From Octopus vulgaris (taxonomy: Eukaryota): a stretch of DNA of 64,000 bases. The translations under genes and the position numbers were made by a program. The stretch covers positions 28,520,001 through 28,584,000 of the forward strand of contig OX597814.1 in the NCBI GenBank assembly GCA_951406725.2, given 5' to 3'. Positions 1 to 64,000 of this stretch are shown one piece after another. The notes under the pieces were generated by a model. That model saw only the letters and a program-made list of their open reading frames with translations. It ran no database searches and had not been told where the DNA came from. How positions within the stretch are numbered: the stretch's first letter is position 1; each line of letters begins with the position of its first letter.

Positions 1-509
1 TTCGGAAAGTATTGCAACGCCATGAGCATCCACTGTGTACAGTTGTATTTAACACGTTCGTATCTACTCGGACACAGAAAGACACACACATATGGTCGCT
101 AAGGATTTTTTTTTTTTACTCTCGAAACAATTTCTGCATTAATATTTATCGAGTAGTTATAAACAGAAAATGAAAATTTTAGGAAGAAACTGAGTGGTAG
201 GTGTGTGGTTCTCTTCGATGAGCCCGTGCTCTCCACACCAATTCTAAAATGTTTTTATAGTTCCACTCAACTTTGCCATGGGCCGTGGATTGGGAAACAT
301 TACTCTACCGCTCTTATAATATTCCACTGATCCTTATTCTATGAAAAGTAAGAGTGACGTGTGGGGGTCTAACGTGTGTGTATGTGTGTGAGGTATTGTG
401 TCAAAGCGAGAAATCATGAAACCATTGCTGGATATAAAGTAATGTGTGCAGGAGAAGGGCAGGTAAAGGTCATAGGAGGAATGTCTTTCATCAGAAATGG
501 TAATGGGAC

Positions 510-511
<2 letters not shown>

Positions 512-563
<52 letters not shown>

Positions 564-590
564 GCAGCAGCAGCAGCAGCAGCAGCGACA
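512..590. repeat. (CAA)n/(CAG)n microsatellite
   Basis: Pure trinucleotide run; explains the polyQ, polyL and polyV ORFs. Confidence 0.97.
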
Positions 591-1312
591 ATAACAATGG
601 CTTTTAACACAATCATAATGTCACCGCTTAGAAAGAGTAGGGACGTCGACTTAATGAGCTCTAACACTTGACTGGCAACACATATTTTTTTACTTTTGCT
701 ATTCACTTTGATAGAATGAAAGTTAGAGTTTATCATAGCAGGATTTGAACTCAGGGTTTTATTCTTTCGATACAGCACGCTGCCGCCTCTACCTGCAACG
801 GCCCTCACAAAAGTTAATGTCTCTTCGTCACAAAAGCCTTTGAAGAGAGTAAAAGAATGTAAAATAAAGTAGACATGTTTATACAAACATTCCTACCTAC
901 CCAGGTACATGCATACATACATACATGAGGGCTGTCCACTCGGGACCGAGGAAGACCATCACTGACCACTGCACTCCAGCAATAAAGCCCATGCAAAATG
1001 CCAGCGATGCCCGTGCAAAATTTTTGGTCCCAATAAAGCTTGTAAAACACCTCAGAGACCCTCTCCATTGATACAATCTAGAGACAATCTAAGATTCAAT
1101 CTAGAGACAATCTGGTGCCCAAATATCTGGTTCACAGGCTCAGGAATGTGGGAGTGCCAAGAACTCAAGCGCAAGCAAAAGATCCCCCAACATTCTCAAC
1201 GCCACTTCCTGCATATCTGGTTTCATATCAGAGTAACCTTCAAGAGATATACTTTAAAAAATACTGAGGAGTGCCTCCTTCTCAGTGGTCTTCCAGCACA
1301 CCGGACTCCAGT

Positions 1313-1570
1313 AGAGGCGCATGGCTTAGTAGTTTTAGAGTTGGACACATGATCGCAAGATTGTAGTTTTGATTCCTGGACCGGGTTACGCGTTGTATTC
1401 TTGAGGAAAACACTTCATTTCACGTTGCTCCAGTCCACTCAGCTGGCAAAAATGAGTAATCCTGCGACGGATCAGCATCCTGTCCAGATGGGGAAATATA
1501 TACGCCATGGAAACCGGCCCTTATGAGTCGGCATGACACGAGAAAGTAACCTTTACCTTTGCCTTTTTTA
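1313..1570 (+). mobile_element. SINE family D (tRNA-derived head, CORE-like body)
   Basis: A/B-box head gaggcgcatggcttagt...ttgattcct, body ttcttgaggaaaacacttcatttcacgttgctccagtccactcagctg; flanked by caccggac(t/c)cca duplication (1299-1310, 1571-1582). Confidence 0.8.
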
Positions 1571-2086
1571 CACCGGACCCCAACATGGAATTTCTGAGTG
1601 CCTATGCTATTCCTAGATAGTTGTTGAACCTATGCTGGGCCCACTCGTCCTTTAGATAGGTCTTGTTTTTAGTCCTGCTGGGTTTCTAGTAACCCTCCTT
1701 TCCAGGTTAGTTTGGTGAGGGTGCCGGTTTAGTCACCGACGACCCGACTATGATGGAGGTTTATACTAGATTCCATGTTACCAATAGCAATCATGAGAGG
1801 CCTCACAAATGACCTGACATATACATACGCACATACATACATGCATAAATACGTACATACACACATACATACATACATGCATACATACGTACATACATAC
1901 ATACGTACGTACAGGCACTGGTATAGACATGTGGTTGCGGAATTTGCTTCCCAACAACGTGGTACATGCTTTCTATCCTATTGGACCGCACCTTGAGCAA
2001 TTATCTTCTACAGGAGCGATAAAATAACCGATGAGGGCATATGAGTACAATTTGGTTGGTGGAAAATATGCAGCCAACTCTGTATA

Positions 2087-2479
2087 GGCGCAGCAGTGGC
2101 TGTGTGGTAAGTAGCTTAGTTACTAACCACATGGTTCCGAGTTCATTCCCACTGCGTGGCACCTTGGGCAAGTGTCTTCTGCTATAGCCTCGAGCCGACC
2201 AAAGCCCTGTGAGTGGATCTGGTGGAGGGAAACTGAAAGAAGCCCATCGTATATATGTATATATATATGTATGTGTGTGTATATGTTTGTGTGTCTGTGT
2301 TTATCCCCCCCCCCAAACATCGCTTGATAACCGATGCTGGTGTGTTTACGTCCCCGTAACTTAGCGGTTCGGCAAAAAAGAGCGATAGAATAAGTACTAA
2401 GCTTCTAAAGAATAAGTTCTGGGGTCGATTTGTTCGACTAAAGGCGGAGCTCCGGCATGACCGAAACAAGTAAAAGAGT
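2087..2479 (+). mobile_element. SINE family A (tRNA-like head, internal (TA)/(TG) microsatellite, taaaagag tail)
   Basis: ggcgcagcagtggctgtgtggtaag...gcaccttgggcaagtgtctt...gaaacaagtaaaagag; about 20 homologous copies in the window. Confidence 0.92.
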
Positions 2480-3435
2480 ATACATCACTAAATGTGACTA
2501 GGGTGTTAAAAAACACTTACATTGCTAGAAATAGGAGCTAAAATGCTCTAATGCTGTAGTTAACGCACATGAATGAAAACATACACTAACAGGGATCATA
2601 GTTGTCCGAAAAGTGCCGACCGAGAATTCTTAAGACTGACGTCAGTTTTGTCAATTTCCGTTGCCTCATCAGTAAAGCCTGCTCGGTGTTCGGCTCCTTC
2701 CGGACCTATTTCTCTGTTAGTATATATATATCTTTTCGTCATTCAAATTAATGGATGATTTAACGATTCGCTAGTGTGTATACACAAAATTAATATAGAC
2801 ACCATGTTGCAATGTTAACTACAGCATTAAAGCAATTTAGCTGTTATTTCTAGCAAAATAGGTGCCTTTTAACATCCTAGTCACATTTAGTAACAATTAT
2901 AATCCTCCTTTTTGGTTAAACATTGCCACCTGCTGTTTATATTAATTTTGTGTATACACATTAGCGAAATCATTTTACTATGCTGCACCTAGTAGCTTTG
3001 GTAGAATCTCAGTTTTACGTTGTATGATTTTGTGAATGACCTTATATAGTTGAGTGCTCTTCGTCATCTGCTAGGGTGCGGATGTCTCCAAAATATAACA
3101 TCTGGCATGGCTGACATAACATGTTGGTTGTACAGCACGTAATAGTAGCAAGTAAAGCCCATCCTGCTTCGAGCATTAACTGTAAGTGGTTGGAATACGT
3201 GAATAAATCTCTTCTTTGTTCTTGTGCTAACAACGTCCTCAAATGCTTCATCGTCCGTAACCGTCTATAAGGCAAATAAAATAAGTTACAAGTGAACGCA
3301 GAGAAACCAAGTAGTTTCATGTCTCGTTCGCTTTTATATTTTTCAGGCGCAGGTATCGTTATGTGATTAAGAAGCTCGCTTTACAACCACAAAGTTCCTG
3401 GTTCAGTCTCACTGCGTCAACCCTTGAATAAATGT

Positions 3436-3439
3436 CATC

Positions 3440-3505
<66 letters not shown>
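3436..3505. repeat. (AGAT)n microsatellite
   Basis: Direct observation. Confidence 0.97.
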
Positions 3506-3507
<2 letters not shown>

Positions 3508-3993
3508 GTAAGTGAGATGTCGATATTATATATATATATATAAACGAAAAAGTATTGATACCTATTTTTGAAGTTGAAAGTAGCTTCGAAGTTGTGTGAG
3601 TCTCACACACTCACATACACACAAACGTATTTGTATAATACACACGCGTGTGTAAATAGCATATCGAGATTGACAGATAGAGGACGACATTGTTTTTTAC
3701 CATATATGGGTATATGCTTCCAGGCACATATACACACACTTCTGTGTTACACGTGACCTGATTATTTGTGAATGACAATTATTTGTATTTCTCACTATGC
3801 TCTTTATATCAAGAAAAGATGAAAGGAAAATGAAAAGGAAAAAGAGGAGCTTCGAGAAAGCCTTACGTCATTTAACCTGGAATATGAGCCTCGCTTATAA
3901 TTTTAGAACTTTAGGATGTGGTGGCGCGAGGCATAGTGGGTGCAATACGCTCTCACATCAGTCTCTCCTGTTGCGTCAGGTGAGGATGCAGAG

Positions 3994-4179
3994 TAGTGCT
4001 CTGCAACCGGTATGTGGCGGCACACTGGTGTGCCACGAGACGATACTAGGTGTGCCGCAGCGTAACCGGAATATAACTTTTTCCCCTATATTTTTAGTAA
4101 TATTTTTAGTTCAGGTGTGCCGCCGAATTTTCAAAGGAATATAAGTGTGCCGCAAGTGAAAAAAGACGTCAGAGCATTG
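3994..4179. mobile_element. hAT-like MITE
   Basis: Degenerate TIRs tagtgctctgcaac / gtcagagcattg, internal gtgtgccgc repeats; related partial copies at 54831-54940 and 55192-55311. Confidence 0.6.
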
Positions 4180-4181
4180 GC

Positions 4182-4196
4182 GGAGAGAGAGAGGGA

Positions 4197-4272
<76 letters not shown>
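4182..4272. repeat. (GA)n microsatellite
   Basis: Direct observation. Confidence 0.97.
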
Positions 4273-4274
<2 letters not shown>

Positions 4275-4512
4275 CGATGTGAAGGATTAAATTTATAGAA
4301 GTCAAGAAGTTATGTTCCAAATGACACTCATTGCTTTTGAGAAAGGACAGATTAGAATGTTGGCCCTGTGTTTCTTGCATTTAGGAAGGAAACGGGGTGA
4401 ATACAGCTGGAATGCTTTTGATCATAGGGCATCTTGAATAGGGCTGACCTAGGGTTAAACAACAATGCTATGTTTAGACTGGAAACACATTAAGATAATT
4501 AATAGATACATA

Positions 4513-4919
4513 GGCGCAGGAGTGGCAGTGTGGTAAGAAGCTTGTTTCCCAACAACATGGTTCCGGGTTCAGTCCGACTGCGTGGCACCTTGGGCAAGTG
4601 TCTTCTACTAAAGCCTCGGGCTGACCAAAGCCATGTGAGTGGATTCGGTAGACGGAAACTGAAAGGTCGTCGTATATGTGTGTGTGTGTGTGTGGGGGGT
4701 ATTTGTGTGTGTGTGTGTCTGTGTTTGACCCCGACCATCGCCTGATAACCGATGTTGGTGTGTTTGCGTCCCCTTGACTTAGCGGATCGGCAAAAGAAAT
4801 CGATCGAATAAGTTCTAGGTTTACAAAGAATAAGTCCTAGGTTCGATTTGTTCGACTAAAGGCGGTGCTCCACAATGGCCGCAGTCAAATGATTGAAACA
4901 AGTAAAAGAATAAAAGAAT
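4513..4919 (+). mobile_element. SINE family A
   Basis: Full-length copy. Confidence 0.92.
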
Positions 4920-4920
4920 A

Positions 4921-5295
4921 GGTACAGACGTGCTTGTGAAGTTAAGAAACTCATTTTGCAACCAGATGATTTCAGGTTCAGTCCCACTCTTCGGCATTTT
5001 GAGCAAGTTTCCTCTATTATAGCCCTTATGAGTGAAATTGGTGGACGGAAACTGTGTGGAAGTCCAGTATGTGCGTGCATGTACATGTGTGTGCGTGTGC
5101 ATTTGTGTTTGTCTCACCCACCTCACCGTCAGATAACCGCTGTTGGTTTGTTTACGTCATCGTAATGTAGCGGTTCGACATAATGTATAAGATTTTAAAA
5201 GAAGTTAATACTGGGGGCAATTTGTTCGACTTAAACGCTTCAGGGTGGTGCCCCAGTATGGCCACAGTCCAATGGCTGTGAAAAATAAAAGATAA
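4921..5295 (+). mobile_element. SINE family A, older diverged copy
   Basis: Same modules with many substitutions; directly tandem to the previous copy. Confidence 0.75.
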
Positions 5296-5384
5296 ATGTG
5301 GTGATATGTATGTAAGTATGCATGTATGCATGTATATATGTATGTATATATGTATGTATGTCTGCATATATGCATGTATTTTCA

Positions 5385-5945
5385 CACCGGGAAAATGCTT
5401 AGCGGTATTTCGTCTGCCGTTACGTTCTGAGTTCAAATTCCGCCGAGGTCGACTTTGCCTTTCATCCTTTCGGGGTCGATAAATCAAGTACCAGTTACGC
5501 ACTGGGGTCGATGTAATCAACTTAATCCGTTTGTCTGTCCTTGTTTGTCCTCTCTGTGTTTAGCCCCTTGTGGGTAGTAAAGATATAGGTATTTCGTCTG
5601 CTGCTACGTTGTGAGTTCAAATTCCGCGAGGTCGACTTTGCCTTTCATCCTTTCGGGGTCGATTAAATAAGTACCAGTTACGCACTGGGGTCGATATAAT
5701 CGACTTGATCCGTTTGTCTGTCCTTGTTTGTCCTCTCTGTGTTTAACCCCTTGTGGGTAGTAGTAAAGAAATAGGTATTTTGTTCGTCTTTACTTTCTGA
5801 GTTCAAATTCCGCTGCAGTCGACTTTGCCTGCTATTCTCTCGCGGATCGATAAAATACTTACCAGTTGAGCACTAAATTCGGTGTAATTGACTTACATAC
5901 CCTCTCCACAAAATTACTGGCCTTGTGCCAAATTTGAAATCAATA
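5385..5945 (+). mobile_element. SINE family B, tandem trimer
   Basis: Three head-to-tail units with gagttcaaattccgc B-box and the gtcgactttgcctttcatcctttcggggtcgat central domain. Confidence 0.88.
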
Positions 5946-6581
5946 TACGTTGTTCCCAAAACAGCACAAGACAAAAAACATGAGGCGTGATCAATTATAT
6001 CGAACCTCATTATTTGACCGATGTATTTATCTTATCGATCCCAGAACGATGAACACCAAAACTGATCCTTGCATGATTTGAACCCAAACGGAAGTTGATG
6101 TCTCTATTTTCCTAGTGTCATTTCGTTTCTCTTCCGTATTTTCATTGTCGTCACTTTGAACGAGAACGTTTTTTTCACTCATTAAGTTTCTATTAAAATT
6201 CCTTTCTACGAACAAATACAGCCTGTGCGTGTGTTTGTGTGTGTGCGTGTGCGTGTGTGGTTGTATGTATGTGTATGTATATATAATACATATGTAAGTA
6301 TATATATATATATATATGTGTGTGTATACTTTATGCATTGTGTGTGTACATTATTTATATATATATATATTTATATATATATATAAATAATGTACACACA
6401 CAATGCATAAAGTATACACACATACTTCTATATCGTTTTATCTATCTGTATATATATGTATGTATATGTATTCATATATAAATAAATATGAATATGCATA
6501 CAACACCCACACATATACATATACATACATACATTCATACACATATACACATCATAAATGTCATGATACAAATACAGTGTT

Positions 6582-6666
<85 letters not shown>

Positions 6667-7199
6667 CTGCGCGTGTATTTATTCAATAATGCACCCCTAT
6701 AAAAAAACAAACAAGCAAAAAAACAAAAAACAAAACGGAAAAAAAGAGAAAAAAAACCTAATGAAAAAGGTTAAGGGAGCCTTAAGGCTGCAGCATACGA
6801 CATCTCTAAGGTTGAAAAGATTGGGTAGGGTTAGGTAAACTGGGGGGGTCTGTTAATGTTCCCTTTGAAGTGATGAAGGTTCGCAATTGGTAAGAATAGT
6901 TCGGGAGGAAGGGAGTCGTAGGGTGAGTCAGTACAGATGATGGCGGTGTGTGTGAAGGTAGATGGAAGAAGAAGAAGAAGAAGGATTAAGGGAGGTGAAT
7001 GCTGTCTGACTGCGGATAAGGATTGTGCATGTTACTCAGTACAGTGCCTAAAAGTAGAATAGATAGAAATAATAGAAGATAAAGAGAGGGAGGAATAAAT
7101 AACAGAGAGGGAGAGAGAGAGAGAAAGTGTGAGAGAGGAGGAGGGAGGATATATATATATATATATATATGTAGGTGTGTGTGTGTGGGATGAGTGAGA

Positions 7200-7345
7200 G
7201 TTGATGCAGGGAGTGGGTCGGAAAGCTAAGATGCAGCGAATAGTTTTGCGTAGGGGAAGAATGGTGTGGAACTGGTCCACATAAAACAAGCCGAAGGACA
7301 TAAAACACACACAATATATATCAACGTCGTGTGTGCCTGTGAACG
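7200..7345 (-). pseudogene. Degenerate PLE GIY-YIG endonuclease fragment
   Basis: Minus frame FTGTHDVDIYCVCFMSFGLFYVDQFHTILPLRKTIRCI resembles the PLE EN motif FTCxSxNVIYCIxCxxCxxxYVGxT...R...HxxxI (pattern recognition only). Confidence 0.4.
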
Positions 7346-7463
7346 TCTATGTAAGTATTTGTATACGTGTATATGTGTGTGTGTGTGTGTGTATGGGGGA
7401 GTGAGTGTGTGTGTGTGTCCGAGTATACACAGTCACTAAGGAATCACATACACACACGAACTG

Positions 7464-7500
<37 letters not shown>

Positions 7501-7557
7501 CTATATATACATACATACATACATACATACACACACACACACCTATATGTATATACC

Positions 7558-7774
7558 CTTTTACTCTTTTACTTGTTTCAGTCATATGACTGCTGCCATA
7601 CTGGAGCACCGCCTTTATTCGAGCAAATCGACCCCAGGACTTATTCTTTGGAAGCCTAGTACTTATTCTATCGGCCTCTTTTGCCGAACCAATAAGTTAC
7701 GGGGACGTAAACACACCACCATCGGTTGTCAACCGATGTTGGGGGACACACACAGACACACAAACATATGCATG

Positions 7775-7838
<64 letters not shown>

Positions 7839-8003
7839 TACGACGGGATTCTTTCAGTTTGCGTCTACCAAATCCACTCACAAGGCTTTGTTCGGCCCGA
7901 GGCAACAGTAGAAGACACTTGCCAAAGGTTCCACACAGTGGGAATGAACCCGGAACCATGTGGTTGGTAAGCAAGCTACTTACCACACAGCCACTCCTGC
8001 ACC
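7558..8003 (-). mobile_element. SINE family A
   Basis: Full-length reverse copy with expanded (TA)n. Confidence 0.92.
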
Positions 8004-8029
8004 TCCGACCCTCCCGTGGTTAGAGGATG

Positions 8030-8290
8030 TATAAGGGTTCGACAATTTCTTACCGAACAAACACACAGATGATTTGTTCATAGTGATCAAATGTTTGTGT
8101 AGATATAAGCTCACTCCCTCCATGAGATCGACAGGCACAACGGGTGCCACATGTCAGCTGTCAAAATGTCGCAGAGCAACTTGAAATGAAGTGCTTTTCT
8201 CAAGAACACAACTCAACACCCGGTCTGGGAATCGAACCCACGACCTCGCAATCGTGAGTGTAACATTCTAACCACTAAGCCACGCGCCTT
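8030..8290 (-). mobile_element. SINE with family D-type head
   Basis: Reverse of aggcgcgtggcttagtggttag...ggttcgattcccagaccgg followed by the CORE-like segment. Confidence 0.7.
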
Positions 8291-8530
8291 CAAATAAATA
8301 ATAGAGAAAGAGAGTGTGAGAAAAAGAGAAAGAGAAAGAGTAGGAGGAGAGATATATATGTAGACGTGTGCAGGATGAGTGAGATGCAAGGAGCTGTCTC
8401 CCTCGTCAGTCATTAGATAAGTGCATCCCCGAGGCTAAGAGTTGTTCTGACTCTCATTTCAAGCAATACCGGTGCTGACTAGTACCTTTAGTCACTTTAG
8501 TGGAGTCTATGCTTCATAAAAATATATATA

Positions 8531-9510
8531 CAATGTGTGTAAGGTCTTTGAGGATATACATTTTTGGAGTCATTGCTGCATTTTTTGCTAACTCTGTATA
8601 ATCTTTGTTTCAGCAAATAATAATGGTAGACCCTCAGCTTACTCAAGAAATGAAGAAGCATGCTGTTATTGAGGTTATAAAGACTGAGCATAGCGATTTA
8701 GAAATATCTTTCGTCTACAAAATTTGTAAGAAACAAGAGACTGAAGATGGAAACGTATCACCAGTATCAAAGCATAAAAAGCATTCTAAGCGCTCTGAAA
8801 TTCACCCAGCAAGTTCAACAGACCATTGATTACAGTCTCAGAAAGTCCAAGAGGTCAATTGCCAAAGATCTCCATGTGTCAAAAGGAACAGTCAGAAATG
8901 TTGCCCACGAACACATCAGATATAAGTCTTATATGATGAGGAAAGACCAATTTCTCAGAAGGAGCAAGAGGAAATCTACATCAGATCTCTTTTACTCTAC
9001 ATTGAGATCCTGGAAATATTTGTTAAGCCCTGGATAGACAATGTATGCAATGGAAGGTCATATGTATTACAGTAAGACTCTGCACTATAACTCATGGCTC
9101 TAGTAACACAGGATTGGATGGCTGAAAGTTTTTATGATCACATAACCCCTAACGTTTGGCCTTCTAATTCCCATATCTCAGTCCATTGGACTATTACATG
9201 TGGAGCGTTGTTGAGAGAGAGGTCAATGAACACGCTCATAACACCAAAGTTTCTTTGAAAGCTGCTATAGTCAGAGTAATGTCCAAAATGAACCAGGACC
9301 ACTTGATTCTCATATAGAAGCAGTTGTTGAAGCTGAAGATAGTTTTATTGAATAACATCTAGAAATATATAATGTTAATATCTATATAACATTATAGAAA
9401 AGAATGTTTATTTTTATCCTCATAGCATTTTTTGATAAATAAAGTTTTAATCTGTTATTATATATCTGTTTCTTTATAAACATGTGGCCTCAAATATCTT
9501 ACTCACCTTG
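8531..9510 (+). mobile_element. Decayed Tc1/mariner-superfamily transposon (DD37D/maT-like)
   Basis: TA flanks, degenerate TIRs caatgtgtgtaaggtctttgagg / cctcaaatatcttactcaccttg; frameshifted transposase pieces KKHAVI..., RKSKRSIAKDLHVSKGTVRN, WPSNSxxLSPLDYYMWSVVEREVN. Confidence 0.85.
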
Positions 9511-9529
9511 TATACTATCGGTCGCACAT

Positions 9530-9720
9530 GGAAGCACTCCGTCGGTTACGACGACTAGGGTTCCGGTTGATCCGATCAACGGAACAGCCTGCTCGTGAAA
9601 TTAACGTGTAAATTTAGGTGTTTTCGCTCAATAAACACTCACAACGCCCGGTCTGGGAATCGAAACCGCGATCCTACGACCGCGAGTCCGCTGCCCTAAC
9701 CACTGGGCCATTGCGCCTCC
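9530..9720 (-). mobile_element. SINE family C (tRNA-derived), internally deleted
   Basis: ggaggcgcaatggcccagtggttagggcagcggactcgcggtcg head; 13-bp TSD atcggt(c/t)gcacat. Confidence 0.9.
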
Positions 9721-9788
9721 ACATCGGTTGCACATACATAGCGTATATGTTGTGTATATATACACCCAATTTGCCACAGAATAGCGCT

Positions 9789-10530
<742 letters not shown>

Positions 10531-11157
10531 GATAATAAGACAGATAAATACGCACACACATACATACACACGTACACACGCACAAGTATTGTGCGTATGT
10601 ATGTATTTATGTGTGTGTGTGTGTGTGCGTGCGTATGCAGGGCGGGGCGGAGATTTTTTGTGTAAGCACAAATATTTTATAGTATGCACATCTATTACAA
10701 GCATAGAATGAAGAATCGAAACCGTATCACACATTTGCAACATGCAAACTTAAAACACAATTAGCTATTCTTCTTATATACAGTCGTTGCTAGAAATCCT
10801 CAGCACCCATATAAGTATGTTTATGTACGCAGAAATCCTGCAAATTTATTTGATAAAAGAATTCCTATGTGATAAACTCACAAATCCATTTTAGTTTTTT
10901 TGATAAAGGAAATCTCTTGTAAAATAATGTACACAAACCATTTAAATATATTTGTTCAAGGAAGTCTTGTATGATAAATTACACACAACCAATCTGAATT
11001 TATTTGGAACGAGTTAGCAAACGAACCTCTTTCTGGCTGCTAAACCTGCAAGAAATAGCAGCCAAATTTCTCTTAAACGGATGCGTGACATAGATTCGAG
11101 TCTTCGATTTAATCATTAGTCATACTATTTCAGTCATTTATAAAAGTTCTATTAATC

Positions 11158-11228
<71 letters not shown>

Positions 11229-11530
11229 TATAAGAAAATTGCGTGATAGGGGTGCAGACGTGGCATGCTGACTATCATTGTTTGGTATTGCGTTGTTATT
11301 CTTCTCTTCCGTTTTACGAATTCAGTGTGCACATGCGCATTGCATGTTCAACCTTCTCTTTTCGGTTCCTACTCAAAACTGTTTACAGATCACAACCATC
11401 TCACGCACCTGCGGTCGTGAGGAACGTTTCGCGCTCCGACGGTTGTGAAATAAAGATATATTGTTATTCATGTGCATGTGTGCATGTGTATGACTGTGTG
11501 TGAGTAAGTATATATGTAAATCTTCCTTTC

Positions 11531-11574
<44 letters not shown>

Positions 11575-12580
11575 CCTATCTGTATCTACACACATACTAT
11601 TATGGAGAAGTGATGCCACAGCCATTCGATGTTTTATAGAAGCTCTTTTCAAAATTCCTATTTTATTTTTCACACATTAACACGGGCAAGCTGTGCTATG
11701 TAAAATGTTAGAGAAAGAAACCTAACTGTTTCTTGTAATACATACCAATACATAACTCTAAAGCAAAATGCTTAGGGGCCCTTAAAATATTATTGTAGAT
11801 CCCCAATATACTATTTTGTTTCAGGGGCCATATAGAATAAGTACTAGGCTTACAAAGAATAAGTCCTAGGGTCGATTTGATTCGACTAAAGGCAGTGCTC
11901 CAGCATGGCCGCAGTCAAATCACTGAAACAAGAAAAGAGTAAAAAGAGTAAAATGAGTATAATGTCTATTTTGTACTTACTATTTACGTTGATAATACTC
12001 GTGTATGTTCTCTCGTATTGAGAATCACTTATTCAGAATCTCCCTAATTGGCTCGTGGGTATGTAAAATTGTCCACCATGCCCACAAATACGTAGAATAT
12101 TTTGCATCCATATGTGTCGTTATAACTTTCAGAACAGACATCTATAAATATCTCTTATCAAAGTAGAAATAGTTACTTGATATCTCTGGCTTGTAAACCG
12201 TTGAAAGAACTTCGAATTGATATCGATTCCTTTTCTTTTCCTTTTTTTTTTTTTTTTTGCTTTTTTTCTTTTTCTTTTTTTTTTTTTTTTTTCGTTTTGG
12301 CTAGAAATCAATCACAAAACTTTAGATTTCGAAGGCAGATAACGTAAGATATTGAAATGTCCCTAAGCGGTCCTAAATAAATATTGAATTTTATTGAATT
12401 TCGTAATGAAGCTAAAGGTTGAAGACGTGTAGGCCGCTGCACCAGACGTAATAAACATGCCATTGTGTGTACCCGTGCTTGCGTGCTTATATAAGTGTGT
12501 ATTTGTTTTATGTACGTACGTACGTAAGTATGTATGTATGTATGTATGTATGTATGTATGTATGTATGTATGTATGTATA

Positions 12581-12992
12581 CTCTTTTCTCTTATACTCTT
12601 TTACTTGTTTCAGTCATTTGACTGCGGCCATGCTGGAGCACCACCTTTAGTCGAGCAAATCGACCCCGGGACTTATTCTTTGTAAGCCCAGTACTTATTC
12701 TATCGGTCTCTTTTGCCGAACCGCTAAGTCACGGGGACGTAAACACACCAGCATCGGTTGTCAAGCAATGCTAGGGGGGCAAACACAGACACACAAACAC
12801 ACATACATATATATATATATACATATATACGACAGACTTCTTTCAGTTTCCGTCTACCAAATCCACTCACAAGGCATTGGTCGGCCCGGGGCTATAGTAG
12901 AAGACACTTGCCCAAGATGCCATGCAGTGGGACTGAACCCGGAACCATGTCGTTGGTTAGCAAGCTACTTACCACACAGCCACTCCTGCGCC
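12581..12992 (-). mobile_element. SINE family A
   Basis: Full-length, within (TATG)n. Confidence 0.92.
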
Positions 12993-13008
12993 TATGTATG
13001 TATGTATG

Positions 13009-13039
<31 letters not shown>

Positions 13040-13567
13040 TGTATGTATGTATGTAATGCTTCAGTTTTATTTCAAAATTTTCTGCCAATAGAGAAAGATC
13101 CGGTTTCTAACCTAGATCCAAAGATCCTTCATTGGAATTTCAACATCAACAGGGTATTTTTGTTTCTATGTATGTATGCATGTATGTATGTATGTATGCA
13201 TGTATGTATGTATGCATGCATGTATGTATGTATGTATGTATGTATGTATGTATGTATGTATGTATGTATGTATGTATGTGTGCAGATTTGTATATTTGCT
13301 TTATGTATGTATTCTCATGCATATAGTTGCATATCTAGACATGCTCATATATATTTAAATGTATGTATGTATGTGAGCGCGCGCACGCGTGTGTGTGTAC
13401 GCACGTGATGAGTGTGTGAGCGTGTGTCTTTCCGTGCGCGCTCGCTCAGCTATATTGTGTGTTTATTGGCTGGTAAGCCGAAATTTCGATATCGCTTATC
13501 AACTTTATGTAAAAATGAATAAAAGATATAGTCTATAAATAAGTCGTTATTAATCCAGTAGTTTAAT

Positions 13568-13960
13568 GTGGCTGTGTGGTAAGTAGCTTGTCTACCAACC
13601 GCATGGTTCAGTCCCACTTCGTGGCACCTTGGGTAAGTGTCTTTTAGTATAGCCTCGGGCCGACCAAAGCCTTGTGAGTGGTCTTGGTAGACGGAAACTG
13701 AAAGAAGCCCGTCGTATATATGTATATATATATATATGCGTGTGTGTGTTTGTGTGTCTGTGTTTGTCCCCCTAGCATTGCTTGACAACCGATGCTGGTG
13801 TGTTTATGCCCCCGTCACTTAGCGGTTCGGCAAAAGAGACCGATAGAATAAGTACTGGGCTTACAAAAGAATAAGTCCCGGGGTCGAGTTGCTCGATTAA
13901 AGGCGGTGCTCTAGCATGGCCGCAGTCAAATGACTGAAACAAGTAAAAGAGTAAAAGAGT
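13568..13960 (+). mobile_element. SINE family A
   Basis: Near full-length copy. Confidence 0.9.
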
Positions 13961-13992
13961 AATAACTTTACATAAAAATAATTCAGGGAAAA

Positions 13993-14032
13993 TATTTTGA
14001 TTTTTCGGACGCTGGTCCTTCATCAGAAAATA
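13993..14032 (-). ncRNA. Minimal type I hammerhead ribozyme motif
   Basis: Minus strand: tatttt-CTGATGA-a-ggac cagc gtcc-GAAA-aaTC-aaaata; intact core, 4-bp stem II, 6-bp stem I, minimal stem III. Confidence 0.7.
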
Positions 14033-14353
14033 AATGAATGAGAATAGGTGGTGTATACATACATACACCCCAAACCATATGTGTGTGAGTGCTTGTACTT
14101 GTTACATTAAACCTACGTGATTTGAGCTCAGAACGTAGAGATCAAATCATGGTTCAGTTTTGATTCGTAGGTTCATGGAAATAGAATATAGCTTTATAAT
14201 TCACGAGTTATTAATCATCTCAGTATGTGGATCAATAAAATCCTGCAATGCTTTCTTAAAATTTAAAAGAATGGTTTCTAATATCCTCCACCTCTATTCA
14301 TAACCCCTTCTATCGAAGAGATGGCACGTCAAAATTTCTAGAACTGTAAGTGG

Positions 14354-14418
<65 letters not shown>

Positions 14419-14689
14419 TCATATGCATACATAACCACATGCTCACATACACGCACGGACACATAATCAAGATTCATATGTGCATAGACAAATGAAATAA
14501 TTCTTTAATTAAACTATAATCCCATGTAAATCAGTAACCTCTAGTCATTTCATGTCATATACTACAACATACACGACTACTATACCATATACTATGTTAT
14601 AAAACGCACACATACACACACACACATACATAACACTGCACTATACCACACCAGACACACACATGAAAATATATACGCTTGTATATGTC

Positions 14690-15518
14690 TATGTATGTTT
14701 GTTAGTATGTATGTATGCAGGTATGTATGTATGTATGTATGTATGTATTATGTATGTATGTATGTATGTTTGTTGGTGTGTATGTATGTATGCAGGTATG
14801 TATGTATGTATGTATGTATGTATGTATGTATGTATGTATGTATGTATGTATGTATGTTTGTTGGTATGTATGTATGCAGGTAATAAATGTTTGTATGCAT
14901 GAAAATATATACGCTTGTATATGTCTGTGTATGTTTGTTGGTATGCATGTATGTATGTATGTATGTATGTATGTATGTATGTATGTATGTATGTATGTAT
15001 GTAGTTAGGTAGGTAGGCAGGTATGTAGGTAGGTTGGTAGGTGTGCCAAGCTGAAAGAATAATAATAACGTACTAATGGGATTTAATGGTTCGTCAGTTC
15101 ACGTCAAAATCATGTCCGGTTGTTTTGCCTCGACTGTCATCGTGCGATGGTGAGAATGTGGACAGTAAGCCGGTTGTGTGGACTATTAAAGTCTGCCGTT
15201 TTGTAAAGTACATTAACATCGATAAGATTATTACTAAAATCTCAGACGAAAATGAATCAATGTAGTAATTTTCGTTGAAATGATGCCCTGTATCAATTCA
15301 TTTATGCAAGAATGCTACAGACGTTCTGTGTTCATTCTGCACGATTTGCCATAATTGTGTTTATTAGTGCACGCGTGTTCATGTAAATAACAACTCGCAT
15401 TTGTGTGTACGTAAGAGCACGTGTATGTATATTTTCGTAAACAACTGTGGCATTTTGTTCTAAAACCAATATATGCTTGCCATGAGACCGTGCTTTTTAA
15501 GTTGCCCTACCACACACG

Positions 15519-15551
<33 letters not shown>

Positions 15552-15677
15552 TGTATGTATGTATGTATGTATGTATGTATGTATGTATGTATGTATGTAT
15601 GTATGTATGTATGTATGCATGCATGCATGTATGTATGTATGTATGTATGTATGTATGTATCTATGTATGTATGTATG

Positions 15678-15711
<34 letters not shown>

Positions 15712-15925
15712 TGTATGTATGTATGTATATATGTATGTTTGTTGGTGTGTATGTATGTATGCAGGTATGTATGTATGTATGTATGTATGTATGTATGTAT
15801 GTATGTATGTGTGTATGTATATATGTATGTTTGTTGGTGTGTATGTATGTATGTATGTATGTATGTATGTATGCATGTATGTATGTATATATGTATGCAT
15901 GTATGTATGTATGTATATATATATA
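14690..15925. repeat. Two long (TATG)n fields (14690-15040, 15520-15925)
   Basis: Direct observation; source of the MYVC/HTYI ORFs. Confidence 0.95.
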
Positions 15926-16213
15926 AGAGATGACCATAATAGGACATAAGAGATGACCATAATAGGACATCTGACTCACTAGAAAGAGCAGTTAAACTCT
16001 AAACCACTAATAGTTGTAATTCTGAAAGGGAAAGAGAAATAAAAACGTTTACCCTATCTCTCCTGGACTATGCATAGTTTCGGCCATCTCTTGTAAATAA
16101 AATAAAATTATTTTACTTTACAATTGGCGTTGCCATCTTCAGCAGGAAGACCAAGCGGAGAATTTTTCTAGAATTTTTTGCTACCCTAAAATTTATTAAT
16201 CAATGATAAAAGG

Positions 16214-16278
<65 letters not shown>

Positions 16279-16521
16279 TAGTTTGAATTCTCATTGTTCT
16301 GCGTGCAACCTCATGAATTACTACCTGTTTATCTGACATCAACAGTCATCTGTAAATAATTTGTTTGCTGATTTCCATTAACATAAACTTGTAATTTTGT
16401 TAGACCATTCAGGTAGGGGTAGCTTTGACCGAGGAGTTAAGCAATGAGGTCGAAACACTGCGGTGCCTCAAAGTCTCCTTACATCGGTGAATCGCATGTT
16501 ATTAACATACATCTTCTATAG

Positions 16522-16987
16522 CAGTGGCTCTCAAACACTTTTTGTCTATTGACCCCTTTGATTCCTATTTGACTTGGGTGAACCCCCATAGCCATTTGCT
16601 TTATATAAAGAATAAAATCTTACTGTATTTTTATAATGAAACATTAAGAATTGTATAAAAAAATGAAATATTTCGTGTAGGGCAGGCATGGCTTTGTGGT
16701 AAAATGTTTGTTTCTCACCCATATGCTTCCGGTTTTAGTCCCACTTTGGGAAGTGTCTTTTACCAGCGCTTTGCGGTTCGGCAACGAGGGTCGATTCATT
16801 CGAGTAAAAATTCTTCAAGGCGATGCCCCAGCATGGCCGAAGTCCAATGACTGAAACAAATAAAAGGTAAAAGGCGAATGATTGTAAAAGATCGCAAAAG
16901 TATAACCAATTTACTGCTCGTAAACTTTAATAACAAAAACTCGTATGGATGTCCAAGGGTCACTTGGACCCTGGTTGGGAACCCCTG
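16522..16987. mobile_element. hAT-like MITE interrupted by a deleted SINE-A (16680-16872)
   Basis: TIRs cagtggctctcaaac / ggttgggaacccctg. Confidence 0.65.
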
Positions 16988-17493
16988 TCTAAAACGAAGA
17001 GATATTCTCCGATGACGAAAATATTACCGATTTGATTTTCACGTTCGCGCCCTCCAGACCGTATCGAGAATGAATAGATACGTTATTGATTTTTCTTAAA
17101 TTTTGAGGCAGTCGTTGTCATAGAATCTCTTGTTGCCGAGGAAAATATTCTTCCGGTGACAGATAATATGCCATGGATTATTGTACTCTGGCCATTATAT
17201 ATAACTCATAAAGAAAACCAAGACCTAGATTCAACGGTAATGCTGACAAAGATGATTCAATAATCTTGCTCAATACTGTTGACTGTAATAATTAATAGCA
17301 TAAATAATTGGAAGCGGATAACTCTTTAATGACGGAAGTCTTATTGAAACCTTCAATCTAAATTAATCATTTCCAGTTAGAAGATAGCAACGAAATATTT
17401 TACTTAATACCAACAATGGACACAAAATTTTATTAATGCAAAAACTTGAAATTATTACAGTGAATTTATTATGCATGCTCATTTAATTATTAT

Positions 17494-17875
17494 GGAAGCA
17501 CTCCGTCGGTTACGACGATGAGGGTTCCAGTTGATCCGAATCAACGGAACAGCCTGCTCGTGAAATTAACGTGTAAGTGGCTGAGCACTCCACAGACACG
17601 TGTACCCTTAACGTAATTCTCGGGGATATTCAGCGTGACACAGAGAGTGACAAGGCCGGCCCCTTGAAATACAGGTACAACAGAAACAGGGAGTAAGCGT
17701 GAGAAAAAGTTGTGGTGAAAGAGTACAGCAGGGATCACCACCATCCCCTGCCGGAGCCTCGTGGAGCTTTTAGGTGTTTTCACTCAATAAACACTCACAA
17801 CGCCCGGTCTGGGAATTGAAACCGCGATCCTATGACCGCGATCCATTGCCCTAACCACTGGGCCATTGCGCCTCC
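17494..17875 (-). mobile_element. SINE family C, full length
   Basis: tRNA-like head; 11-bp TSD ttaattattat. Confidence 0.93.
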
Positions 17876-17935
17876 TTAATTATTATACACAATAACTAGA
17901 TAGGCTGAGCAATTCTTGATATTGCTGACACTTTT

Positions 17936-18157
17936 CTAACCAAAAATGAATTCAGTATGCTTTGCCTGTGCTCTGAATAGAACATGCAGTTTTGATTTAT
18001 CATTTGTGACTAAACTAGTTATCTCTAAACCGCTTTCTAGTAAAAGCGATCTGTCTCCAGTTAGGGTGTCTCGTGAGGTGATTGATTTGTGTTGTGCATG
18101 GATAACAAGGTCAATGTCATCATAGCAGAAATATAATGATCCAGTGATGCACGATGG
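17936..18157 (-). pseudogene. Possible degenerate LINE reverse-transcriptase fragment
   Basis: Met-less 73-codon frame ...LYFCYDDIDLVIHAQ...TNDKSKLHVLF resembles the YADD motif plus the downstream NxxK motif. Confidence 0.3.
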
Positions 18158-18196
18158 AATAAAATAAATATATTCAAAAAATAAATATATTGAATA

Positions 18197-18598
18197 CTAA
18201 CAGTATCGCCCGGCGTTGCTCGGGTTTGTGAGGGACATAACTATATAAGCATTTTAAGAGAGTTATTGCCAAAAAATAGCAAAAAAATGCATTAAAAATG
18301 GAAAAAAAATTATGGTAAATTTTTTTTAAATCGTTGACTCATCGTAGACATTTTTAGAGAGTTACTTCCCTTATATAATAGCGAAAAAAATGCATTAAAA
18401 TGGAAAAAAATGATGGTAATTTTTTTTAAAAATCGTAGACTCATCGTAGACGCGCGCTAATACCCAGAAGGGCTCGATATGAATCACGACTATAAGATAC
18501 CCGGTTTTGGTTAAACTGCACCGCAAAATGTGGGAGTAGTTAGGAATCTAAGTCGTAGGAGACAGACAGACACACAACCTCTCTTTTATATATAAAGA
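18197..18598 (-). mobile_element. Non-autonomous Helitron, subtype B
   Basis: 5' TC, 3' TTAG variant preceded by cccg-agcaacgc-cggg hairpin, inserted at A|T with no TSD. Confidence 0.88.
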
Positions 18599-18802
18599 TA
18601 TATTCAGACTCTTATTCATGCATATTTAGACCCTGGGTGAAATTATACATTTAACGGCGTTTCACTTGGAATGAGGATCGAAGGTTTCATTGCTATTTAA
18701 AAGTTCATCAACATTCTCCCATTTGTCCCTCGCCAGTTAACCGCCTCTACACCCAGCCCATTCCCTTTAAAGCTTCTAACTTTGTACCTGAATTAGACAC
18801 CA

Positions 18803-19098
<296 letters not shown>

Positions 19099-19099
<1 letters not shown>

Positions 19100-19635
19100 G
19101 AGTGAGAGAGCAGTTGATGCCATCAAAGTGACACTGGGGTAAAATATACGAAGCCCAATATACCCATCATGACTACCCGTCTGATAAGAGTACACCAGGC
19201 ACATGCATCACAACCATATGTGCGCGACATGGTGATCTCATATCAAGATAAACAGCACATGACCTTGCAGGTGGGGCCCAGTTAGAATTTTCTTCAGGTT
19301 GAGTAGCCCATCCCGCTCAAAAGGTCCCTGAATAAGGATTGTTTAAGGATGTTGAAAGAACCACCCATGTTTCCAGAGGTGAATTATTCAAACCCCAAAG
19401 AATCCCTCTCAACACATGGCTATGATGCTCTCCCACTACTTCTGCTCGTGATCAGAGATGCACATATCGTCAGCCACTAAGGGACATGCTCAACTGGTTA
19501 AGGTCAAGCAACTGACAAGCAAATCTGTGGTATTGAGCAGAATATTTGCTGTAGCCCATCTTTTATACCAAGACAAAACAATGTACATGATAACACTTCC
19601 AATCAATTAAGATCAGAAGCCATGAGAGCCACTGC
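19099..19635 (-). mobile_element. Unclassified element lodged in (AAT)n, probable retroposon
   Basis: About 540 bp of complex sequence bounded by trinucleotide tracts on both sides; no ORF; orientation inferred from the tail. Confidence 0.45.
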
Positions 19636-19840
19636 AGCCATGAGAGCCATCAGAAGCCATGAGAGCCATTAGAAGCCATGAGAGCCATCAGAAGCAATGA
19701 GAGCCATTAGAAGCCGTGAGAGCCAACAGAAGCCATCAGAGCCATCAGAAGCCATGAGAGCCATCAGAAGCCATGAGAGCCATCAGAAGCCATGAGAGCC
19801 ATTAGAAGCCATGAGAGCCATCAGAAGCCATGAGAGCCAT
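19613..19840. repeat. 19-bp minisatellite (catcagaagccatgagagc), about 11 copies
   Basis: Direct observation. Confidence 0.93.
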
Positions 19841-19969
19841 TCATCATCATCATCATCATCATTATTATTGTTGTTGTTGTTGTTGTTATCATTATTATTA
19901 CTCTTCTTCTTCTTCTTCTTCTTCTTCTTCTTCTTCTTCTTCTTCTTCTTCTTCTTCTTCTTCTTCTTC

Positions 19970-20050
<81 letters not shown>

Positions 20051-20054
<4 letters not shown>

Positions 20055-20337
20055 TAGTTTTATTTTTATAGCGTGCTTTCACTTCACTACCGAGCGCAGC
20101 TCTGTGTGCCTTGGGTATGTGCTGTGATTTGTTGTGATGCTCTGATGGTTATTGTATGGAAAGTGTTCTGCGTAGGATGTGTGCAGTGCCTAGTAGTGCA
20201 ATTTTCTGTATGTTATATGTGTTTGTAAGTCCTGGTGTTTTTGTTATGTATTTGTCTGAATATTTTTTTATCATGCCTACTATGATAGGAATTGTTTCTG
20301 TTTTCAGGTTCCACATTCTAGTTACCTCTATTTCCAG

Positions 20338-20340
<3 letters not shown>
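20051..20340 (-). mobile_element. R4/Dong-like LINE 3' end
   Basis: Encodes YNIQKIALLGTAHILRRTLSIQ* then a 3' UTR into (AAT)n; same family on + at 24976-25153. Confidence 0.8.
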
Positions 20341-20403
<63 letters not shown>

Positions 20404-21650
20404 GTATGAAAACTCTCAGCTTATTTTGCTGGGTATGATGGAAAATGTCACCTATTCACAACCAGCAGACTAAGGTGACACTTGTTTACTGGTAATACTT
20501 CAAGAACCCTGCGAAGAATTCTTGCAGTTCCAAGCAATGCTGATTTTTGTAGGTGTTCTACCTTCACACTTGCACTAATTTGCTTTTAGCTATGTTGGTA
20601 GTTGAGTGCTAATACTTCCAAGTGTACCAATTGCTATTGGTATCACGTCTACTCTCTTCATTGACCACATCCTTGGTATTCCTCACTTTAAATCGTCATA
20701 GCTGTTTATTTTTTTCTTCTTTCACATAATCCTGTTGTCACCAGAGCATGCATGTTCTTTCTTTTTTATTCACCATCACAACAATGTCCGGTTTCCGATG
20801 TCTGGTCGGGTGATCGCAGTGGATCATTGCAATTCTCATTTTCAGTGACACCTTTTCGAGTTTTCTCATACCACGTCTTTGCTCTTTGTTAGGCCGTGAT
20901 TTTCTCAGAGATCCCAATGGATCATTCTTGCCACATTGTTTGTATTCGCATTGTGCCAACATCGGGCATTTGCAAACAATATGCCATGCCGTTTTACCCC
21001 TCTCGCCACACATTCTGCATTTGTCGCTATCGGTAGTGTTTTCTATTCTGCGTTTCATATAATTGGTACTTAGCGCTTGTTCCTGAGCTGCGCATATGAG
21101 TGCTTCTTTCTCTATCTTCAGGTCACTCCTCCTCATCCATAGCCACCGCTCCTCTGTATCCGTCTTTGCGTTCACACCTCTGGCAAGCTGACCGTACATT
21201 TTCTTTTCCTCCCATGCTCTTTTTTTTTGTTCATTTCTTGTTTAAATTTTTCTTTAGTTACACAATTTTCAGTTTTGATGACACCAGCCTTCTTCGTTTT
21301 TTCCAGAGTGGCTCCACGGCATCTTTATATATTATCCTATGCTGTTTTCCTCTGCTTCGATACAATACTGGAAACTAATTAAATCCCTCTCACCCTTTCT
21401 TCTGGACAAGTACAGCTTATCTGTGTCACTCTTAGGGTGGAAAGTTCCGTTTACTGTCGACATTTCTCTGGTCTTGGTATCCATTTTTTTCATTTCTCTC
21501 TTTAGCCATTTTATAATTCCTCCTCCATACCTAAGTGATGCTATCGCCCACGTATTAACTGCTTGGATTTATTTTATTCCATCCAGTCAATTCTGAGTGC
21601 AACACCAACCTCAGTCTTCAGAAATACTCCATACTCAGTTGCTCCATTAT
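20404..21650 (-). pseudogene. R4/Dong-like (RLE-type) non-LTR retrotransposon ORF relic
   Basis: YGQL...W.WMRRSDLK.E.EALICAAQEQAL.TNY, CCHC knuckle CRMC...HIVCKC, KPDIV endonuclease motif; frameshifts; 3' end at (AAT)n. Confidence 0.88.
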
Positions 21651-21690
21651 TATTTTGAATGATACACATTAAAATACAAGCAAATATATA

Positions 21691-22110
21691 GGCGCAGGAG
21701 TGGCTGTGTGGTAAGTAGCTTGCTAACCAACCACATGGTTCCGGGTTCAGTCCCACTGCGTGGCATCTTGGTCAAGTGTCTTCTGCTATAGCCCCGGGCC
21801 GACCAATGCCTTGTGAGTGGATTTGGTAGACGGAAACTGAAAGAAGCCTGTCGTATATATGTATATATATATAAGTGTGTGTGTATATGTTTGTGTGTCT
21901 GTGTTTGTCCCCCTAGCATTGGTTGACAACTGATGCTGGTGTGTTTACGTCCCCGTAACTTAGCGGTTCGGCAAAAAGAGACCGATAGAATAAGTACTGG
22001 GCTTACAAAGAATAAGTCCCGGGGTCGATTTGCTCGACTAAAGGCGGTGCTCCAGCATGGCCGCAGTCAAATGACTGAAGCAAGTAAAAGAGTAAAAGAG
22101 TAAAGAGAGT
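21691..22110 (+). mobile_element. SINE family A
   Basis: Full-length young copy. Confidence 0.93.
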
Positions 22111-22771
22111 ATATATCTAGGCTCAAACCCATATAGGAAATAGTTGGCAGCTGACGGCTAGACAGTCTATGTTTTAGTTGTTATCCAACATCATGAAAGG
22201 TTGATGATATTTCCAGCAATCCCAACACTGGTAATACTTTTTCTCTGTTGCTAAACAGTTTATTTTATCCAGTGTATGTGTGTGCGTGTGTGTGTGTGTG
22301 TGGGGGGGGACTACCATCAAATGCCACAGCTTATTTGACAGGTTTAGGTGGGTTTGATCAAATCCACCCAACGTTTGACCGGGGTCTTTCTAAAAGGCAG
22401 ATGTGATGGTAGTGGGGTTCTATTTCGAGAAGTGCAAAATGTTTTTAGATAGGATTCAGACAAATAGCTATGTTTTATGGGTTAATGCTAAGAACAGACT
22501 CAGTTCATCAATGCCAACATCATAGAACGCTATCTCGCTGTTATAAATCAATTCTCACACAGTTGGTGAGATTTTACGCACGGTTACACCCATCAATCGT
22601 GCTGAGGAGGTCTTCCGTGCTGTCAGAAATTTCCATTGATATCTCTATTAAGAGACGTACATTTAGCGCAGAAAGGTGTGATCTTCCACAGCTTTTTGGC
22701 ATTGTTAGCGTAACACACAAAGCATGTGGATAGGCCGGCTACAGGATCAGTAAGAGTTTTTATGACCCTTC

Positions 22772-22990
22772 CTAAGGGCATATAAATAGGGTTGGGTGTC
22801 CCCTTATTTGTAGCTTGGATGTCATTGTTGGCTTTTTTTTATATTGTAAAATATTACACCAAATTCCCATAAGAGCATTTAAAAGTTCTTCATTCGTGTC
22901 ATGATCAAGTTGTGTTACTTCACTCGTGTCGTCAGTATGCAGTTTCTTGCTAAAAGTATAAATCAACAAGGCATTAAAATCAAGAGACAT
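22772..22990 (-). pseudogene. Possible degenerate PLE reverse-transcriptase fragment
   Basis: SLDFNAL...EELLNAL...CNILQYKKK...QIRG.P resembles RT motifs SLDVxxLY and NxFxF...YxQxxGxxMG. Confidence 0.3.
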
Positions 22991-23240
22991 CCGAGCAGAA
23001 TTTTCAGCAGGGAAGCATACAGTTTCTATATTCTTAATGTGTTATATTTTCAGAAGAGCACGAAAAAAGGATGGGTTCAGTGACAGAGGATCAAATCTAA
23101 AAGGCGCTAAGTTTGGGGGAGATTTAGTTGCTATTGTTGTTTTAACCAAGATTATCTGTTCCTGATCAAACTTATAATTGATGATGTTAATAGAATCACG
23201 CACTTCCTATCTTAATTTTTTTGTTTAGACGTGGGCGTGT

Positions 23241-23573
23241 AGGCGTGGCTGTTTGGTAAGAAGTTTGCTTCCCAACCATATGGTTCCGGGTTCTGTCCCA
23301 CTGTGTGGCACCTTCGGCAATTGTCTTTTCTACTATAGTTTCGGGCCGACTAAAGCCTTGTGAGTGGATTTGGCAGACGGAAACTGAAAGAAGCCCGTCG
23401 TGTGTATATATACAGGAGTGGCTGTGTGTTAAGTAGCTTGCTAACCAACCACATGGTTCCGGGTTCAGTCCCACTGCGTGGCATCTTGGGCAAGTGTCTT
23501 CTGCTATAGCCCCGGGCCGACCAATGCCTTGTGAGTGGATTTGGTAGACGGAAACTGAAAGAAGCCTGTCGTA

Positions 23574-23618
<45 letters not shown>

Positions 23619-23832
23619 TTGTGTGTGTGTGTTTGTCCCCCTAGCATTGCTTGACAACCAATGCTGGTGTGTTTACGTCCCCGTCACTTAGCGGTTCGGC
23701 AAAAAGAGACCGATAGAATAAGTACTGGGCTTACAAAAAGAATAAGTCCCGGGGTCGAGTTGCTCGACTAAAGGCGGTGCTCCAGCATGGCCGCAATCAA
23801 AATGACTGAAACAAGTAAAAGAGTAAAAGAGA

Positions 23833-23869
<37 letters not shown>

Positions 23870-23995
23870 TGTCTGTGTGTGTCTTTGTATCTATGCTTGT
23901 TTATCTCCCACCACCGCTTAACAACCGGTGTTGGTGTGTTCACGTCCCTGTGGTTTGGCAAACAGACCAGTAGAATAAGAACCAAGCTTAAAAGA
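23241..23995 (+). mobile_element. Older SINE-A with a younger SINE-A (23413-23832) nested in its internal microsatellite
   Basis: 5' half 23241-23410, complete insert, then (TG)n and 3' half 23835-23995. Confidence 0.8.
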
Positions 23996-24251
23996 GTATC
24001 TTGGTTTGTATTATCCAAATATCCTATTGTTTAAGATGCTAGAGTAAATTTTATAAAACTTGAAAGGATGAAAGGCAAAGTTGATCTTGGAAGAAAGAAT
24101 TTCGAGCGGCACATGGCAACATATTTTAGAAGAAGGCTATAGTCAATTAAAGTGACTCTTTACGTGAACACTATTTCAGTTTCATCGATTGCCAAGAAAG
24201 ATTGAAGGCAAATACAGCTTAAGCAAGGGTTTTACTACAAAAGAAAAAAAA

Positions 24252-24408
24252 GGCGTGTCTGTGTGGTAAGAAGCTTGCTTCTCAGTCCTATGGTTCTGGT
24301 TTCAGTCCCACTGCGTAGCACCTTGGACAAGTGTCTTTTCCTATAGCCTTGGGTCAATCAAAGCCTTGTGAGTGGATTTAGTAGACAGAAACTGAAAGCT
24401 CATCGTAT

Positions 24409-24459
<51 letters not shown>

Positions 24460-24670
24460 TGTGTTTGTACCTGTATTTGTCCCCTCATCACCGCTTGACA
24501 ACCAATGTTGGTGTGTTTCTGTCCTCGTAACTTAGCAGTTCGGCAAAAGAGACCGATAGAATAAGTACTAGGCTTAAAATAATAAGTCGTGGAGTGGATT
24601 TGTTCGACTAAAACTCTTCAAGGCGATGCTCTAGCATGGTCGCAGTCAGATGAGTGAAAGAAGTACAAAA
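24252..24670 (+). mobile_element. SINE family A, diverged
   Basis: All modules present. Confidence 0.85.
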
Positions 24671-24914
24671 AAACAACAACTTTTATTGTCAATAATAATA
24701 ATAATAATAATAATAATTTCTTAAATTCGCGCAGGACCACAAATGTATGAGAACGAGGGGCGGGGGAAGAATTAGTTGAGAAAAATCACCAGTACTTGAC
24801 TGGTATTTAATTCTTGTCGTTAATGGAAGGTTGAAAGGTAAAGTCGATAGAGATCAGATTTGAACTCAAAACGTAAAGGGGTTCAGTCAACTTGTTCTGC
24901 CTATGATGATGATG

Positions 24915-24975
<61 letters not shown>

Positions 24976-24978
<3 letters not shown>

Positions 24979-25150
24979 CAAACACATATAACATACAGAA
25001 AATTGCACTACTAGGCACTGCACACATCCTACGCAGAACACTTTCCATACAATAACCATCAGAGCATCACAACAAATCACAGCACATACCCAAGGCACAC
25101 AGAGCTGCGCTCGGTAGTGAAGTGAAAGCACGCTACAAAAAATAAAACTA

Positions 25151-25153
<3 letters not shown>
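24976..25153 (+). mobile_element. R4/Dong-like LINE 3' end in (AAT)n
   Basis: Reverse complement of 20051-20225; (AAT)n on both sides. Confidence 0.82.
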
Positions 25154-25212
<59 letters not shown>

Positions 25213-25300
25213 CAACAACAACAATGAGCTTCTCTGCCCTAGATGCATGGAAAACACTCGGCGAGAAACGGAAGAAAACTTGAAGAAAGAAGGAAAAAAC

Positions 25301-25374
<74 letters not shown>

Positions 25375-26224
25375 CAACAATAATGATAACGTTTCTTGTG
25401 AAGAAACGGTAAGAACTTACACCGTCGCAGGAATGTAATTATATTTTAAGGAAACAGGAAAAAGGATACAGCGAATGGTTGTAGAAGAGTGGGAGTTACA
25501 GAGTCTGTGATTGTTTTACATTTTATTTATATCTTATTTATATGTTATTTGTATTTGTTTGTTTATTTATTTTATTGTCTTTGATGGTGAGCAGAGGCAT
25601 TTGTGACTTTAGCCTCGTTAGCAGTGATGTTCCTAAATGGGTGTTAGGGTGGCAAAGAGTTGACTGAGAGTGGCATTGAGTGCATTATGATGACGGGTGG
25701 GTGTGAAGAATACAAAATATAGTAAACGAGACAAAGTAAGAGAGAGAGGGGGAGGGAGAGAAGGAAGGAGAGAGGGGAGAGATGGAATAGAAAAGAAGAT
25801 AGACAGAGAGAGTGGGAGAATCGACGGAGTATGCCGGGAATTTTAGTGACCCATGAAGTGTTGAGAGAGGCTGCAAGTAGAAGAGGTGCGGAAGGGATGT
25901 TAAGTGTTGGAAATGGGGAGTGGAGTTGAAGGATGATGGTAATAGAGATGAAAGGAGGTGATCAGTGGGATGATGAAAGGTGAGAGAGGTGAGTAGAGGT
26001 TGTAAAAGAAGAGAGGTAGGTGTATGAGGTGACGTGTTGATGGGAGGAAGAAAAGCGCTGAAAAGAGGAGGAGGAGAGAAGCACGAAGTATAAGAAGGTG
26101 GGTGAGAGGAAGTGAGGTTAGCGATTTGGTGGAGAAGGTGAATGTGAGGTGAGAACTAATGAATCGATATAAAATGTAGGTGTGAGATGAGAAGATTTGA
26201 TGTAGGTGATAAATGTGAGGTAAG

Positions 26225-26790
26225 ATCAAGGGTTCGAAAACTTCACTTGGAAAGTTAGTTCAAGCTCCAACAATGGCTTTTCGTTGGGAGAAAGCATGTT
26301 GGATGGTTTACTGAACGCTGAGTAAATCAGCGATGCTGAAGTTGATACCTAAGCAATTCAACTAAGTACGTTACCGATTATCAAACTCTTCAGACAGCGG
26401 TGCGATGGTTTGTACATTTTTTGCTTTCAGTCCACACTAATACATATTTCTTTACTACACCCACAAGGGGCTAAACACATGAGAGTTCAAACAAGGACAG
26501 ACAAAGGGATTAAGTCGATTATATCGACCCCAGTGCGTAACTGGTACTTATTTAATCGACCCCGAAAGGATGAAAGGCAGAGTCGACCTCGGCGGAATTT
26601 GAACTCAGAACGTAACGGCAGACGAAATGCCGCTAAGCATTTCGCCCGGCGTGCTAACGTTTCTGCCAGCCCGCCGCCTTCCTCACTCGTATAACCGCAC
26701 TAATACATACAGCACGCTGTAATTGTTTTAGTTTCAACACATAGTCTCAAATCAAATCACATGCCAGACAAGTTCATCTCCGAAAATAGC
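26225..26790 (-). pseudogene. Degenerate PLE GIY-YIG fragment interrupted by SINE-B
   Basis: Pieces YSVLYVLV...YV...TNHRTAV, FSIADL.SV, QRKAI/LELELTF..K..NP follow the PLE EN layout; followed on the minus strand by a CT-rich tract (25440-26220). Confidence 0.4.
26449..26679 (-). mobile_element. SINE family B
   Basis: Full-length reverse copy. Confidence 0.92.
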
Positions 26791-26966
26791 CATGGCGCAG
26801 ACGTGGCTGTGTGGTAAGAAGCTTGCTTTCCCAACCACATGGTCCCGGGTTCAGTCTCATTGCGTGACAGATTGGGCAAGTGTCTTTCACTATAGCCTCG
26901 GGCTGATCAAAGCCTTGTGGGTGGAATTGGTGGACAGAAACTCAAAGAAACCCGTCCTACACCCCA

Positions 26967-27050
<84 letters not shown>

Positions 27051-27055
<5 letters not shown>

Positions 27056-27890
27056 TAATAAATAAATAAAACATATGCATATATACATACATATATGTAC
27101 GTACCTACCTCTACATGTATATATACATGCATATATGGGTACAGGACACCAAAAAAAAAAACGTCGAACACAATGAGAAACGAAAACATAAACACAAAAC
27201 CAAGGAACTGGAGATTTTTCTTAAACAACGAAAAAATAGAGTACAGGGCAAATAACACAAGGAAAATTCCCCTTCTTCAGTCGCCATGGTTTCATCTACT
27301 CTGCGTTTCGAAGGTGAAGGCGATACGCATCTTCAATAGAAACTTTCCTTCCCGCGAAAAGCAAATTAAATAAAATTTGAGATCTTTTTGCGGAGGGGTA
27401 AAAATGGTAACAAAAACAAGACAGTAACGACAGTACAAAATATAAACAGTAAAAGACAGGACAAGGAGAATAACAAGACAAGAAGGGCTGTTAAAAGTAT
27501 TACGAACGCAACTTTTGAGAACGGCGAAGGAGCAACAGAAAATGCCGTCTACACTTCAAGGAAGCCAGGTCAGAAAGACAGTAGCAGAGCTCTCGTCGCG
27601 GGTCAACGACGGGAGGGAGGAGGAGGAGCAAGAGAAAGGGAGAGAAAAAAAGGGAATGGTTGTAGAGGAAACCAATGAAGAATGAGAGAGAGAGAGGGAG
27701 AGACAGTAAGGTAGAAGAAAAGGAAATCAGAAAGAATGAAGGATGAGAAAGGGAGGGGACAGAAAGGTTAAGACTGCGCATCATTATTAATATCAAGAAC
27801 GATCTTACTTAGAAATGGATGCGTGCGTTCCATCATATAATAAATTAATAAATAAAACATATGCATATATACATACATATATGTACGTAC

Positions 27891-27893
<3 letters not shown>
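27051..27893 (-). mobile_element. Probable PLE pseudo-LTR fragment with terminal direct repeat
   Basis: (TA)n on both sides; about 55-bp direct repeat (27051-27107, 27841-27893); hammerhead half-motifs near 27270-27340. Confidence 0.6.
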
Positions 27894-27933
<40 letters not shown>

Positions 27934-27937
<4 letters not shown>

Positions 27938-28230
27938 GTTGTTTACTGTCAACTCAACGTGACAGTCCCGTAAAGGGAATCATACCACCGTTATTTAGCC
28001 CTAGGAAGCATCGACGCTTCCTGGCGTCTTTGACACATTTCCTGTGTCCTTATATTTGCAAAGGGGATGCAAGCATCCCCGCCAGCTAGGATTAGCAGCT
28101 GAAGACATGCATGTTTCTGAATCTTGCTCGTCATCAGTCCAGGGTAGTAAGTCCTGCTAGTTGAGATGGCTGCAGCCGCTTTGCAAATATATAATATTTT
28201 CAGCGAAATTTATTCACTGATCACCAAAAT
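27934..28230 (-). mobile_element. PLE 3' fragment with hammerhead and hairpin-rich tail
   Basis: Canonical HHR at 28099-28142; tail ends at (TA)n; tail related to 31104-31300. Confidence 0.7.
28099..28142 (-). ncRNA. Type I hammerhead ribozyme motif
   Basis: Minus strand: ctgga-CTGATGA-c gag caaga ttc a-GAAA-catgcatGTC-ttcag; self-complementary stem III acatgcatgt, GUC cleavage triplet. Confidence 0.78.
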
Positions 28231-28944
28231 TAAAAATATTGAATTTCTAATTAGTCCCCCTCTCATTTCCTCCTTTTTTTCTTTTTCTCGCTCCCCCTCT
28301 ATCTCACATTTCTTTAACTCCCACTATTTCCAAAATATTTATCTCCCCTGTACCATTCTCTTTATCTCCGATATTTTTCTAATCCTTCAATCCCGCTTCC
28401 CCCTACCCATCTCTATTCCTTCTACGTGATCAGTGTCCGGCCAGCCATGATCTTTCTTTCTTGACCTGACTGCCGATCACCAACATCTCTTATGTCCATC
28501 TCCTATGTTCCTGCGTTTAGGCTTTCACTTCATATACGCCAGCTCAATTGGATTCGTTCTCAGTCGAAAGACACCTGTTGTTATTTTCTTTGTATTCGTA
28601 ATTGTGTACCATGTTCTCCGTTTTTTTTCTTTTTGTCTTTGTTGCCATACACATTCGCTAGCTTTCTTACAAAGGAATCTAATGCTCTTAGCTTAGACTT
28701 TTTGGGGGGCAACCAGATCGAACCGTCACAAGTGTAACTGCCCGAAACGGTCGTGACTTCTGGTACTTGACTGACGAAAGAAGGCCGCGAATGACCAGTC
28801 ATTTTTTTGCCTGTCCTTCTGAATGTTATTTCTCTTGTCCGCCTTTGTATCGTCTATCTGTCCGAATGTTTTATGTGTGTGTGTGTGTGCTGCGTGCGTC
28901 TGTATGTATGTGTGTGTGTGTGTGTGTGTGTGCGTGCGTCTGTA

Positions 28945-28987
<43 letters not shown>

Positions 28988-29003
28988 CGAGCGTCTGTAT
29001 GTA

Positions 29004-29034
<31 letters not shown>

Positions 29035-29100
29035 TTGTGCCTGTGTTTGTGTCCCCGTAATCTAGCAGTTCGGCGAAAAAGATCGATAGTATAAGTATCA

Positions 29101-29392
29101 GAGTTCCAGAATGCATTCAGATGAAACTTTCAGGGATGTTTGGCCTCATGACTGGCACGAACTGATTAGAATATGGGATCGATCCGGTACCATACAAAGA
29201 TTCTGGATTATTTTTCCTGATTTATTTTTACTTCATTTTTGAGAGCGATCGGGTTCATGTTTAGTATTCTCATTTGTGAGAGCAGTCAAGTTTATTTCAT
29301 ATATTCTCATTTTAAAAATCATCTCCGGCTAATCGTTGACAGGACGTTGGTGTTGCCTTGGCGGAGGTTTGCGCTCTCTGAATGTTTTTTCT
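29101..29392 (+). mobile_element. Helentron-associated (HINE/DINE-like) element, 3' part
   Basis: Ends ccttggcggaggtttgcgctctctgaatgt(t)n, the subterminal-IR plus stem-loop end typical of these elements; 5' end missing. Confidence 0.55.
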
Positions 29393-29404
29393 TTTTATAT
29401 TATA

Positions 29405-29779
29405 CTAGCAGTATCACCCGGCGTTGCTCGGGTTTGTAAGGGAAATAACTATATAAGCAAAAGATAGCAAAAAAATGCATTAAAAATGGAAAAAAAATGA
29501 TGGTAATTTTTTTTAAATCGTTGACTCATCGTAGACATTTTTAGAGAGTTACCTCCCTTATATAATAGCGAAAATTGCATTAAAATGGAAAAAAATGATG
29601 GTAAATTTTTTTTTAAATCGTAGACTCATCGTAGACGCGCGCTAATACCCAGAAGGGCTCGATATGAATCACGACTATAAGATACCCGGTTTTGGTTAAA
29701 CTGCACCGCAAAATGTGGGAGCAGTTAGGAATCTAAATCGTAGGAGACAGACACACAACCTCTCTTTTATATATAAAGA
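29405..29779 (-). mobile_element. Non-autonomous Helitron, subtype B
   Basis: 5' TC, 3' CTAG with hairpin, A|T target. Confidence 0.9.
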
Positions 29780-30905
29780 TATATTGGTAACGTTTGAGTT
29801 GAAAATCATATCAACTATTTTTAATTTTTAAAAATCACTCAGTCTACTACTCTCTTTCTCGATAACTACAGACAACCTCACCAAACTTCACGTATTTGTG
29901 TATTTCGTTAGTTTATTGAGATACCGAGTAAATCAAATATTTGTGAGCTTCCCCTTGTATTTTCTATATGCAGTCTGCATTGTGGTTTATGAATCTTTCA
30001 ATTCTTGATTGTTGTTGTTGTTGTTAAGCAACAAGACGGGTAAGGGTGATTAGGTGATGGTCTAGGGCTTAGGGGCGGGAGACACCAGACCTTGGTAAAA
30101 AAAAAAAACTTTGATCGTCTTTTTGTAGTCGAGGGCTCTTCGTTGACGCCCAACACCACTGGGAGGTGGCCTTCGAAGTAGCTGGAAACGGAGATCTCCA
30201 GGTCCAAATTCTTGAACGGCTTCAATTCCTGAAAACCTTCTGTGGCATGGTAATTGGTAGCATAACAAAGCTACAAGTTATACTGTAGCTTTACTTTATC
30301 ATATCACTTTTAACTGGGCTCTTTTGAGTAGCAATCCTGATTACTTAAACCCAGAGACATATTAAAACCAGAGACAGTTCTCGATATTGTTACGGCGGAT
30401 ACTTCTTTTTTTTTTCATTTGTACGTGAGAGTAAACAAAGTATGACGTCAGCTTGGAGTAAAAATTTAGCGAGCACGAAATAATTGTCACTTTACAAATA
30501 ATCACACATTCAATAGAGAGTGAAATGCAAACAGGGTCAAATAAAACACTGAGAAAATATTCAAAATAAAGATTTCGATAGCAACAAAAGAATGTTTTAT
30601 TGTAACAGTCGCGCTATTTATATCAACGTGTTGTTGAGACATGTTAAGTGACCAACAATATTTTATGTTTAGTAATCTAAATTTTCTTTTGGAGTTAGTC
30701 TTGTTGGGCAACTGATTTAATCACAGACTGTTTGTTGAAATCGAAACAATTACATCGTAGCAGAGACATCTTCAGCCATTTAACTATTGTATTCGCTTTT
30801 CGTTATTTCTTTATTGTACTGTGTCAAAAACTATTCTCGCGGTGCTACTACATGCTTACTGAAACAATAATACAGCATCTCTGTATCTATTTCCTCTGAC
30901 CAGAT

Positions 30906-31015
<110 letters not shown>

Positions 31016-31103
31016 GATATACATAGATACATAGATACATAGAGACACACACACACATATATATATATATGAATTCACATATACATATAAATGCATATAT
31101 ATA

Positions 31104-31300
31104 TAGCCTAATTAAATCTCAGAATGAGATTGAAACAGTAATCGCTCGATAATGTAAAGTATAGAAGCCATCTTATCATGGCTAACCACATTGGGGAGGG
31201 GGTGTTACTGTAGCTTTATAACCCCAAGAGATCTTCGTCTCTAGCTGGCTTTAGACACAATATCTGTGTCCTTGGAGTATTTGCAAAGGGAGGCCATCCC
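31104..31300 (-). mobile_element. Short PLE-type 3' tail in (TA)n
   Basis: (TA)n on both sides; shares gacaca...tgtgtcctt...atttgcaaaggg with 28032-28065. Confidence 0.55.
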
Positions 31301-31338
31301 TATATATATATATACAGGAATTTACATATACATTATAT

Positions 31339-31410
<72 letters not shown>

Positions 31411-31724
31411 GGCAGTGCCCTAGCATGTCCACAGCTCGTGAGCTGAAACTAGATAAAATAAATAAAATAAAATAAAATATATATATTCATATATATGCAC
31501 ACATATATATACATATATATATACATACATATATACATACATACATGTATAAAACATTGGCTAAGGATTTTTAAAACCCCAAAATTCTCATCAAGTCCAT
31601 TTTGCGCACTGTCCAAATATGGTAATATAAATGCATATATTTTATGCATATACATATAATGCATTAAGAAGGGGTCACTCAGAACACTGACTTTGGGTGA
31701 TCCAGAAGCATTTACTTACTCATT

Positions 31725-32181
<457 letters not shown>

Positions 32182-32399
32182 GTCATTGCGGCCACAAAAG
32201 AAAGGTTCCAGTATTACGAACCGGTTTTACTGATGAGTCATTTGTGGGAAACGACCACTAACGGCAGAAAGTTTCAGCTAAAAAAAAAAAAAACACAAAA
32301 CAAAACAAAAAACAAAAAACAAAAACAAAACAAAATGTTCTACCAATCTCCCTTTGCCATTTGCTTCCCTGTTCATCGTTCTCTCTCTCTCTCTTTCCC

Positions 32400-32438
<39 letters not shown>

Positions 32439-32441
32439 GAC

Positions 32442-32490
<49 letters not shown>

Positions 32491-32593
32491 GACTCTGTCT
32501 GTCAATCTTTATCTCACCCCGCTCTCTATTTCTCTCTCTTTCTCTCCGCGCCCTTCTCTGTCGTTCTATTTTTCTTTCTCTACTTCCTTCTGT

Positions 32594-32633
<40 letters not shown>

Positions 32634-32889
32634 TTTCTTTTATTATTGTTTCTCTCTCTCGTTATCTCTCGTGTACTTATAAATCTCTAATTCATGTCCG
32701 CGTGTGAGAATACGCGTATGATACATAAATGTGTCTGTATATTTAGTATATATAGTATACATCTATATATAGATATAGATGAGATATAGATAAATAGATG
32801 GATATATAGATAGAGAGAAAGACACACACACACATACACACACACATTATATGAGGTGGTATCAAAAGGTCTATGGGGGGTTTTTTTGG

Positions 32890-33240
32890 TTTTTTTACTT
32901 GTTTCAGTCATTTGACTGCGGCCATGCTGGGGCACCGCCTTTAATCGAGCAACTCGACCCCGGGACTTATTCTTTGTAAGCCCAGTACTTATTCTATCGG
33001 CCTCTTTTGCCGAACCGCTAAGTAACGGGGACATAAACACACCAGCATCGGGGGACAAAAACACACATATATATACACATATATACGACAGGCTTCTTTC
33101 AGTTTCCGTCTACCAAATCCACTCACAAGGCATTGGTCGGCCCGAGGCTATAGTAGAAGACACTTGCCCAAGGTGCCACGCAGTGGGACTGAACCCGGAA
33201 CCATGTGGTTGGTGAACAAGCTACTTACCACACAGCCACT
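32890..33240 (-). mobile_element. SINE family A
   Basis: Near full-length reverse copy. Confidence 0.9.
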
Positions 33241-33816
33241 AGTTACGTTTAATAAAAAAAAATAAGCTATTTACCTTAGTTTTAACATTATCTCTTTCGA
33301 AATAGTCACCTTGCACAGCAATACACCGGTCCTAGCATAAATATATAAATATCCTAATTATTATACGCCAAAACATGCAAATACACAAACTCATTCTTTA
33401 CTAAGCACGCTGAAACACGAGTGTTGAAATAGAAGCTTTTTCTTTCCAGCATTCTTCTAATAACCCACACAAATGCATAAAATTATCCCTACCACTCTGT
33501 ATATATATGTCTATGTATATGTTTACAAGCCTATATATGCCTATATATATTTATATGAAGTTAAATATATGTTAAGTCATAGTGACCAATGATATAATTT
33601 TATATGCGACTCGTTAGGCTCCAATGGCAGCGGGCATATAACCTCTCTTCAAACTTGTGCTAGAAAACCGTTACGACCAATTAATTTGTAAACAAGTGAA
33701 TAATATACATTGTCTGAGCCTTAAACGGGGTGAGTTATTACCCTTAGACTGGTCCAGTTGGCAAATCTTAAGGGCCAATCGCGACCAGGTCGCCGAAAAG
33801 ATTTAAATTTAAGAGC

Positions 33817-33894
33817 TCCACTGACCTACTGAATTACAGATCCGAGATTTTCACTAAATGCAAGCATTTACGTAAGTTTCTATTATCGAATTGG
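33817..33894 (+). pseudogene. PLE GIY-YIG C-terminal motif relic
   Basis: STDLLNYRSEIFTKCKHLRKFLLSNW matches LNxRxE...CxHxxKFLL, also seen at 48095-48238; upstream 33600-33810 is degraded. Confidence 0.65.
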
Positions 33895-34619
33895 AGAACA
33901 CTACCCTTCTGGATTAAGCATAGTGTCACCAATTTTAGTCCTACCCGTCGTTTTTACCTCGACCACCATTGATAATTGTCGTTCTAACGTACGAAAGAAT
34001 CTCAATTTTTTTATCTCCTTTTCCTCTGTTTTTTCTCGTTTTCAGGTTTTTTTTCATTTACTTTCTTCTCTCGTTCTTTCTCGTTTTTCTGAGATTTATA
34101 AGTAAATGAAAGATAACAAGAGAGAAAAAATAATAAAAGAAAAAGAAAGGAAGAAAAAGTAGACGTGTTGTATTTTAAGCCTGATATTTAACACCAGGCT
34201 ATACTAACTCGTCCGACCATTCTACTATCATAAGCATAGAACTCATTGTAACTCGCGTTTAAATCCTGTGTGTATTAGATGATATATATTTATTAAATGA
34301 GCAAAGAAAAATGAAGTTTCTTACTCCAGGATATAATATGCTGCCTAGTCCAGAAATTGAAACCACGACCTTAAGATTATGAGCACACAACTCAGCCATT
34401 AGGTTACGCGCTTTTAAGACTGCTTAGTATTCCATTCAAATAAAATTAAAATAAAAAAATAACTTGCACACGCTTAAGCCTCGAAGAATAATTTTCCAAT
34501 GAAAAATATACGGTCACCTCTGAGAGAAAGGAACCTTAACTATAGTAATAACTTAGCGCTACAGATATGTTCCTAAAAAGTGCAACGCTAAACGAAATCG
34601 CGCCACACGTGGTCATTAT

Positions 34620-34932
34620 AGAATGACCATGGGATTGCACCTAGAAAGTTACCCTCCTAGACACAAGTCCGGCCAAGGTTGTTTATGGAAGGCCAGCAGT
34701 CGCCCATGCATACCAGCCTCCCCTCTCCACGCCACCAGTGTTATCCAAGGGAAAGACAAAGGTCGATACAGCTTGGCACCTGTGACGTCGCAACTCATTT
34801 CTACAGCTGAGTGAACTGGAGCAACGTGAAATAAAGTGTCTTGCTCGAGAACACAACACGCAGCCCGGTCCGGGATTCGAGCTCACAACCTAACGATCGT
34901 AAGCTCGACGCTCTAACCACTGAGCCATGAGC
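34620..34932 (-). mobile_element. SINE with family D-type head and CORE-like body
   Basis: Reverse tRNA head plus gttctcgagcaagacactttatttcacgttgctccagttcactcagctg. Confidence 0.8.
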
Positions 34933-35258
34933 ACATATATGAAGTTGGATGGGCGATTTTTCTCTTTCTGAGTGACGACGTTCTTAAACGTAGCCAAACA
35001 ACTGAAGAACTCGGGGACTCGCTGTTGGACCCTAAAAACACTTAATGACTTTGGACATTATTCTAAGTTAGCTTAATGGCACGCTGCATTATGCCTCGTT
35101 GTACACCTAAATACAGCCTTCCTTTTTCTTTTTCTCAAAGCATAGCACTCTTTAATGGGATAATAAATGAATTAATATTTTCAATATCAAATGAATCAAT
35201 ATGTTATCAATATTTTCTGGTCAGTTCCAATTGCTGATGTGGGCGACTTACTAACATA

Positions 35259-35429
35259 GGCGCAGGAGTGGCTGTGTGGTAAGTAGCTTGCTAACCAACC
35301 ACATGGTTCCGGGTTCAGTCCCACTGCGTGGCATCTTGGGCAAGTGTCTTCTGCTATAGCCCCGGGCCGACCAATGCCTTGTGAGTGGACTTGATAGACG
35401 GAAACTGAAAGAAGCCTGTCGTATATATG

Positions 35430-35460
<31 letters not shown>

Positions 35461-35680
35461 ATGTGTTTGTGTGTCTGTGTTTGTCCCCCTAGCATTGCTT
35501 GACAACCGATGTTGGTGTGTTTACGTCCCCGTAACTTAGCGGTTCGGCAAAAGAGACCGATAGAATAAGTACTGGGCTTACAAAGAATAAGTCCCGGGGT
35601 CGATTTGCTCGACAAAAGGCGGTGCTCCAGCATGGCCGCAGTCAGATGACTGAAACAAGTAAAAGAGTAAAGAAAGAGTA
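35259..35680 (+). mobile_element. SINE family A
   Basis: Full-length young copy. Confidence 0.93.
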
Positions 35681-36204
35681 ATATGCCCGATGTTTTCCAG
35701 CTTCGAATCATCGCCTCAACGCTTGAAGTTTTGCATTCACCACACCTCAGAGGAATTTACTGAAAAAGGCGTTACTATTCAGATTGAAGAGCAAAGTTAA
35801 TAAATAAATAGATAGATAGATAAATAAAAAAAAATGCAGGCTTCTGTGGGAATAACCATAAGTGTGAATCATGCTTTCCTACATGTTAATGCGTACAATT
35901 GCCATAACGTATTGTTGTCCTATTGGAAATATTGTTTCTAACAAAATAATAATATTAAAAAAAAAAAAAAACCAACGCAATAATGAATCGGTGGTAGATG
36001 AAGAATATGACGGTATATGTATGTCTGCGTGTACGCGTATGTGTGTACATGTATATATGTCCGTATGTAAATGTGTGTATGCGTGTGTAGGTTACAGACA
36101 TACGTGCATCTTAATTCATCTAAGCAAAGGCTCATTGTCATAAACGTATTCACTAAAAGGCTTAGGAAGAATTAAAATTATTTAGATCTAGTTATGTGCT
36201 AAAA

Positions 36205-36510
36205 GTGGAGATGCCCTAGTGGTTAGAGCAGCGGACTCGCGGTCGAGGGATCGCGGGTTCGAATCTCAGACCGGGTGTTGTATGTGTTTATGAGCGAAAC
36301 ACCTAAGCGGCTCCAGCGGAAGGTAGTGGCGAACTTCTGCTGACTCTTTCGCCACAACTTACTCTCACTCTTTCCTCCTGCATTTTGTAGCTCACCTGCG
36401 ACCGACCGGCGTCCCGTTCTATGTGGGTAACCTATACGCCAAGGAAACCGGGAAACCGGCTCTATGAGCCCGGCGTGGCTCGAGAAGGAACAAACAACAA
36501 CAACAACAAT
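36205..36510 (+). mobile_element. tRNA-derived SINE (C-like head, D-like 3' end, (AAC)n tail)
   Basis: tagtggttagagcagcggactcgcggtc...ggttcgaatctc; tail aacaacaac. Confidence 0.75.
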
Positions 36511-36651
36511 GTGTTAAAAATTGGAGGAAATTCAAAAATGCGGAATATAACAAGGGAAACCGATATCAGCTTATGGCAGAACATTTCTCCCCCAGTAAAG
36601 ATAACTTTTATAATTCAAAATTTTATCTTGTACGGTCTTTAAGCAAAATAG

Positions 36652-37050
36652 GGCGGCGAGCTGGCGTTAGTACGCCCGGGCGAAATGCTCAGCGGTATTT
36701 CGTCTGCCGCTACGTTCTGAGTTCAAATTCCGCCGAGGTCGACTTTGCCTTTCATCCTTTCGGGGTCGATTAAATAAGTACCCGTTACGCACTGGGGTCG
36801 ATATAATCGACTTAATCCGTTTGTCTGTCCGTGTTTGTCCTCTCTGTGTTTAGCCCCTTGTGGGTAGTAAAGAAATAGGTATTTCGTCTGCCGTTACGTT
36901 CTAAGTTCAAATTCCGCCGAGGTCGACTTTGTCTTTCATCCTTTCAGGGTCGATTAAATAAGTACCAGTTACGCACTGAGGTCGATATAATCGACTTAAT
37001 CCTTGTTTGTTCTCTCTGTTTAGGCCCTTGTGGGCAGTAAAGAAATAGGT
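36652..37050 (+). mobile_element. SINE family B, tandem dimer
   Basis: Two units joined at aaagaaataggt|atttcgtctgcc. Confidence 0.9.
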
Positions 37051-37407
37051 TTTGAAGCAAAATTTTTCTTTGTCAGTGTTATGCAAATTTATGCATAACA
37101 ATGCATATGAGTTATTTCAATGAGCTCAATTTTGCTTTAATTGTGCAAATTCTTGGTCATACATATATATGACTAAGTTTTCTGCCTGGTTGGAGTCAAA
37201 ACGGTAATAGTAAAAATTTACCAAAACCACCGTAAATCCACCTCCAACATACTACGAAAATAAAGCAACTTCAAGACGTTTTTCATGAAATCATTTGCAG
37301 TAACTACAGCTATAGATCAAACATTTGTATTGGAAGCAGTGATAATCATGTGTGTTCTTTGTTGCATGTAAACGTTTTTACCCAGATTTCTTTTAAAACT
37401 ATCTTGT

Positions 37408-37566
37408 AGGAGTGGCTGTGTGGTAAGAATCTTGCTTACCAACCACATGTTTCCGGGTTCAGTCCTATTGCATGGCAACTTGAGCAAGTGTCTTCTACTA
37501 TAGCCTCGGGCCGACCAAAGCCTTGTGAGTAGATTTGATAGACAGAAACTGAAAGAAGCCAGTCGT

Positions 37567-37664
<98 letters not shown>

Positions 37665-37870
37665 TTGTGTGTCTGTTTTTACCCCCAATATCACTTGACA
37701 ACCGATGCTGGTGTGTTTACGTTCCCGTAACTTAGCGGTTTGACAAAAGGGACCGATAGAAAAAGTACAAGGCTTACAAAGAATAAGTCCTGGGGTCGAT
37801 TTGCTCGACTAAAGGTGATGCTCCAGCATGGCCACTGGCAAATGACTGAAACAAGTCAAAGAGTAAACGA
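37408..37870 (+). mobile_element. SINE family A
   Basis: Full-length copy. Confidence 0.9.
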
Positions 37871-38210
37871 GATCATTCTCTCTTAAACTCAGTTTTAGAG
37901 ACACAATTGAAGTAAAAACATGTTCACACCTGTTTTCTTATCTCCAGATGAAAAATAAAAGACAATTATCGTTTCCTTTATGGCATGTTAATTCCGGAGA
38001 ATTGTTGATTCCTTGAGATTTTCTCCCTTTCTTATTTCGAGTCGATAAGCAATTACCACTAGGTGTTTGCTTGCTTTCTCTCGAAGCGAAAATAATTTTT
38101 GTATACGTTTCAACGTCTTTTTCTTTGTCCAAATTTACGACACTGGTTACTCTTTCCTATTCTCTCTGGGCATTTTCATTTCATGTATGCTAATGTCTTA
38201 TCTTTTAATT

Positions 38211-38975
38211 ATTTCACTCATTGGACTGCGGTCATACGGGAGCATTGCCTTGGAGGGTTTTAGCCAAACAGATCAACCACAGTACTTTTCTTTTTAAAGT
38301 CTGGTACTTATTCTATCAGCCTCTTTTGCCGAACCGCAGTTATAGGAACGTAAGGAGGCGCAATGGCCCAGTGGTTAGGGCAGCGGACTCGCGGTCATAG
38401 GATCGTGGTTTCGATTCCCAGACCGGGCTTTGTGAGTGTTTATTGAGCGAAAACACCTAAAGCTCCACGAGGCTCCGGCAGGGGATGTTGGTGATCCCTG
38501 CTGTACTCTTTCACCACAACTTTCTCTCACTCTTACTTCTTGTTTCTGTTGTACCTGTATTTTAAAGGGCCGGCCTTGTCACTCTCTGTGTCACGTTGAA
38601 TATCCCCGAGAACTACGTTAAGGGTACACGTGTCTGTGGAGTGCTCAGCCACTTACACGTTAATTTCACGAGCAGGCTGTTCCGTTGATTCGGATCAACC
38701 GGAACCCTCGTCGTCGTAACCGACGGAGTGCTTCCCTCCATAGGAAGGTAAACAAACCAATTGCGATTGTCAGTCTCTTTCTCTCTTTCTCTCACACACA
38801 TATAAACAACGGGATTCCACACAGTTTCCGTCTACTATGTCAATTTACAAGACATTGGTGAACCCGAAGCTATGGTAGATGACATTTACTCGTGGGTGCT
38901 GCACAGTGGATTTGAACCTGAAACCACGTAGTTTCAAAGCGAGCTGCTTAATCACATTACCTCACCTGCACCCAT
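38211..38975 (-). mobile_element. Old SINE-A interrupted by SINE-C
   Basis: 3' part 38211-38353, remainder 38745-38975. Confidence 0.65.
38354..38735 (+). mobile_element. SINE family C
   Basis: Full length; TSD ataggaa(c/g)gtaa. Confidence 0.93.
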
Positions 38976-39099
38976 ACCTATGTGTACGTGTATTAGTATG
39001 CGCGTGCGTGGTGTGTGTGAGCGTGTGTGCGTACGTGTGTGTGTGTGTGTGCGTGTGTGAACAATTTGGTTAATGCATGTATGGGTTGTATGAGTTTAA

Positions 39100-39311
39100 A
39101 TGTGTGTGCGTGAGTGTGTGTGTGTGTATGTGGGTGTTTGTGTGTGTGTGCGATTTTATGCATGTGTGGCTGCACGAGTTTAATTGTGTGTGTGTGTGTA
39201 TGTGCGTATGCGATTTTGTTTGGGCATATTTGGCTGTATGAGTTTAATTATGTGTGTGTATGTGTGTGTTTGCACGTGTGTGTGTTTGTGCGTGTGTGTG
39301 TGTGTTTGTAC

Positions 39312-39342
<31 letters not shown>

Positions 39343-40057
39343 TGTACGTGTGTGTGTATGTGCGTATGCGATTTTGTTTGGGCATATTTGGCTGTATGAG
39401 TTTAATTGTGTGTGTGTTTGTGCGTGTGTGTGTGTGTGCGTTTGTACGTGTGTGTGTGTGTGTGTGTTTGTACGTGTGTGTGTATGTGCGTATGCGATTT
39501 TGTTTGGGCATATTTGGCTGTATGAATTTAATTGTGTGTGTGTGTGTTTGTACGTGTGTGTTTGTACGTGTGTGTGTTTGTGCGCGCGCGCGTGTGTATG
39601 TGTGTGTGTTTGTACGTGTGTGTGTATGTGCGTATGAATTTTGTTTGGGCATATTTGGCTGTATGAGTTTAATTGTATGTGTGTGTGTGTGTGTATTTGT
39701 ACGCGTGTGTGTTTGTGTGTGTGTGTTTGTACGTGTGTGTGTTTGTACGTGTGTGTGTTTGTGCGTATGCGATTTTGTTTGGGCATATTTGGCTGTATGA
39801 GTTTAATTGTGTGTGTGTGTGTGTGTGTTTGTACGTGTGTGTGTTTGTGCGTGTGTGTTTGTACGTGTGTATGTTTGTGTGTGTGTGTGTGTTTGTACGT
39901 GTGTGTGTTTGTGCGTATGTGATTTTGTTTGGGCATATTTGGCTGTATGAGTCTAATTGCGTGTGTGTGTGTGTGTGTTTGTGCGTGTGTGTGTGCGCGT
40001 TTGTACGTGTGTGTGTGTATGCGATTTTGTTTGGGCATATTTGACTGTATGAGTCTA

Positions 40058-40092
<35 letters not shown>

Positions 40093-40130
40093 CTACGTGT
40101 GTGTGTTTGTGTGCGTGTGTGTGTTTGCAT
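39100..40130. repeat. Composite minisatellite: about 40-bp core plus variable (TG)n/tttgtacg spacer, 7 good units
   Basis: Core gcgattttgtttgggcatatttggctgtatgagtttaatt at about 39210, 39369, 39494, 39636, 39769, 39919, 40021. Confidence 0.92.
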
Positions 40131-40519
40131 GTGGCTCTTCGAAAAAAGTACGAAAGTTTAAGCTATAGCAATTATTGGGATTTCTATTCGATCATCTTCA
40201 TTCATGATTCCCAACACAGATTTGAGCAATTAAAAGCGCAAATACACTGACGCTTCGGAGCTTATCATTCTCTCACTCTACCTATATCCTGCATGACGTA
40301 TTGAAGTGATTATTTTCGAAGACATTGCAAAAGAACCACACACACACTCATTATGTTCTCACGTGTGTGCGTCTGTGTATGAATATGAATATATATATAT
40401 ATATGCATATATATATATATGCATATATATATATATATTAGAAGAAATGTATGTTAGAAGAAATTCCTTCTAATATATAATACCTGTACATCATCTCCAA
40501 ACCTTCCAATATATCTTTA

Positions 40520-40857
40520 CTAGCAGTATCGCCCGGCGTTGCTCGGGTTTGTAAGGGAAATAACTATATAAGCATTTTTAGAGAGTTACTTCCCTTATAG
40601 ATGCCAATTCGGGCTTTCTTAGCCATTTCTGTTTTGGTGTCTTCAAGCCATGAAGTCGTTGTTCTAAAAGAACGCTGGTCTCCTTGACAACGCTTTACGA
40701 CGTTGATTTCCTTACACTCCCTTCCCCACAGCTTCACGAGGGAGGGAAGAAGGAGGAGAAGCAAACAGGTGCAGGTGTGACCATTGACGCCAACTCCGCC
40801 GCCATCGACACACGAAAAATTATGCATTAAAATGGAATAAAAAATGATGTTAAATTA
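40520..40857 (-). mobile_element. Non-autonomous Helitron subtype A, 5'-truncated
   Basis: 3' CTAG and hairpin at 40520; contains the subtype-A internal segment. Confidence 0.88.
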
Positions 40858-40863
40858 TATATA

Positions 40864-41369
40864 TCTATATATATAAAACTCTAGTTGTGTGAGTGTCTGT
40901 CCCCTTCGATTTAGATTCCTAACTCATCCCACATTTTGCGGTGCAGTTTAACCAAATTCGGGTATCTTATAGTCGTGATTCATATCGAGCCCGTCTGAGT
41001 ATTAGCGCGCGTCAACGATGAGTCTACGATTTTAAAAATAATTTAACATCATTTTTTATTCCATTTTAATGCATAAAATGCATCGTGTGTCGATGGCGGC
41101 GGAGTTGGCGTCTACGCTCACAGCTGCACCTGTTTGCTTCTCCCCCTTCCCTCCCTCGTGAAGCTGTGGGGAAGGGAGTGTAAAGAAATCAACGTCGTAA
41201 TGCGTTGTGAAGGAAACCAGCGTTCTTTTAGAACAACGACTTCATGGCTTGAAGACACCAAAACAAAAATGGCTAAGAAAGCCCGAATTTATAAGGGTAG
41301 TAACTCTCTAAAAATGCTTATATAGTTATTTCCCTTACAAACCCGAGCAACGCCGGGCGATACTGCTAG
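40864..41369 (+). mobile_element. Helitron array unit 1 (subtype A)
   Basis: A|TC start, cccgagcaacgccggg hairpin, CTAG end. Confidence 0.92.
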
Positions 41370-41755
41370 TCTTTATATATAAAAGTAAGGTTGTGTGCCT
41401 GTCTTCTCCGATTTAGATTCCTAACTACTCCCACATTTTGCGGTGCAGTTTAACCAAAACCGGGTATCTTATAGTCGTGATTCATATCGAGCCCTTCTGG
41501 GTATTAGCGCGCGTCTACGATAAGTCTACGATTTTAAAAATAATTTACCATCATTTTTTCCATTTTAATGCATATTTTTTTAAAGGGAAGTAACTCTCTA
41601 AAAATGTCTACGATGAGTCAACGATTTAAAAAAAATTTACCATAATTTTTGTTCCATTTTAATGCATTTTTTGCTATTTTTTGGCTATAACTCTCTAAAA
41701 ATGCTTTATAGTTATTTCCCTTACAAACCCGAGCAACGCCGGGCGATACTGCTAG
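41370..41755 (+). mobile_element. Helitron array unit 2 (subtype B)
   Basis: Exact CTAG|TC junction. Confidence 0.92.
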
Positions 41756-42251
41756 TCTATATATATAAAACTGTAGTTGTGTGAGTGTCTGTCCCCTTCG
41801 ATTTAGATTCCTAACTACTCCCACATTTTGCGGTGCAGTTTAACCAAATTCGGGTATCTTATAGTCGTGATTCATATCGAGCCCGTCTGGGTATTAGCGC
41901 GCGTCTACGATGAGTCTACGATTTTAAAAATAATTTAACATAATTTTTTATTCCATTTTAATGCATAATTTTTCGTGTGTCGATGGCGGCGGAGTTGGCG
42001 TCCATGGTCACACCTGCACCTGTGTTTGCTTCTCCCCCTTCTTCCCTCCCTCGTGAAGCTGTGGGGAAGGGAGTGTAAGGAAATCAACGTCGTAAAGCGT
42101 TGTCAAGGAGACCAACGTTCTTTTAGAACAACGACTTCATGGCTTGAAGACACCAAAACAAAAATGGCTAAGAAAGCCCGAATTGGCATCTAAAAATGCT
42201 TATATAGTTATTTCCCTTACAAACCCGAGCAACGCCGGGCGATACTGCTAG
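41756..42251 (+). mobile_element. Helitron array unit 3 (subtype A)
   Basis: Exact CTAG|TC junction. Confidence 0.92.
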
Positions 42252-42536
42252 TATTTATATATAAAAGTAAGGTTGTGTGTCTGTCTCCTACGATTTAGAT
42301 TCCTAACTACTCCCACTTTTTTGCGGTGCAGTTTAACCAAAACCGGGTATCTTATAGTCGTGATTCATATCGAGCCCTTCTGGGTATTAACGCGCGTCTA
42401 CGATGAGTCTACGATTTTAAAAATAATTTACCAGCATTTTTTTCCATTTTTTTGCTATTTTTTGGCTATAACTCTCTAAAAATGCTTTATAGTTATTTCC
42501 CTTACAAACCCGAGCAACGCCGGGCGATACTGCTAG
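42252..42536 (+). mobile_element. Helitron array unit 4 (subtype B, internally deleted)
   Basis: CTAG|TA junction (TC mutated), ends CTAG|T. Confidence 0.9.
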
Positions 42537-42664
42537 TATATATATATATATATATATATATGTGTATGTATGTATATACATACACATGCGTATATACACA
42601 GACACGCACACACAAATACATATGTTATATATGACACACACACACACACACTCCACACACCCAC

Positions 42665-42869
42665 ATTCTTTTATTCTTTTATTTGTTTCAGTCATTTGAC
42701 TGAGGCCATGCTGGAGCACTGCCTTTAGTCGAACAAATCGATCCCGGGATTTATTCTTCGTAAGCCTAGTACTTATTCTATCGGTCTTTTTTTGCCGAAC
42801 CGCTAAGTTTCGGGGGACGTAAACACACACCAGTATCGGTTGTCAAGCGATGGTGAGGGGACAAACACA

Positions 42870-42913
<44 letters not shown>

Positions 42914-42975
42914 TACCACGGGCTTCTATCGGTTTCCGTGTGTACAAAATCCACTCACAAGGCTTTGGGTCGATT
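42665..42975 (-). mobile_element. SINE family A, 5'-truncated
   Basis: Tail and 3' half present. Confidence 0.85.
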
Positions 42976-43023
42976 AGAGATATAAATAAGCAAAGACAGC
43001 GGAAAGGAGATCACTTGAGTGAT

Positions 43024-43055
<32 letters not shown>

Positions 43056-43554
43056 ACACATACACACACACACACACATACGCACACACACACATACGCA
43101 CACACACACAACTGTGTTTGCGTGTGTATCTTCTTCACCGTCTCGTTTCTCTCACAGCCTAAGACACATAGACATAATTACATGGAAAAGAAAACACGAA
43201 CGCAGAGGTTCATTTGCTTTCTAATCCAGGAACTAGTTTCATCAAAATCACAAGAGATTCTCGTGACCTAGTGACCGGTTTTTTTTTAAACGTTTGTTTT
43301 TTCTTTCTTTCATTTTATGTTGTTTTGTTCTTACTTATTTTAATACTTTATTTATTCATTTATTTATTTAGTTATTTATTTCATTGTTATTATCTTTTTT
43401 TATATTGTTTGGTTTCTTTCTTTTTTGTTTTTTTGATATTATTATTTTTGTTTTCATATATTTTTTTGCTTTTTTTTTTTAGTGGTTCGGTCAAACCCAG
43501 CAAGTCACTGCTGAAAAGAAAGACGGGGAACTAAACAAAGACATCAACCAGCGA

Positions 43555-44720
43555 TCACGCCATCGCAGTTACCGCCACCACCGCCACCACCACCACTGCC
43601 ACGGCCCCGTCGCCGCCATGCCACGCTGTCGCCGCCACGAGGACTGCGACGATAGTGACGACGACGACGACAACGTCCATCACTCTACCACCAGCGCCAC
43701 CGCCGCCGTGAAGACCACCACCGTTACTACCACCACCACCACCACCACTACCACAACCATCACCACCACCACCACTACCACAACCATCACCACCACCACC
43801 GCCACTAGCACCACCACTAACCCCTTCCCCCACAATCTTCGCCTCCACACCACCACCATCACAACAACCCACCACCACCGGCCGGCCACCTCATGCCATC
43901 TCCACCGCCATCATAGCGACTAACTACCACTACCATCACCACCGCTACCATCTTCCAGACCACCACACTGACGTGATTCCCCCACTACCCCACCCCCATT
44001 TACATTACTACTATCATTACCACTACCACCGCTACCGCAGTCACCACCACCGCTACCGCAGCCACCACCACCGCTACCGCAGCCACCACCACCACCACCA
44101 CCACCACTGTCGCCAACACCGAAACAACAACAACAACACTATCGTCGCCGCCACCGCCATCATCTAAATACTACCAATATATCAACCAGCACCACTGTCA
44201 CCATTGCTATAATCACAGCAGCTGCTACAAGCACCACCACCATCATCATCAGCAGCAGCAGCAGCACCACCGCCACCACCACCACCGTTTCCATCACCAT
44301 CACCACCAACACTAACAACGTTGACATGGCGGATATCGTTATTTATTTATTGATTTATCTTCACCACTACCACCACCAGCACAACCATCGTTACAACCAC
44401 CGCCACCACCACCATCACCATCGTTATAACCACCACCACCACCACCATCGTTACAACCACCCCGCCACCGTCTATGCAGCACCACCACCAAAACCTTCAC
44501 CGACATCATCTTCACAGCCACTACCTCTACAACCACCAGCACCACCAAAAGATATATACATATATGTATATATATATATATATCAAAAGATATATATATA
44601 TATACGTATATCTACACGCACCACCACCCAAACAACAACATCGATACCACAACCACTACCGCGACAACAAACACCAACAATCACCACTACCATCGCCAGT
44701 ACCACCGCCACCAGCACTGT
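43555..44720. repeat. Degenerate (ACC)n low-complexity field
   Basis: Direct observation; source of the polyT/H/P/G/V ORFs. Confidence 0.9.
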
Positions 44721-44950
44721 TCAATCTTTTTGTTGTTTGTGCTGCTGTTGTGATAGATCCGTTTTGTTTTTTGTTTTTTTTTAATTTTCATCACACACAC
44801 ACACACGCACACACACATACGCACACATATACACACACTTCCATACACAGTCATGCACACATACAAACGCAAAGAGACAGCCAGACATTCTTGGATACGC
44901 CACACATATACGGACGCATACGAAAAGCGATTTGTCATACATACGCATGC

Positions 44951-45005
<55 letters not shown>

Positions 45006-45254
45006 TAGATACATACACACACACGTACATATAGATACACACACACACAGAAATCTACAGCCAGACACAACAACACATACAGATTCTTTACATATGCTTA
45101 TATATATATACAAGCATCAAAATATTAACACCCACACAAACACCTACTCACACCAACACAAAACTACGTGCAAACACACATACACACACACTAGCACATG
45201 CATAACAACACAAGGTATTATAAACGCACATAAACAGACACTTGCTTATGTGTT

Positions 45255-45303
<49 letters not shown>

Positions 45304-45549
45304 ATACATGTACATACGCACACACGTTACGTGCATATGTATGTACGGTATATATATATATATATATATATAATACGTCACGTTATATATATATATATAT
45401 ATATATATATACCGTACATACATATGCACATAACGTGTGTGCGTGTGCACATATATATATATATATATGTTTACATGTACACACATAAACATGTACATCA
45501 TGTATGTGCATGCATTAAATGTATATATGTAGGCATATATATGTGAATG

Positions 45550-45595
<46 letters not shown>

Positions 45596-45779
45596 CTTGT
45601 ATGTATATATGTATGTATGTATATATATATGTATACAGGTTTGTATATATGTATTCTCTAATTCTTTTGTTTCAGTCATGTGACTACGGCCATGCTGGAG
45701 CATGTTTGTATGTTTGTGTGCATTTATGCTTATATGTATGCATGCATGTGTGTATGTATATATGTGTATGTAAGTATAT

Positions 45780-46190
45780 ATATATATATGTATGTATGTA
45801 TACACATTTGTATGTACGTATATTTGTATATTTGTGTGTACATATGCATATACATATGTATACATGTATGTATGTATATATATATATATATGTATGTATA
45901 CATATATATTTATATATATGTATGTATACAAATTTGTATGTACCTATCCATGTACGTATATTTGTATATTTGTGTGTATATATGCATATACATATGTATA
46001 CATGTATGCATGTATATATATATATATATATATGTATATTTATATATATGTATATTTATATATATATATATATATATATACATATATATATGTATACAAA
46101 TTTGTATGTACGTTTTCATGTACGTATATTTGTATATTTGTGTGTATATATGCATATACATATGTATACATGTAAGTATGTATGTATGCA
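45780..46190. repeat. Triplicated TA-rich unit (tttgtatgtac...tatttgtatatttgtgtgta...)
   Basis: Three related copies. Confidence 0.75.
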
Positions 46191-47222
46191 TGTGTGTGTG
46201 TGTATGTATGTATGTGTTTAAGCTTGTCGTCTACCTTTTGGATATGTCCCTGCATGCTTTGCTTTTCTTCCTAGTCTGGTTGTTTTAAACAAACGTGGAC
46301 AAGTTTCTGAACTACATTCTACTTTTCCTCTCTCTCTCTTACTCACTCACTCACTCCCTCACTTACTTCCTCATTCTCTCTCTCTCTCTCCGCCCCTCTC
46401 CCTTTCTATCAACCAAGTCTACCTATAAGTCTTACTCTTTCTTCTTCAATCTCTCTTCCAATTCAAATCCTTCTCTATCACTCGCTGCTCCGCTTCTCTC
46501 TTGTCTGTCGGCGTATATATATATATATATATATATTTCTTTCTTAACAATCTTCTCTCTTCCCTTATCACTTCTTCTTCTCTCCGTTTCTCTTTGTTTC
46601 TTCTATCTCTCCTTTGTTTTTCAATCTCTTCATATTCCTCTTCCAATTTCTTTCTTTTAGTATCCATTTCTTAACACATTTTTTTTATCCTTTCTAGAGC
46701 AACCCTGCAATCTCTCTCCCTCTCCCTCTCCCTCTTACCACCCTCATACTCTCTGTCTCATACACTCTCCTTCCCTCAACACTTTTTCCTATCTTCCCTC
46801 TCTTTATCTTCTCTATATTTCTAACCCTCCCCTTGTTCTCTTGAATTCCTTTCCTTACATTCCCTCCGACTCCTTTTGTTTGCTTTATTTCCACCTCTCT
46901 CACACACATTCTTTCTTACTCTCCTTTTCCCATCAGTTTCTATATATTTATACCTCTGTCTGTTGATGCTCCCTTCACATTCTCCCTCTCTTTCTCTCTC
47001 TGTATCTATCGTTCTGTGTGTTTTCGGCATGGTTTCTCTCTATATCTCTCCCCTTCAGGTTCACTCTATATACACATATACACATTTTAAACATACATGT
47101 ACACACAAACGATTCCACGTGCATTTATTATGCCACGCAGGCATACTGTCTATCCTTTTCTCTCTTTAACACACCGTCATTCTATTTTCCTTTACCCCAC
47201 CGTCACCTCCGTTCTACCGCCA

Positions 47223-47253
<31 letters not shown>

Positions 47254-47541
47254 TACTCACACACATACTCACTCACATACTGCCCCCTCTCACTCTCTTC
47301 TCTCTTTTCATATCCCTTTTATATATGTATTTATGTATTTATTTTTGATTTGTTTTTTTTGTTGCAGGCTCTTCTCACCCGTTTCCTCTTCCTTAAGGGG
47401 TTATGGAGGGACGGGGCAAAGGGTGCAGACGAAAGAAAGCACATTTAGGGGCGCGGGAAGTCTAGAAAACACCACTAACCCAGACAGAAGAATTAGAGAA
47501 GATGGGGAGGGAGGGATCGGCAGGGTAAATAATTAGCAACG

Positions 47542-47584
<43 letters not shown>

Positions 47585-47615
47585 TATATATATATATGGA
47601 TATATATATACACAC

Positions 47616-47656
<41 letters not shown>

Positions 47657-47688
47657 TCTATACAATATGTTACATTACTCGGTAGTCA

Positions 47689-47751
47689 AGATAAAACTCT
47701 GAGTTTCAGATGCCGAAGTGGAAATCCACAACACCATCTCTTCGGTTATCT
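47689..47751 (-). ncRNA. Type I hammerhead ribozyme motif (left-arm copy)
   Basis: Mirror of 48433-48495. Confidence 0.7.
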
Positions 47752-47935
47752 GGCTATTTGAAAACGTTATGAAAAAATACCGTTAAAAATGAAGGGAAAT
47801 TACTCTGTTATAACTCTGCTTTGCCTGCGTATTTATACATCGCTCGCATTTTTCGTCATAAAAATTATATAAAAATACATAAAAATATATAAAAATATAT
47901 AAAATCTTCTTGGGACATAACACAGAAAGCATGTT

Positions 47936-48091
47936 CTATCCGTTTTCTTTAGGGGACCAAAAACGTAACAGAAATTTAGTCACATGTGGGCATGATCCGA
48001 AAAGCTCTGTCCTTGTATTTAGACATGTGGTAGGGTCTAAGCTGCTTTTCCAGATAAGCCATCTCTCCATGTCGCATAAACCGCACCTTCC
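47936..48091 (-). pseudogene. PLE GIY-YIG endonuclease C-terminus (left arm)
   Basis: GRCGLCDMERWLIWKSSLDPTTCLNTRTELFGSCPHVTKFLLRFWSPKENG*, fitting the CxLCxxE...LNxRxEL...CxHxxKxLL motif. Confidence 0.85.
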
Positions 48092-48094
48092 GTT

Positions 48095-48238
48095 TTATGC
48101 GACATGGAGAGATGGCTTATCTGGAAAAGCAGCTTAGACCCTACCACATGTCTAAATACAAGGACAGAGCTTTTCGGATCATGCCCACATGTGACTAAAT
48201 TTCTGTTACGTTTTTGGTCCCCTAAAGAAAACGGATAG
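48095..48238 (+). pseudogene. PLE GIY-YIG endonuclease C-terminus (right arm)
   Basis: LCDMERWLIW...LNTRTELFGSCPHVTKFLLRFWSPKENG*. Confidence 0.85.
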
Positions 48239-48432
48239 AACATGCTTTCTGTGTTATGTCCCAAGAAGATTTTATATATTTTTATATATTTTTATATATT
48301 TTTATGTATTTTTATATAATTTTTATGACGAAAAATGCGAGCGATGTATAAGTACGCAGGCAAAGCAGAGTTATAACAGAGTAATTTCCCTTCATTTTTA
48401 ACGGTATTTTTTCATAACGTTTTCAAATAGCC

Positions 48433-48495
48433 AGATAACCGAAGAGATGGTGTTGTGGATTTCCACTTCGGCATCTGAAACTCAGAGTTTTATCT
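48433..48495 (+). ncRNA. Type I hammerhead ribozyme motif (right-arm copy)
   Basis: agataa-CCGAAGA-gatg[..gtgg attt ccac..]catc-t-GAAA-ctc a gaG TT-ttatct; stems I, II and III all pair. Confidence 0.72.
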
Positions 48496-48591
48496 TGACT
48501 ACCGAGTAATGTAACATATTGTATAGATAAATTTCCTCTATTTACATAATATTGAGGTCTCTTTCTTTCTTTTGTTATCTTACCGTTTTAT

Positions 48592-49060
<469 letters not shown>

Positions 49061-49397
49061 ACACATTGGAATAAATACATAGCAATTGTAACGAAAATAT
49101 TTCTTTCGTATAAAGCGATTAGCAGAGAGCTCAATAAGAAGCCAAAACGAAGGATGAGAAAACCAGGTTTGGGGCAGTAATACGATATAAAACTACAGCT
49201 ATAACGAAGAGACGCAGGAAAAAATACAAGCTAAATGTTAGATAAAATCATATATTCCATGTCTTTCTTGGATACAATCGCGCTCCTAGCAGTTAGACGT
49301 TATAGTATCACATGGACATGTGATACTGTCAGTAGCAGAAGCTTCAAGATTGTCGTACGAGAATTTTACAGTTTATGTACAGTGATGTAGAAACTGG

Positions 49398-49775
49398 TAA
49401 CCAACCACATGGTTCCGGGTTCAGTCCCACTGCGTGGCATCTTGGGCAAGTGTCATCTGCTATAGCCCCCGGGCCGACCAATGCCTTGTGAATGGATTTG
49501 GTAGACGGAAACTGAAAGAAGCCTGTCGTATATATGTATATATATATATATGTATGTATGTGTTTGTGTGTCTGTGTTTGTCCCCCTAGCATTGCATGAC
49601 AACCGATGCTGGTGTGTTTACGTCCCCGTCACTTAGCGGTTCGGCAAAAGAGAGACTGATAGAATAAGTACTGGGCTTACAAAAGAATAAGTCCTGGGGT
49701 CGATTTGCTCGACTAAAGGTGGTGCTCCAGCATGGCCGCAGTCAAATGACTGAAACAAGTAAAAGAGTAAAAGAG
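49398..49775 (+). mobile_element. SINE family A, 5'-truncated
   Basis: Starts within the tRNA head. Confidence 0.9.
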
Positions 49776-50100
49776 ATGGAAATATAAAAACCATCAAGAA
49801 CGTGTTCATCGGATTTATTTACTAAAAAACGTTACCGAAACATTAAAAACGGAACTTAACATTAAAAATGGGGTTTAAATTTATTTTGCCAGGGTACAGG
49901 TATGGCTTGTATGGTTATGAAGCCTGCTTTGCAAGCAAATGGTTTTAGGTTCTGCCCCACTACGAGGCAGTTGGTGCAAATGTCTTCTACTAAACTTCCG
50001 GGTCGACCAATGTCTTGTGAGCGAAATCAGGAGACGAAAAACTGTGTGGAAACCGTCGCACATAGCTTGTATATATGTATGTGTGTGTATAGGCATACAT

Positions 50101-50483
50101 GGAAGCACTCTGTCGGTTACGACGACGAGGGTTCCGGTTGACTCGAATCAACGGAACAGCCTGCTCGTGAAATTAACGTGTAAGTGGCTGAGCACTCCAC
50201 AGACACGTGTACCCTTAACGTAGTTCTCGGGGATATTCAATGTGACACAGAGAGTGACAAGGCCGGCCCCTTGAAATACAGGTACAACAGAAACAGGAAT
50301 TAAGAGTGAGAGAAAGTTGTGGTGAAAGAGTATAGCAGGGATCACCACCACCCACTGCTGGAGCCTCGTGGAGCTTTTAGGTGTTTTCGCTCAATAAACA
50401 CTCACAACGCCCGGTCTGGGAATCGAAACCGCGATCCTATGACCGCGAGTCCGCTGCCCTAACCACTGGGCCATTGCGCCTCC
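50101..50483 (-). mobile_element. SINE family C
   Basis: 13-bp TSD tataggcatacat. Confidence 0.93.
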
Positions 50484-50606
50484 ACTATAGGCATACATAC
50501 ATACGTACTCACACACACACATATACACAAGCCGCTCGAGCTAAATTCGAGCTAAATTTGCATATAAGAGAAAAGAACACAACATCCCATCCAAAAATAA
50601 AAGCAT

Positions 50607-50839
50607 ACTCTTTTACTCTTTTACTTGTTTCAGTCATGTGACTGTGGCCATGTTGGAGCACCGCCTTTAGTCGAGCAAATCGGCCCCAGGACTTATTCTT
50701 TGTAAGCCTGGTACATATTCTATCAGTCTCTTTTGCCGGACTGCTAAGTGACGGGGACGTAAACACACCACCATCAGTTGTCGAGCGATGTTGGTGGGGG
50801 TAGGGGTGGATACTGACACACAAGCATACACACACACAC

Positions 50840-50873
<34 letters not shown>

Positions 50874-51025
50874 GACGGGCTTCTTTCAATTTCCGTCTAC
50901 CAAATCTACTCACAAGGCTTTGGTCGCCCTGAGGCTATAGTAGAAGACACTTGCCCAAGGTGCCACGCAGTGGGACTGAAGCCGGAACCATGTGGTTCGT
51001 AAGCAAGCTACTTACCACACAGCCA
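50607..51025 (-). mobile_element. SINE family A
   Basis: Near full length, nested in the transposon. Confidence 0.9.
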
Positions 51026-51676
51026 CGAAAAATTAAAAAAAAGTATCAACTACACTATGGCCGGAAGACAACAGTTTACTTAAAGAAGTCGCCCTAAACT
51101 ACCTCGGCCTCAAGACGGTTCCAGGACCTGGCACATACTCTCATCACTGTGTCACTGGGAAGATCTTCGAACACTTCCTTGATCATGGTTACCAGCTTGG
51201 CTTTGGTGGTGCAGGCAGAGCGGTCGGTGTGTTTCTCAACTGCACCCCACACATAATCATCCTTCGGATTAGAATTGAGGGAATTTGGAGGCCAGAAATT
51301 GCGGCTGGTGAGGTCGTAGAAATTCTTCGACAACCACTTTTGACTCTTTTCAGAATTATGACCAGGAACTGAATCCTGTAGCCACGCATATGGTCTTCCA
51401 GCAGCAACCCTCTCCAGCCAGGGTTTGACCACTCTTTCCAGCAGCTACACACAGCCGTCTGAATTGTGCCTAAGACCCTGTTCATCACTTGTTGAATGAA
51501 TTCCGGCGTGGGGACACAATCAAGACGCTTGCTGGGTGCCATCCTGCTGACCATGTCTTTTTAGTCTCCTTTCCGCTGTCCACAGCCTTTACAATGTTCA
51601 AAGAACATTGAGCATCAGTCATGATGTCGGCATCTTGACACCCAGTGTGACACCGGTAATACTTTTCCAAGTTTAA

Positions 51677-51908
51677 AGGCGGCGAGCTGGCAGAAACGTT
51701 AGCACGCCGGGCGAAATGCGTAGCTCTATTTCGTCTGCCGTTACGTTCTGAGTTCAAATTCCGCCGAGGTCGACTTTGCCTTTCATCCTTTCGGGGTCGA
51801 TAAATTAAGTACCAGTTACGCACTGGAGTCGATGTAATCGACTTAATCCGTTTGTCTGTCCTTGTTTGTCCCCTCTGTGTTTAGCCCCTTGTGGGTAATA
51901 AAGAAATA
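51677..51908 (+). mobile_element. SINE family B
   Basis: 16-bp TSD ggtaatacttttccaa (51655-51670, 51909-51924). Confidence 0.94.
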
Positions 51909-52369
51909 GGTAATACTTTTCCAATATTCAGATTGCTTCCAGTCTTCCATTTTAGGTAACCTTTTCTCAACGATAGCTTTAATCTTTGTGTTCTCCAACT
52001 CTGTCGACTGTTCACCAGTACATCAAGCTGTTCTAGAGATAGGGAAACGTAAAAAAAAAAAAAAAGAAATCGTCAAATTTAGCTCGAACATTCTGCACGC
52101 ACACACACACACAGATAATTAATCAGGTATTTTAACATTCAGGACGCCGGGAAAGAAAGGGTCGAGTTTCACACGTAAATAGTAGTACATAAATATACAT
52201 CCATTGATATATGCGAATATATAGTTAGCTGAGTGCCTGAATAGCATCCTATAGCTTCAGCGGAGCCTCGAATTTGAAATGCAATTTATTTGGGAAAAGA
52301 GAATTATATTTTTGTAATATACAGGGAAGGTATTACAGTGAGAAAGTCATTGCTCATGTGCACACATGT

Positions 52370-52728
52370 GGAAGCACTCCGTCGGTTACGACGACGAGGG
52401 TTCCGGTTGATCCGATCAACGGAACAGCCTGCTCGTGAAATTAACGTGTAAGTGGCTGAGCACTCCACAGACACGTGTACCCTTAACGTAGTTCTCGGGG
52501 TTATTCAGCGTGACACGGAGAGTGACAAGGCCGGCCCTTTGAAATACAGGTACAACAGAAACAGGAAATAAGAGTGAGAGAAAGTTGTGGTGAAAGAGTA
52601 CAGCAGGGATCACGTGGAGCTTTAGGTGTTTTCGCTCAATAAACACTCACAACGCCCGGTCTGAGAATCGAAACCGCGATCCTATGACCGCGAGTCCGCT
52701 GCCCTAACCACTGGGCCATTGCGCCTCC
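52370..52728 (-). mobile_element. SINE family C
   Basis: Near full length, small internal deletion. Confidence 0.92.
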
Positions 52729-53174
52729 ACGTACACTTGTAAACTTGTATGTATATCATTTATGTGTCTCTGTGTATACATATATGCATATATTTGTGTG
52801 TGTGTGTTGGGCCTACTTTTTTGCTTTGCTTGGGAGACATGCTATCGTGTCAGTGAAATCATGAAGAAAATTATCGCATTTTCGAAAGAAAGTCGATATA
52901 TTTGGGGGCATAAATTCAGTCATACTTTGTAATCTTTCTGGTGAGGCAAGGTGACTCCCTGCTGAAACACAGATTCAATGAAAAGATGTCGTCTACATAT
53001 TTCAATTTAATATGTCTCCATTGTTGATTTGCGATTGAACCACTCTCTGTATAATGAATTCCATGTATTATCTTCCAAGTACAGGTAAATGTCTTTTTTA
53101 TCTATATATTGCGATGCGAACTTTGTTTTCAATAACAGACAAGATATGTGAGGCTAAACTATATGCCATCTTAT

Positions 53175-53407
53175 AAGGCGGCGAGCTGGCAGAAACGTTA
53201 GCACGCCGGGAGAAATGCGTAGCCGTATTTCGTCTGGCGTTACGTTCTGGGTTCAAATTTCGCCGAGGTCGACTTTGCCTTTCATCCTTTCGGGGTCGAT
53301 AAATTAAGTACCAGTTGCGCACTGGAGTCGATATAATCGACTTAATCCGTTTATCTGTCCTTGTTTGTCCCCTCTGTGTTTAGCCCCTTGTGGCTAGTAA
53401 AGAAATA
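53175..53407 (+). mobile_element. SINE family B
   Basis: 15-bp TSD tatatgccatcttat. Confidence 0.94.
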
Positions 53408-53687
53408 TATATGCCATCTTATGTTGATAAGCCATAAAAAAAAAAATGGTGAGACATCGAAGTCCATCACGCCTGAAATGGATTTGGGGTGGGTTGTCTC
53501 GCTTGTCCATGACTTCCACGTGTTTTAACGTCCGGCGTTTCGAGGGAATAATCTCCACCACGCTATAACGAAGCTTACTGGCAAACACACATGACATGTA
53601 CGATGTGAATTCAAAGCTTCGGCAGCCAGAACGAATCTGACACGCTAACGACGTCACCACTAAGACACAGAAATACCTACGAGTTAT

Positions 53688-53779
53688 CTTCTTTCTTTCC
53701 TTTCCTGAGCGTCCAATAACACTATACTTGTTCCACGTCCTGGCGTTGTTGTGTTTTCTCTTTATGTTTTCTTGTTTGG

Positions 53780-53783
<4 letters not shown>
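53688..53783 (+). mobile_element. Short PLE 3' end
   Basis: ttcctgagcgtccaataa...ttgttccacgtcct...gtttggatta, near-identical to 54660-54753; ends at (TCTA)n. Confidence 0.7.
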
Positions 53784-53849
<66 letters not shown>

Positions 53850-53862
53850 CATCCATCCATCC

Positions 53863-53918
<56 letters not shown>

Positions 53919-53920
53919 CA

Positions 53921-54006
<86 letters not shown>

Positions 54007-54009
<3 letters not shown>

Positions 54010-54524
54010 AATTCAGATAGGGGTTGTAAATGCAACCCTCCATGGGATAACATATATCCAATATACTGCTAGTGAAGTACCCAACAAAGTTAATACATAA
54101 ATGTTAAGAATTGCGATGCAATTAATTCATTTACTGTATTATATGGGCAAAGGTAAAATGATTTACCACAAATTCATAATACAAAATAAGAAAATGGAGA
54201 AACACATGGAAATCAAATATCAGTTACCAGATACTACTCAATCACATACTTTATTAAACCACCACATAAGAAACTATAAGGTTAAACATAACAATGTAGA
54301 ACAAAACAGTGTACATAAAGGAGTGTACATAAAAGAGTAATGCTATACAATATTGTATAGCATTACTCTTTTATGTACACTCCTTTATGTACACTCTTTT
54401 GTTCTACATCATTATGTTTAACCTTATAGTTTCTTATGTGGTGGTTTAATAAAGTATGTAATTGAGTATTATCTGGTAATTGATATTTGATTTCCATGTA
54501 TTTCTCCATTTTCTTATTTTGTAT
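54007..54524. mobile_element. (TA)n-embedded element with 173-bp spacerless palindrome (54179-54524)
   Basis: Centre caat|attg at 54351/54352; about 7 arm mismatches; hairpin-rich unpaired tail 54007-54178. Confidence 0.75.
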
Positions 54525-54545
54525 GTATATAAATATATATATATA

Positions 54546-54751
54546 TTCAAAATGTGACCGCGTGTGTACCGTTGGCGATTTTTTTTCCCTCTGTCTTCAG
54601 TTCTCTGGATTTTTCCTTCTATGATTCCGACGAAGAGCTCCGCTCGAAACGTTAAGCCCTTCTTCTTTCCTTCTTTCCTGAGCGTCCAATAATACTATAT
54701 TTGTTCCACGTCCTCGCGTTGTTGTGTTTTTTTGTGGTTTCATGTTTGGAT

Positions 54752-54755
<4 letters not shown>
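54546..54755 (+). mobile_element. PLE 3' fragment with hammerhead
   Basis: (TA)n on both sides; HHR at 54625-54655. Confidence 0.75.
54625..54655 (+). ncRNA. Minimal type I hammerhead ribozyme motif
   Basis: tt-CCGACGA-a-gagc tcc gctc-GAAAC-GTT-aa; stem I eroded. Confidence 0.65.
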
Positions 54756-54802
<47 letters not shown>

Positions 54803-54965
54803 TTACGAGCTATTTATAAGATATCTAGATCAGTGTTCCGCAATCTTTTTTCACTTGCGTTACACATATATTCTTTTAGAAATTTGGCGGCACACCTGAA
54901 CTAAAAATGTAATATACGTTTAGTATAGGGAAAAAAATCATATATATATATATATATATATATAA

Positions 54966-55143
54966 TTTCAACAATTGAGGGTAAAATTAATTAATTATTA
55001 ATCAATTTCACCAAGTGTTCAGTATGCAAAGGGACCATTTAAGGCGAATTCAAATTATTACATTATATAAAAGGGCTTAGTAAAATAAATTACTTTGCCG
55101 CATACGGCAAAGTAATTTATTTTACTAAGCCCTTTTATATAAT
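54966..55143. mobile_element. (TA)n-embedded element with perfect 39-bp hairpin (55062-55143)
   Basis: Arms 55062-55100 and 55105-55143, loop cata. Confidence 0.7.
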
Positions 55144-55437
55144 ATATATATATATATATATACTTACGAGCTATTTATAAGATATCTAGATCAGTGTTCC
55201 GCAATCTCTTTTCACTTGCGTTACACATATATTCTTTTTGAAATTTGGCGGCACACCTGAACTAAAAATGTAATATACGTTTAGTATAGGGGAAAAAAAG
55301 CATACCGGTTGATCTAGAAAAACATGAACCAGACAAGGTTCATCTTAATTCGTCTAATCGAGAGGTTTATACATAGAGGACTGTCTATGGTTGATTTAGA
55401 AAACTGCAATATGGAATGTGAAAATAATAAGCATTAT

Positions 55438-56135
55438 GGGTGCAGACACAATTTTGTGGTTAAGAAGCTCTCTTTGTAACCACGTAGCTTTTGGTTCAAT
55501 TCCACTGCGTTGCATCTTGGGCAAACGTCTTCTATTATAGCCCCCGGAAGTCCAATGCTCTGTGAGTGGACTTAGGTTCAATTCCACTGCGTTGCATCTT
55601 GGGCAAACGTCTTCTATTATAACCCCCGGAAGTCCAATGCTCTGTGAGTGGACTTAGTCGATTTACTGGATGAAAACTGCGTGGAAGCACTTCGTATGCG
55701 CACGCACACGCACACACGCACACACACGCACGCACACATACACACATGCAGGCACATACGTGACTGTGTGGTAAGAAGTTTGCTTCCAAACCCCATGGTT
55801 CCGGGGTCAGTCCCCACTGCCTTGCATTATGGGCAAGTGTCTTCTAATATAGCACTGAGCTTGAGAGATGCAACCTGATTAGAAGCCCGTCATATGTGTG
55901 TGTGTCCGTGTGTCCCCTCGTGTCTATGTTTATCACTCTCCCATCGCTTGTCTACCGATGTTGGTTACTCTCCTGTAACTTAGCCGTTCGATAAATGAGA
56001 CTGGTAGCATAACCACCAGACTTGAAATAAAGTAAAGAATAAAAAATAAGTCCTGGGGTTGATTTGTTCGACTAAAACCCTTCAAGGTGATGCCCCAACA
56101 TGGGCGCAGTCCAATAACTGAAAGAAATAAAAGGA
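55438..56135 (+). mobile_element. Two diverged SINE-A copies (55438-55690 with internal about 84-bp duplication; 55750-56135)
   Basis: Recognisable head, CORE-like and tail modules. Confidence 0.75.
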
Positions 56136-56389
56136 CCTAAAAGAAGCATTTTTCATCTAAGTCTGGTGTTGAAGACTGAGTAGACCTATATGATCAAAAA
56201 CTTTCCAGCTATGACCTTCCCGTCTTGTTTTCTGGAACTGTGTATGCAATGTGCCCTTCCATCTTATAATTTTTATAATTTAAAGAAGAGATTATGATTT
56301 TAATTTGGGCTGCTATTCCTAGCAGGTCGAGGGACCACATGGAGGCTTCCCTGGGTGTCGTTGTCGTTGGGAAGGAAGCTATTTGGTGT

Positions 56390-58416
56390 TGAATACGGTG
56401 GTGGTGATGGTGGTGGCGGTAGCGATAGTGGTGGTGGTGGTGGTAATGGTGGTAGTGGTGGTGGTAGTGGTAATGGTGGTGGTAGTGATGGTGGTAAAGG
56501 TAGTGTGGGTGTGTAGTGGGGTTGGAGGGCATTAGGACGATGAGGTTTAGAGGGGTGAGGACAATGGTGGCGGTAGTGGTGATGCTAGCGACAAAAGTGG
56601 TGGTGGTGGTGGTGGTGGTGGTTTTGGTAGTGGTGGTGGCAGTGGCAGTAAGCAGTGGTAGTGGCAGTGATGGGTGCGACGGTGGTAGTGGGACAGGGGT
56701 AAGCTGTAAGGGAAGTAACATTGGGTTTTGTTGAAGTTGTGGTTAGGGGTGGACGATGAGGGTTTTGGTAGTGATGGAGGGAGCAGCGGTAGTGGTGGCG
56801 TTAAATGTTAGTCGGCGGTGTGGGGCAGGGGTGGATGGGTGACTGTGAAGGTGGTGGTGTTGGTGTCTGTGTTGAGAATGAAAACAGGAAGCGGAAACTG
56901 GCTTTATAGAAGAAAGAAAAAGAAGAAGGGAAGAAAGAACGAATGACAAAGAACGAGTGTGGACTTTAATACGTAACGGAGTGTAGTGAACGGTTGAGAG
57001 AGAGGGAGGGGGGAGAGAGAATGAGCGAGGGATGGAGAGAGCGGGTGAATGAATGAGGTAGTGAGTGAGTGATTGTGGGAGTGAATGAGGAAATGGAATG
57101 AGGAAAGTGGGGGGAATGAGTAGATGAGTTAGTGACTGAGTGATGAAATAGGTAAGGGATTGACTGAATGAAACAGTCAAAAGAATGAGCGAATGATTTA
57201 TTGAATGAGCGAATAAGGGGTAGTGGGTGAATGAGTGAAGTGATGAGTGAGTGAATGAATGACTGATTGAGTGGGTGAGTAATGGAATGAGAGAAGGAAG
57301 CAGTAAGTGAACGAGAAAATAAATGAATGAATGAATGATGGTGTAAATCAGTGAATAAGGAGTTGGAGTGAATGAAGGAACTTTATAGAAGAAAAAAATT
57401 ATAAAAAAAAGAATGAGGGAAAGGAAAAGAAAAAAGATGAAAGATAAAGAATAAGTGAACTTATGGAATGAGAGAAGGAAGCAGTAAGTGAACGAGAAAT
57501 AAATGAATGAATGAATGAATGATGGTGTAAATCAGTGAATAAGGAGTTGGGGTGAATGAAGGAACTTTATAGAAGAAAAAATAATAAAAAAAAGAATGAG
57601 GGAAAGGAAAAGAAAAAAGATGAAAGATAAAGAATAAGTGAACTTATGGAATGAGAGAAGGAAGCAGTAAGTGAACGAGAAAATAAATGAATGAATGAAT
57701 GAATGAATGAATGAATGATGGTGTAAATCAGTGAATAAGGAGTTGGGGTGAATGAAGGAACTTTATAGAAGAAAAAATGATAAAAAAAAGAATGAGGGAA
57801 AGGAAAAGAAAAAAAGATGGAAGATAAAGAATAAGTGTGAACTTTGACGAAATTTAGTGTATGGAAGATAGAATGAATTGCTGAGTGAATGTATGAACGA
57901 GTAAATGAATGAGCAACTGAATGAGTGAATGAGTGAATGGATAGGTGAATGAATGGGCGAGTGAGCAAGTAAATAAATGAGCAGGTGAATTGTGAGGGAA
58001 TAAATGAGTGAATGAATGAAAGAGCGTGTAAATGAACGAGTGAACAACTGAGCCAGAGAGTTACTCGATGTGGTATTCAATAAGTGATTTAATGAGTGAG
58101 TGAACAAAGAGTGAATGAGTGAATGAATGAATGAGTACGCGAATGAATGAATGAGTACGCGAATGAATGAATAAATGAATTGGTGATTGAATGAAGGAGT
58201 GAATGAATCTGTGAACAGATGGGTGAACGAATGAAGGAATGAATGAGTTAGTGAGTGGATGAATGAGTGAATTAATTGATGAGGGAATTAATAATGAGTG
58301 TGGGCAGCAACAAAATAGAATAAGGAAGTTGAAGTAAAGAAGAAAATTTAGGAAGATTAAAATTAAGGAAAAAAAGTATAGAAGCAAGAAAAGTAGCAGA
58401 GGCAGCAGCAGCAGCG

Positions 58417-58458
<42 letters not shown>

Positions 58459-58486
58459 GTAGTAGTAGTAGTAGTAGTAGAAAATG

Positions 58487-58517
<31 letters not shown>

Positions 58518-58960
58518 TACAATGAAAAACGCTGGGAATGAAAACTAGGAAAAGAGAAAGAAGTGAAGAAGCCAGAAAAAAAAAGGAATGTAAAAGACTT
58601 TGATGAAAGAAAATAAGTTTAGAAAACAGAAAGAAAAGAAAGAAAGAAAGAAAGAAAGCAAGAAAAAAAGGCTAAAAGAAAGAATGAAAGAGAGAGAGAG
58701 AGAGAGAAAAGAGAGGTAGACAAATAAATAAAAGTAACAGAATGGTGGAATGAGAAATAGAAGACAAAAAGGAGTGGAAGAAGTTTGGTGCAATAAATAT
58801 AGAAGGAAGGAAGGAAGGGAGGAAGGAAGGATGGAGGGAAGGAAGGAGGGAAAGAAATATGTAAAGAACGAAGGGAGAGAGGAATAACCAAATACACTGA
58901 AAAAGGTAGAGAGTAAAGAATAAGAGAAGTGAATGAAAAATGAAAGACAACGCGAAAGAG
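56390..58960. repeat. Low-complexity field: (GGT)n, (GAAT)n, (GAA)n and a triplicated about 180-bp unit (57282-57840)
   Basis: Direct observation. Confidence 0.88.
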
Positions 58961-59030
58961 TATGTGAAGACATAAAGCAGAAATGTGAGTTAAGCAACCA
59001 CAAGGTTTAAATGTATGTTAATTCAGGAGA

Positions 59031-59415
59031 GGAGGCGCAATGGCCCAGTGGTTAGGGTAGCGGGCTCGCGGTCGTAGGATCGCGGTTTCGATTCCCAGAC
59101 CGGGCGTTGTGAGTGTTTATTGAGCGAAAACACCTAAAAGCTCCACGGGGCATCCGGCAGGGGATGGTGGTGATCCCTGCTGTACTCTTTCACCACAACT
59201 TTCTCTCACTCTTACTTCCTTCTTTTCTGTTGTACCTGTATTTCAAAGGGCCGGCCTTGTCACTCTCTGTGTCACGCTGAATATCTCCGAGAATTGCGTT
59301 AAGGGTACACGTGTCTGTGGAGTGCTCAGCCACTTACACGTTAATTCCACGAGCAGGCTGTTCCGTTGATCGGATCAACGGGAACCCTTGTCGTTGTAAC
59401 CGACGGAGCGCTTCC
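59031..59415 (+). mobile_element. SINE family C
   Basis: 11-bp TSD aattcaggaga. Confidence 0.94.
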
Positions 59416-59795
59416 AATTCAGGAGAATTATTGATACCGTGGGGTTATTTCCCCTTCTCATTCGGATGATGGCAATGATAGTTTTTAATAAACTAACAGC
59501 TTATTTTGTATCATATTTAATATACCGTGCATTGTTTTTGTTCACATTCTCTTTTACTCTTTTACTTGTTTCAGTCATTTGACTGCGGCCATGCTGGAGC
59601 ACCACCTTTAATCGAGCAACTCGACTCCGGGACTTATTCTTTTGTAAGCCCAGTACTTATTCTATCGGTCTATTTTGCCGAACCGCTAAGTAACGGGGAC
59701 ATAAACACACCAGCATCGGTTGTCAAGCGATGCTAGGGGGACAAACACAGACACACAAACACACACACGCATATATATATATATATATATATATA

Positions 59796-60287
59796 ACGGG
59801 AAGCTTTATGAAAATAAACAAAAGACGAAGGCAGGTGGAAAACAAACAAACAATTGTATTAGTATGGCGCTCAGGAAATATAAATAAAACAAGTCTTTAA
59901 CGTTTCGAGCCTACGCTCTTCAACAGAAAGATACACAGAGAGAGAAAAACACAGAAAGAAGGAGAGAAAAAAAATGCGTGCAGTAGCTAACGAATCAACA
60001 TGGCGATCTGATTTCGGCCAGAGGTCAAAGATCAAACATGAGACGCGAGAGCGAAATAAGGGGAGATAATAGGGTTGATAAAACGGTTGAGGGACCAGCT
60101 AAAAGTGCGTGGGAGGGGTCTGGATGTGTGTATGTATAGGGTTGGTGTATGTATTAGTATGTATAAGGGTGTGTGTGTGTATGAGAGAGTATTAGTGCGT
60201 AAGATTGGTCTGGACGTGCGTATGTATGGGGTTGGTGTATGTATTAGTATGTATTAGTATGTATTAGTACGTATTGGTATGTATTGG

Positions 60288-60290
<3 letters not shown>
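59796..60290 (-). mobile_element. PLE 3' fragment with hammerhead
   Basis: HHR at 59894-59931, cctgagcg motif shared with 54677 and 53704; (TA)n on both sides. Confidence 0.78.
59894..59931 (-). ncRNA. Minimal type I hammerhead ribozyme motif (CUGUUGA core)
   Basis: tcttt-CTGTTGA-a-gagc gtag gctc-GAAAC-GTT-aaaga; perfect stems I and II. Confidence 0.72.
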
Positions 60291-60319
<29 letters not shown>

Positions 60320-60576
60320 TACGACGGGCTTCTTTCAGTTTCCGTCTACCAAATCCACTCACAAGGCTTTGGTCGGCCCGACGCTATAGTAGAAGACACT
60401 TGCCCAAGGTGCCACGCAGTGGGACTGAACCCGGAACCATGTGGCTGGTAAACAAGCTACTTACCACACAGCCACTCCTGCGTGTAACTCGCCACTCTTA
60501 ATTTCTTTATAATCACAACACATATGTATCCGGGTGTGTGTGTGTGTGTGCATACAACGGGTTTCTTTCAGTTGCT

Positions 60577-60803
60577 TATTTCTTTATTGCCCACAAGGGG
60601 TTAAACACATAAGGGACAAAGACAGACAAACGGATTAAGTCGATTATATCGACCCCAGGGCGTAACTAGTACTTAATTTATCGATTCCGAAAGGATGAAA
60701 GGCAAAGTCGACCTCGGCGGAATTTGAACTCAGAACGTAACGGCAGACGAAATACGGCTACGCATTTCGCCCTGCGTGCTAACGTATCTGCCAGCTCGCC
60801 GCC
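60577..60803 (-). mobile_element. SINE family B nested in a SINE-A 5' half (60553-60962)
   Basis: Flanked by repeated ctttcagtt. Confidence 0.88.
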
Positions 60804-60966
60804 TTTCAGTTTTTTTCAGTTTCTGTCTACCAAATTCACACTCAAAGTTTTGGTCCGCCCGAGGGTGTATAACAGAAGGAACTTGCCTAGGGTATCAAGC
60901 AATGGGACTGAATCTGGAACCATGTTGTGAAGCAAACTTCTTACCACACAGCCATGCCTGCACTTA

Positions 60967-60998
<32 letters not shown>

Positions 60999-61091
60999 CA
61001 AGAAAGATAAGAAAATTTTGCTGAATGATTAAAGGGAAGAGTTATGGTGTAAGTAGTTGAATCATTTGATAGATAAAAATAAATAAATGCG

Positions 61092-61333
61092 CCCTTTTAA
61101 AGCCTAGCCAGGCTCATGGGTTCGGTTTCCCGGTTTCTATGGCGTATGTGTTACCCAGCACGGCGGGACCCCAGTCAATCGCAGCGTTACTCATTTTTGC
61201 CAGCTGAGTGGACTGGAGCAACGTGAAATGAAGTGTTTTGCTCGAGAACACAACGCGTCGCCCGGTCCAGGAATCGATACCACAATCTTACGATCATGAT
61301 GCTGACACCCTAACCACTAAGCCACGCGCCTCC
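61092..61333 (-). mobile_element. SINE family D
   Basis: Homologous to 1313-1570. Confidence 0.85.
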
Positions 61334-61360
61334 ACATTTGATAGATAAGTGTATCCTTAA

Positions 61361-61817
61361 TCCATTGACGTTTAAACTGGCCTTGTCTTATTTTACAATC
61401 AAACCGGCCAGATCTGGCTTCTCACACCTATCCTAAAAATGTCATTCTAAAAATACACAATTATTGGGTTGGTGCATAATTATTGCGGCCTTTTTTCATC
61501 AAATTTTATTCAACAAAAACAATAACAATATTTCACAAAAAACGTCCTTAAATGACAGTCTGACCGTCTGCCAAGCAAATGGGAAGCAGTAATTGAAGTA
61601 GATGGTGAATATGCTCCGAAATAATCATTTAAAGATGCTTTTTCTACATGTTGCTATTGTTTTTGTTGAATAATATTTGTTGAAAATAAGCCGCAATAAT
61701 TATGCACCAACCCAATGCATGATCGGAATCTCAAAGCTATGAGATAATACGTAATTAATTCAAAACTATTTGAATAAATAAGTATTACATTTGACAGCGT
61801 AATCTGAATGCCAAAGG
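61361..61817. mobile_element. Possible piggyBac-like MITE (TTAA flanks) hosting a mariner MITE
   Basis: ttaa at 61357-61360 and 61818-61821 with weakly complementary ends. Confidence 0.4.
61464..61715 (+). mobile_element. Mariner deletion derivative (MITE)
   Basis: TIR ttgggttggtgcataattattgcggc extended to about 90 bp imperfect; retains mariner C-terminus RLPSKWEAVIEVDGEYAPK*. Confidence 0.88.
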
Positions 61818-61952
61818 TTAATGCAATGCTCAAGCAGAATCAATGCGACATGGTATGTGACAAAACTGGACCTTTTAAATTTGAGCCACACTCAACCCAA
61901 CAAACGTCCAGACAGTTTCTGTCTGTCCAGTTCCATTTACAAAGCTAGGGTG

Positions 61953-62373
61953 CTCTTTTATCTTTATCTTTTACTGGCTTCAGTCATTAGACTGTGGCCA
62001 TTCTGGGGCACGGCCTTGAAGAATTTTTGTTGAATGAATCGACCCAAATTCTTAGTTTTTGAAACCGAATACGTTATTCTATTGTTCTTTTTTCCCGAAC
62101 CGCTAAGTTACGGGGACGTAAACACACCAACACCGGTTGTCAAGCGGTGATGGGGTCAATCATGCACACACATGCACACACTCATACATACACATACACA
62201 TTTATATATACGATGGCCTTCTTTCAGTTTCCCTCTACCAAATCCACTCACAAGGCTTTGGTCGACCCGTGACTATAGTAGAAAAAATTTGCCCAAGGTG
62301 CCACGCAGTAAGATTGAACCCAAAAGCATGTGGTTAGGAAGCAAGCTTCTTACCACACAGCCATACCTGCGCC
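61953..62373 (-). mobile_element. SINE family A, diverged
   Basis: All modules present. Confidence 0.85.
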
Positions 62374-62404
62374 TATACAAAGTTATAGTAAAGGACATTG
62401 ACTC

Positions 62405-62622
62405 GGATATGGCCGCATGGCTAAGAAGTTCGCTTTGCAACCATATGGTTTCAGGTTCAGTCCTTCTGCGCATCACCTTAACTAATTGTTCTCTAACATA
62501 GCCTCGTGCTAACCAATGCCATGTGAGTGAATTTAGTTGATGGAAACTGTGTGGAAGCCCGTCGTGTATATATATATATACATACATACACATATATATA
62601 TGTATATATATATATATGTATA

Positions 62623-62662
<40 letters not shown>

Positions 62663-62830
62663 TGTGTGTGTCTTTGTGTCTCTGTGTTAGTTCCCCCCAT
62701 CGTTTAACAACCGATGTTGGTTTGTTTACATCCCAGTAACTTAGCGGTTTGGTGGGAACTACCGATGGAATGAATACCAGAGTTGAAAAGTAGATACTGA
62801 GGGCGAGTTGTACGTCTAAAGCCCTTTAGA
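62405..62830 (+). mobile_element. SINE family A, old diverged copy
   Basis: Head, CORE-like segment, microsatellite and 3' half recognisable. Confidence 0.7.
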
Positions 62831-64000
62831 GTTGCACGTCTAAAGCCCTTTAAGCTGATGATTGCTCAAGATGATTGCTCAATCTTATCGTGGGACTGAA
62901 CCCGGGATCAGACAGGATCTAATGACTGCGAAGCTAGCGTCTTAACCATTCAGCCAAAAAGATCATGAGACAAATATTGAAAAACAACGAGGAAGCGTTG
63001 GAGAAGGAGGAGGAAAGGGACATACTGGAAAAGCAATAAGAAAATGGAGTGAAAAAACAAAAAAAGAGAGAAGTAATGACAATAGCGTAAAAATTGATGA
63101 ATAAGTGAAAAAGAAAATAGCGAGGCAAGGAGAACAAAAAAAGAATGAAAGAAAATATGTAAGAGATTGGTGAAGGACTGAATGATATAAGCAAATGAAT
63201 GAAAGACAATGGGAAAGATGGTAAAAGATGGAAAAAAGGTAAAGAATTAAAAAAAAAGATAGAGTAAGGGAAACCGAATGAAAGACAATGAGAAAGAGTT
63301 AGTGAAAGAAGTTTGGAAATGAAAGAATATTAGAAGGAACAAATATGAAAACGAAAAGCGAGAGAGAGAGAGAGAGAGAGGGGGGGGAGAGAGGAGGAAA
63401 GAGAAGAAGGGAGGGTGAAAACAAGAGGAGTAAGGGCAAGAAGAGGGGGGGGGAGGATGGAAGAGTAAATAAAATAAAAATGAAATGAGAATGGTGGTGG
63501 TGGTGTTGTTCGTGTTGCTGTTGTTGTTGTTGTTGTTGTTTGTGGAGGTGATGGTCGTCGTCGTCGTCGTCGTCGTCATCGTCGTGGTTTTTTGGTTATT
63601 GTAGTGGGTAGTAAGACAAAGAGGTGACAGAGGTTCTAGGCATAGCGGCGGCGGCGGCAGTGGTAGTGGTGATAGAGGTGGTGGTGGTGGTGGTGGTAGT
63701 GGTGGTGATGGTAGTGGTGGGAACATTCCTTGTGTGACGAGAGAGCTAGGAAGAGAACTGCGTTAACTGTATGTGTTTGTGTGTATGTGTATGTGTGTAT
63801 GTGTATGTGTGTGTGTGTGTGGTGCGCGCGTATGTATATATTTATATTTATATATATGTGTGTGAGTACGTATACATTATATACAAATATATATTTATAT
63901 ATATGTATATTACATATATATATATAATATATATAAATATATATATTTACACACACATACACACGCACACATATATACACAATATATATATATATGTACA

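Follow-up and report, generated by a model that had tools for sequence, protein, structure and literature searches.

Perfect head-to-tail tandems of Helitrons have reportedly been found in Myotis bats by Pritham and Feschotte, and Helitron arrays in plants are said to have been ascribed by Xiong et al. in 2016 to rolling-circle concatemers. The accessible portions of further reports mention Helitron-1_DPe tandems on the Drosophila Y chromosome and tandems of one Helitron in Xenopus; in this accessible literature, seamless chromosomal CTAG|TC junctions are often cited as evidence for rolling-circle concatemers. That such junctions can arise otherwise was argued earlier for one pair in maize, and is also what the mixed-lineage stack described here indicates. 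Du et al. (2008; PMC2267711) found two different maize Helitrons joined seamlessly at CTAG|TC, and explained them by consecutive insertion at the A|T at the 5' end of the resident element or at the G|T at its 3' end. Tandem dimers of transposable elements which arise by double insertion at a preferred site, and which can seed satellites, are treated in the accessible text of McGurk and Barbash (10.1101/158386), and a review, in its accessible part, cites a preference for insertion sites close to existing Helitrons.

We analysed a 64-kb stretch of octopus DNA (64,000 nucleotides, hereafter the window) containing four Helitrons stacked end to start. As in the maize pair, CTAG is followed directly by TC, the elements are different, and an account by consecutive insertion applies. 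The maize elements are two large gene-fragment-bearing plant Helitrons with presence/absence data across lines, whereas here there are four short animal elements, likely of four lineages, plus an inverted fifth, and the array is known from one assembly. The bat, plant and Drosophila tandems likewise have seamless end-to-start junctions in the chromosome; they are interpreted, however, as one element repeated, or as several 5' ends served by a single 3' end, while in the octopus stack no unit lacks a 3' end and adjacent units differ in lineage. The tandems of McGurk and Barbash, whose accessible text does not treat Helitrons, keep a target-site duplication at their junctions, and the octopus junctions have none. 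Full-text searches that lacked most subscription papers returned no stack of four different Helitron lineages. The octopus stack is the known maize arrangement, lengthened to four units from the two in maize, and there is evidence that its units arose separately. It is less new than first supposed, since the same junction and the same A|T explanation were already available for the maize pair, and what persists is the extension to four lineages. Its value lies in pointing to the question of self-targeting genome-wide, not in a new system.

Identity and abundance of the elements

On the evidence of their sequence, the units are non-autonomous Helitron1-type (HLE1) elements of a very abundant family. 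HLE1 elements are defined, in the accessible parts of PMC11417382 and PMC4778049, by a 5' TC, a 3' hairpin followed by CTAG, insertion between A and T, an AT-rich 3' flank and the absence of coding capacity. The octopus copies resemble them in their TC and CTAG ends, insertion between A and T, AT-rich 3' flanks, absence of coding capacity and lack of terminal inverted repeats, none of which were seen on direct inspection of the copies' ends; a candidate short stem near the 3' end would also fit. A 5' TC begins five of the six copies that have a 5' end, the exception being unit 4 (TA), and CTAG, which conforms to the CTRR of HLE1 elements, ends six of seven, the exception being a solo copy at 18197 (TTAG). 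The array and both solo copies in the window lie between A and T. The flanks read TA|TA at all three loci, which is compatible with TA duplication and TA preference alike; the seamless joins inside the array speak against a target-site duplication. The longest stop-to-stop frame in the window is 282 amino acids.

The subterminal hairpin of unit 1 (41342..41357, + strand) has a 6-bp stem with a bulge and ends 12 nt before the end of the element; identical copies are located at 41728, 42224 and 42509 (+) and at 40532 (-). Its predicted fold (-4.5 kcal/mol) has a z of only -1.0 against shuffles and is weak taken alone. The motif is exact in all seven copies, five in the cluster and two solo, against a chance expectation of 0.04 at up to three mismatches. 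An eighth match at 36469, with two mismatches, was rejected as not being a member of the family.

Public data consisted of contigs of four runs (X1, X19, X2 and X20; organisms coded A, A, B and E) from at most three studies, with 62,120, 53,856, 44,516 and 23,223 contigs, respectively, on the stretch. Many of these depart immediately after CTAG+T into varied AT-rich flanks; the number of contigs and the variety of flanks indicate an abundant mobile family with an exact CTAG 3' boundary, which together with the terminal motifs and A|T flanks upholds the original assignment to the Helitrons. Part of the stretch is present in 23 contig-only runs from nine studies under six coded organism labels. 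The longest contig among those listed is 107 bp, and placement excluded the right flank from 42528, a repeat. No end-to-start joint appears among the 15 of 119 joints listed, and such forms would fall on the reference's own junctions. A pattern scan for relatives gave no matches in metagenome contigs and none in viral contigs; Rfam, applied to 40000-43500, gave 18 sub-threshold matches on or beside microsatellite flanks and none at the gathering score.

Structure of the array

The cluster occupies 40520..42536 and consists, besides an inverted copy, of four head-to-tail units within a (TA)n tract, with zero bases at the joins. Unit 1 (U1, A-type; 40864..41369, +) is 506 bp, runs from TC to CTAG, and has its own 6-bp deletion near the tail. 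Unit 2 (U2, B-type; 41370..41755, +) is 386 bp and carries an internal duplication of about 102 bp. Unit 3 (U3, A-type; 41756..42251, +) is 496 bp with a middle of 50% GC at approximately 41971-42185 and its own 19-bp deletion near the tail, and unit 4 (U4, B-type; 42252..42536, +) is 285 bp, lacks the internal duplication and starts with TA in place of TC. The joins read CTAG|TC, CTAG|TC and CTAG|TA, two of the three being canonical. The 19-letter junction pattern occurs three times in the window against a mean of zero in 100 shuffles, so that the original description of four complete, seamlessly joined units of these lengths holds, as do the private indels noted in them, the deletions in U1 and U3 included, which are real by alignment. 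The common B-type start also attributed to U4 does not hold, this unit beginning TAT and not TCT. Each unit has only a handful of changes of its own, with no gradient across U1 to U4.

Upstream lies a 5'-truncated A-type copy in inverted orientation (40520..40858, -; 339 bp), which extends from A position 175 to its CTAG end, without the first 174 bases, and has a 3' flank beginning TA. This copy had been put at 6 bp upstream of the array; alignment places it at 5 bp, the spacer being ATATA (40859..40863), which is what is left of the (TA)n target on the left side and provides the host A that precedes U1. The right part of the target is a (TA)12 tract (42537..42560) with T first. All three intact outer starts have 5' flanks ending in ATATA and all four outer ends have 3' flanks beginning with TA; the family prefers TA runs for insertion. 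The possibility that the inverted copy has its missing head in the right-hand tract was rejected, there being no matching TC start.

Two solo B-type copies, both between A and T, are located at 18197..18598 (-, 402 bp) and 29405..29779 (-, 375 bp); beyond these and the cluster, a sensitive search of the window gave no further copies. A- and B-type elements have a head of about 205 bp and a tail of about 50-70 bp in common and differ in the middle alone, and are, as judged by this alignment, variants of one family. The internal GC-rich segment ascribed to A is confirmed (50% GC, compared with 35% in the head and 24% in the B middle); the B-type middle contains the AT-rich internal duplication, except in U4. 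The solo copies had been thought to start like U2 and U4, but their heads read ...AAAAGAG and not ...AAAAGT, a different head type.

The last 49 bp (41321-41369 in U1 and the equivalents) are identical in all five copies of the cluster, while both solo copies deviate and a CpG site within this segment varies in 10-24% of family depth in the public-run contigs. This identity may reflect a recent origin of the cluster or homogenisation within it.

Mosaic joints in the public contigs (41783-42277, 41067-41676, 41583-41984 and 41561-41676) connect an A start with a B head (in all four runs), an A head with a B tail, and a B head with an A middle, or give a B form in which the internal duplication is missing. 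The mosaic forms thus combine heads, middles and tails in shuffled fashion, and the division into A and B is a simplification. Loose ends at 41337 and 40552, with 55-64 contigs each in X1, X19 and X2, keep the last 33 or so bases in common and then enter one other sequence, probably a further subfamily with the same terminator. A joint from 41363 to 41481, present in three of the four runs at depths of 2582 (X19), 31 (X1) and 15 (X2), links the 3' end minus its last six bases to internal head position 112, and possibly reflects units truncated at the 5' end that form an array at another place in the genome.

Relationships among the units

U3 differs from the inverted copy by 5 substitutions in 320, and U1 by 17 in 330 (Fisher p=0.015), which would place the inverted copy in the lineage of U3; it was also rejected as an inverted duplicate of its neighbour U1. 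Event counts are not significant (10 for U1 as the odd one against 3 for the inverted copy, p=0.09, and against 4 for U3, p=0.18). Divergence within the U1-U3 pair is 21 of 491 columns and within the U2-U4 pair 8 of 283, with no significant difference between the pairs (p=0.33). U2 and U4 each differ from the solo copies by 4.2-5.5%, more than from each other, and have in common an exact 3' end of 89 bp, the longest exact stretch between any two units, as well as a 1-bp deletion in the tail that none of the other five copies has. A tree of heads and tails leaves the grouping of U2 with U4 unsupported; it omitted the inverted copy, which has no head, and the tail of the solo copy at 29405 aligned poorly owing to its deletion. 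From the window, the question of whether U1 and U3, or U2 and U4, are twins is ambiguous.

The public-run contigs weigh more heavily. In them the states that separate the units are largely lineage variants found family-wide. All values are summed contig depths and not copy numbers, and come from the 40 of 71 difference rows listed. The U1 letter makes up 50/22/51/17% of depth in X1/X19/X2/X20 at 40694 in the inverted copy and 63/36/35/21% at 42007 in U3; at 41890 it reaches 9-16%, and at 41817 1-37%. At 41087, where every 31-letter contig must span a U1-diagnostic site, depth on U1 is 281k/261k/165k/14k, compared with 2.5k/3.8k/10.8k/2.1k at the U4 private site 42318, or 6 to 113 times as much. 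Accordingly the original judgement that the array is not a recent simple duplication is supported. U1 likely belongs to a lineage other than that of U3 and the inverted copy, and U1 and U3 are unlikely to be twins.

For U2, a third letter accounts for 98-99% of a depth of 289k/260k/274k/51k at 41405 (U2 position 36), and this depth is placed on U2 and not U4, which implies an abundant lineage in which one or both of the adjacent changes in the U2 head are present; the U2 head would thus represent a separate, abundant lineage. The states by which U2 and U4 together differ from the solo copies are common, at 70-89% (42268), 21-58% (42269) and 35-49% (41541) of depth. Depth in the U4 tail bin is two to five times that of the U3 tail bin, the U3 tail having its private deletion, an indirect hint that the 1-bp tail deletion of U2 and U4 is common in the family too. 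Single transitions in U2 and U4 reach depths of 128-178k in X1; since sharing at a single site proves little at such depths, most weight is given to states with a high share and to those that involve several sites. Of the 29 substitutions within the pairs U1-U3 and U2-U4, one is a CpG transition, compared with nine among the 40 family-wide variable places listed, which lends weak support to inherited over locally accumulated differences; CpG changes in the solo copies are likewise few (1 of 13), and the low share also fits an unmethylated locus. Taken together, these variants suggest that the four units are likely copies from four separate source lineages.

Origin of the array

We estimate at about 60% the probability that the units were stacked as they inserted one after another at a single bond, likely the A|TC at which the resident element begins. 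Insertion at host A|TC would give host A|new TC...CTAG|TC old, keeping the A|T rule and needing no spacer. Every insertion would remake the same target for the next, the order of arrival being U4, U3, U2 and U1, and the TA-rich head of the family would rebuild a good target each time. A further insertion, independent of these four, would have brought the inverted copy into the same TA tract. The serial insertion into a resident A|TC put forward in the original prediction thus draws support from the lineage differences and the seamless joins. A rolling-circle concatemer calls for units that were identical sisters at insertion, and the units, apart from residual support from U2 and U4, do not appear to have been; the maize-type account calls for neighbours of different origin joined at CTAG|TC, and these are what we find.

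Before any insertion, the (TA)n tract would have offered 14 A|T steps, to which each head would add three to four, giving about 18 local steps. The window contains 1640 ATATA|T sites, against three occupied loci. By an arithmetic estimate, TA preference alone would return an insertion to the same place in about 0.2% of cases, and would do so three times in succession with a probability of about 6e-9. Because repeated insertion at the same bond is so improbable on TA preference alone, we infer a bias toward the resident's start, and the three successive junctions make the locus hint at self-targeting. The bond may be favoured since the RepHel protein would already cut exactly there and join CTAG ends to TC starts. 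According to the accessible text on Helraiser, an element of bats, its transposase cuts between flank and 5' TC in vitro (PMC4778049), and the purified enzyme joins CTAG ends precisely to TC starts, which makes self-targeting biochemically plausible; joining between two different molecules would be an extrapolation from Helraiser. Such targeting may be likened to the origin-to-origin recombination of rolling-circle replicons. It is a doubtful though not negligible proposition that RepHel puts incoming copies precisely at resident A|TC origins throughout the genome, giving mixed-lineage stacks far above TA-target chance and seeding tandem arrays without concatemer replication.

Several observations run against consecutive insertion. 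The equal divergence of the U1-U3 and U2-U4 pairs is what block duplication predicts; U2 and U4 are nearer each other than the solo copies and have the 89-bp end and 1-bp deletion in common; and only two junctions are canonical. The identity of the last 49 bp could reflect local homogenisation or one single event. Growth at the 5' end is opposed by three maize lines which have only the upstream element, pointing to growth at the 3' G|T or to excision (PMC2267711), and a local bias by the accessible data on 701 Helraiser retranspositions, which did not cluster near donor sites (PMC4778049).

Among the alternatives, it is unlikely that mobile A-B dimers, produced by terminator read-through, were stacked as two unrelated pairs (U1-U2 and U3-U4) with the middle junction alone being new. 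This would account for the alternation and for the common tail type of the B units, and Helraiser with a mutated hairpin is documented to read past its 3' end in the accessible text of PMC4778049. It requires, however, two independent dimer lineages, since the A partners and the B partners both differ. Four random draws alternate strictly in 7-12.5% of cases, so the A-B-A-B order needs no special cause, and free ends are common, with 68 contigs in X1 and 65 in X19 departing at 41370 into varied AT-rich flanks. The original suggestion of one A-B heterodimer rolled twice is disfavoured, as it predicts U1 identical to U3 and U2 to U4 when they inserted, yet the separating states are largely family-wide.

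We consider it rather improbable that the array goes back to a single A-B pair, doubled by local duplication or by rolling twice, and then altered by patchy gene conversion from family members. At least three conversions would be required in all. The head of U2 represents a separate lineage by the depths given above, and the lineage-type differences between U1 and U3 extend to the head (positions 62 and 135), a region absent from the inverted copy that could otherwise, being adjacent, have converted U3. What recommends this history is the equal divergence of the two pairs and the closeness of U2 to U4.

It is more improbable still that strands peeled from four different donor loci became linked CTAG-to-TC outside the chromosome and that the resulting circle, a mixed multimer, integrated once at A|T. 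The identical last 49 bp in five copies, together with almost no CpG decay, may indicate one age, and the precise junctions made by purified Helraiser transposase are of the kind needed; but our full-text literature searches found no report of mixed multimers, the words "dimer", "chimeric" and "concatemer" are absent from the main text of the wheat Xuan-Feng paper, which thus lends no support to heterodimer circles of that element, and the separate inverted copy is left without explanation. An assembly artefact, in which reads of different loci were mis-joined through common ends, is very improbable: no junction-spanning piece occurs among the contigs listed, but every unit has private changes, the longest exact stretch between two units is 89 bp, the outer flanks are consistent with one TA tract, and a mis-join via the common tail would itself presuppose reads with genuine CTAG|TC junctions.

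Other features of the window

Positions 47652-48532 form a near-perfect palindrome of about 880 bp, with arm pairs of 253 nt (99%) and 223 nt (98%), the inner arms being 7 nt apart; it is bordered by TA runs and resembles a foldback or MITE-type element of young age. Tandem repeats occur at 5404-5874 (2.5 copies of 183 bp) and 23241-23583 (two copies of 171 bp), both of which we take to be SINE-like. A minisatellite at 19612-19840 comprises 12 copies of a 19-bp unit with 90% matches.
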